A stretch of DNA of 24,000 bases from an uncultured archaeon (GTDB lineage: Archaea > Asgardarchaeota > Heimdallarchaeia > Heimdallarchaeales > Heimdallarchaeaceae). The position numbers and the translations under genes were made by a program. Location of the stretch: NCBI GenBank assembly GCA_964590855.1, contig CAZPXJ010000004.1, positions 27,715 through 51,714 of the forward strand. Reading direction: 5' to 3'. This document shows positions 1 through 24,000 of this stretch, in pieces (positions within the stretch are counted from its first letter, which is position 1; every line of letters starts with the position of its first letter). The notes under the pieces were generated by a model, which saw only the letters and a list, made by a program, of their open reading frames with translations, had not been told where the DNA came from and ran no database searches.

Positions 1-621
1 TTTGGTTGCATCAAACAATTTGGGTAAATCTTCAGGTTTTTTACTTGCAGCAAGATATTTTGAGAATATTTTATCGTATTTCTCTTTATCATCTTTTGCT
101 AATTGTTTCGCGTAAGCTTTAATGTGTTCACCTCTGATTCTATCTTCAGGGGGAACCATTTTTTCATTATAAGGCACAGAGATACCTGCATCAACAACAC
201 CCTTCAATGTAGCAAAAATTCTTGTACCAGGGTTGACTGCAAAAGTTCCTACATCTAGTATAGCTTCCTTAATCTTAGCTTTGGCTGCTTTCTTACCAGC
301 TAGATAGCCTGTAAGATAAGCAGCAGGTAGATTTGAGGTAGCTACATCCCATCCATGTTCTTTTAAATCGTTAGATTTTACTTGAACAAAAGTACGATCA
401 CCACCAATTTTTGATTCAACAAATTGAACCATAACTTGTTTATTGGAAGGACGGGCTACAAAACGTATTTTTCCTGATTTTAGGAGTCTTTTACGTTGTT
501 GATAATCAGTCTTCATTTCTCTGCGTCTTCTAAAAGGCACTCTATATAGTGGACCCTGCTTTTTCTGCTTTTGTTGCAATTTACGTTTCTTCTTGAAACC
601 TCTTCTTCTTCGTCTTGACAT
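1..621 (-). CDS. rpl18: 50S ribosomal protein uL18 (L18P/eukaryotic L5 type), 3' end runs off the left edge
   Basis: Not in the ORF track. My translation from the ATG at 621..619 gives MSRRRRRGFKKKRKLQQKQKKQGPLYRVPFRRRREMKTDYQQRKRLLKSGKIRFVARPSNKQVMVQF... The PLYRVPFRRRRExKTDY block is the hallmark uL18 N-terminus. The frame stays open to position 1, and the gene follows eL19 as in the archaeal spc cluster. Confidence 0.9.
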   Translation of the reverse strand, partial: MSRRRRRGFKKKRKLQQKQKKQGPLYRVPFRRRREMKTDYQQRKRLLKSGKIRFVARPSNKQVMVQFVESKIGGDRTFVQVKSNDLKEHGWDVATSNLPAAYLTGYLAGKKAAKAKIKEAILDVGTFAVNPGTRIFATLKGVVDAGISVPYNEKMVPPEDRIRGEHIKAYAKQLAKDDKEKYDKIFSKYLAASKKPEDLPKLFDATK

Positions 622-633
622 AATTACACCTCA

Positions 634-1098
634 TTACAATTCCGGAAGACGTTTCTTTGCCAAATCATGTTCAGCAATATAGTTTCGAAGATAACGAACA
701 GAACGGAAAAGACCACCTTTTGATTGGAGATAGAGCTTTCTATAATTAATTGTATCAATATATCCTTCATCTCTAAGAGATTTCAGATATTTTCTTTGAG
801 CTCTAATCTTGTTTATCCATCTATCTTTGCTTGAAAGACGAGAATATTTAGGTCCTTTTCGACTTCCTGGTCCGATTCTTTGTCCCTTTTTCTTTTTGGC
901 TGCAACTGCTCTTGCTCTTCCCCTGCTGATTCCTTTAACTTTACGTTTTCGGATATCACCATCATCAATATGACGGCGAACATCTTCGCGGGTAATAGCT
1001 AAAGCAACATCAGGTAGGCTTTCTGGATCAATCTTAACACGATTAACTCCAATCTTGAGTATTTTTGCAGCAATTCTTCTTTGGGTTTTAACGTCCAT
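634..1098 (-). CDS. rpl19e: 50S ribosomal protein eL19
   Basis: The track ORF 634..1104 starts at TTG. I prefer the ATG at 1098 (MDVKTQRRIAAKILKIGVNRVKIDPE...), which is preceded by GTGAGGT. The N-terminus is typical of eL19 and the stop is TAA. Confidence 0.92.
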   Translation of the reverse strand: MDVKTQRRIAAKILKIGVNRVKIDPESLPDVALAITREDVRRHIDDGDIRKRKVKGISRGRARAVAAKKKKGQRIGPGSRKGPKYSRLSSKDRWINKIRAQRKYLKSLRDEGYIDTINYRKLYLQSKGGLFRSVRYLRNYIAEHDLAKKRLPEL

Positions 1099-1124
1099 AA
1101 TCAAACCTCACTTCAGTTTCTTTA

Positions 1125-1652
1125 CTATGAAGATTCCTCCTCTGGTTCTTCATCTAGTTCTAGATCTTCATCCATATCGATTTCTTCGTCGAAATCAAAT
1201 TCATCATCAAGGAGTTCATATTCTTCTTCAAGCAAACCTTCGTCGAGTACATCCCCAAACTCTTCTAATCGAGCTGGAGGATTGATTATCTTTAGCCCTA
1301 AATCTGACGCAGCATCTAAAATAGCCTGCCGTTTTCGAGCACCCACAGTATGCTTAATAATAATTGCTTCTTTTTCTTTATCTACTTCATCAAGTTCGTA
1401 GATATTAGCAACATGAACTACCTCAAATCCAGACGGATGGAGACCTCTGACAGCTTTGGGTCCTCTATAACCAATACTGGCCATACGAGGATAACCTCGG
1501 CGTTTCTCTTGCATTTTATTATCAATACCCTTAGGCTTGCGCCAACTTTTCTTAACCCTGTTGTAACGCCAACTTTCTTGACGTACAAACTTAGGTCTAC
1601 GAGCATTGATCTGCTTTCGTTTTTCCAATAATTTTTTCTTATCGGCTGTCAT
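1125..1652 (-). CDS. rpl32e: 50S ribosomal protein eL32 with an acidic C-terminal extension of about 48 aa
   Basis: RPKFVRQESWRYNRVKKSWRKPKGIDNKM is the eL32 signature. The track start at 1658 is TTG and the first ATG is at 1652. The tail EEFGDVLDEGLLEEEYELLDDEFDFDEEIDMDEDLELDEEPEEESS is in frame and ends in TAG. Confidence 0.9.
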   Translation of the reverse strand: MTADKKKLLEKRKQINARRPKFVRQESWRYNRVKKSWRKPKGIDNKMQEKRRGYPRMASIGYRGPKAVRGLHPSGFEVVHVANIYELDEVDKEKEAIIIKHTVGARKRQAILDAASDLGLKIINPPARLEEFGDVLDEGLLEEEYELLDDEFDFDEEIDMDEDLELDEEPEEESS

Positions 1653-1705
1653 AGGCAATCACAGTAGAATGTTACCTTGTAATGTACGCTACCTTCCTTC
1701 TGGAG

Positions 1706-1729
1706 TTTTTAATACTTTTTATTGGTAAG
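1706..1729 (-). promoter_or_regulatory. Promoter-like AT-rich motif (TATA/BRE candidate) upstream of rpl32e; second copy at 5781..5804
   Basis: The plus strand reads TTTTTAATACTTTTTATTGgTAAG, and the minus sense reads CTTAcCAATAAAAAGTATTAAAAA. The 19-mer TTTTTAATACTTTTTATTG is identical at 5781..5799. The motif lies about 50 nt upstream of the rpl32e ATG and just downstream of a T8 terminator for rpl6. Confidence 0.5.
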
Positions 1730-1777
1730 AAATTTAGCTAAGAGAATGAATCAATAAAAGAAAGTTAAACAATTGTT

Positions 1778-1785
1778 AAAAAAAA
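1778..1785 (-). terminator. Oligo-T (T8) archaeal terminator candidate after rpl6
   Basis: An A8 run on the plus strand gives T8 on the transcribed minus strand. It sits about 19 nt after the rpl6 stop, inside the unusually long 151-bp gap between rpl6 and rpl32e. Confidence 0.45.
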
Positions 1786-1803
1786 CAGAAATAGAAGTGG
1801 CAA

Positions 1804-2355
1804 TTATTCCTTGTGCCACAACCATACGCCATCCATGAAAGTTTCAGGATCTTTCTTTCTCTTACCACGTAGTCGACAAGCTTCTTGCATATTTGCAGTT
1901 GTTTGACCTACTGCTTCCTTGTCAATCCCTTCAATAATTACATCGTCTTTATCAATAGTAACCTTGGTATCTTCTCCCTTTATATCTACCATAATGTTTT
2001 TTCTTCCACCATATAGGTTCTTGATAGTAACGATTCTCTTCTTATTGTCTGGTTCAACAGTTATAGGAAAGTGGCTAAAGATTATTTTTGACTTATAGAC
2101 ATACCCATGTAAAGTACCTTTTATCATATTGTTGATATAGCCAACAACAGCAAGTGTAGCAGCTTTTCGTTTTTTGTTTATGTAATAAGCTTTTATGTGA
2201 ACTATCTTTCCTTTCTTACTGATATCAAAATCAACATTCTCAAAGCTTTTCGTCAAAGAACCTTTGGGTCCTTCAACTGTAACTATTTTGTTCTTGACTG
2301 TCAATTTCAAATCTTCAGGAACTTCAATTTCTTTTTCTAAGTAGAGTTGCTTCAT
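1804..2355 (-). CDS. rpl6: 50S ribosomal protein uL6
   Basis: The 183-aa product (MKQLYLEKEIEVPEDLKLTVKNKIVTVEGPKGSLTKSF...) shows the two-domain uL6 pattern. An AAGGTGA Shine-Dalgarno site lies upstream and the gene has the conserved cluster position. Confidence 0.9.
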   Translation of the reverse strand: MKQLYLEKEIEVPEDLKLTVKNKIVTVEGPKGSLTKSFENVDFDISKKGKIVHIKAYYINKKRKAATLAVVGYINNMIKGTLHGYVYKSKIIFSHFPITVEPDNKKRIVTIKNLYGGRKNIMVDIKGEDTKVTIDKDDVIIEGIDKEAVGQTTANMQEACRLRGKRKKDPETFMDGVWLWHKE

Positions 2356-2366
2356 TACATATCACC

Positions 2367-2756
2367 TTAGTATATATAGGCCAATAAACGACCACCGATT
2401 GCTTTTTCTTTGGCGTCTTCATGAGTCATCACTCCTTCAGGAGTAGTCATTATGAGTATGCCAAAACCTCTTGCTGGCAAGTAATTTCGTTCTTCAACTT
2501 CAAAATGATCCTTCTTCACTGGAAAGCGGGGTTTAATAACTCCACATTTGTTGATACGTCCTAGTAACTGAATTTCAAACATTCCACCTCGATGATTCTC
2601 GATAAACTCAAGTTCTCCAAGATATCCTGCTCGTTGAGCCGTTCTTAGAACGTTTGCAATCATTTTACTTGCTGGTTTGACTGTGACGGTTTTCTTACCT
2701 GTTTTTTCTGCGTTTAATATTGCAGACATTGCATCTGCTAAAGTATCCATTTGCAT
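2367..2756 (-). CDS. rps8: 30S ribosomal protein uS8
   Basis: MQMDTLADAMSAILNAEKTGKK... is a uS8 N-terminus. The track start at 2780 is a GTG overlapping rps14. I prefer the ATG at 2756, which is preceded by AGGAGGAAAG. Confidence 0.88.
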   Translation of the reverse strand: MQMDTLADAMSAILNAEKTGKKTVTVKPASKMIANVLRTAQRAGYLGELEFIENHRGGMFEIQLLGRINKCGVIKPRFPVKKDHFEVEERNYLPARGFGILIMTTPEGVMTHEDAKEKAIGGRLLAYIY

Positions 2757-2769
2757 TTTTCTTTCCTCC

Positions 2770-2937
2770 TTAGCCTCCACGACTTCCTGTTTTCTTGAAG
2801 CCGATTTTGGAATATATCTCTCTTATGCACCGTCGGCAAACAAATAAGCCTCCACGTCTGATAATGGCTTTATGAGTTCCACAACGTCTACATGTTCTTG
2901 ATCCTTTTCCATATTTGATTTCTCGTTTTTCCTGCAT
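2770..2937 (-). CDS. rps14: 30S ribosomal protein uS14 (zinc-binding short type, eS29-like), 55 aa
   Basis: The ORF is below the track's size cut-off. My translation is [55 protein letters not shown]. It carries the CxxC...CxxC zinc ribbon typical of archaeal S14 and sits between uL5 and uS8 as expected. Confidence 0.88.
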
Positions 2938-2946
2938 TTCCGTCAC

Positions 2947-3513
2947 CTAAATTATCTTCATATCAAATTCTGTAGCTACAAATTCCATTGCTTCTTCGGG
3001 TGAAACATAATGTTTCTTAGGTAGCTTTTGTCTCTTTCTCTGCCTATACTTTACTCGATATCCTGGACGTTCAATTTTTACTATAACATTGAAACCAATT
3101 GTACCTAACATTGGATCAAATGGAGCATCTTCAATATCTACATGCTCAGTGATACCAAAAGCAAAGTTTCCTTGTTGGTCAAAAGAACTTGATTTGACTT
3201 CATAATCGTAAGCATAGAGTAGTCTTCGAAGTAAAACTGGTGCTTCTTCTCCCCTCAGTGTTACTACTGCAGCGATTGGTTCTCCTTTACGAATTCCAAA
3301 ACCTCTAATTGATTCTTTTGCTGGTCGATCTACTGGTTCTCTCTTTGTTATTTGTCTGAGTATTTCTTTTGCTCTTTCAAATCTAGGACCAGATTCACCA
3401 ACACTAGTATTAATGATTAAGGCTTTTAATCGAGGTTTTTTCATTGGATGTTTTTCCCATTCTTCAGTAAATTTGGGAATGAATGCTTCTTGTTCTATAA
3501 CTTCTTCTGTCAT
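2947..3513 (-). CDS. rpl5: 50S ribosomal protein uL5
   Basis: The 188-aa product contains ...MKKPRLKALIINTSVGESGPRFERAKEILRQITKREPV..., which is uL5-like. A GGTGA Shine-Dalgarno site lies upstream and the cluster position fits. Confidence 0.9.
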   Translation of the reverse strand: MTEEVIEQEAFIPKFTEEWEKHPMKKPRLKALIINTSVGESGPRFERAKEILRQITKREPVDRPAKESIRGFGIRKGEPIAAVVTLRGEEAPVLLRRLLYAYDYEVKSSSFDQQGNFAFGITEHVDIEDAPFDPMLGTIGFNVIVKIERPGYRVKYRQRKRQKLPKKHYVSPEEAMEFVATEFDMKII

Positions 3514-3523
3514 CCTTTGTCAC

Positions 3524-4270
3524 CTACTTCTCATCCACAATAGTTACACTCGGCGATTGGTTCCCTACAACGAAAATATATCTGTAGAGAGTAACCAAGT
3601 TTTCTCCTTCAGGAGTACTCAATGTAACTGTTTTTGTCTGCTTAGTACCATGGGTACTAATCTCTTCAATAGTCCCGTGCTTACCCATCCATCTACCACT
3701 TGTTACGAAACCATAATTACCAACTTTGAGCTCATACTTCTCAATAATCTTCTGATCTGGAAGTGAAATCTTTAAGGTATCATGGGTCAGATAGTTAGTT
3801 GTAGCGGATTCTTCTTCACTAAGAACTATATTTCTTCCATCATGTAGATTAAGTTGGATCAAACCATCTTTGATAGCTGTCTTATTCCTAATCTGGCACA
3901 ATTTCTCTCTTGTTTCAGCTTCTTTAATTGAAACAGGTCTTAATCCCTGTTTAAGTGCGTATATCATTCTGTAATGTTTTTGCATCTTGGGTAAGGATAG
4001 AACATCCATGAATCCTAAGGGATGTTTTCTATTTGTTTTAACCTTACCATCAATTACAACATTACGTTCGAATAAAATACGTTTAACTTCACTCATATTG
4101 CGTGCATAATGAAACATATCTCTTAGTAATATTGCAACTGGGATACAATCATCTGCAGAATGGGGACCAGGAGCTGGTCTCACTGCATATGTGAAAGCTT
4201 TCTTGTGAATAGGAATATGTTTAGAAACAACATATCTCTTTAAGTGTCGTTTTCCTCCACCTTTTGTCAT
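3524..4270 (-). CDS. rps4e: 30S ribosomal protein eS4
   Basis: MTKGGGKRHLKRYVVSKHIPIHKKAFTYAVRPAPGPH is an eS4 N-terminus. The ATG overlaps the rpl24 TGA stop (ATGA) and is preceded by GAGGAGGAAT. Confidence 0.92.
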   Translation of the reverse strand: MTKGGGKRHLKRYVVSKHIPIHKKAFTYAVRPAPGPHSADDCIPVAILLRDMFHYARNMSEVKRILFERNVVIDGKVKTNRKHPLGFMDVLSLPKMQKHYRMIYALKQGLRPVSIKEAETREKLCQIRNKTAIKDGLIQLNLHDGRNIVLSEEESATTNYLTHDTLKISLPDQKIIEKYELKVGNYGFVTSGRWMGKHGTIEEISTHGTKQTKTVTLSTPEGENLVTLYRYIFVVGNQSPSVTIVDEK

Positions 4271-4854
4271 GATGATTCCTCCTCTGGTTTAACATCTGAT
4301 TCTTCCTCTGATTCTTCCTCGATCTCTTCATCGAGTTCATCGAGTTCATCCATTTCAATATCTTCGAATTCTTCATCGAGCAATTCTTCACTTTCTAAAG
4401 CATCAATATCATCAAGAGCTTCTACAGTTTCTTCCTCGTCATCGAATATACCTTCGGTTAATTCCTCTTCGGTAATCTCTTTCTTTGAACGTCTTTGAAT
4501 AATCTCTCTTCTTCTCTTGTCTCTTAGATTTAGAGAAGTAATTATGATGTTACTTGGATGAACAGGAAAACTAACTATGGTTCCATCAGCTTTTTCTTTA
4601 CTATGTCCCTCAACATGAATAGAATATCTTAGAGGGAGAACACGTATCACTTTTCCTTTGATTTCTTCATCTTTTGAAATGTTTTTGTAAACTATCACTT
4701 TGTCATCTTTATGAACTGGGAGACGTTTAATACCATATTTTTCTCTTAATGTATGAGATAATAGAGCAGTCATTTTTCGATTTCTTAAATGATAATCTGC
4801 TTTAAAATGGCTCTTTCTTTGTTTTCGAGGTTGTTTTGATTGTGTTTGCTTCAT
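4267..4854 (-). CDS. rpl24: 50S ribosomal protein uL24 with an acidic C-terminal extension of about 69 aa
   Basis: KQPRKQRKSHFKADYHLRNRKMTALLSHTLREKYGIKRLPVHKDDKVIV shows the uL24/eL26-type KOW domain. The track start at 4863 is a GTG abutting the rpl14 stop. I prefer the ATG at 4854, downstream of AGGTGA. The tail runs from ...EEELTEGIFDDEEE... to ...DVKPEEESS. Confidence 0.88.
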   Translation of the reverse strand: MKQTQSKQPRKQRKSHFKADYHLRNRKMTALLSHTLREKYGIKRLPVHKDDKVIVYKNISKDEEIKGKVIRVLPLRYSIHVEGHSKEKADGTIVSFPVHPSNIIITSLNLRDKRRREIIQRRSKKEITEEELTEGIFDDEEETVEALDDIDALESEELLDEEFEDIEMDELDELDEEIEEESEEESDVKPEEESS

Positions 4855-4863
4855 CTTTTTCAC

Positions 4864-5280
4864 CTACACAATTATTGAAGCTTGATGAGCAATCCTTGGC
4901 CACCTTTCAGCTGCTTCTTTAGCAACGGGTCCTCGAATTTCGCTTCCTATAGGGTCACCTACTTCATTTGTCAAAACTACAGCATTCTCCTCGAATTGAA
5001 TCCAATCTCCGGATCTACGACGAAAAGCCAGTTTTTGTCTCACTACCACAGCAGGAAAAATTTGTTTTCTTCTCTGTGGGGTTCCTTGTTTGACAGATAC
5101 CATTACCATATCTGCAACTGATGCTTTAGGGATACGGTTAAGTCTACCTCTGTAGTTCTTAACGGCGATAATCTGAACAATACGTGCGCCAGAATTATCT
5201 GCACTTCGCATTCTTGAGCCAACTATTAACCCCTTAGTAATATGAACTTGGGGTCTACCAATAACCTTTCTCTTTGCCAT
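4864..5280 (-). CDS. rpl14: 50S ribosomal protein uL14
   Basis: The 138-aa product contains ...GLIVGSRMRSADNSGARIVQIIAV..., which is uL14-like. A GGTGA Shine-Dalgarno site lies upstream. Confidence 0.92.
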   Translation of the reverse strand: MAKRKVIGRPQVHITKGLIVGSRMRSADNSGARIVQIIAVKNYRGRLNRIPKASVADMVMVSVKQGTPQRRKQIFPAVVVRQKLAFRRRSGDWIQFEENAVVLTNEVGDPIGSEIRGPVAKEAAERWPRIAHQASIIV

Positions 5281-5288
5281 TTTATCAC

Positions 5289-5621
5289 CTAATTTAATTT
5301 TTGAACCACGACAAAACCTACAGTCTTAGCTAGCGGCCTGCATTCTGCAGCCACAACCATATCTCCTTCTTTCACATTCAAACAAGGAGGATTATGAGCA
5401 GAAATTTTTCCATGAGCACGTTCATATCTTCTGTATTTCTTAACATACTTTAGATAATCTCGTCTAATAACAACAGTTCTTCGCATTTTATCTGAAACCA
5501 CCTTTCCTGTGAAGATTCTTCCCCTTACTGGAAGTCTACCATGAAAAGGACATCTTGGATCGTCACATTCAGTAGAAGGTGGTTCAACACCTGGAATACC
5601 TACATTCCTTACTTTACTCAT
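5289..5621 (-). CDS. rps17: 30S ribosomal protein uS17
   Basis: [52 protein letters not shown] is an archaeal S17. I start at the ATG at 5621, preceded by GAGGTGAAAGAA. The 22-aa TTG-initiated extension in the track looks spurious. Confidence 0.9.
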
Positions 5622-5780
5622 TTCTTTCACCTCGGTATAGCGTCTTATACCCATGCATTCCCGTGTATTCAAAAACAAAGGAAGCAATCATAGCATCAAA
5701 TTTCTTTGAAGTAAGACGTCATTACCAGTGCGTTTTCATATTCTGTACGAATATGTTTCAGGTTTTCGCCCTTTTCTGTC

Positions 5781-5804
5781 TTTTTAATACTTTTTATTGT
5801 TAAG
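5781..5804 (-). promoter_or_regulatory. Second copy of the promoter-like motif, upstream of rps17
   Basis: The plus strand reads TTTTTAATACTTTTTATTGtTAAG, matching 1706..1729 at 23 of 24 positions. It lies about 160 nt upstream of the rps17 ATG, at the head of the minus-strand r-protein block. Confidence 0.45.
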
Positions 5805-5947
5805 TATTTTTAGAAGACTGTTCTCTAGTTAATATTCTTTGACGATTATCTTAAAAAGGTCTTACGCTTTGAGTATAACTAGAGGTATACAAATTGGGTG
5901 ATAAATCACTCAATTTTTAAATTGGACATATCGACCTATACAAAAAG

Positions 5948-8425
5948 GTGACATCGGTGAGTGATTTCGTTCCAAAACTAACTGAAGAAACATATGATCC
6001 TCAGAAGCAAGATCTGATGCTGTTCAATAAGTGGCAAGATGAAAAATTATTTTCCTTTGACAAGTCATCAGGAAAAAAAATCTTTAGTATCGATACTCCT
6101 CCTCCTTATGCAAATGCTCCTTGGCACATGGGTGGAGCTATACACTACAGTCAGATTGATATGATTGCACGTTACAAACGCATGGCAGGTTTTGAAATTC
6201 TATTCCCAATGTGTTTGGATCGTAATGGGCTCCCTATCGAAGTTCAAGCTGAGAGAAAGTTCAAAATTTCAATGCATAATGTTCCTAGAGAAGAATTTCT
6301 CAGTATGTGTAAACAAATCTTGGATGAAGTAGGGGACATGATTTTAGATGTTTGTAAAAGATTGGGTTTTAGTAACAATTCACTTGAGTGGGATGAAATC
6401 TACAAAACTGATGAAGAGCAATATAGAACCTTAACTCAATCTACTTTCATCCAGCTGTTCAAAGAAGAACAAATTTATGAGGACAATCGACCAAATAATT
6501 ATTGTACTCGATGTAAAACAACTATTGCTGATAACGAAATAGATTACAAAGCAGGCTCTCACATGCTTTATGATATTAGATTCAAGGTGAAAGAAACTGA
6601 TGAAGATCTTATCATATCTACTTCTAGACCTGAATTAATTCCTGCCATAGGAGTAGTAATTTACAATCCAAAGGATGAACGATATCAACATCTTAAAGGA
6701 AAAACTGCAATTACTCCAATGTTTGAAGATGAAGTACCAATAATACCTCATCATTATGCAAAGATGGAATTTGGTACTGGTATAATGATGGTATGTGCGT
6801 ATGGTGATTCAAATGATGTTCAAATTTTCAGAGAATTACATCTTAACCCTAAAACAATAATTGATACAAATGGTCGAATAATTGATGCAGTTACAGAATA
6901 TGCAGGTTTGAAAGTAAAGGAAGCTAAGAAACAAATAGCAGAAAGACTCGAACAAGAGGGACACATCGTAGAAAAAGTGGATGCACCCCATAACTTTCCA
7001 ATATGCTCTCGCTGTAAAACCTCAGTAGAATTCTTGGCAATGCCTGAATATTATTTAAAACAGGTAGAATACCTACCTAAACTTCATGAATATGCACAAG
7101 AAATGCTATTCCTTCCACCTTTCATGAGAAACGTATGGGTCGATTGGTTAAATACCGTATCTATAGATTGGCCAATAAGTAGAAGACGTTATTATGGAAC
7201 TGAAGTTCCAGTATGGTACTGTAAAGAGTGTAATCACCCCAATCTTCCTGAACCAGGTAGGTACTATCAACCTTGGAAGGACGATCCTCCATTTGACACG
7301 TGTCAGAAGTGTGGTAAAAGTGAGGGATTTGAAGGTGACTTAAGAACATTTGATACATGGATGGATTCTTCCCTTAGTGAAATATACACTATTATGTATC
7401 CTCACAATAAAAAGGATGAAGAATTATTCAAAAAATTAATTTCACGCCCATACATTTGTGATCTGAGGCCATCAGCAAAAGACATAGTACGAACTTGGCT
7501 TCATTATACTATGCTAAGGGCATTACAATTATACAAAAAACCTGCTTTCAAATATGCTTGGATATCTGGTTTTGTAGTAGATAAGAAAGGTGAAAAATTC
7601 TCAAAAAGTGCTGGTTCTAACATAAAACCAGAAGACATGATTGAAAAATATGGTGGAGATGCTGTAAGGTTCTATGGTGCAGCTGAAGCTAGTCATGGAT
7701 CAGATATCCGCTTTAATCAACAACGACTTCAAGGGATTTCTAAATTAATAAACAAGCTCTACAATATAGCAAAATTCCTCAGCCGTTTTCCCATAATTGA
7801 AGATAAAACGCAAATATCTCTTCAACCAGCTGATGAATGGATTCTTTCTGAGTTAGTTAAAGTAATTGATGAAGCTAGAGCTGGTTATGAAATATTTGAT
7901 TTCCAAGTTCCTGCAAAAACTCTTAGAAACTTCACTTGGGAAACTTTTGCTTCCCATTATATGGAATTAGTAAAAGGACGTGCTTACAACAGAAATAAAG
8001 TTTATGGAGATAAAGAACAGAAAGCTGCTTGGTACACCCTTCATAAAGTAATGAAAGAGATAACAAAAGCATTTGCCCCAATTATTCCATTTGTAACGGA
8101 CTTGATCTATAGAGGAATATATGATAAAACCGTACATCTTGAGAAGTTTCCTGAAGGAAAGGAGATTATCGATAAGCAACAATATCTTGAAATTACTTCA
8201 ACTCTTCTTGAACTAAATTCCGCTATTTGGAAATATAAAAAGAGTAAACAATTACCTTTAAACACCCCAATCAAGCAGATATTGCTTCCTGAATCATTAG
8301 CTCCTTTAACAGACGACTTACAATCAATGCACGCAATAGAGATTTTAGTTAAGAAAGATATTGAAATCGAAAGTGGCGAGATTATACCTATTAATGAAAC
8401 AGAAAACATCATTATTAAGATATAG
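5948..8425 (+). CDS. valS: Class Ia aminoacyl-tRNA synthetase, most likely valyl-tRNA synthetase
   Basis: The 825-aa product starts at GTG. It has a HIGH-region PPPYANAPWHMGG, a KMSKS-region KFSKSAG, a CP1/editing-type STSRPELIPAIGV block, and CxxC knuckles (CTRCKT, CSRCKT, CKEC...CQKC). An FPMCLDRNGLPIE block resembles the archaeal Val/Ile type. The length fits ValRS rather than IleRS or LeuRS. Confidence 0.65.
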   Translation: MTSVSDFVPKLTEETYDPQKQDLMLFNKWQDEKLFSFDKSSGKKIFSIDTPPPYANAPWHMGGAIHYSQIDMIARYKRMAGFEILFPMCLDRNGLPIEVQAERKFKISMHNVPREEFLSMCKQILDEVGDMILDVCKRLGFSNNSLEWDEIYKTDEEQYRTLTQSTFIQLFKEEQIYEDNRPNNYCTRCKTTIADNEIDYKAGSHMLYDIRFKVKETDEDLIISTSRPELIPAIGVVIYNPKDERYQHLKGKTAITPMFEDEVPIIPHHYAKMEFGTGIMMVCAYGDSNDVQIFRELHLNPKTIIDTNGRIIDAVTEYAGLKVKEAKKQIAERLEQEGHIVEKVDAPHNFPICSRCKTSVEFLAMPEYYLKQVEYLPKLHEYAQEMLFLPPFMRNVWVDWLNTVSIDWPISRRRYYGTEVPVWYCKECNHPNLPEPGRYYQPWKDDPPFDTCQKCGKSEGFEGDLRTFDTWMDSSLSEIYTIMYPHNKKDEELFKKLISRPYICDLRPSAKDIVRTWLHYTMLRALQLYKKPAFKYAWISGFVVDKKGEKFSKSAGSNIKPEDMIEKYGGDAVRFYGAAEASHGSDIRFNQQRLQGISKLINKLYNIAKFLSRFPIIEDKTQISLQPADEWILSELVKVIDEARAGYEIFDFQVPAKTLRNFTWETFASHYMELVKGRAYNRNKVYGDKEQKAAWYTLHKVMKEITKAFAPIIPFVTDLIYRGIYDKTVHLEKFPEGKEIIDKQQYLEITSTLLELNSAIWKYKKSKQLPLNTPIKQILLPESLAPLTDDLQSMHAIEILVKKDIEIESGEIIPINETENIIIKI

Positions 8426-8435
8426 TCAAAATAAC

Positions 8436-8454
8436 TTTTCCTCTTTTCCTTTTT
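8436..8454 (+). terminator. T-rich tract, terminator candidate after the synthetase gene
   Basis: TTTTCCTCTTTTCCTTTTT begins 11 nt after the TAG stop. Archaeal terminators are oligo-T tracts. Confidence 0.4.
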
Positions 8455-8608
8455 CAGTCATTAAAGAAAACCATTTTAAATAGCAAATAGTCGAATTTAC
8501 TTGCTGGGTATTGAAGATTACAATTTGTAATCGTTAATAAACCTTAAAAATTGTACTCTTACCCGCTATTGTAATCAATAGTAACAAGCTATAACAGGAG
8601 AATTAAGA

Positions 8609-9073
8609 TTGCCAAAATACAGATATTCCATTCAAACAGATCCTGATAGGTCAGCAAAGGCTTCAGCACGAGAAATAGATGTTAGTCGAAAAGCTGCACG
8701 AGAAATATGCAATACAATAAAAGGTATGACAATTCATCAGAGTATTGAGTATCTCGAGAATGTTATTGAGAAAAAACTTGCTGTCCCCTTTAAACGTCAT
8801 AAAAGAAATGTAGGACACAAAAGTACAACAATTGGTTGGGGTCCAGGAAGATATCCAGTTAAAGCTGCAAATGAAATTCTCAAAGTTGTAAAGAATCTTG
8901 AAAATAATGCTGAAACAAATCAATTGCAATTAGACAAGTGTAAGATTACTCATGCTGTAACTTTGCTAGGTTCAAAACAGCAAGGAATCTTCCATCGAGC
9001 TCAGGGAAGATCCACACCAAAGACAAGACAATTTGTTCATGTTGAGTTAGTAGCTGAAGTAGCTGAGATGTGA
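8609..9073 (+). CDS. rpl22: 50S ribosomal protein uL22
   Basis: MPKYRYSIQTDPDRSAKASAREIDVSRKAAREICNTIKGM... is uL22-like. The TTG start is preceded by AGGAG and the stop is TGA. Confidence 0.88.
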   Translation: MPKYRYSIQTDPDRSAKASAREIDVSRKAAREICNTIKGMTIHQSIEYLENVIEKKLAVPFKRHKRNVGHKSTTIGWGPGRYPVKAANEILKVVKNLENNAETNQLQLDKCKITHAVTLLGSKQQGIFHRAQGRSTPKTRQFVHVELVAEVAEM

Positions 9074-9077
9074 TAAT

Positions 9078-10091
9078 ATGCCTACTACAAAAGATTACTT
9101 AATTAAAAAATATCAAAGAAATGCTATAGATGAATATCTAGCAAAAGAACTAAAAAATGCAGAATACGGGGGAGTGGAATTACGACGAACACCACTTGGT
9201 GATCGTGTTATACTTCGAGTCGGGAGAGTGGGTTTAGCTATAGGTGGAAGAGGCAGAAATATTCACAGAATTACTGAAGCCTTACGTGAAAGCTATGGTC
9301 TCGACAATCCACAAATTGAGGTAACTGAAGTAGAAAACCCTGAAATTGATGCAAGAATTATGGCTTTTAGATTAGCTTCTTCTTTAGAACGAGGACGTCA
9401 TTTTAGAAGAAGTGCTCATGGTATTATCAGGCGTATTATAGCTAGTGGAGCTAAAGGTGTAGAAATTAAAATCAGCGGAAAAATAACTAGTCAAAGAGCA
9501 AGAGTAGAAACATTCAGAGCTGGATTTGTTGCAAAAGCAGGAGATCCTGCAGACACTTACGTAGATTTAGGTCAAGCTCAAGCTCTTATTCGAAGAGGAT
9601 TATTAGGGGTTCGAGTTAAGATAATGCGTGGCGATGCTATTCTTCCTGATGATATCTCAATCGAAGCAGAACCAACATCAACATCTATGATAGTTGATAC
9701 TGGTGCAGAAGAACCAGAAATCATAGAAGAAATTAGTGAAGAAGTTCTTGAAGAATTGGAAGAATATCCAGATATTGAAGAAGAATTAGACGAAATAGCA
9801 GAAGAGATTACCAAAGAAACCAAACCAAAAGTCAAAGCAAAGACTAAAGCTGAAGATGAACTGAAAGAACTAGATGAAGTTGATAAAGCAGCAAAAGCTA
9901 AACCAAAAGCTAAAGAAAAGAAAGCAGAGAAGAAAGAAGAAAAGGTAACGGAAGAAGTAAAAGAGACCAAAACCAAAGCTGCAAAAACAACTAAAACTAC
10001 TAAGGCTTCCAAAGAAGATAAGAAAGAGGATAAAAAAGAAGAAGCCAAAGAAACTAAATCAAAAGCAAAAGCCAAAGCAAAAGAGGAGTAA
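9078..10091 (+). CDS. rps3: 30S ribosomal protein uS3 with a C-terminal E-rich then K/A/E/T-rich extension of about 140 aa
   Basis: The N-terminal ~195 aa carries the KH domain and the uS3 C-domain (LGDRVILRVGRVGLAIGGRGRNIHRITEAL...RRGLLGVRVKIM). It continues in frame into EEPEIIEEISEEVLEELEE...KAKTKAEDELKE...KSKAKAKAKEE. Confidence 0.9.
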   Translation: MPTTKDYLIKKYQRNAIDEYLAKELKNAEYGGVELRRTPLGDRVILRVGRVGLAIGGRGRNIHRITEALRESYGLDNPQIEVTEVENPEIDARIMAFRLASSLERGRHFRRSAHGIIRRIIASGAKGVEIKISGKITSQRARVETFRAGFVAKAGDPADTYVDLGQAQALIRRGLLGVRVKIMRGDAILPDDISIEAEPTSTSMIVDTGAEEPEIIEEISEEVLEELEEYPDIEEELDEIAEEITKETKPKVKAKTKAEDELKELDEVDKAAKAKPKAKEKKAEKKEEKVTEEVKETKTKAAKTTKTTKASKEDKKEDKKEEAKETKSKAKAKAKEE

Positions 10092-10101
10092 GGTGTAAAA
10101 A

Positions 10102-10305
10102 ATGGCTATAATCAGAACTAGTGAAATAAGAAAAATGAATAAGGATCAAAGGTTTAGAAAATTGGAAGAATTCAAGAAAAAACTCTTTACAGTTCAATCC
10201 GAATTATCATCAGGGGGTTCCATTGAGAATCCAGGACAAATTCAAGAATATAAGAAAGCTATTGCTCGTCTTCAAACAATTATGACTGAATTAGATGAAC
10301 TTTAA
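10102..10305 (+). CDS. rpl29: 50S ribosomal protein uL29
   Basis: The 67-aa product is MAIIRTSEIRKMNKDQRFRKLEEFKKKLFTVQSELSSGG... An AGGTG Shine-Dalgarno site lies upstream and the cluster position fits. Confidence 0.88.
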   Translation: MAIIRTSEIRKMNKDQRFRKLEEFKKKLFTVQSELSSGGSIENPGQIQEYKKAIARLQTIMTELDEL

Positions 10306-10613
10306 TGTCTAAGACAAACAAGAGAGAGAGTAGAAAAGTTTCGGTTTGGAAAAACCTTACTAAATCTTTGATAGGTTTAAAGGTTTCCATCGCTAGAAGC
10401 TCTTCAAAAGACTGGGAGGGAATTAAAGGTATCATAAAAGATGAAACCTTCAATTTATTAGTAATAGAAACGGATAATAAGATCTTGTCAATTCCAAAAT
10501 CTAACCAAGTTTTTGAGCTAGAGATCGATGATGGTTCAAAAATACAAGTTGATGGTAAGCTCTTAGAAGGTAATCCAGAACATCGCATAAAGAAGAAGTT
10601 GAAGAACTGGTAA
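10305..10613 (+). CDS. rnp1: RNase P protein component 1 (Rpp29/Pop4 homologue)
   Basis: The 102-aa product contains LIGLKVSIARSSSKDWEGIKGIIKDETFNLLVIETDNKILSIPKSNQVFELEI...GNPEHRIKK, the Sm-like Rpp29 pattern. It is coupled to rpl29 through TAATG and occupies the conserved archaeal position after L29. Confidence 0.8.
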   Translation: MSKTNKRESRKVSVWKNLTKSLIGLKVSIARSSSKDWEGIKGIIKDETFNLLVIETDNKILSIPKSNQVFELEIDDGSKIQVDGKLLEGNPEHRIKKKLKNW

Positions 10614-10697
10614 ACTATATAATATATTAACACAAATGATTATTAGTTTAAATATTAAAAAAAAGAACATCTTATGCTACAGTGATTGTGTCTTCTC

Positions 10698-13172
10698 ATG
10701 AATCAACCAGAATACCTTAATCATCCATTAATTAAGCAAGATAAAGTAGAAGCTAGATTATATCAGCAAACTCTATTTGCTTCATGTATTAAGGAGAATT
10801 CTCTAGTTGTTTTACCTACAGGTCTTGGGAAAACCATATTATTTCTAATGATCACAGCACACCGTTTAGAGAAATTTCCTGAAGGAAAAATCGTATTTTG
10901 TGCTCCTACTAAACCTTTAATGGATCAACATGAGCGAACAATGAAAGAGTCATTGAACATTAATCCTGAAAGTATAGTTCAAGTTTCAGGTCAAATTGAT
11001 CCAAAGAAGAGAAAAGAAATATGGGATGGCGGTCAAGTATTTGTTTGTACCCCCCAAACTATTCAAAATGACATAATTCAAAGACGAATAAAACTTGAAG
11101 AAATCGTCTTTATGTGCCTTGATGAAGCACACAAAGCAGTAGGTGACCACAGTTATGTTTTCATTGCTGATCAGTATCACAAAAAAGCTCAAAATCCTCT
11201 TTTACTAGGTTTAACTGCAAGTCCGGGATCAAAAATTGAACGTATTGACGACGTTCAGAATAATCTCCATATCACCAATGTAGAAATGAGAGATGAAAGT
11301 TCCAACGATGTTAAACAATACATTCATGAAATTGAAGAGAACTGGGAGATAATCCCTCTTGCTGAGGAGTTCAGAGTAATAATTGATACTTTAAATAATT
11401 TGTTCAAACTTGTATTAGAAGGTTTGAAGGAATTAGAGATAATCAATTCAGCTCTACCAAGAAACAATCCTAGAAAGGAACTTCTGCAATTAAGAGGAAA
11501 AGTAAATAAAAAATTCAGCGACAGTTCAGAGGAAGATAGATCTGAATTCTTTAGAGCAATGTCCTTAGTTGGTAATTCAATTCGTTTATCTCATGCTATT
11601 GAGCTCATAGAAACCCAAGGAATCCCTTCACTTAGCAAATACCTTGAAGGTCAAATTAATGACATAAAATTTGGGAAAGGAAGTAGAGCCCTTAAGGATT
11701 TGATGTTTTCTGAGGAGATGCGACAAGTCGTTGAAACAGTACAAAAACTTCAAGAAGAAAAAGTAATTCACCCTAAAATTGAGAGGCTTAGAGAACTTAT
11801 TTCTGAAGAACTAAAAAACAACCCAAATAACAGAATTCTAGTTTTTGCACATTTTAGAGTAACAGCTAAAATGATCAGTGATGAACTTAACAAGGAAAAT
11901 ATTGTAAAAAGTCATTGGTTTGTTGGTCAAGCGACCAGCAAAGGTGACAAGGGATTATCTCAAAAGGAGCAAATAGAAATTATGCAAGAATTTCGTGATG
12001 GAACCTACAATGTATTAGTTTCAACCAGTGTAGCAGAAGAAGGATTAGACATAGGTGAGTGTGAACTTGTGATTTTCTATGATGCAGTTCCCAGTGCTAT
12101 ACGATTAATACAGAGAAAGGGAAGAACTGGGCGAAGAAAAGAGGGTAAGGTAATTATGCTGATTGCCGAAGGGACTAGGGATGAGGCTTACATGTGGGCC
12201 TCAAAAAGACAGGCTCAAAAAATGAAGAAATTGGTTAGGAAATTAGATCAAACTCTTGATACTAGAAAGCAACCCAAGAAAAAACAACAAAAGGGTATCG
12301 TGGACTTTCTTAAAGAAGCAGAAAAAGTTGTTGAAACAGTTGATTTGAAAGAAGAAACTGAATTAGAAGTAGAAGAAGTAGAAGAATCAAAGGAAATTGA
12401 ATTTGAAAAAGAGGAAGGAAAAATCAAGGTTATTTGCGATAGTAGAGAGAGAAATACTACCGTAATTAAGGAATTGATGAACAAAGGTGTAGAACTTGGT
12501 TTCGAAAGATTAGATTTAGGAGACTATATTTGTTCAGATCAAATAGTCGTTGAAAGAAAGACAGAAGATGATTTTGTGAAATCAATTATCGATAAGAGAC
12601 TATTTACCCAAGCAAAAGCTCTGGTTGAGAGTTGCGCTAAACCAGTAATGATTATTGAAGGTGATCTGAATATTTTTAGTTCATCACTTCACCCTCATGC
12701 AATTACTGGAGCATTAACATCTCTCGCTACAGACTTTAGATTGCCAATTATACATACAAGAAATCAAAAGGAAACTGCAGAGATTCTATTTTCACTTGCG
12801 AGAAGGGAACAAGAGGAAAGACAGAGGAGAATTAGTATAGGGAAACGAAAAGGGATGGGTCTCAAAATACAGATGGAAGAAACCATTGCTTCACTTCCAC
12901 ATATTGATCATAAGATTTCTAATAGACTGCTGAAGCATTTTGGTTCCATCAAGAATGTAATGACCGCAAATCGAGAGGATTTCTTTGAGGTTAGAGGGAT
13001 AGGTGAAAAAATCGCCAATGACATTATTGATTACATCTATAGCAACTATAATGAAATAGAAACGGGTGAAGAAGCTCGAACTATGAAAGAAGACCTCGAT
13101 TTCTTGAGAAAAGATAAGAAAGACAAAACTTCTAAGAAGTCAACGAACGGAGAGAGTCAACAAGAGAACTAA
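10698..13172 (+). CDS. hef: Hef: SF2 helicase fused to ERCC4/XPF-type nuclease and HhH2
   Basis: Helicase motifs are present: LPTGLGKT, CLDEAHKAV, LTASPGS, QRKGRTGRR. The nuclease region has the GDx(n)ERKx3D signature (CDSRERNT...LGDYICSDQIVVERKTEDDF). The C-terminal HhH is LLKHFGSIKNVMTANREDFFEVRGIGEKIANDI. The first ATG is at 10698, whereas the track starts at a TTG at 10686. Confidence 0.9.
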   Translation: MNQPEYLNHPLIKQDKVEARLYQQTLFASCIKENSLVVLPTGLGKTILFLMITAHRLEKFPEGKIVFCAPTKPLMDQHERTMKESLNINPESIVQVSGQIDPKKRKEIWDGGQVFVCTPQTIQNDIIQRRIKLEEIVFMCLDEAHKAVGDHSYVFIADQYHKKAQNPLLLGLTASPGSKIERIDDVQNNLHITNVEMRDESSNDVKQYIHEIEENWEIIPLAEEFRVIIDTLNNLFKLVLEGLKELEIINSALPRNNPRKELLQLRGKVNKKFSDSSEEDRSEFFRAMSLVGNSIRLSHAIELIETQGIPSLSKYLEGQINDIKFGKGSRALKDLMFSEEMRQVVETVQKLQEEKVIHPKIERLRELISEELKNNPNNRILVFAHFRVTAKMISDELNKENIVKSHWFVGQATSKGDKGLSQKEQIEIMQEFRDGTYNVLVSTSVAEEGLDIGECELVIFYDAVPSAIRLIQRKGRTGRRKEGKVIMLIAEGTRDEAYMWASKRQAQKMKKLVRKLDQTLDTRKQPKKKQQKGIVDFLKEAEKVVETVDLKEETELEVEEVEESKEIEFEKEEGKIKVICDSRERNTTVIKELMNKGVELGFERLDLGDYICSDQIVVERKTEDDFVKSIIDKRLFTQAKALVESCAKPVMIIEGDLNIFSSSLHPHAITGALTSLATDFRLPIIHTRNQKETAEILFSLARREQEERQRRISIGKRKGMGLKIQMEETIASLPHIDHKISNRLLKHFGSIKNVMTANREDFFEVRGIGEKIANDIIDYIYSNYNEIETGEEARTMKEDLDFLRKDKKDKTSKKSTNGESQQEN

Positions 13173-13557
13173 TAGATGAAGATATATCTACTATTTCTTT
13201 TGGATCATTAGTTTCTTTCAATTTTGTATTGAGTTCAGATATTTTACCTAGCATTATTTTTGCTGAATCAACTAGTGCAGGAGGAAGAGAGCTAAAATCA
13301 AAAGAAGATACAGATTTTGGTAAAGAACTAGATGGAGTTTGATTATTCTGTACTACTTGGGATTTCTCATGGGGAAAATCAGAAACTGAATCAACCATGA
13401 CATACTGTTTTTTACAATGGACACATACAACTTTACCATCTTTTTCATACAAAGGTTCAACACAATCAGGGCAAGCTTTGTTAAGCATCTTCCACCCTTT
13501 TAGTAGTAAATCCGCACCTGCTTTGATGGAAGCATCGGAATCGGTTGATTTATTCAT
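13132..13557 (-). CDS. UPF0148 / autoantigen-p27-like zinc-ribbon protein
   Basis: The 141-aa product has an N-terminal ...AGADLLLKGWKMLNKACPDCVEPLYEKDGKVVCVHCKK block. This 'LL.G..ML...CP.C..PLf...G...C..C' module is, as I recall, the one in archaeal UPF0148 proteins. The 3' end overlaps hef by 41 nt. Confidence 0.65.
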   Translation of the reverse strand: MNKSTDSDASIKAGADLLLKGWKMLNKACPDCVEPLYEKDGKVVCVHCKKQYVMVDSVSDFPHEKSQVVQNNQTPSSSLPKSVSSFDFSSLPPALVDSAKIMLGKISELNTKLKETNDPKEIVDISSSISSLVDSLRSLTS

Positions 13558-13671
13558 AAGAGAAATGAGTAAGTTGAGTATAAAATCTTAATTGTCCATT
13601 ATACTCATCTGGCAAATACGTAAGTAATACATCTTATCTTATGTAAAATCAAGTTTGGGAGCTAAAGTATA

Positions 13672-13893
13672 ATGGTTATTCGTATGCCTAAAGAGTCAGA
13701 AAGAACACTAGAATCAATACCCAAAATTGAGATCAACGTAGATAGTAGAAATAAGGTGTTGAGATTTCAAGATATATTAGAAGAAAAACCAAGAGTGAGT
13801 GTAAAAGAAATTGAGGGAATGGATAGATTGATTCGAATGTTGAAAAATGAAAAGAAATCACCCTTCTATGCAGCAAAGGACAATAGCAAGTAA
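13672..13893 (+). CDS. Hypothetical small protein (73 aa)
   Basis: The only support is an ORF with GGGAG about 12 nt upstream. The product is charged and probably helical (…VSVKEIEGMDRLIRMLKNEKK…). I recognise no family. Confidence 0.35.
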   Translation: MVIRMPKESERTLESIPKIEINVDSRNKVLRFQDILEEKPRVSVKEIEGMDRLIRMLKNEKKSPFYAAKDNSK

Positions 13894-13993
13894 ATTCTTA
13901 TCGATATTTCTTAGTAAAAAACAAAAAGCTTGCTATAGATTTTCCAAGTATAGTTATTTTAATCTCTTATTATTTTAGAAATGTAAGAAAACA

Positions 13994-14003
13994 TTTTTAA
14001 AAG
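13994..14003 (+). promoter_or_regulatory. TATA-box candidate for tRNA-Ile
   Basis: TTTTTAAAAG is centred about 34 nt upstream of the mature tRNA 5' end. Confidence 0.4.
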
Positions 14004-14032
14004 TAATAAATTAGGATGAATGCAGTAAGAAT

Positions 14033-14110
14033 GGGGCATTAGCTCAGCTTGGTTAGAGCACTCGGCTGATAACCGGGGGGTCGACAGTTCAAATCTGTTA
14101 TGCCCCACCA
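14033..14110 (+). tRNA. tRNA-Ile (anticodon GAU), CCA encoded
   Basis: I folded the cloverleaf by hand. Acceptor stem GGGGCAT/ATGCCCC. D arm GCTC-AGCTTGGTTA-GAGC. Anticodon arm CTCGG-CTGATAA-CCGGG. Variable loop GGGTC. T arm GACAG-TTCAAAT-CTGTT. Discriminator A followed by CCA. Confidence 0.93.
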
Positions 14111-14138
14111 TTCTCCCAATTTTCTTTTCGTTTATTAT

Positions 14139-14897
14139 TCATAATTGAAATTCTGCTGGATCTGGTTCTACAAAAGTTCTGAAATGTTTTGGCCTATACA
14201 CGTAGGATGCATATATTGGTATTCCTCTCTTAACAGTTTTCCATTTATTTTGAGGTTCGCCTAATCTTAAGTTAGGTATTTCCTCATATTTCTCATTAAA
14301 TTCCCATCTTCCGTCTTCCAATCTTTTGTAGCATGTACCTTTTGTTCTTTCAAATTCCTCTGTAATTTCTTTTGCCTCATCTGCTCTTATCCTAGCTATA
14401 ATTGTTCTCTTATCGCTTGGATTTATTATTGAAACGCCATATACAGGAGGAATTATGATTGCATCAAATTTCTGAGCCCTTATCATGATAACGTCTTTTA
14501 CTTGTTCATGTTTTTCGCCAGGTTGTTGTAATAGAATTTCTGCATATCCATCTACAACTTGGTAGATTTCAGGATAAGTATAACCATTATCTGCTAAGGA
14601 TCTATAATATCCACCAGTACTCTTATAGCTATCACCCAATTTACCAGCTTGAACTATTACAACATCAAACCGGATATCACCCCACAGTTCTTTATCCACT
14701 ATCCGTTTAATTCCCTCATATACTCTAAATACTTCTTCTTCCTCACTCTTACCTTCCCATTCTTGATGACCTAAATTTGATTCTAAGTCTTTCACTTTGT
14801 AAACTAATAGGTTCTCCACACTAATTTCGTTGTTATCATAAATGAGCGCTACTTCATCACTCTCTACAGCCAACCCAAGACTTTCCCTTAAATCCAT
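14139..14897 (-). CDS. Cupin-fold protein related to archaeal cupin-type phosphoglucose isomerase, apparently lacking the metal-binding histidines
   Basis: The 252-aa core is DIRFDVVIVQAGKLGDSYKSTGGYYRSL...PEIYQVVDGYAEILLQ...AIIIPPVYGVSIIN. It aligns, from my memory of Pyrococcus cPGI, with DLNFATTVLYPGKVGKEFFFTKGHFHAK...AEVYVALKGKGGMLLQ...VVYVPPYWAHRTVN. Confidence 0.5.
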   Translation of the reverse strand: MDLRESLGLAVESDEVALIYDNNEISVENLLVYKVKDLESNLGHQEWEGKSEEEEVFRVYEGIKRIVDKELWGDIRFDVVIVQAGKLGDSYKSTGGYYRSLADNGYTYPEIYQVVDGYAEILLQQPGEKHEQVKDVIMIRAQKFDAIIIPPVYGVSIINPSDKRTIIARIRADEAKEITEEFERTKGTCYKRLEDGRWEFNEKYEEIPNLRLGEPQNKWKTVKRGIPIYASYVYRPKHFRTFVEPDPAEFQL

Positions 14898-14921
14898 CTA
14901 TCTCTTCTCATTTAATTTCAT

Positions 14922-15290
14922 TTACAGACTATAGAAATGATCTTCACCATCTTCGGTTATTTTCCAACTATCCAATGACCCAACTTGGAATTTTTTGAGA
15001 AATTCCTTCTCTGTTAGCTCATCTAAAACTTCCATAATCATTTCATGTTCAGCTTTTTCACCTCTGGGAGAGTATAAATTATTTACTTGAAAGGTTATAT
15101 CAGAGATGTTTAACCCCCTATTCAAAGACACGAAAATATCCAATAAGTCTACTTTGACCTGTTCTTTAGTTACCATACTAATCAACATAATATTATCTAA
15201 ATCTTCTAAAAATTTTTCTCTGAATTTCAAAAAATCGTCTATCCAAAAAGATAATAAGAATTCCCCTTTTGATATCTCAATCAAAATCAT
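14922..15290 (-). CDS. Hypothetical protein, possible C-terminal winged-helix
   Basis: The 122-aa ORF starts at ATG and lies 24 nt upstream of the cupin gene on the same strand. The C-terminal segment MIMEVLDELTEKEFLKKFQVGSLDSWKITEDGEDHF resembles a wHTH recognition-helix/wing segment. The start is uncertain, and an internal Met at 15191 is possible. Confidence 0.4.
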   Translation of the reverse strand: MILIEISKGEFLLSFWIDDFLKFREKFLEDLDNIMLISMVTKEQVKVDLLDIFVSLNRGLNISDITFQVNNLYSPRGEKAEHEMIMEVLDELTEKEFLKKFQVGSLDSWKITEDGEDHFYSL

Positions 15291-15337
15291 CAGTTAACTG
15301 GAGATTTTCACTGTATCTTGTATCTGAGGAGAATAAA

Positions 15338-16606
15338 ATGACACAACAAGAAGAGAAGAAAAGAACATCTGTTGAAAGATATATGTTGAAACACGAAATA
15401 GAGAAACTAGAAGCCAGAAGAAGTTTCAATATGTCTACAAGTTTAATCTCCTTATACATTCCACCAGGTACAAGAATTCCAGATATTACATCACAGCTAA
15501 AAAATGAATATGGTACTGCCACAAATATCAAAGATAAAAGCACAGGTAAGGCAATACAAACTGCCATATCATCAATATTATCTAGGATGAAGAATATCCA
15601 GAATGCTGGTGAAAATGGTTTAGTTATTTTCTGTGGAATAACTCAGAATAACAAAACAGAGTATTTTGCTATTGAACCTCCAGAACCAGTTGGTATTAAG
15701 CTATATCGTTGTGATCATATTTTCCTTGTTGACCACTTAAAGGAGATTTTAGAAACCAAAAAACGTTATGGATTAGTAATTGTAGCAAGGGGGGGTTCTA
15801 CAATTGCATCTGTTCAAGGCACAAAAGTTGACATCCACTGGGATGAAGATTCACATGTTCCAGGGAAACATAGAATGGGTGGTCAATCAGCTGCACGTTT
15901 TCAAAGAGCTACAGATGAAGCAGCAAAGGCATGGTACGCTAAAACGGCTATCAAGATGAACGAAATATACTTGGAAAATAATCCTGTCGAAGCTATAATT
16001 GTAGGTGGTCCTGCTCTTTCCAGATCAAGATTTTTGGACAATAAAGAAGTTGACTTTCGTTTGCAAGATAAGGTCATTGGAGTATACGATGTTGGATATG
16101 AAGGATTACAAGGTATTAGGGAATTGTTAGAAAAAGCAGAAGATAAATTAGGAGATTTTGAGATTATAAGTGAAAAGAAATTGATGCAGAGTTTTATGGA
16201 ACATTTGGGAAAAGACTCAGGATTAGCTACTTATGGAGAAAAATTCGTTAGAGAAGCTTTAGAAAAAGGTGCTGTTGAAACTTTACTTGTTAGTGAAGAC
16301 GTTGACCGCATTAGACTTGAAATTAAGTGTGACAACTGTGATTATACAACTGAAGAATCCGTCAAAGCAACAAACTACAATGAGTTTATTAAGAATCTTT
16401 CAGAAAGAAATTGTCCCGAATGCAGTAATTCTAGAATGTATATTGAGAGTGAAATGGATTTGATTACTGAATTAAACGAACTTGCAGAAAAATCCGATAC
16501 TACTCTTGAAGTAATATCATCAGACCATGATGATGGAGCTATGCTCTATAATACATTTGGAGGAATCGCAGCAATTTTGCGTTACAAGTTTTATGATGGG
16601 TATTAG
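15338..16606 (+). CDS. prf1: Peptide chain release factor aRF1
   Basis: The product has LISLYIPPGTRIPDITSQLKNEYGTATNIKDKSTGKAIQ (the NIKS-loop region), YRCDHIF (YxCxxxF) and HRMGGQSAARFQR (GGQ). The C-domain carries a CxxC...CxxC mini-insert. The ATG at 15338 is preceded by GAGGAG, and the track's upstream extension overlaps the divergent gene. Confidence 0.92.
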   Translation: MTQQEEKKRTSVERYMLKHEIEKLEARRSFNMSTSLISLYIPPGTRIPDITSQLKNEYGTATNIKDKSTGKAIQTAISSILSRMKNIQNAGENGLVIFCGITQNNKTEYFAIEPPEPVGIKLYRCDHIFLVDHLKEILETKKRYGLVIVARGGSTIASVQGTKVDIHWDEDSHVPGKHRMGGQSAARFQRATDEAAKAWYAKTAIKMNEIYLENNPVEAIIVGGPALSRSRFLDNKEVDFRLQDKVIGVYDVGYEGLQGIRELLEKAEDKLGDFEIISEKKLMQSFMEHLGKDSGLATYGEKFVREALEKGAVETLLVSEDVDRIRLEIKCDNCDYTTEESVKATNYNEFIKNLSERNCPECSNSRMYIESEMDLITELNELAEKSDTTLEVISSDHDDGAMLYNTFGGIAAILRYKFYDGY

Positions 16607-16618
16607 AAAGAAAAAAGA

Positions 16619-17308
16619 TTAGTCAGTCACTAATGTTCCTACTGGTTCGCCTTTTATTGCTTTGTAAATATTAGCTGGATCATGACCGTTTGCAAATACT
16701 ACTTTTAATCTAGATCTTTTAATTATTTCACAACCTACTTTGTCGAACAATGCATACTTTCCTGGTTCCTCTTCCTGTTTTGAGATTATATGTAGAAATT
16801 CTTCAGGAGTAATTTTATCTAATTCTTTAGCATCTGGAAACTTCTTTGGATCTTTATCAAACACCTTATCCACGTTTGTGAGATTGATTAGTAAATCAGC
16901 GCCCCAGTATTCTGCAACAAGAGCTGCAACTGCACTAGTTGACTGTCCTGGTTGTAATCCTCCAGTGACTACAATTTTATCAGTTGAAAGCGCTCTTCCT
17001 ACATCTTCAAAAGATCTGGGAACTAGTAAGTAAGCTTTATTCTTTAATGAAGCTATAACTAGTAGTGCATGAATTCTAGTAGATTCAACTGCAAGTATGT
17101 CTTTCATTGTAGCAGTATGACCAAGAACATGACTTGCTTGAATGATAACTCTAGCTAATTTTCCACCACCAACAACTATAGCTACCTTATAACCATCCTC
17201 GTGAAGTTTTACAATAGTATCAACTATAGACTGAATACTATCGATATTCAAATCCATATTATCTTTGTACAAAACTGATCCACCAAATTTTATTACAATC
17301 TTCTTCAT
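16619..17308 (-). CDS. pyrH: UMP kinase (archaeal type)
   Basis: The 229-aa product belongs to the amino-acid-kinase family. MKKIVIKFGGSVL...VAIVVGGGKLAR...VTGGLQPGQSTSAVAALVAEYWGADLLINLTNVDKVFDKDPKKFPDAK is closely parallel to the Pyrococcus PyrH layout. Confidence 0.88.
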   Translation of the reverse strand: MKKIVIKFGGSVLYKDNMDLNIDSIQSIVDTIVKLHEDGYKVAIVVGGGKLARVIIQASHVLGHTATMKDILAVESTRIHALLVIASLKNKAYLLVPRSFEDVGRALSTDKIVVTGGLQPGQSTSAVAALVAEYWGADLLINLTNVDKVFDKDPKKFPDAKELDKITPEEFLHIISKQEEEPGKYALFDKVGCEIIKRSRLKVVFANGHDPANIYKAIKGEPVGTLVTD

Positions 17309-17449
17309 ATCTATCGCTTAAACCTACTTTGTAACTATGATAAATAATGTTTTTTCTCGATAATACTATTTTCTGGAAAAAATACTACAAAAATGAGAAC
17401 CTTTTTTAAGTAAATTTCAAAGTTGCAAACATAATAAAGAGGATTTCAA

Positions 17450-18763
17450 ATGGATATTCACGAGAAAGTTCCAATCAACAAAATATTTTCAGAAGAGTTA
17501 GAAGAAGTAACTGTAGCAGGTTGGGTTCAGCAAGTTAGGGACCTTGGAGGATTGAAATTTCTTCAACTGCAAGACAGATCTGGTATCGTTCAAATTGTAT
17601 TGCCAAAGAAGAAAGTTACTCCAGAAATATTCGAAATTGATTATCAAGAAGGAGATATATTGCTAATTAAAGGTTTAATTGTTTCAAATAACAGTGCACC
17701 TAAGGGGTTAGAAATCCTCCCTCAAGATATTCAAGTTCTAAATAAAAGAGCTCAAGAGTATCCTATAGCAATTACTGATAAAATAGAAACTAATCCAGAT
17801 AAAAGATATGATTATCGTTTCTTGGATCTCAGGAACAGAAATGTTGCTCAGATATTTGAGATTGAGAGTACTGTTGCTTATGCGTTGCAAGAGTATTTCA
17901 ATAAGAATGATTTCTTACAATTCTTCTCTTCTAAGATTGTAGGTTCTGCAACTGAAAGTGGAGCAAGTGTTTTTGAAATAGGTTACTTTGACAAAAAGGC
18001 ATACTTGGCCCAATCTCCACAATTCTATAAACAAATGATGTTAATGGCAGGATTTGAACGAGTTTTTGAGATAGGACCGGTTTTCCGAGCAGAAAAACAC
18101 CACACATCTAGACATCTATGTGAATACACCTCTATTGACTTTGAAATATCCTACATTAAGGATCAAGTTGATGTAATGAAGGTACTTCAAGGTGCAGTTG
18201 GATATGCTTTAGACACAATTAAGAAAAACAAATCACAAAGTTTAGAAGAATTAGGAGTTGTGATTGATGACCAACCAAAAGATTGGCCAATAATCTCTAT
18301 TCCTGAATGCAATGAAATTCTAAAGAACGAAGGAAAAGAATTGGGACTTTACGAAGATTTAGATGCTGAAGCAGAGACCATAATGGGTCGCTATGCAAAA
18401 GAAAAATGGAAATCAGACTTCATATTTGTTGATCAGTACCCATGGGAAGTAAGACCATTCTATACAATGAAGGATGAAGAAGACCCTAATTTGACTAAAT
18501 CATTTGACTTACTTTACAAAGGACAAGAGCTTACTACTGGAGGTCAAAGAGAACATAGGGTAGATATTCTGACAAAGCAAGCTACTGAAAAAGATTTTAA
18601 ACTGAAGGATGTAGACAGTTACCTTCAATTCTTCAGAAATGGAGCTTGTCCGCACGGTGGTAGTGGAACAGGTATTGAGCGTCTTGTTCAACAAATGCTT
18701 AACTTAAAGAATATTCGTGAAGCCCGTTTACTTCCTCGAGACCCATCAAGATTACATCCCTAA
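17450..18763 (+). CDS. aspS: Aspartyl-tRNA synthetase (archaeal/eukaryotic type, class IIb)
   Basis: The 437-aa product has an N-terminal OB fold (GWVQQVRDLGGLKFLQLQDRSGIVQIV). It also has QSPQFYKQ, motif 2 FEIGPVFRAE and motif 3 GGSGTGIERLV. Confidence 0.88.
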   Translation: MDIHEKVPINKIFSEELEEVTVAGWVQQVRDLGGLKFLQLQDRSGIVQIVLPKKKVTPEIFEIDYQEGDILLIKGLIVSNNSAPKGLEILPQDIQVLNKRAQEYPIAITDKIETNPDKRYDYRFLDLRNRNVAQIFEIESTVAYALQEYFNKNDFLQFFSSKIVGSATESGASVFEIGYFDKKAYLAQSPQFYKQMMLMAGFERVFEIGPVFRAEKHHTSRHLCEYTSIDFEISYIKDQVDVMKVLQGAVGYALDTIKKNKSQSLEELGVVIDDQPKDWPIISIPECNEILKNEGKELGLYEDLDAEAETIMGRYAKEKWKSDFIFVDQYPWEVRPFYTMKDEEDPNLTKSFDLLYKGQELTTGGQREHRVDILTKQATEKDFKLKDVDSYLQFFRNGACPHGGSGTGIERLVQQMLNLKNIREARLLPRDPSRLHP

Positions 18764-18812
18764 ACTCATAAATCCATCAGAAGAACCAACTTTAAGATAA
18801 GAATTACTTAGT

Positions 18813-18867
18813 GGAGCTAGTCCAAAAGCATTTTTTGGCGAAAGAATGCAATCAAGAAACTAGCTCC
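18813..18867. repeat. Nested inverted repeat / stem-loop between aspS and the ORFan cassette
   Basis: The outer perfect 9-bp arms are GGAGCTAGT (18813-18821) and ACTAGCTCC (18859-18867). They enclose an inner hairpin GCATTTTTT-GGCG-AAAGAATGC of 9 pairs including one G-U. A T6 run lies in the inner stem. Confidence 0.6.
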
Positions 18868-18986
18868 AAGAAAGAATAAGGTTGATTTTGTAAAATAATC
18901 TTTCTGTAAAGGAAGGAAGTTTTACTTTCACTAGACTAGTCTATTCTTGCCACGCAAGGCTTTTATTCACAGAAAACCATGTTTGC

Positions 18987-19547
18987 ATGGCGAAAGTTAT
19001 GCAGTCGAAAAAGGTAAAAGTAGACTTACAAGTAAACACCAAGGGAGAGGAAAAGGTTAACAGAATCATCTGGTGTTCAAGAGGAGAACATTGGAATAAA
19101 AGCAACTGGAAAAGAATAGACAAACCATGGACAAGAATAAAAGACGATTCTCTAAAGGAACATTTACTAAACCAACTATGGGAAGAAGTGATGGATTTAG
19201 GGAGAAGGAAAGAACCAGCATCACTAGGATATGCACACAGGTTAGAGAATTGGGAAATAGTTTCTATCATTGGGACAATGACATTTTTCCAATTGAATGA
19301 GTATCATATAGAGCAAACCAAGTTCGACTTATTTTATGCAAGATACAGAGTATTCGATTGGATAGCAACAAATCTACATGGAAGGATGGAAGGATATCCA
19401 GAAGAAGATGAAGGAGAGAGAATAAGGGCAACATGGGTAATGTGTAAATTCGCAGAAATCTACCTAAATCTGGAAGGAGATGTAAAAGCTTTCTCGGAAT
19501 ATCTGAGGTTATGGGACTTAGAGCCAGAATATGAGGAGAGAGAGTAA
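18987..19547 (+). CDS. Hypothetical W-rich protein (ORFan A), first gene of the purine-skewed cassette
   Basis: The 186-aa ORF is followed 1 nt later by the next gene (TAAAATG). I recognise no family. A TATA-like TTTTATT at 18961-18967 lies about 23 nt upstream of the ATG, so a leaderless transcript is possible. Confidence 0.55.
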   Translation: MAKVMQSKKVKVDLQVNTKGEEKVNRIIWCSRGEHWNKSNWKRIDKPWTRIKDDSLKEHLLNQLWEEVMDLGRRKEPASLGYAHRLENWEIVSIIGTMTFFQLNEYHIEQTKFDLFYARYRVFDWIATNLHGRMEGYPEEDEGERIRATWVMCKFAEIYLNLEGDVKAFSEYLRLWDLEPEYEERE

Positions 19548-19548
19548 A

Positions 19549-20205
19549 ATGAGTTCTGAGAACAAGGAAATCAAACAATGTCCAGACTACTGTGAAAAAA
19601 TAAAACATGAGCAATGTGACTGTCCATTTTGTTTTGAAAGAGAAGAGAAGGAAGAAAAAGAACCTTCCTTCACTATTTCAATAAAATATAAGGAATTTGT
19701 AGAAGAGTGGTTAAAGGAAGAAAAGATAAACCATACAATGGAAGTAGTTGAAGACTATACAAAGAAACTGGTAGAAGAAACTGGAGAAGAATTACTAAAC
19801 TATTTCTATCATAAGATTAAGGATGTATTCATTTTCGAAATATCGAATATTCACCAGTTAGAACTAATAGATAAGACAATAAGGAAAGCAGAGTGTGGAT
19901 ACTGCTCAAAGATATTGATAGTGGATTGGGATAGTTATTCATACGACCACGTAGAGTGTGGAGATTGTACATCACAAGGGAAGGAAGCATTTGTGTGTAA
20001 TGAGTGTGCAAAAACTAATGCTTACATCTGTCCTGTGTGTAAGAAGAAGGAGAACCTGTTCCCACCACCAGAGATGTGGACAGACCATCCAAACCATTGG
20101 AGCGACTGTGTGACTGAGGAAGACGAAGAAGAAAATCTGGAGGAAAGCACCCGTGGAAAGGAGAGAAGAGAGAAAAGAGGGATAAAACCCTCTTCCTCTT
20201 CTTAA
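19549..20205 (+). CDS. Hypothetical Cys-rich multi-zinc-finger protein (ORFan B)
   Basis: The N-terminal cluster is CPDYCEKIKHEQCDCPFC. The C-terminal module is CGYC-x17-CGDC-x9-CNEC-x7-CPVC, four CxxC pairs. I chose the ATG at 19549 immediately after the ORF A stop, whereas the track start at 19531 overlaps ORF A. Confidence 0.6.
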   Translation: MSSENKEIKQCPDYCEKIKHEQCDCPFCFEREEKEEKEPSFTISIKYKEFVEEWLKEEKINHTMEVVEDYTKKLVEETGEELLNYFYHKIKDVFIFEISNIHQLELIDKTIRKAECGYCSKILIVDWDSYSYDHVECGDCTSQGKEAFVCNECAKTNAYICPVCKKKENLFPPPEMWTDHPNHWSDCVTEEDEEENLEESTRGKERREKRGIKPSSSS

Positions 20206-20221
20206 TCTGGAGGAAGGGAAG

Positions 20222-21433
20222 ATGAAAGAACACACACAGAAAAGGATGGATGAATTCTACAAAGATAAAAAAGAACTGAAGGAGATAGAACAGAAGAAGG
20301 GATTGAAGAAATACAAAGTGATAGACATAAGATTGAAGGGAACAAACAAGACAGAGAAAGTAAATCATGAGGGAAAGGAACATGGAAGGATGCAAGTACT
20401 GAAAGGCAATTGTATAGATCCAGTGAGAGGATGTCCAAGTTATGCTAACCCAGAGAAACCTATGTGTCCATGGGATTGTTACTCGGAAGAAGCAGTAAGG
20501 AGATACAAGATAGATTTTGGCAAACCAATATCAATGAAACTCAAAGAAAGACTGTTAGTAAAAGACATGATAGGAACTCAATCGGATTGGATAAGGATAG
20601 GAGTAGACGGAGCACCATCATGGAATTGGGAATTAACAGTAAGATGTGCAGAGTTAGTAAATCTGGTACAGAAAGTTCCAGTGATAATAACGAGGATGTG
20701 GAGAACAATAACGATGAAGCAGTTACAGAGGCTGATAGATATAGGAACGATAATACATATAACAGTCTCAGCAGCAGACAGAGAAGAGATACTAGAAAGG
20801 AACCTAGAGATAGCTAAGGATATCAACATAATGGGAGGAAAAGTAGTATTGAGAATAGTAACATTTGCTTACAGACCCGGGGACTGCAGAGAGAAAAAAC
20901 AAGAGAAAATGATGTATCAAGAAGAGATACCAGTACTAGAACAACCAGGGAGATTGATGAGGGTAACAGAGAATACTAAGAGGAAAAATTCCCTTTGGGT
21001 TGAAATAGTCCATATAGCTGGAGGTGGTGGTTCTCCAGAAAGATACTACTTGAGAGAATTACATAAAAATCTCCCAAAAAACAAGGTTAGAACATTTTAT
21101 AGTAGAAACAAGGAAATGATGTGTTCCTGTTCATCATGTGCAAAAATCAAAGAAAAAAATGGGATCAGAATTAAATCTGTTGCAGATATCAGTAGATTCT
21201 TCGATGAGATTGACTATATGTATGATTCAAGAGAACATTTCGTGAACTCACACTCAGATGAAAGAGAACAAATACAAAAAGAGAATGTAGATATGATAGT
21301 TAAGAGATTAGAAGCAGAAGAAAGAAATGCAGAGAGATTGAATATAGCACACAACTTGGGAGAGGATATAAGTTTCTACAAGAAATGGAGAGCTAGTTTA
21401 GAGGGACTATCTCACAAAAGAAAAGAAAGTTGA
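20222..21433 (+). CDS. Hypothetical protein with Cys cluster C-x10-C-x3-C-Y and an alternating beta/alpha core; possibly radical-SAM-fold / DUF5131-like (ORFan C)
   Basis: The 403-aa ORF has GGAGG 9 nt upstream. It contains IDPVRGCPSYANPEKPMCPWDCYSEEAVRRY. Hydrophobic strand-like segments follow (WIRIGVDG, VPVIITRMW, IIHITVSAADRE, VVLRIVTFAY), separated by helical stretches. A second cluster, CSCSSC, lies near the C-terminus. Confidence 0.6.
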   Translation: MKEHTQKRMDEFYKDKKELKEIEQKKGLKKYKVIDIRLKGTNKTEKVNHEGKEHGRMQVLKGNCIDPVRGCPSYANPEKPMCPWDCYSEEAVRRYKIDFGKPISMKLKERLLVKDMIGTQSDWIRIGVDGAPSWNWELTVRCAELVNLVQKVPVIITRMWRTITMKQLQRLIDIGTIIHITVSAADREEILERNLEIAKDINIMGGKVVLRIVTFAYRPGDCREKKQEKMMYQEEIPVLEQPGRLMRVTENTKRKNSLWVEIVHIAGGGGSPERYYLRELHKNLPKNKVRTFYSRNKEMMCSCSSCAKIKEKNGIRIKSVADISRFFDEIDYMYDSREHFVNSHSDEREQIQKENVDMIVKRLEAEERNAERLNIAHNLGEDISFYKKWRASLEGLSHKRKES

Positions 21434-21442
21434 TTAAGAAAA

Positions 21443-23527
21443 TCATACTGTTCCGTTTCTGTTTCTATGTCTTTTTAGTGTTATGACAATGAACGGTATT
21501 ACAAGTACTAATGAGAAAAAGGAATAGTAGAAATTATTACCTTTCTCTAGTGGGTTCTTCTTTAAAGGATACAGATCATACGAGTTTGCTGAACCATCTA
21601 TACTATAGTTTCCTGTTCCTTGATAATTGTCCCAAAAATTCCCTTCTTCTTCCTCTATCTGGTACCAAGTATTATTGGTACCATCATCCAATGCCTGTAT
21701 ATTTCCATTATTATTATCTATAAATGCATTATGATGAACTATGTTTCTTGTTGACTGATAACCAAGAATAACTGCATAGTTTGAATTTGTCTCAAACCAA
21801 TTATAACTGATTTCACTATCTAAAACCTCGGTGCCCCTGATACCAACAGTATTATCTCTAAAACGGTTCTCATAAATTGTAAAATAATGACTGAATATAA
21901 GAACCACTCCATTTTCATTATCAAATATAGAATTATCTTGAATTCTAACATCAATGGCGGTAGTAGAGTAAATCCCTGCTGAATTATTACCAATATTCGG
22001 ATTAGGATAATGGGATGAGATTACATTGTTTTTTATCAAAATCATACTACCAAAATTCAGATAAACTCCCAATGTATTCCCTGAAAATTCATTGCTTATG
22101 ATGTTACAATGGTCTGAAAAATGAAGCTGCAAACCAAAATGAATGTTATTATGAATTTCATTTTCATTCAAATCAAGATATTCAGATAAGCTTGCGTAAA
22201 TCCCGTACTCATTATTAATAATTTCTGAATTGGTAATAGAACAACCATCGGATTGATCGAATAAAGCTCCATAAGTTGAGATATTGCTTTTACTTGAGGT
22301 TATAGTACAATTATTGCTACCATAAACAAAGAAACCGTAGAGAGTGACATATACATTACAGTTTTGTATTATTGTATAATCACAAAATATGAGCCCTATA
22401 CCCATGCTTGTATCACGAACTGTCATGTTCTGGACGGTTACTTGTAAACATGATACAAGAATCACTTGACCAAAATTCCCTTCAACTATGAAATTTGTAC
22501 CTTTATTTCTAAAAAAACCTAGAAGTTTGTTATTAACAAAATTATCCTCAACTATCCAATTCATGATTTGGGATTTCTCAATTTCTTCAACAGTAAGACC
22601 ACATTTGGTAAAATTATTTCTTGCAATGTAGCATTCATCCGATTTTCTTATATCAAGACCTTTGATGCAATTGTCAACCAAATTACTACTAACATTGATT
22701 TTTGATGAAGAGACTATTTTGATTGCTGCTGCTCCTCTATCAATCTGGTTGTATAGAATGTTACAAGACATTGCATTATCCAAAAATATTCCCACACCAG
22801 ATGAATTTAAGCATAAGTTGCTTAACAAGTCACAGCTCTGCGAATAACTTATACTAGCAAATTGTTCTACATCTGCAATATTGCTTCTTACAACCTTTTG
22901 ATGACTAGAAAAAGCAGAGAACAAAAATGTGCTTGAGTTTGAGCATTGATTAGAATCTATTACATTGTTTGTAGCATCCCGAATAGAGAAACATTCACTG
23001 CTTATGTTTTCAAAACTATTATTCACGAATTGACAATTATCAGTACCCAATCTTGTCATTATTGCAGTTTTAGAATCTGAGAAGAAATTGTCTTCAATTT
23101 GCAAAAAAGTAGAATTTTCTATATATAAGCTGATACCTTGATGAAAATTCATGAATGAGTTATTAGTCAGAATTCCAGTGTTATTGGCAATATTCCTAAG
23201 AAAAACCCCATTTGTACTAGAGTTAAATATACAGTCTTTAATAATGAAGTGACTATTCGTATTCTGGATTCTAATTGCATAAGGGTCATTAGTTGATATC
23301 CATAGGTCTTCTAGTATAAAAGGGTCTGAATATGAACCGTTACCACTAAAACCATATGAAACAAAAGCAGTGTCATTATCAATATAGATAGAATCTGTAA
23401 ATGAAAAAATTTGAGGAGATAGAGTTGCTCTTTTTTCGTGCGGTTGAGCTATTTCACCATTCGAGAAAGGGCTATTTATGATGGAAACCACCAAAATTAT
23501 GCAAAATAATTTGGTAATTCTTTTCAT
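21443..23527 (-). CDS. Secreted/membrane-anchored surface protein with right-handed parallel beta-helix (PbH1/NosD-like) repeats
   Basis: The 694-aa product has an N-terminal signal-like MKRITKLFCIILVVSIINSPFS. Many repeats of about 22 aa have the form I..N.I..N..GI.L..S..N.I..N. The ending NFWDNYQGTGNYSIDGSANSYDLYPL is NosD-like. A C-terminal TM segment FFSLVLVIPFIVITL is followed by KRHRNR. N-x-S/T sequons are numerous. Confidence 0.8.
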   Translation of the reverse strand: MKRITKLFCIILVVSIINSPFSNGEIAQPHEKRATLSPQIFSFTDSIYIDNDTAFVSYGFSGNGSYSDPFILEDLWISTNDPYAIRIQNTNSHFIIKDCIFNSSTNGVFLRNIANNTGILTNNSFMNFHQGISLYIENSTFLQIEDNFFSDSKTAIMTRLGTDNCQFVNNSFENISSECFSIRDATNNVIDSNQCSNSSTFLFSAFSSHQKVVRSNIADVEQFASISYSQSCDLLSNLCLNSSGVGIFLDNAMSCNILYNQIDRGAAAIKIVSSSKINVSSNLVDNCIKGLDIRKSDECYIARNNFTKCGLTVEEIEKSQIMNWIVEDNFVNNKLLGFFRNKGTNFIVEGNFGQVILVSCLQVTVQNMTVRDTSMGIGLIFCDYTIIQNCNVYVTLYGFFVYGSNNCTITSSKSNISTYGALFDQSDGCSITNSEIINNEYGIYASLSEYLDLNENEIHNNIHFGLQLHFSDHCNIISNEFSGNTLGVYLNFGSMILIKNNVISSHYPNPNIGNNSAGIYSTTAIDVRIQDNSIFDNENGVVLIFSHYFTIYENRFRDNTVGIRGTEVLDSEISYNWFETNSNYAVILGYQSTRNIVHHNAFIDNNNGNIQALDDGTNNTWYQIEEEEGNFWDNYQGTGNYSIDGSANSYDLYPLKKNPLEKGNNFYYSFFSLVLVIPFIVITLKRHRNRNGTV

Positions 23528-23565
23528 ATAATCTAATCTCCTCTTTTATTAAGAATGTATTGATT

Positions 23566-23823
23566 TCAACTGTTGTAGTTATCTAAATCGAAACTACCAC
23601 CAAAACCATTGTGTTTTTCGGGCGAGGTGTCGGGATTATAATGATCCGGAGGTGTTTGTTCTAAGGCTTTAGATCTATACTCATCATGTGCTTCCGAAAA
23701 TATATCGTCAAATGAAGTGGATATTGAATAGCTATAATAAGAGAACCAAGCATGTTCAAGAAAGCAATAAGTCCAACAACCGTTGAAGTTTCCTTCATCT
23801 TCATAAGCTATCTCATCTGACAT
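23566..23823 (-). CDS. Hypothetical small aromatic/acidic protein, possibly co-transcribed with the beta-helix gene
   Basis: The 85-aa product from the first ATG begins MSDEIAYEDEGNFNGCWTYCFLEHAWFSYYSYSI...; the track starts at a TTG at 23832. The stop is 38 nt upstream of the beta-helix gene start. No family is recognised with confidence. Confidence 0.35.
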   Translation of the reverse strand: MSDEIAYEDEGNFNGCWTYCFLEHAWFSYYSYSISTSFDDIFSEAHDEYRSKALEQTPPDHYNPDTSPEKHNGFGGSFDLDNYNS

Positions 23824-24000
23824 TGTCCACAATTGTGTAACGTTCTATAATTACAGAACAATCTTTTTATATCTTATGAAGAATAGCAAATAGGAAAAAT
23901 TAGATAAAGTTACTTCCCATGTAATAAGACTGTAAAAGATTTTGAAGGATACTGTTGAGTGGTTGTATGTTGTCGGCTGTTGGAATAAAGAAGACATATC

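Follow-up and report, generated by a model that had tools for sequence, protein, structure and literature searches.

No known organisms are closer to eukaryotes than the Asgard archaea, above all Heimdallarchaeia, and to our knowledge the mobile elements of these archaea have hardly been charted. The question addressed here is what three tightly packed genes between aspS and a surface-protein gene of an uncultured member of the Heimdallarchaeaceae are, and whether they belong to the chromosome in which they lie. They fall within a window of 24,000 nt (GenBank assembly GCA_964590855.1, contig CAZPXJ010000004.1, positions 27,715 to 51,714 of the forward strand; all window coordinates below are relative to this stretch), and the original prediction took them for a compositionally foreign, self-contained accessory module. 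The reading preferred here, to which we give about an even chance, is that the block from ~18810 to 21433 is an acquired, self-contained cassette ending in a radical-SAM enzyme that is probably directed at DNA. Its features are collected in Table 1.

Table 1. Features of the cassette and its left end in the window
Feature	Position	Strand	Description
Extended hairpin, 57 nt	18812..18868	+	TGGAGCTAGT ... ACTAGCTCCA, inner hairpin between; conserved left end of cassette
Promoter-like/operator region	18922..18990	+	Boxes conserved across window, L001, L004, L006, L008
Promoter-like box	18922-18932	+	TTACTTTCACT; conserved in sequence
Palindrome	18932-18943	+	TAGACTAGTCTA; conserved in sequence
Promoter-like box	18946-18959	+	CTTGCCACGCAAGG; conserved in sequence
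TATA-like box	18960-18968	+	CTTTTATTC; conserved in sequence
Box	18977-18990	+	CCATGTTTGCATGG; overlaps ORF1 ATG; conserved in sequence
ORF1	18987-19547	+	186 aa, Trp-rich; putative lineage-restricted partner protein
ORF2	19549-20205	+	218 aa; Cys cluster, helical middle, four-CxxC domain, acidic tail
ORF2 conserved domain	19882-20112		Residues 112-188, four CxxC pairs
ORF3	20222-21433	+	403 aa; predicted radical-SAM-superfamily core and unrelated tail
ORF3 core	20222..21007	+	Residues 1-262; predicted radical-SAM-superfamily partial-barrel domain
ORF3 Cys triad	C71 20432-20434, C82 20465-20467, C86 20477-20479	+	Cx10Cx3C
ORF3 tail	21008..21433	+	Residues 263-403; helical extension, low pLDDT

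The three co-directional genes have exactly the coordinates and spacing first reported: the TAA stop of ORF1 is followed by 1 base and then by the ATG of ORF2, and a 16-nt gap, TCTGGAGGAAGGGAAG, separates ORF2 from ORF3. The antisense stop-free shadow ORFs are likewise present. The stop of ORF3 lies 9 nt from that of a convergent 694-aa gene (21443-23527), as originally described, but the accompanying description of this beta-helix gene as host-like is undercut by its absence from the same locus in relatives. None of the three cassette proteins matched a family in Pfam, PHROG, NCBIfam or PADLOC, and look-ups of the window's own proteins returned no exact-sequence record.

The interval downstream of aspS was compared in six related contigs (L010-L014 and L017), all of which extend past aspS, with aspS 77-88% identical. 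The backbone hef-p27-GPI-g122-aRF1-pyrH-aspS is kept in all six, where aspS is followed by tRNA-Leu(UAA), a bactofilin-like gene and SRP54, and ORF1-3 are absent downstream of aspS in every one. L014 alone carries an insert, 3.6 kb in size, that is flanked by a duplicated 3' half of the tRNA, marking the aspS/tRNA-Leu site as an integration hot spot. Elsewhere in related genomes the cassette recurs as a neighbourhood: a homologous copy adjoins leuS in another Heimdallarchaeaceae MAG (L001-L003), L001 having additional genes of 75, 117 and 119 aa with no counterpart in the window copy; the copies in L001, L004, L006 and L008 lie in differing contexts; and a related 1.9-kb unit, at 91% nucleotide identity, occupies three unrelated contexts, two of them within one MAG. 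Another ORF3 homologue is found on a 70-kb contig among small unannotated genes, DNA methylases, an HNH endonuclease and a topoisomerase-like gene. The block is a horizontally acquired cassette, separate from the conserved chromosome backbone, and as an accessory module it behaves as anticipated: it is present or absent by genome at an otherwise conserved locus and has copies in unrelated contexts, as an integrated mobile element would.

Scans with Pfam, PHROG, NCBIfam and PADLOC detected no integrase or transposase in the block, and no terminal inverted repeats, target duplication, flanking repeats, tRNA or tmRNA were found at its borders. Simple tRNA integration was rejected, given that no tRNA-Leu fragment is left in the window. 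No relatives were recovered by IMG/VR scans with the ORF3 alignment, ORF1, ORF2 and P0010, and GenBank phages and PLSDB plasmids gave no tblastn match to ORF3. The tRNA-adjacent elements of Heimdallarchaeia are likewise strain-specific insertions beside tRNA genes, and the window cassette occupies a hot spot defined by its relatives, but the former encode integrases, giant proteins or viral structural genes and span at least 8 kb (Wu et al. 2022, PMC8813620), whereas the window unit measures ~2-2.6 kb and carries no mobility gene. Neither radical SAM enzymes nor purine bias is mentioned in that study.

The left end of the unit had been placed at ~18930, with a "structured repeat region downstream of aspS" as its boundary. 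This placement has to be revised: the hairpin and the promoter-like boxes are common to all homologous cassettes, so the structured region belongs to the cassette as its conserved left end, and the unit starts near 18810. The hairpin begins 49 nt past the aspS stop, and the same element precedes each of the homologous cassettes (L001 8386-8437, L004 9094-9145, L006 9074-9125, L008 1574-1625); its motif has a single occurrence in the window, where 0 would be expected. Covariation is evident, with both sides changed in 8 of 20 pairs, and pairing is maintained in 91% of cells compared with 26-52% in slid controls, a level reached by none of 500 shuffles. Rfam gave no match to the hairpin, and Rfam searches overall yielded a single spurious miRNA hit; a covariance model located no further copies in 273 kb of examined loci, and the 60 hits of the hairpin pattern in IMG/VR were all due to chance. 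Identification as an attC-like or box C/D element was dropped when inspection by eye found the core motifs absent. The promoter-like boxes are kept among cassettes despite the differing first gene, and no consensus RNA structure was found in this region, for which the TATA-like box ~20-27 nt ahead of the start codon suggests a promoter role.

The hand counts on which the claim of foreign composition was founded are exact (49/60 purines and 26/60 G+C at 19381-19440, 39/60 and 23/60 at 20641-20700, and 26/60 and 20/60 at 15421-15480). Nevertheless, raw purine content is 0.66 in the block and reaches 0.70 in the ribosomal protein S3 gene (9500-10300), and G+C is barely raised (0.375 compared with 0.347 +/- 0.023 outside), so these measures, neither of which is unique in the window, are alone no proof of foreignness. 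Synonymous sites, by contrast, demonstrate it. GC3 is 0.34-0.365 in the cassette genes compared with 0.17-0.33, and at four-fold degenerate sites the cassette (n=224; A.60, G.16, C.07, T.17) has a purine fraction of 0.76, unique in the window, compared with 0.45 (n=2171; A.39, G.06, C.10, T.45; per-gene range 0.34-0.55) in 20 other genes, nine of which encode ribosomal proteins (chi-square p=3e-18). Across cassettes the value is 0.76 (window), 0.79 and 0.935 (L004), against 0.45-0.50 in neighbours. The S3 gene and the small rise in G+C could still be taken to mean that these are ordinary chromosomal genes whose composition follows from Glu/Lys/Arg-rich proteins; we regard this as very improbable, the four-fold-site bias being independent of amino-acid content, the block missing at all related loci, and the cassette recurring in unrelated contexts. 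A Pfam search with other purine-loaded small genes and cassette partners was without result.

That none of the three proteins can be assigned, as first stated, is correct for ORF1 and ORF2, which are true ORFans, but not for ORF3, for which a profile search recovered remote relatives in 172 clusters at 50% identity. By these profile comparisons the family is uncurated, matching no Pfam or NCBIfam model at threshold. Seven close homologues share 50-65% identity with ORF3, the protein of the cassette beside leuS being 65% identical. In an alignment of 79 family members, the columns of C71, C82 and C86 are Cys in 99%, 95% and 100% of sequences, respectively, and align with the canonical CxxxCxxC-YA motif present in P0032, P0041, P0043, P0058, P0085 and P0147. 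All nearly invariant family residues are kept in ORF3 (D66, G70, C71, C82, C86, R125, G127, P132, W136, Q227 and R244); past the second strand, where radical SAM enzymes have a glycine-rich, GGE-like SAM-binding motif, the family consensus R-I-G-x-x-G-D-P-S reads R125-I-G127-V-D-G-A-P132-S in the window, with the Asp shifted by 2 positions and GDPS replaced by GAPS. ORF3 itself matched no curated radical SAM profile (Pfam PF04055, NCBIfam) at the gathering threshold, and its relatives score 16-23 bits against PF04055 (Radical_SAM), below the cut-off of 29.5, although members with the canonical motif reach E-values of 1e-4 to 1e-2 spanning the core and match RlmN and SPL in a PDB search. The 79-member profile gave no meaningful match in the PDB sequence search, and weak NCBIfam matches among family members were to rSAM mobile pair A/B and PA0069.

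In the AlphaFold2 model, the ORF3 core consists of alternating strands and helices over residues 60-250 (pLDDT >90), and the best Foldseek matches in the PDB are the radical SAM enzymes EpeE (8ai6, E 1e-3), PFL-AE, LipA, BioB and SkfB, accompanied in BFVD by phage Radical_SAM proteins (E 1.4e-4). Model and matches agree on a partial (beta/alpha)6 TIM-barrel core, with E-values that are marginal (1e-3 to 1e-4). For the core, dN/dS against L001 is 0.21; when the L004, L006 and L008 copies are compared with one another, it is 0.08-0.09. From the family profile, the Cys alignment, the predicted fold and the Foldseek matches, we infer that ORF3, originally suspected to be an Fe-S/barrel enzyme, is a divergent enzyme of the radical-SAM superfamily, for which cluster binding and SAM chemistry are predicted.

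The spacing of the ORF3 cysteines is non-canonical, notably with Cx3C in place of Cx2C, which weighs against a radical SAM assignment, as do the GAPS reading, the lack of a curated profile match for ORF3 itself and the marginal Foldseek E-values.

Protein and DNA homology with the other cassettes stops at ~21008, and the last 141 codons of ORF3 are unrelated to them; all homologues end in a Cys-rich C-terminus (C-x3-C-x2-C-x3-C) that the window protein lacks. A frameshift was rejected as the cause, the conserved tail being encoded in no frame. The four-fold purine fraction is 0.59 in the tail compared with 0.82 in the core. The tail is probably a fusion that followed loss of the original 3' end, and because the Cys-rich C-terminus has been lost, the window ORF3 may be altered or impaired. 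With its Cys-rich domain replaced by this less purine-loaded tail, the truncated ORF3 might simply read into unrelated DNA, the whole block being a decaying, non-functional remnant of an integrated virus or plasmid; the absence of a mobility gene and of the extra L001 genes points the same way, and the lower purine loading than in L004 would fit amelioration. We nevertheless consider a remnant unlikely, since the three ORFs are intact with dN/dS of 0.11-0.21 against L001, the nearly invariant residues, promoter-like region and hairpin are all conserved, and a stop-free tail of 141 codons is improbable by chance (estimate ~1e-5).

ORF1 shares 56% identity with the first gene (180 aa) of the L001/L002/L003 cassette (dN/dS 0.11 against L001), and residues 112-188 of ORF2 (dN/dS 0.14) share 64% with the second gene of L001, which stands alone and has 99 aa. 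Word-indexed homology searches with both proteins returned only self-matches and overlooked the L001 homologue of ORF1 despite its 56% identity. No family or PDB match was obtained for ORF1 (Pfam, PHROG, NCBIfam, PADLOC, PDB sequence search) or ORF2 (Pfam, PHROG, NCBIfam, PDB sequence search), the sole PADLOC match of ORF2 being a marginal one to a type II methyltransferase model (E 9.8e-4, 16.7 bits); a metagenome scan with the ORF1 alignment gave no result, and the single-sequence AlphaFold2 model of ORF1 was unusable (pLDDT 41). By comparison of the copies, both are lineage-restricted ORFans under purifying selection, and the dN/dS of 0.08-0.21 across cassette genes indicates that the ORFs are real genes. 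ORF2 had been described as a multi-zinc-finger protein; its conserved domain indeed holds four CxxC pairs, and an N-terminal cluster reads C11-x3-C15-x7-C23-x-C25-x2-C28, making it a putative zinc-ribbon/zinc-finger protein, with the zinc-ribbon assignment read from CxxC spacing.

Small genes that differ between cassettes always precede the enzyme gene, an arrangement that would also suit a RiPP-like system in which ORF3 is a radical SAM maturase and ORF1, the Cys-rich ORF2 and the acidic 97- and 95-aa proteins encoded elsewhere are its substrates or scaffolds. The best PDB folds include the maturases EpeE, SkfB and SuiB, and the C-x3-C-x2-C-x3-C tail of the intact homologues could hold an auxiliary cluster. 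However, such matches are what a radical SAM core gives in general, and their E-values (~1e-3) are marginal; ORF1 and ORF2 are far bigger than precursors usually are, none of the SPASM, twitch or RiPP-recognition families was matched, and the observed neighbours and fusions are DNA enzymes; we therefore judge a RiPP-like role unlikely.

Among known groups, the SPL/PA0069 (COG1533) group, which includes gp53, shares with the ORF3 family a partial barrel of the radical-SAM type, Tyr-Ala directly after the Cys motif (C..CYA), an (I/V)G..(T/G)DP(S/Y) motif past the second strand, and an association with DNA enzymes. The profile link is weak (NF033668, E 3e-4 in 2 of 79 relatives), and the SPL structure 4fhc was reached at E 0.15 with the profile of the canonical-motif subgroup, through the Cys motif only. 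ORF3 did not match PF20903, NF033668 or SPL structures, nor did the family at curated thresholds; ORF3 further differs in having Cx10Cx3C and not CX3CX2C, a different C-terminal domain and unrelated partner genes, and its likeness to SPL brings no sign of photoproduct repair. Radical SAM mobile pair proteins are uncharacterised and named for cassettes in mobile-element contexts. The models for pair A/B (TIGR04471 / TIGR04470) are the NCBIfam models that drew the largest number of matches from the family (4 and 2 of 79 members, with a best E of 8e-5), far under curated cut-offs and not by ORF3 itself, and unlike the mobile pair, the window cassette has one radical SAM gene and ORFan partners. 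DUF5131 proteins (phage Gp37/Gp68) are akin to ORF3 as three-Cys, radical-SAM-like proteins borne by phages and mobile elements, with an expanded GC...GC..CYA motif; their spacing is Cx6Cx2C, whereas ORF3 has Cx10Cx3C and no TcmP-like partner. PF07505 (DUF5131) matched 1 of 79 relatives marginally (E 0.009) and did not match ORF3. DUF5131 lies beside SPL in megacluster 5 of RadicalSAM.org (PMC9477430).

Clues to the substrate come from fusions and neighbours. Within the family, P0100 is fused to an ATP-dependent DNA ligase and P0060, weakly, to a DNA-methylase-like domain; clade-A neighbours are MT-A70 in L009, an N6_N4 methylase, Tsp45I and SPL in L081, and an AlkZ-like glycosylase, BglII and a DNA_alkylation repair protein in L082/L083. 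These DNA enzymes, from few contexts and two fusions, point to DNA as the probable substrate. Another clade lies alongside TauD and B12-rSAM in a cluster of small-molecule type, indicating that function varies across the family. The SPL-like radical SAM protein gp53 of phage M6 modifies DNA, and SPL too has DNA as its target (PMC8989533).

Restriction-modification, HEPN, HEPN_AbiV and SLFN_AlbA_2 genes near homologous cassettes, together with a patchy, multi-copy, strain-specific distribution, would also accord with anti-virus defence, in which the enzyme makes a toxic or chain-terminating nucleotide, or modifies invader nucleic acid, in the manner of viperin. This seems quite improbable: PADLOC gave no match save the marginal ORF2 hit, there is no similarity to viperins, and a homologue lies inside a virus- or plasmid-like contig, where a counter-defence or DNA-modification gene fits equally. 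The original choice between a modification system, a defence system and a viral remnant is narrowed without being settled, with DNA modification or repair as the leading reading.

Each cassette consists of the hairpin and promoter-like region, variable lineage-specific small proteins (ORF1 and ORF2 in the window) and, last, a divergent radical-SAM-superfamily enzyme. Under the leading reading, ORF3 would hold a [4Fe-4S] cluster through C71, C82 and C86, with Cx10Cx3C as an expanded CX3CX2C, and would split S-adenosylmethionine into a 5'-deoxyadenosyl radical. The radical would act on nucleic acid, most probably DNA, for modification or lesion reversal, in chemistry that may resemble that of spore photoproduct lyase and phage M6 gp53. 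ORF2 could be a zinc-ribbon partner for nucleic-acid binding or for targeting, with ORF1 as an accessory subunit, and the benefit may lie in conflict between mobile element and host, where DNA would be protected or repaired.

We tentatively extend this proposal, as a possibility that we would not yet call likely, to the class: Heimdallarchaeia may carry undescribed small mobile cassettes with a conserved hairpin, which would act as a small RNA or as a site in cis for recombination or replication, together with a common promoter, near-total avoidance of pyrimidines at coding-strand silent sites, and interchangeable ORFan cargo, including a new radical SAM family (Cx(n)Cx3C) that chemically modifies nucleic acid. 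Purine loading would then be adapted to cassette movement, expression or escape from a pyrimidine-directed nuclease. The silent-site purine bias of 76-97%, far beyond the host range, poses a mechanistic puzzle and offers a simple statistic for genome-wide cassette finding, and the covarying hairpin with its promoter marks a family of small cassettes in differing contexts that have no recognisable mobility gene. The sizeable radical-SAM-type family, with its unusual cluster motif, is a candidate for new DNA chemistry, and if ORF3 proves to be DNA-modifying, it would join the very few radical SAM enzymes known to have DNA as their target.

The three-gene cassette downstream of aspS lies in the genome of a Heimdall-group Asgard archaeon and is surrounded by archaeal housekeeping genes, namely, a ribosomal-protein operon (L19e, L32e, L6, S8, L5, S4e, L24, L14, S17; plus S3) and genes for a class I tRNA synthetase, a Hef-like helicase/nuclease, a cupin-type GPI, aRF1, UMP kinase, and aspS itself. 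The close homologues of the third gene, ORF3, come from Heimdallarchaeaceae/Heimdallarchaeota MAGs. The gene structure was recovered as originally predicted, with TAA-A-ATG at the first junction, a 16-nt gap containing GGAGG at the second, and ORF3 ending exactly 9 nt from a convergent gene; recounting reproduced all three hand counts of base composition, and the stop-free antisense ORFs are present. Among the surrounding genes, the p27-like zinc-ribbon gene (PF06677) and the Hef-like gene are convergent with a 41-nt 3' overlap, an arrangement that is kept in relatives.

The cassette recurs as a neighbourhood elsewhere. In L001, L002, and L003 (a Heimdallarchaeaceae MAG and a JGI contig), it adjoins leuS. 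The L001 cassette includes genes for proteins of 180 aa (the ORF1 counterpart, 56% identical), 99 aa (matching ORF2 residues 112-188, 64% identical), and 333 aa (the ORF3 counterpart, 65% identical), together with genes of 75, 117, and 119 aa that are without counterparts in the window. A related 1.9-kb unit, encoding proteins of 97 aa and 95 aa and a 317-aa ORF3 homologue, is found in L004, L006, and L008, where the copies share 91% nucleotide identity, their flanks are unrelated, and two copies reside in one MAG, 18H4_34. The dN/dS values are low, both relative to L001 (ORF1, 0.11; ORF2 domain, 0.14; ORF3, 0.21) and among the enzyme copies of L004, L006, and L008 (0.08-0.09), which marks them as genuine genes kept by purifying selection. 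Another ORF3 homologue, at 50% identity, is encoded in L005, a 70-kb Logan contig (SRR31655977_47601) of ~50% G+C that looks like a virus or plasmid given its dozens of small co-directional unannotated genes, two DNA methylases, HNH endonuclease, and topoisomerase-like PHROG.

The composition of the block had been described as foreign. Raw G+C (0.375 inside the cassette vs 0.347 +/- 0.023 outside) and raw purine content (0.66, with a higher value of 0.70 in the ribosomal protein S3 gene) do not decide the matter, but the purine bias at silent sites does. Four-fold degenerate sites in the cassette (A.60, G.16, C.07, T.17) are 76% purine (n = 224), compared with 45% (range 0.34-0.55; n = 2171) in 20 other genes of the window (p = 3e-18). 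All nine ribosomal-protein genes lie within this host range, so expression-linked codon choice does not account for the bias of the cassette. GC3 is also higher in the cassette (0.34-0.365 vs 0.17-0.33), and the antisense shadow ORFs arise because the sense strand is short of pyrimidines. The S3 gene, which represents the raw-purine maximum of the window, encodes a 337-aa protein with a long charged C-terminal extension and is normal in silent-site composition. The silent-site bias is common to the other cassettes and is stronger there (0.79 in L001 and 0.935 in L004), and further small gene pairs of the same loci, which encode ORFans homologous between loci (102+170 aa match 105+155 aa), reach 0.90-0.97; no such bias is present in L005.

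The structured repeat region downstream of aspS, originally placed outside the block as its boundary, belongs to the cassette. Conservation across the window, L001, L004, L006, and L008 covers the ~190 nt preceding the first gene, despite the difference in that gene. This leader starts with an extended hairpin consisting of a 10-bp outer stem with two covarying pairs and an inner hairpin for which the sequence differs per lineage and the pairing is kept. Changes on both sides occur in 8 of the 20 hairpin pairs, and 91% of cells are paired, compared with 26-52% in slid controls, a level reached by none of 500 shuffles; the covariation support, derived from three independent lineages only, is real but modest. 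The hairpin motif has no further occurrence in the window or in the other compared loci and no match in Rfam. The 3' part of the leader, with a TATA-like box ~20-27 nt before the start codon, can be read from its sequence as the predicted promoter and operator of the cassette, which would put the probable transcription start downstream of the hairpin. A looser hairpin of like design precedes another purine-loaded gene pair in L001.

At the opposite end, protein and DNA homology to the other cassettes stops at about nt 21008, that is, at ORF3 residue 262. The homologues all continue into a conserved tail ending C-x3-C-x2-C-x3-C; ORF3 of the window instead carries 141 unrelated, mostly helical residues that are less purine-loaded than the core (0.59 vs 0.82 at four-fold sites), and the conserved Cys-rich tail is encoded in no other frame of the window. 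The original 3' end of ORF3 was probably lost, with ORF3 becoming fused to other coding sequence. The right end of the 1.9-kb unit, which is lost from the window, bears a conserved hairpin, GGAGTGTCA-GTAGT-TGACACTTCTCC, that overlaps the radical SAM stop codon.

Coordinates of features in the window and in related loci (L001, cassette beside leuS; L004, L006, and L008, 1.9-kb unit; L010-L014 and L017, contigs extending past aspS)
Feature	Locus	Position	Strand	Remark
Ribosomal protein S3 gene	window	9078-10091
Hef-like gene	window	10686-13172	plus
p27-like zinc-ribbon gene	window	13132-13557	minus
Extended hairpin	window	18812-18868		start of conserved leader
Promoter-like boxes	window	18922-18990		conserved in sequence, not structure
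ORF1	window	18987-19547		186 aa
ORF2	window	19549-20205		218 aa
ORF3	window	20222-21433		403 aa
NosD/right-handed beta-helix surface protein	window	21443-23527	minus	694 aa; convergent to ORF3
Right-end hairpin	L004	10940-10990
Right-end hairpin	L006	10920-10970
Right-end hairpin	L008	3420-3465
Purine-loaded small ORFan genes	L001	13454-13708; 19932-20756
Purine-loaded small ORFan genes	L004	13198-13983
Looser hairpin	L001	19781-19838
tRNA-Leu(UAA)	L010	9265-9389
tRNA-Leu(UAA)	L011	11399-11526
tRNA-Leu(UAA)	L012	4595-4714
tRNA-Leu(UAA)	L013	2959-3079
tRNA-Leu(UAA)	L014	11400-11521
tRNA-Leu(UAA)	L017	5875-6002
tRNA-Leu 3' halves	L014	11487-11521; 15115-15148
P-type ATPase gene	L014	12224-14293	minus
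TnpB/Cas12-like gene	L012	10973-12841	minus	622 aa

A metagenome scan with aspS yielded ten related contigs (aspS 71-88% identical), all of which keep the order hef-p27-GPI-g122-aRF1-pyrH-aspS upstream; six of the ten (L010, L011, L012, L013, L014, L017) extend past aspS. All six contain, ~85 bp 3' of aspS, an intron-containing tRNA-Leu(UAA) that is missed by ARAGORN and was read from the alignment, in which the anticodon stems of L010 and L011 differ by a compensatory change. The five that reach far enough (L011/L017, L012, L013, L014) continue with a bactofilin-like gene (mostly two paralogues), SRP54, and more conserved genes. ORF1, ORF2, ORF3, and the beta-helix gene are found in none of the six. 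The convergent beta-helix gene, originally considered host-like, is so in codon usage but, since no related contig has it at this locus, also belongs to the variable region. Synteny in the window breaks at most ~45 nt from the aspS stop, and no trace of the tRNA-Leu(UAA) was detected there, even with five errors per half allowed. Because the window ends before synteny resumes, the arrangement is compatible with a rearrangement as well as with a simple insertion, which would span 5.2 kb or more. In L014, the tRNA-Leu 3' half is repeated 3.6 kb farther downstream, and the insert between the halves carries a P-type ATPase gene; this classic att duplication identifies the site as an integration hot spot, and Heimdallarchaeial elements are known to integrate beside tRNA genes (PMC8813620). 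One relative, L012, has a gene for a TnpB/Cas12-like protein with a Cas12f1-like TNB domain inserted among the conserved genes downstream of aspS.

ORF3 alone produced no match to curated models and had been regarded as unassignable, but a profile of its close homologues leads to the radical SAM superfamily. Built from seven sequences, this profile retrieved 172 clusters at 50% identity, of which 126 scored E 1e-10 or better, with D66, G70, C71, C82, C86, R125, G127, P132, W136, Q227, and R244 near-invariant in the family. The Cys region has the form GC-x(6-10)-GC-Y-x-x-C-Y-A in most members, C71-x10-C82-x3-C86 in ORF3 of the window, and the canonical G-C-x3-C-x2-C-Y-A in six members. These canonical-motif members match Pfam Radical_SAM across the core, below threshold (E 1e-4 to 1e-2), and their profile matches RlmN (E 0.014) and spore photoproduct lyase (SPL; E 0.15) in the PDB; weak NCBIfam matches of the family are to rSAM mobile pair A/B, PA0069, and LipS2, with one match to DUF5131. 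The AF2 model of ORF3 is a partial barrel of alternating strands and helices (core pLDDT > 90), and Foldseek matched it best to radical SAM enzymes, from both the PDB and viral models (E 1e-3 to 1e-4). From these links, ORF3 is taken to be a divergent radical-SAM-superfamily protein. It lies nearest to the SPL / DUF5131 / mobile-pair neighbourhood, which falls in RadicalSAM.org megacluster 5 (PMC9477430). ORF1 and ORF2 are ORFans confined to this lineage. For ORF1, there was no informative match, and a single-sequence structure model gave nothing usable; in ORF2, four CxxC pairs lie in a conserved domain and five further Cys form an N-terminal cluster, and, judging from these features alone, the protein may bind nucleic acids or a partner.

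Two fusions in the ORF3 family involve DNA enzymes: P0100 includes an ATP-dependent DNA ligase and P0060, by a weak match, a DNA-methylase-like domain. Neighbours in the window clade are likewise DNA enzymes, namely, an MT-A70 methylase, which follows the ORF3 homologue on the short contig L009; an N6_N4 methylase, Tsp45I, and SPL (L081); an AlkZ-like glycosylase, BglII, and a DNA_alkylation repair protein (L082/L083); and the DNA methylases and HNH endonuclease of L005. A separate, distant clade shows fusions to TauD and amidohydrolase domains; its cluster in L080 (JGI 3300047677 contig) also contains three genes for TauD dioxygenases, two for radical SAM enzymes (one of them B12-dependent), and one each for an adenosine deaminase and a 2OG-Fe(II) oxygenase, and looks like a small-molecule or nucleoside pathway, implying that function varies between clades. 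For ORF3, the best-supported reading of this small sample of contexts would be a DNA-directed activity (modification or lesion reversal), for which phage M6 gp53 is a precedent (PMC8989533).

The original prediction of an acquired accessory module thus holds as a finding and in its general interpretation, with the block boundaries and the label "unassignable" corrected. The cassette is best filed among the mobile-element radical SAM cassettes, as a new variant. Three of its features may be new: the hairpin, the purine loading of silent sites, and movement with no mobility gene that could be recognised.

What the first reader, a model, noticed from the sequence alone, without database searches (positions are those of the whole stretch)
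20222..21433. ORFan C: radical-SAM-fold-like protein with an unusual C-x10-C-x3-C-Y cluster
The segment IDPVRGC-PSYANPEKPM-CPWDCY-SEEAVRRY resembles the N-terminal Fe-S motifs of two families as I recall them. One is the SplB-like 'DNA repair photolyase' radical SAM proteins (..NPYRGC.h.C.YCYA..). The other is the phage Gp37/Gp68 DUF5131 family (..GC..vS.GC.nCYAe). In both, three Cys are followed by Tyr. Here, however, the spacing is neither CxxxCxxC nor C-x6-C-x2-C. Downstream, buried strand-like segments alternate with helices: WIRIGVDGAPS, VPVIITRMW, IIHITVSAADRE, VVLRIVTFAYRPGD. That is the pattern expected for a partial TIM barrel of that superfamily. A lysine/glutamate-rich N-terminal ~60 aa, a second Cys cluster (CSCSSC) and a coiled-coil-like C-terminus are additions. 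If the resemblance is real, this would be a divergent Fe-S enzyme of unknown chemistry in a foreign cassette.
Basis: inference. Interest (0 to 1): 0.65.

Follow-up and report, generated by a model that had tools for sequence, protein, structure and literature searches.

The report
Divergent radical-SAM-like enzyme, odd cysteine motif
This gene in an Asgard (Heimdall-type) archaeal chromosome encodes a member of an unnamed protein family that is a distant cousin of the iron-sulfur "radical SAM" DNA-repair enzymes, has a stretched version of their cysteine motif, and travels on viruses and mobile elements; its chemistry is unknown.

Summary
ORF 20222-21433 (+) is a real 403-aa gene with the quoted motifs. 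It is not an ORFan. It has six close Heimdallarchaeial homologues, and a profile search finds 172 protein clusters. C71-x10-C82-x3-C86-Y is the family hallmark: about 113-118 of about 120 aligned members keep each Cys. Seven members carry the canonical CX3CX2C in the same columns, so the window motif is that motif stretched in both gaps.

An AlphaFold model (pLDDT 79.6, core above 90) gives a (βα)6 partial barrel with the Cys loop between β1 and α1. Foldseek top hits are almost all radical SAM enzymes. Profile-profile tests link the family to SPL-like radical SAM proteins (E 2.9e-6 through canonical-motif members) and to DUF5131 (E 9.2e-5). The window protein itself passes no curated Pfam or NCBIfam threshold.

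Relatives sit in virus-like or mobile contexts, next to or fused with DNA methylases, ligases and repair genes. The window copy has lost the family's C-terminal CX3CX2CX3C motif; "CSCSSC" is its remnant. It has gained a coiled-coil tail.

Verdict: an unannotated, non-canonical branch of the SPL/DUF5131 group. Iron-sulfur binding, SAM cleavage and substrate remain untested.

The parts
20222..21433 (+). Gene for the 403-aa radical-SAM-like protein (stop codon included)
   Evidence: ORF. GGAGG lies upstream of the ATG. Six homologues at 50-65% identity. The chance of 403 stop-free codons at the window's base composition is about 4e-14.
20222..20299 (+). Residues 1-26: K/E-rich N-terminal helix, shared only with the two closest homologues
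   Evidence: Alignment A1. Predicted helix 2-26. K+R 37% and D+E 23% over residues 1-30.
20312..20410 (+). Residues 31-63: conserved basic N-terminal motif YKVIxIRLKGTNKTEKVxH..GR.., placed before β1
   Evidence: Invariant in A1. Conserved as 'IRxxxNxKT' in distant members, including those with the canonical motif. pLDDT 97 for residues 31-40.
20411..20482 (+). Residues 64-87: β1 and the enlarged cluster-binding loop, with C64 (subfamily-specific), C71, C82, C86 and Y87. This is the proposed [4Fe-4S]/SAM site.
   Evidence: Column conservation. Spacing census and canonical CX3CX2C members in the same columns. The loop lies between β1 (68-70) and α1 (87-93), with pLDDT 87-96. It aligns with the Cys motifs of RlmN, SPL-like proteins and DUF5131.
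20423..20953 (+). Residues 68-244: (βα)6 partial TIM-barrel core. Motifs: RIGVDGAPS (β2, aligned with the GGE-type motif), PVIITRMW (β3, 'TK/TR' motif), ITVSAAD (β4), LRIVTF (β5), Q227, LEQPxR (β6).
   Evidence: AlphaFold model with pLDDT above 90 across the core. Foldseek hits to radical SAM enzymes. hhalign alignments to SPL-like proteins are co-linear through β1-β6.
21122..21160 (+). Residues 301-313: degenerate remnant (C-S-C-S-S-C-AKIKEKN) of the family's C-terminal CX3CX2CX3C motif
   Evidence: At the four motif columns the family shows CCCC in 50 members and xCCC in about 37 of about 108, while the window shows S-C-I-N. No remnant exists in other frames. pLDDT is below 60 here.
21164..21430 (+). 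Residues 315-403: lineage-specific helical, coiled-coil-like tail, absent from all homologues
   Evidence: Alignment A1. Predicted helices 320-334, 345-373 and 379-402. No similarity to the downstream gene of the closest locus. The chance of 103 stop-free codons is about 7e-5.
19531..20205 (+). Upstream cassette gene (224 aa): Cys-rich N-terminus, K/E-rich linker, and a C-terminal domain with four CxxC pairs (Zn-ribbon-like)
   Evidence: The C-terminal domain is 64% identical to a 99-aa ORF at the same position in locus L002. No Pfam family.
18987..19547 (+). First cassette gene (186 aa), function unknown
   Evidence: 54-56% identical to the first gene of the L002 cassette. No Pfam, NCBIfam, PHROG or PADLOC hit.

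Best explanation
The gene encodes a member of an unannotated protein family. That family is a sister-level branch of the spore-photoproduct-lyase-like / DUF5131 (Gp37/Gp68) group within the radical SAM superfamily.

Shown here:
- The fold is a (βα)6 partial barrel.
- The three conserved cysteines C71, C82 and C86 sit in the β1-α1 loop.
- They occupy the same alignment columns as the canonical CX3CX2C cysteines of family members. The first gap is stretched from 3 to 10 residues and the second from 2 to 3.

Inferred:
- The three Cys hold a [4Fe-4S] cluster whose fourth iron binds SAM.
- The reduced cluster cleaves SAM to a 5'-deoxyadenosyl radical, which abstracts a hydrogen atom from the substrate.
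- In the archaeal/viral branch the substrate is most likely DNA (repair or base modification). This rests on the nearest characterised relatives (SPL, phage M6 gp53) and on recurrent neighbourhood or fusion with DNA methyltransferases, ligase, glycosylases and restriction enzymes.

The gene is part of a three-gene cassette of viral or mobile-element origin, inserted among housekeeping genes of a Heimdall-type archaeon. The window copy has lost the family's C-terminal four-Cys motif, a presumed auxiliary metal site, and has acquired a coiled-coil tail. It may therefore work differently from its relatives, or less well.
For: Family and motif:
- 6 close homologues and 172 clusters at E<=1e-3.
- Cys columns are conserved in 112-118 of about 120 members.
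- Spacing census: x10/x3 in 45 members, x6/x3 in 19, x11/x3 in 17, x9/x3 in 9, canonical x3/x2 in 7, x4/x2 in 1.

Fold:
- Model pLDDT is 79.6 overall and above 90 in the core, with β1, Cys loop, α1 and five further βα units.
- Foldseek PDB top hits: PFL-AE 3cb8 (E 7.7e-3, prob 0.99), EpeE, HydE, BioB, LipA, NifB.
- Foldseek BFVD top hit: a phage Radical_SAM protein (E 3.3e-4, prob 1.0), followed by many radical SAM entries.

Sequence links:
- Relatives P0058 and P0015 hit PF04055 over profile positions 4-140 at E 1e-4 to 4e-4.
- Relatives hit the NCBIfam radical SAM mobile pair A/B and PA0069 models weakly.
- A profile of the canonical-motif members finds only radical SAM chains in the PDB: RlmN at E 0.056 and SPL at E 0.7.
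- hhalign: A1 vs A4 E 2.8e-59; A4 vs SPL-like A5 Prob 88%, E 2.9e-6, 137 columns; reversed control E 0.09.
- hhalign: family vs DUF5131 E 9.2e-5; SPL-like vs DUF5131 E 4.1e-4.

Context:
- A virus-like 70-kb contig with DNA methylases and a topoisomerase-like PHROG.
- MT-A70 methyltransferase next door.
- A mobile-element-like gene array with DNA ligase and a second radical SAM gene.
- AlkZ-like, DNA_alkylation and BglII neighbours.
- N6_N4 methyltransferase, Tsp45I and SPL neighbours.
- Fusions to DNA methylase and to ATP-dependent DNA ligase.
- Two copies in one Heimdall genome assembled from a metagenome.

Precedent: viral SPL-like radical SAM enzymes act on DNA (PMC8989533). Motif variants CX4-11CX2C are known within the superfamily (PMC9477430).
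Against: - The window protein itself hits no Pfam, NCBIfam, PHROG, PADLOC or PDB sequence model.
- All links to named radical SAM families are transitive or below curated thresholds: the best PF04055 score among relatives is 22.7 bits against a cutoff of 29.5.
- Foldseek E-values are weak (at best 3e-4) and TM-scores are 0.3-0.5.
- Whole-family hhalign against SPL-like proteins gives only E 0.0015-0.0046.
- The second gap is CX3C. None of the motif variants listed in PMC9477430 changes that gap.
- The Asp of the family's GDPS (GGE-like) motif is Ala in the Heimdall subfamily.
- A fourth subfamily-conserved Cys (C64) lies near the loop.
- The window copy lacks two of the three core C-terminal Cys.
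- The DNA-substrate inference rests on neighbourhoods that differ from locus to locus. A bacterial branch of the family sits in NRPS clusters instead.
Confidence: 0.72

Rival explanations
1. The protein has a radical-SAM-derived fold and binds metal, but it is no longer a SAM-cleaving enzyme. In the Heimdall subfamily the cluster, or a zinc ion, would be fully ligated by C64, C71, C82 and C86. The protein would then serve a structural, redox or nucleic-acid-binding role.
For: C64 is invariant in the 7-member subfamily. The second gap is CX3C rather than the CX2C retained in all motif variants listed in PMC9477430. The acidic residue of the GGE-like GDPS motif is Ala131 in this subfamily. No curated radical SAM model is passed.
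Against: C64 is Cys in only 21 of about 114 family members, whereas the C71/C82/C86 triad is near-universal. The rest of the SAM-site scaffold is retained and aligns with SPL-like and RlmN motifs: the β2 Gly-rich motif, β4 S-x-S-A-x-D and β5. Stretched first gaps are compatible with radical SAM activity in known families (PMC9477430).
Confidence: 0.15
2. The window copy is a decaying or domesticated remnant of a viral gene and no longer catalyses the ancestral reaction. Its C-terminal metal site has been destroyed and replaced by an unrelated coiled-coil tail.
For: The window shows S-C-I-N at the four C-terminal Cys columns, where about 87 of about 108 relatives have three or four Cys. All six close homologues keep CX3CX2CX3C. 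The tail is unique to the window. The region has low model confidence. The cassette is reduced to 3 genes, against 6 in the closest locus L002.
Against: All 80-odd subfamily-invariant core residues are intact in the window protein. The reading frame stays open for 403 codons, including a 103-codon tail, in a genome of about 35% G+C (chance about 7e-5 for the tail). A Shine-Dalgarno-like box and tight operon spacing are kept. No frameshifted remnant of the lost motif exists.
Confidence: 0.15
3. It is an active radical SAM enzyme, but its substrate is a small molecule or peptide rather than DNA, as in the bacterial branch of the family.
For: The 341-aa bacterial members lie inside NRPS clusters beside 2OG-Fe(II) oxygenases. 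Others are fused to TauD or to an amidohydrolase. The cassette neighbours in the window are small proteins of unknown function.
Against: That branch is only about 20% identical to the window protein. The branches nearest to the window protein lie next to DNA methylases, ligase, glycosylases and restriction genes, or in virus-like contigs. The nearest named relatives (SPL, M6 gp53) act on DNA (PMC8989533).
Confidence: 0.12
4. The resemblance is a chance pattern in a lysine/glutamate-rich ORF, and there is no real relation to radical SAM proteins.
For: No direct database hit for the window protein.
Against: There is a large conserved family. The motif is conserved. Canonical-motif members exist. 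The fold model is confident. Fold and profile hits are consistent and almost exclusively to radical SAM enzymes, with clean reversed-sequence controls.
Confidence: 0.02

Closest known systems
Spore photoproduct lyase-like radical SAM proteins (Pfam PF20903 SPL / COG1533 'DNA repair photolyase'; includes phage M6 gp53)
   Same: - The order of motifs is the same: '(R/K)GC...C..CY' loop after β1, Gly-rich acidic β2 motif (NSGExxDS vs RIGxxGDPS), 'L(T/S)K' vs 'I(T)K/R' after β3, 'SFSxNA' vs 'SVSAxD' at β4, and 'RxRID' vs 'LRVVT' at β5.
- hhalign Prob 88%, E 2.9e-6 through canonical-motif family members; E 4.3e-4 to 4.6e-3 for the whole family.
- Both occur in viruses and mobile elements, and SPL-like enzymes act on DNA (PMC8989533).
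   Different: - The window protein does not hit PF20903 or PF04055.
- Cys spacing is CX10CX3C, not CX3CX2C.
- The SPL-like family's other invariant Cys (positions 21, 268, 290 and 292 of P0175) are not shared.
- Our family has its own N-terminal IRxxxNxKT motif and C-terminal CX3CX2CX3C motif.
DUF5131 / phage Gp37/Gp68 family (Pfam PF07505; RadicalSAM.org Megacluster-5-2, CX6CX2C)
   Same: - Both have a 'GC ... GC..CYA' loop with a stretched first gap followed by Tyr-Ala, a β2 acidic motif, and an 'LTK' motif after β3.
- hhalign family vs DUF5131: Prob 59%, E 9.2e-5 over 94 columns.
- Both are typical of viral genomes, including an archaeal virus, and often lie near DNA methylases and CxxC proteins.
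- Both are of unknown function.
   Different: - No PF07505 hit for the window protein; 1 of 80 relatives hits at E 0.009.
- The second gap is x3, not x2.
- Similarity does not extend past β3.
- DUF5131 lacks the C-terminal Cys motif and the N-terminal IRxxxNxKT motif.
Core radical SAM enzymes (PF04055; e.g. PFL-activating enzyme, RlmN, EpeE, BioB)
   Same: - A partial (βα)6 barrel with a three-Cys loop between β1 and α1.
- Best structural matches in PDB and BFVD.
- The RlmN alignment covers the Cys motif, GGE motif and β4.
   Different: - Below every curated threshold.
- Non-canonical spacing in both gaps.
- The GGE-like motif is degenerate (GVDGAPS).
- Single-sequence hhalign against PflA is not significant.
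NCBIfam 'radical SAM mobile pair' proteins A/B (TIGR04471/TIGR04470) and PA0069 family (NF033668)
   Same: These are the only NCBIfam radical SAM models hit repeatedly by family members. They are associated with mobile elements. One relative (P0015) shares a mobile-element-like gene array with a second, canonical radical SAM gene.
   Different: Scores are 14-22 bits against cutoffs of 355-410. The matches cover only the N-terminal 60-90 residues. The window cassette has no second radical SAM gene.

Membership tests
Radical SAM superfamily (PF04055 / SFLD definition) | Literal CX3CX2C motif near the N-terminus | tested here: not met
   The window protein has C71-x10-C82-x3-C86. Only 7 of about 108 scored family members have x3/x2.
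Radical SAM superfamily (PF04055 / SFLD definition) | Three conserved Cys in the β1-α1 loop, homologous to the canonical triad | tested here: met
   C71, C82 and C86 share alignment columns with the CX3CX2C of P0032, P0041, P0043, P0058, P0085, P0093 and P0147. They align with the Cys motifs of RlmN, SPL-like and DUF5131 proteins. The loop lies between β1 68-70 and α1 87-93.
Radical SAM superfamily (PF04055 / SFLD definition) | Pfam PF04055 score above the gathering threshold (29.5 bits) | tested here: not met
   No hit at E<=1 for the window protein. Relatives reach 15.9-22.7 bits.
Radical SAM superfamily (PF04055 / SFLD definition) | Partial (βα)6 or full (βα)8 TIM-barrel fold | tested here: met
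   The AlphaFold model has six β-α units with core pLDDT above 90. Foldseek top hits are radical SAM enzymes with probability 0.97-1.0, though E-values are only 3e-4 to 1e-2.
Radical SAM superfamily (PF04055 / SFLD definition) | SAM-binding motifs (GGE motif after β2, ribose motif at β4, β5/β6 motifs) | tested here: inconclusive
   The family motif RxGxxGDPS aligns with GGEP/MGEP/NSGExxDS, and SxSALD aligns with the β4 'ISL' / 'SFSxNA' motifs. The window has GVDGAPS, with Asp replaced by Ala. No SAM docking was possible.
Radical SAM superfamily (PF04055 / SFLD definition) | [4Fe-4S] binding and reductive SAM cleavage | not testable with these tools
   This needs anaerobic biochemistry.
SPL-like radical SAM (PF20903 / COG1533) | Significant profile match to the family | tested here: inconclusive
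   No PF20903 hit for the window protein. hhalign A4 vs A5 gives Prob 88%, E 2.9e-6. The whole family gives E 0.0015-0.0046. The window subfamily alone gives E 0.022. This indicates a relative, not a member.
SPL-like radical SAM (PF20903 / COG1533) | Family-invariant residues outside the triad (for example C21, C268, C290, C292 of P0175) | tested here: not met
   The A5 invariants have no counterparts in the aligned region or at the C-terminus of the window family.
DUF5131 (PF07505, Gp37/Gp68) | PF07505 score above the gathering threshold; CX6CX2C motif | tested here: not met
   No hit for the window protein. One of 80 relatives hits at E 0.009. Bona fide members score E<=1e-90. hhalign gives E 9.2e-5 over the first three β-α units only. 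The second gap is x3, not x2.
NCBIfam radical SAM mobile pair A/B (TIGR04471/TIGR04470) | Score above the curated cutoff (355/410 bits) and presence of the paired partner | tested here: not met
   The best relatives score 22 bits. There is no second radical SAM gene in the window cassette.

The most novel reading that the evidence does not exclude
The CX(6-11)CX3C families form a previously unrecognised, widespread branch of the SPL/DUF5131 group. At least 172 clusters at 50% identity match, and no Pfam or NCBIfam model covers them. The enlarged, doubly re-spaced cluster loop would support a new radical reaction on DNA, either a modification or a repair, used by viruses and mobile elements of Asgard and other archaea against host restriction or DNA damage. 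The Heimdall chromosomal copies would be domesticated versions. The window copy, which has swapped the auxiliary Cys cluster for a coiled coil, would be a first step towards a new function.
Probability: 0.25. Interest if true: 0.7.

Novelty: new variant of a known kind. Interest (0 to 1): 0.45.

Why it matters
Radical SAM enzymes that act on DNA are rare. Spore photoproduct lyase and one phage thymidine-hypermodification isomerase are the documented cases (PMC8989533). DUF5131, a common phage family, still has no known function.

This work defines a third, unannotated relative of those two. Its cluster motif changes the Cys2-Cys3 gap, which the known variants keep fixed (PMC9477430). It is spread across archaeal viruses and mobile elements, and across bacterial natural-product clusters.

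If active, the family would widen the sequence rules used to recognise radical SAM enzymes. The RadicalSAM.org sequence set is built around the CX3CX2C-motif families, and this family passes no curated Pfam radical SAM model. It would also give a tractable entry point into DNA chemistry in Asgard-archaeal mobile elements.

If inactive, it is an ordinary case of a viral gene decaying in a host chromosome.

Tried and rejected
**Direct searches with the window protein**
- Pfam, NCBIfam, PHROGs, PADLOC and PDB sequences returned nothing.
- tblastn against GenBank phages and PLSDB plasmids found no match.
- An IMG/VR pattern scan found no relative.
- The family profile against PDB sequences returned nothing relevant with A1 or A2.

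**Structure**
- AlphaFold with only 7 sequences gave a poor model (pLDDT 54, Cys loop below 50). It was replaced by the 150-sequence run.
- Cys-Cys distances in the model could not be measured. Coordinates are not exposed.

**Profile-profile comparisons**
- hhalign against single sequences was not significant for E. coli PflA (E 0.28) or for a canonical radical SAM protein from L015 (E 0.17).

**C-terminus of the window protein**
- A frameshift or assembly error was rejected. There is no CPECENQC-like remnant in any frame.
- Fusion of the tail with the downstream gene seen in L002 was rejected (E 0.59).

**Cassette and context**
- A conserved partner gene was rejected. Only L002 shares the two upstream genes. 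Other loci have different, unrelated neighbours.
- No flanking tRNA or direct-repeat attachment sites mark the cassette. There are only short chance repeats, and the single tRNA-Ile lies 5 kb away.
- The overlapping ORFs at 20464-20817 (+) and 20578-20829 (-) look conserved only because they overlap the real gene.

**Literature and record look-ups**
- Full-text searches for CX6/9/10/11CX3C motifs, for 'radical SAM mobile pair', and for radical SAM in Asgard viruses found nothing relevant.
- No contig record for the window protein is on file.
Full report
**1. What is in the window**

ORF 20222-21433 (+) encodes 403 aa. It starts at an ATG preceded by GGAGG. It follows two other same-strand ORFs with a 17-nt overlap and a 16-nt gap: 18987-19547 (186 aa) and 19531-20205 (224 aa).

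The rest of the window is core archaeal chromosome:
- ribosomal proteins L6, L5, S4e, L24, L22 and S3
- a class I aminoacyl-tRNA synthetase
- a Hef-type helicase-nuclease
- aRF1
- glucose-6-phosphate isomerase
- UMP-kinase-like amino-acid kinase
- AspRS
- downstream on the minus strand, a NosD/β-helix protein

The three-gene stretch has slightly higher G+C than its flanks (0.38-0.40 against 0.32-0.36). It also has the strongest purine skew at this end of the window.

The closest homologues are from Heimdallarchaeial genomes assembled from metagenomes. The host is therefore most likely a Heimdall-type Asgard archaeon. This is an inference.

**2. Check of the observation**

All quoted peptide segments are present. 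Cysteines are at residues 64, 71, 82, 86, 142, 222, 301, 303 and 306, which gives C71-x10-C82-x3-C86-Y87.

The protein on its own matches nothing in Pfam, NCBIfam, PHROGs, PADLOC or PDB sequences. It is nevertheless not an ORFan:
- A word-indexed search of 5.8 billion proteins finds six homologues at 50-65% identity.
- A profile of these seven, run against 1.84 billion cluster representatives, finds 172 proteins at E<=1e-3 and 126 at E<=1e-10.

In a 150-sequence alignment the columns of C71, C82 and C86 hold Cys in 113, 112 and 118 sequences. Nearly all other rows are gaps from fragments. The next residue is Tyr in 95 and Phe in 19, followed by Ala in 93 and Ser in 15.

Further near-universal positions are D66, G70, R125, G127, P132, W136, T157, K/R158, D186, R211, Q227 and R244.

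**3. The motif is a stretched canonical motif**

A census of the two gaps across the family:

| Gap 1 / gap 2 | Members |
|---|---|
| x10 / x3 | 45 |
| x6 / x3 | 19 |
| x11 / x3 | 17 |
| x9 / x3 | 9 |
| x3 / x2 (canonical CX3CX2C) | 7 |
| x4 / x2 | 1 |
| other | a few |

Examples of the canonical form are GCPGGCWGCYA and GCSNKCGYCYA. The canonical members are unquestionably in the family. They score E 1e-20 to 1e-58 against the window-subfamily profile. hhalign of A1 against A4 gives Prob 100%, E 2.8e-59 over 253 columns.

They also share two further features:
- the N-terminal 'IRxxxNxKT' motif
- a C-terminal CX3CX2CX3C motif

So C71, C82 and C86 correspond to Cys1, Cys2 and Cys3 of a radical SAM motif. 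Seven residues are inserted in the first gap and one in the second.

Wherever the first gap exceeds four residues, the second is x3.

RadicalSAM.org lists variants from CX4CX2C to CX11CX2C, including CX6CX2C for DUF5131. All keep the CX2C gap (PMC9477430). I found no paper describing CXnCX3C.

**4. Fold**

AlphaFold2 with seven sequences was poor (pLDDT 54). With 150 sequences it gave pLDDT 79.6 and pTM 0.74, with residues 61-250 mostly above 90.

The order of elements is:
- β1 68-70
- Cys loop 71-86
- α1
- β2 123-126, α2
- β3 152-157, α3
- β4 177-183, α4
- β5 207-214, α5
- β6 238-242

This is the (βα)6 partial barrel of radical SAM enzymes, with the cluster loop in the canonical place.

Foldseek against the PDB puts these enzymes among the top hits, at probability 0.8-0.99 but E no better than 7.7e-3: PFL-activating enzyme, EpeE, HydE, BioB, LipA, NifB and TigE.

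Against BFVD the top hit is a phage 'Radical_SAM domain' protein (E 3.3e-4, prob 1.0). It is followed by QueE-like, NrdG-like and SPASM proteins.

I could not measure Cys-Cys distances, because model coordinates are not exposed.

**5. Sequence-level tests against the named families**

Pfam and NCBIfam:
- Among 80 relatives, 4 hit PF04055 and 1 hits DUF5131. All are below threshold.
- P0058 and P0015 match PF04055 positions 4-140 at E 1e-4 to 4e-4.
- The NCBIfam models hit are 'radical SAM mobile pair' A/B and the PA0069 family, again far below cutoff.

PDB sequences:
- A profile of the canonical-motif members finds only radical SAM chains: RlmN at E 0.056, aligned from the Cys motif through GGE to β4, and SPL at E 0.7.

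SPL-like proteins:
- I built an alignment of 49 SPL-like proteins annotated with PF20903 or PF04055. It was seeded from a gene that happens to neighbour a family member.
- hhalign of the canonical-motif subfamily against it gives Prob 88.3%, E 2.9e-6 over 137 co-linear columns.
- The whole family gives E 0.0015-0.0046.
- A reversed-sequence control gives E 0.09 over 18-26 columns.

DUF5131:
- I collected eight bona fide Gp37/Gp68 proteins, including the founders phiE125 gp37 and Che9c gp68. All hit PF07505, the best at E 1.7e-101.
- The family matches them at Prob 59%, E 9.2e-5 over 94 columns. The match covers the Cys loop, β2 and the 'TK' β3 motif.
- SPL-like against DUF5131 scores E 4.1e-4. 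Reversed controls score E 0.1-0.2.

SPL and DUF5131 are grouped in one megacluster by RadicalSAM.org (PMC9477430). The window family is about as close to each of them as they are to each other. I therefore read it as a further branch of that group, not as a member of either.

**6. Peculiarities of the window copy**

Relatives carry a C-terminal Cys motif. All four Cys are present in 50 members and the last three in about 37 more, out of about 108. All six close homologues have A-C-x3-C-P-E-C-E-N-Q-C.

The window protein has Ser, Cys, Ile and Asn at those columns. Its 'CSCSSC' is the degenerate remnant, and no other frame encodes the lost motif.

After residue 314 it has a unique helical tail of about 90 aa. 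The tail is unrelated to the downstream gene of the closest locus. It is unlikely to be open by chance (about 7e-5).

The Heimdall subfamily also has two other traits:
- an extra invariant Cys, C64
- Ala in place of the Asp of the family's G-D-P-S motif

These raise the possibility of altered or lost SAM chemistry. That is treated as a rival explanation.

**7. Context and likely role**

The two upstream genes recur, in the same order, only in the closest locus, L002. There the cassette has six small genes and lies beside LeuRS.

Contexts of other relatives:

| Relative | Context |
|---|---|
| Copies in a Heimdall genome (18H4_34) | Two 94%-identical copies of a two-gene module (234-aa protein plus this gene) on different contigs |
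| P0007 | 70-kb contig of small co-directional ORFs with two DNA methylases; neighbours match PHROGs, including a topoisomerase-like family |
| P0010 | Followed by an MT-A70 methyltransferase |
| P0015 | Co-linear array with a canonical radical SAM gene, an ATP-dependent DNA ligase and DUF2201/VWA genes |
| P0012 | Beside AlkZ-like and AlkD-like repair genes and a BglII-like nuclease |
| P0014 | Near an N6_N4 methylase / Tsp45I pair and an SPL-like gene |
| P0060 | Fused to a DNA methylase domain, in a phage-like contig |
| P0100 | Fused to an ATP-dependent DNA ligase |
| Bacterial 341-aa branch | Inside NRPS clusters, or fused to TauD or an amidohydrolase |

The family is therefore functionally diverse. 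For the archaeal/viral branch, a DNA-directed reaction (repair or modification) is the best-supported guess. The precedents are SPL and phage M6 gp53 (PMC8989533). This step is inference.

No defence-system model matches. No attachment sites or flanking tRNA were found.

**8. Verdict**

This is a real, conserved gene. It encodes a divergent radical-SAM-fold protein whose three-Cys/Tyr motif is homologous to the canonical one but re-spaced. It is related to both SplB-like and DUF5131 proteins and is carried by mobile DNA.

It fails every curated family threshold, so it is not a member of any named family. It represents an unannotated family with a non-canonical CXnCX3C motif.

Cofactor binding, SAM cleavage and substrate are untested. 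The window copy may be functionally altered, because it has lost the family's C-terminal Cys motif.

Interest is moderate. Uncharacterised radical SAM relatives are very numerous. The features that make this one worth a biochemical look are the changed second gap, the link to DUF5131 and SPL, and the setting in Asgard mobile elements.

Noticed in passing
L006 8001-9026; L008 8001-9026; L009 1670-2695: A bacterial branch of the same family (about 341 aa, motif CX6CX3C-F-A) sits inside NRPS gene clusters next to 2OG-Fe(II) oxygenases and a MoCo dehydrogenase. Related members are fused to TauD (P0130) or to an amidohydrolase (P0098). It is probably an uncharacterised natural-product tailoring enzyme.
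   Followed up: partly
L015 4131-4919 and 8001-8810: One co-linear, mobile-element-like array carries both a family member with CX4CX2C (P0015) and a canonical PF04055 radical SAM gene. It also carries an ATP-dependent DNA ligase and two DUF2201/VWA_CoxE genes. This recalls NCBIfam's 'radical SAM mobile pair'.
   Followed up: partly
L010 7275-8933; L011/L001 7295-8954; L012 1775-3433: Heimdallarchaeote genome 18H4_34 holds two 94%-identical copies of a two-gene module (a K/E-rich 234-aa protein plus the radical-SAM-like gene) on different contigs. A third copy lies in another assembled genome. In L010 and L012 the upstream gene appears split into two ORFs.
   Followed up: partly
window 19531-20205 (+): The 224-aa cassette protein has an N-terminal CX3CX8CXCX2C cluster, a K/E-rich linker and a C-terminal domain with four CxxC pairs. 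The C-terminal domain exists as a stand-alone 99-aa ORF in L002 (64% identity). Small CxxC proteins also flank family members and DUF5131 genes in other viral loci.
   Followed up: partly
window 18987-19547 (+): A 186-aa Trp-rich protein with no family hit. It is 54-56% identical to the first gene of the L002 cassette. Function unknown.
   Followed up: partly
window 9078-10091 (+) and 4267-4863 (-): The ribosomal protein S3 ORF is 337 aa, but its Pfam domains end at residue 182, leaving a C-terminal extension of about 150 aa in the window's most purine-skewed stretch. The L24 ORF is 198 aa with its domain at residues 9-125.
   Followed up: no
window 21443-23527 (-): A 694-aa NosD / right-handed β-helix protein with a hydrophobic N-terminus and a C-terminal hydrophobic segment lies immediately downstream, convergent with the cassette.
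   Followed up: no
window 10686-13172 (+): An 828-aa Hef-like protein (DEAD/Helicase_C + ERCC4 nuclease + HhH) sits among translation genes.
   Followed up: no
A5 alignment (SPL-like proteins, e.g. P0175): The metagenomic SPL-like family used as a comparator has four invariant Cys besides the CX3CX2C triad (positions 21, 268, 290 and 292 of P0175). This suggests a second metal site in that family too.
   Followed up: no
L024 1-2265; L028 1-2148; L025 413-2061: Bona fide DUF5131 genes in phages RcapNL and Zirinka lie close to DNA methyltransferase genes. In the haloarchaeal virus PhiCh1 the DUF5131 gene lies close to a 'CxxC motif protein'. This parallels the neighbourhoods of the window family.
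   Followed up: no
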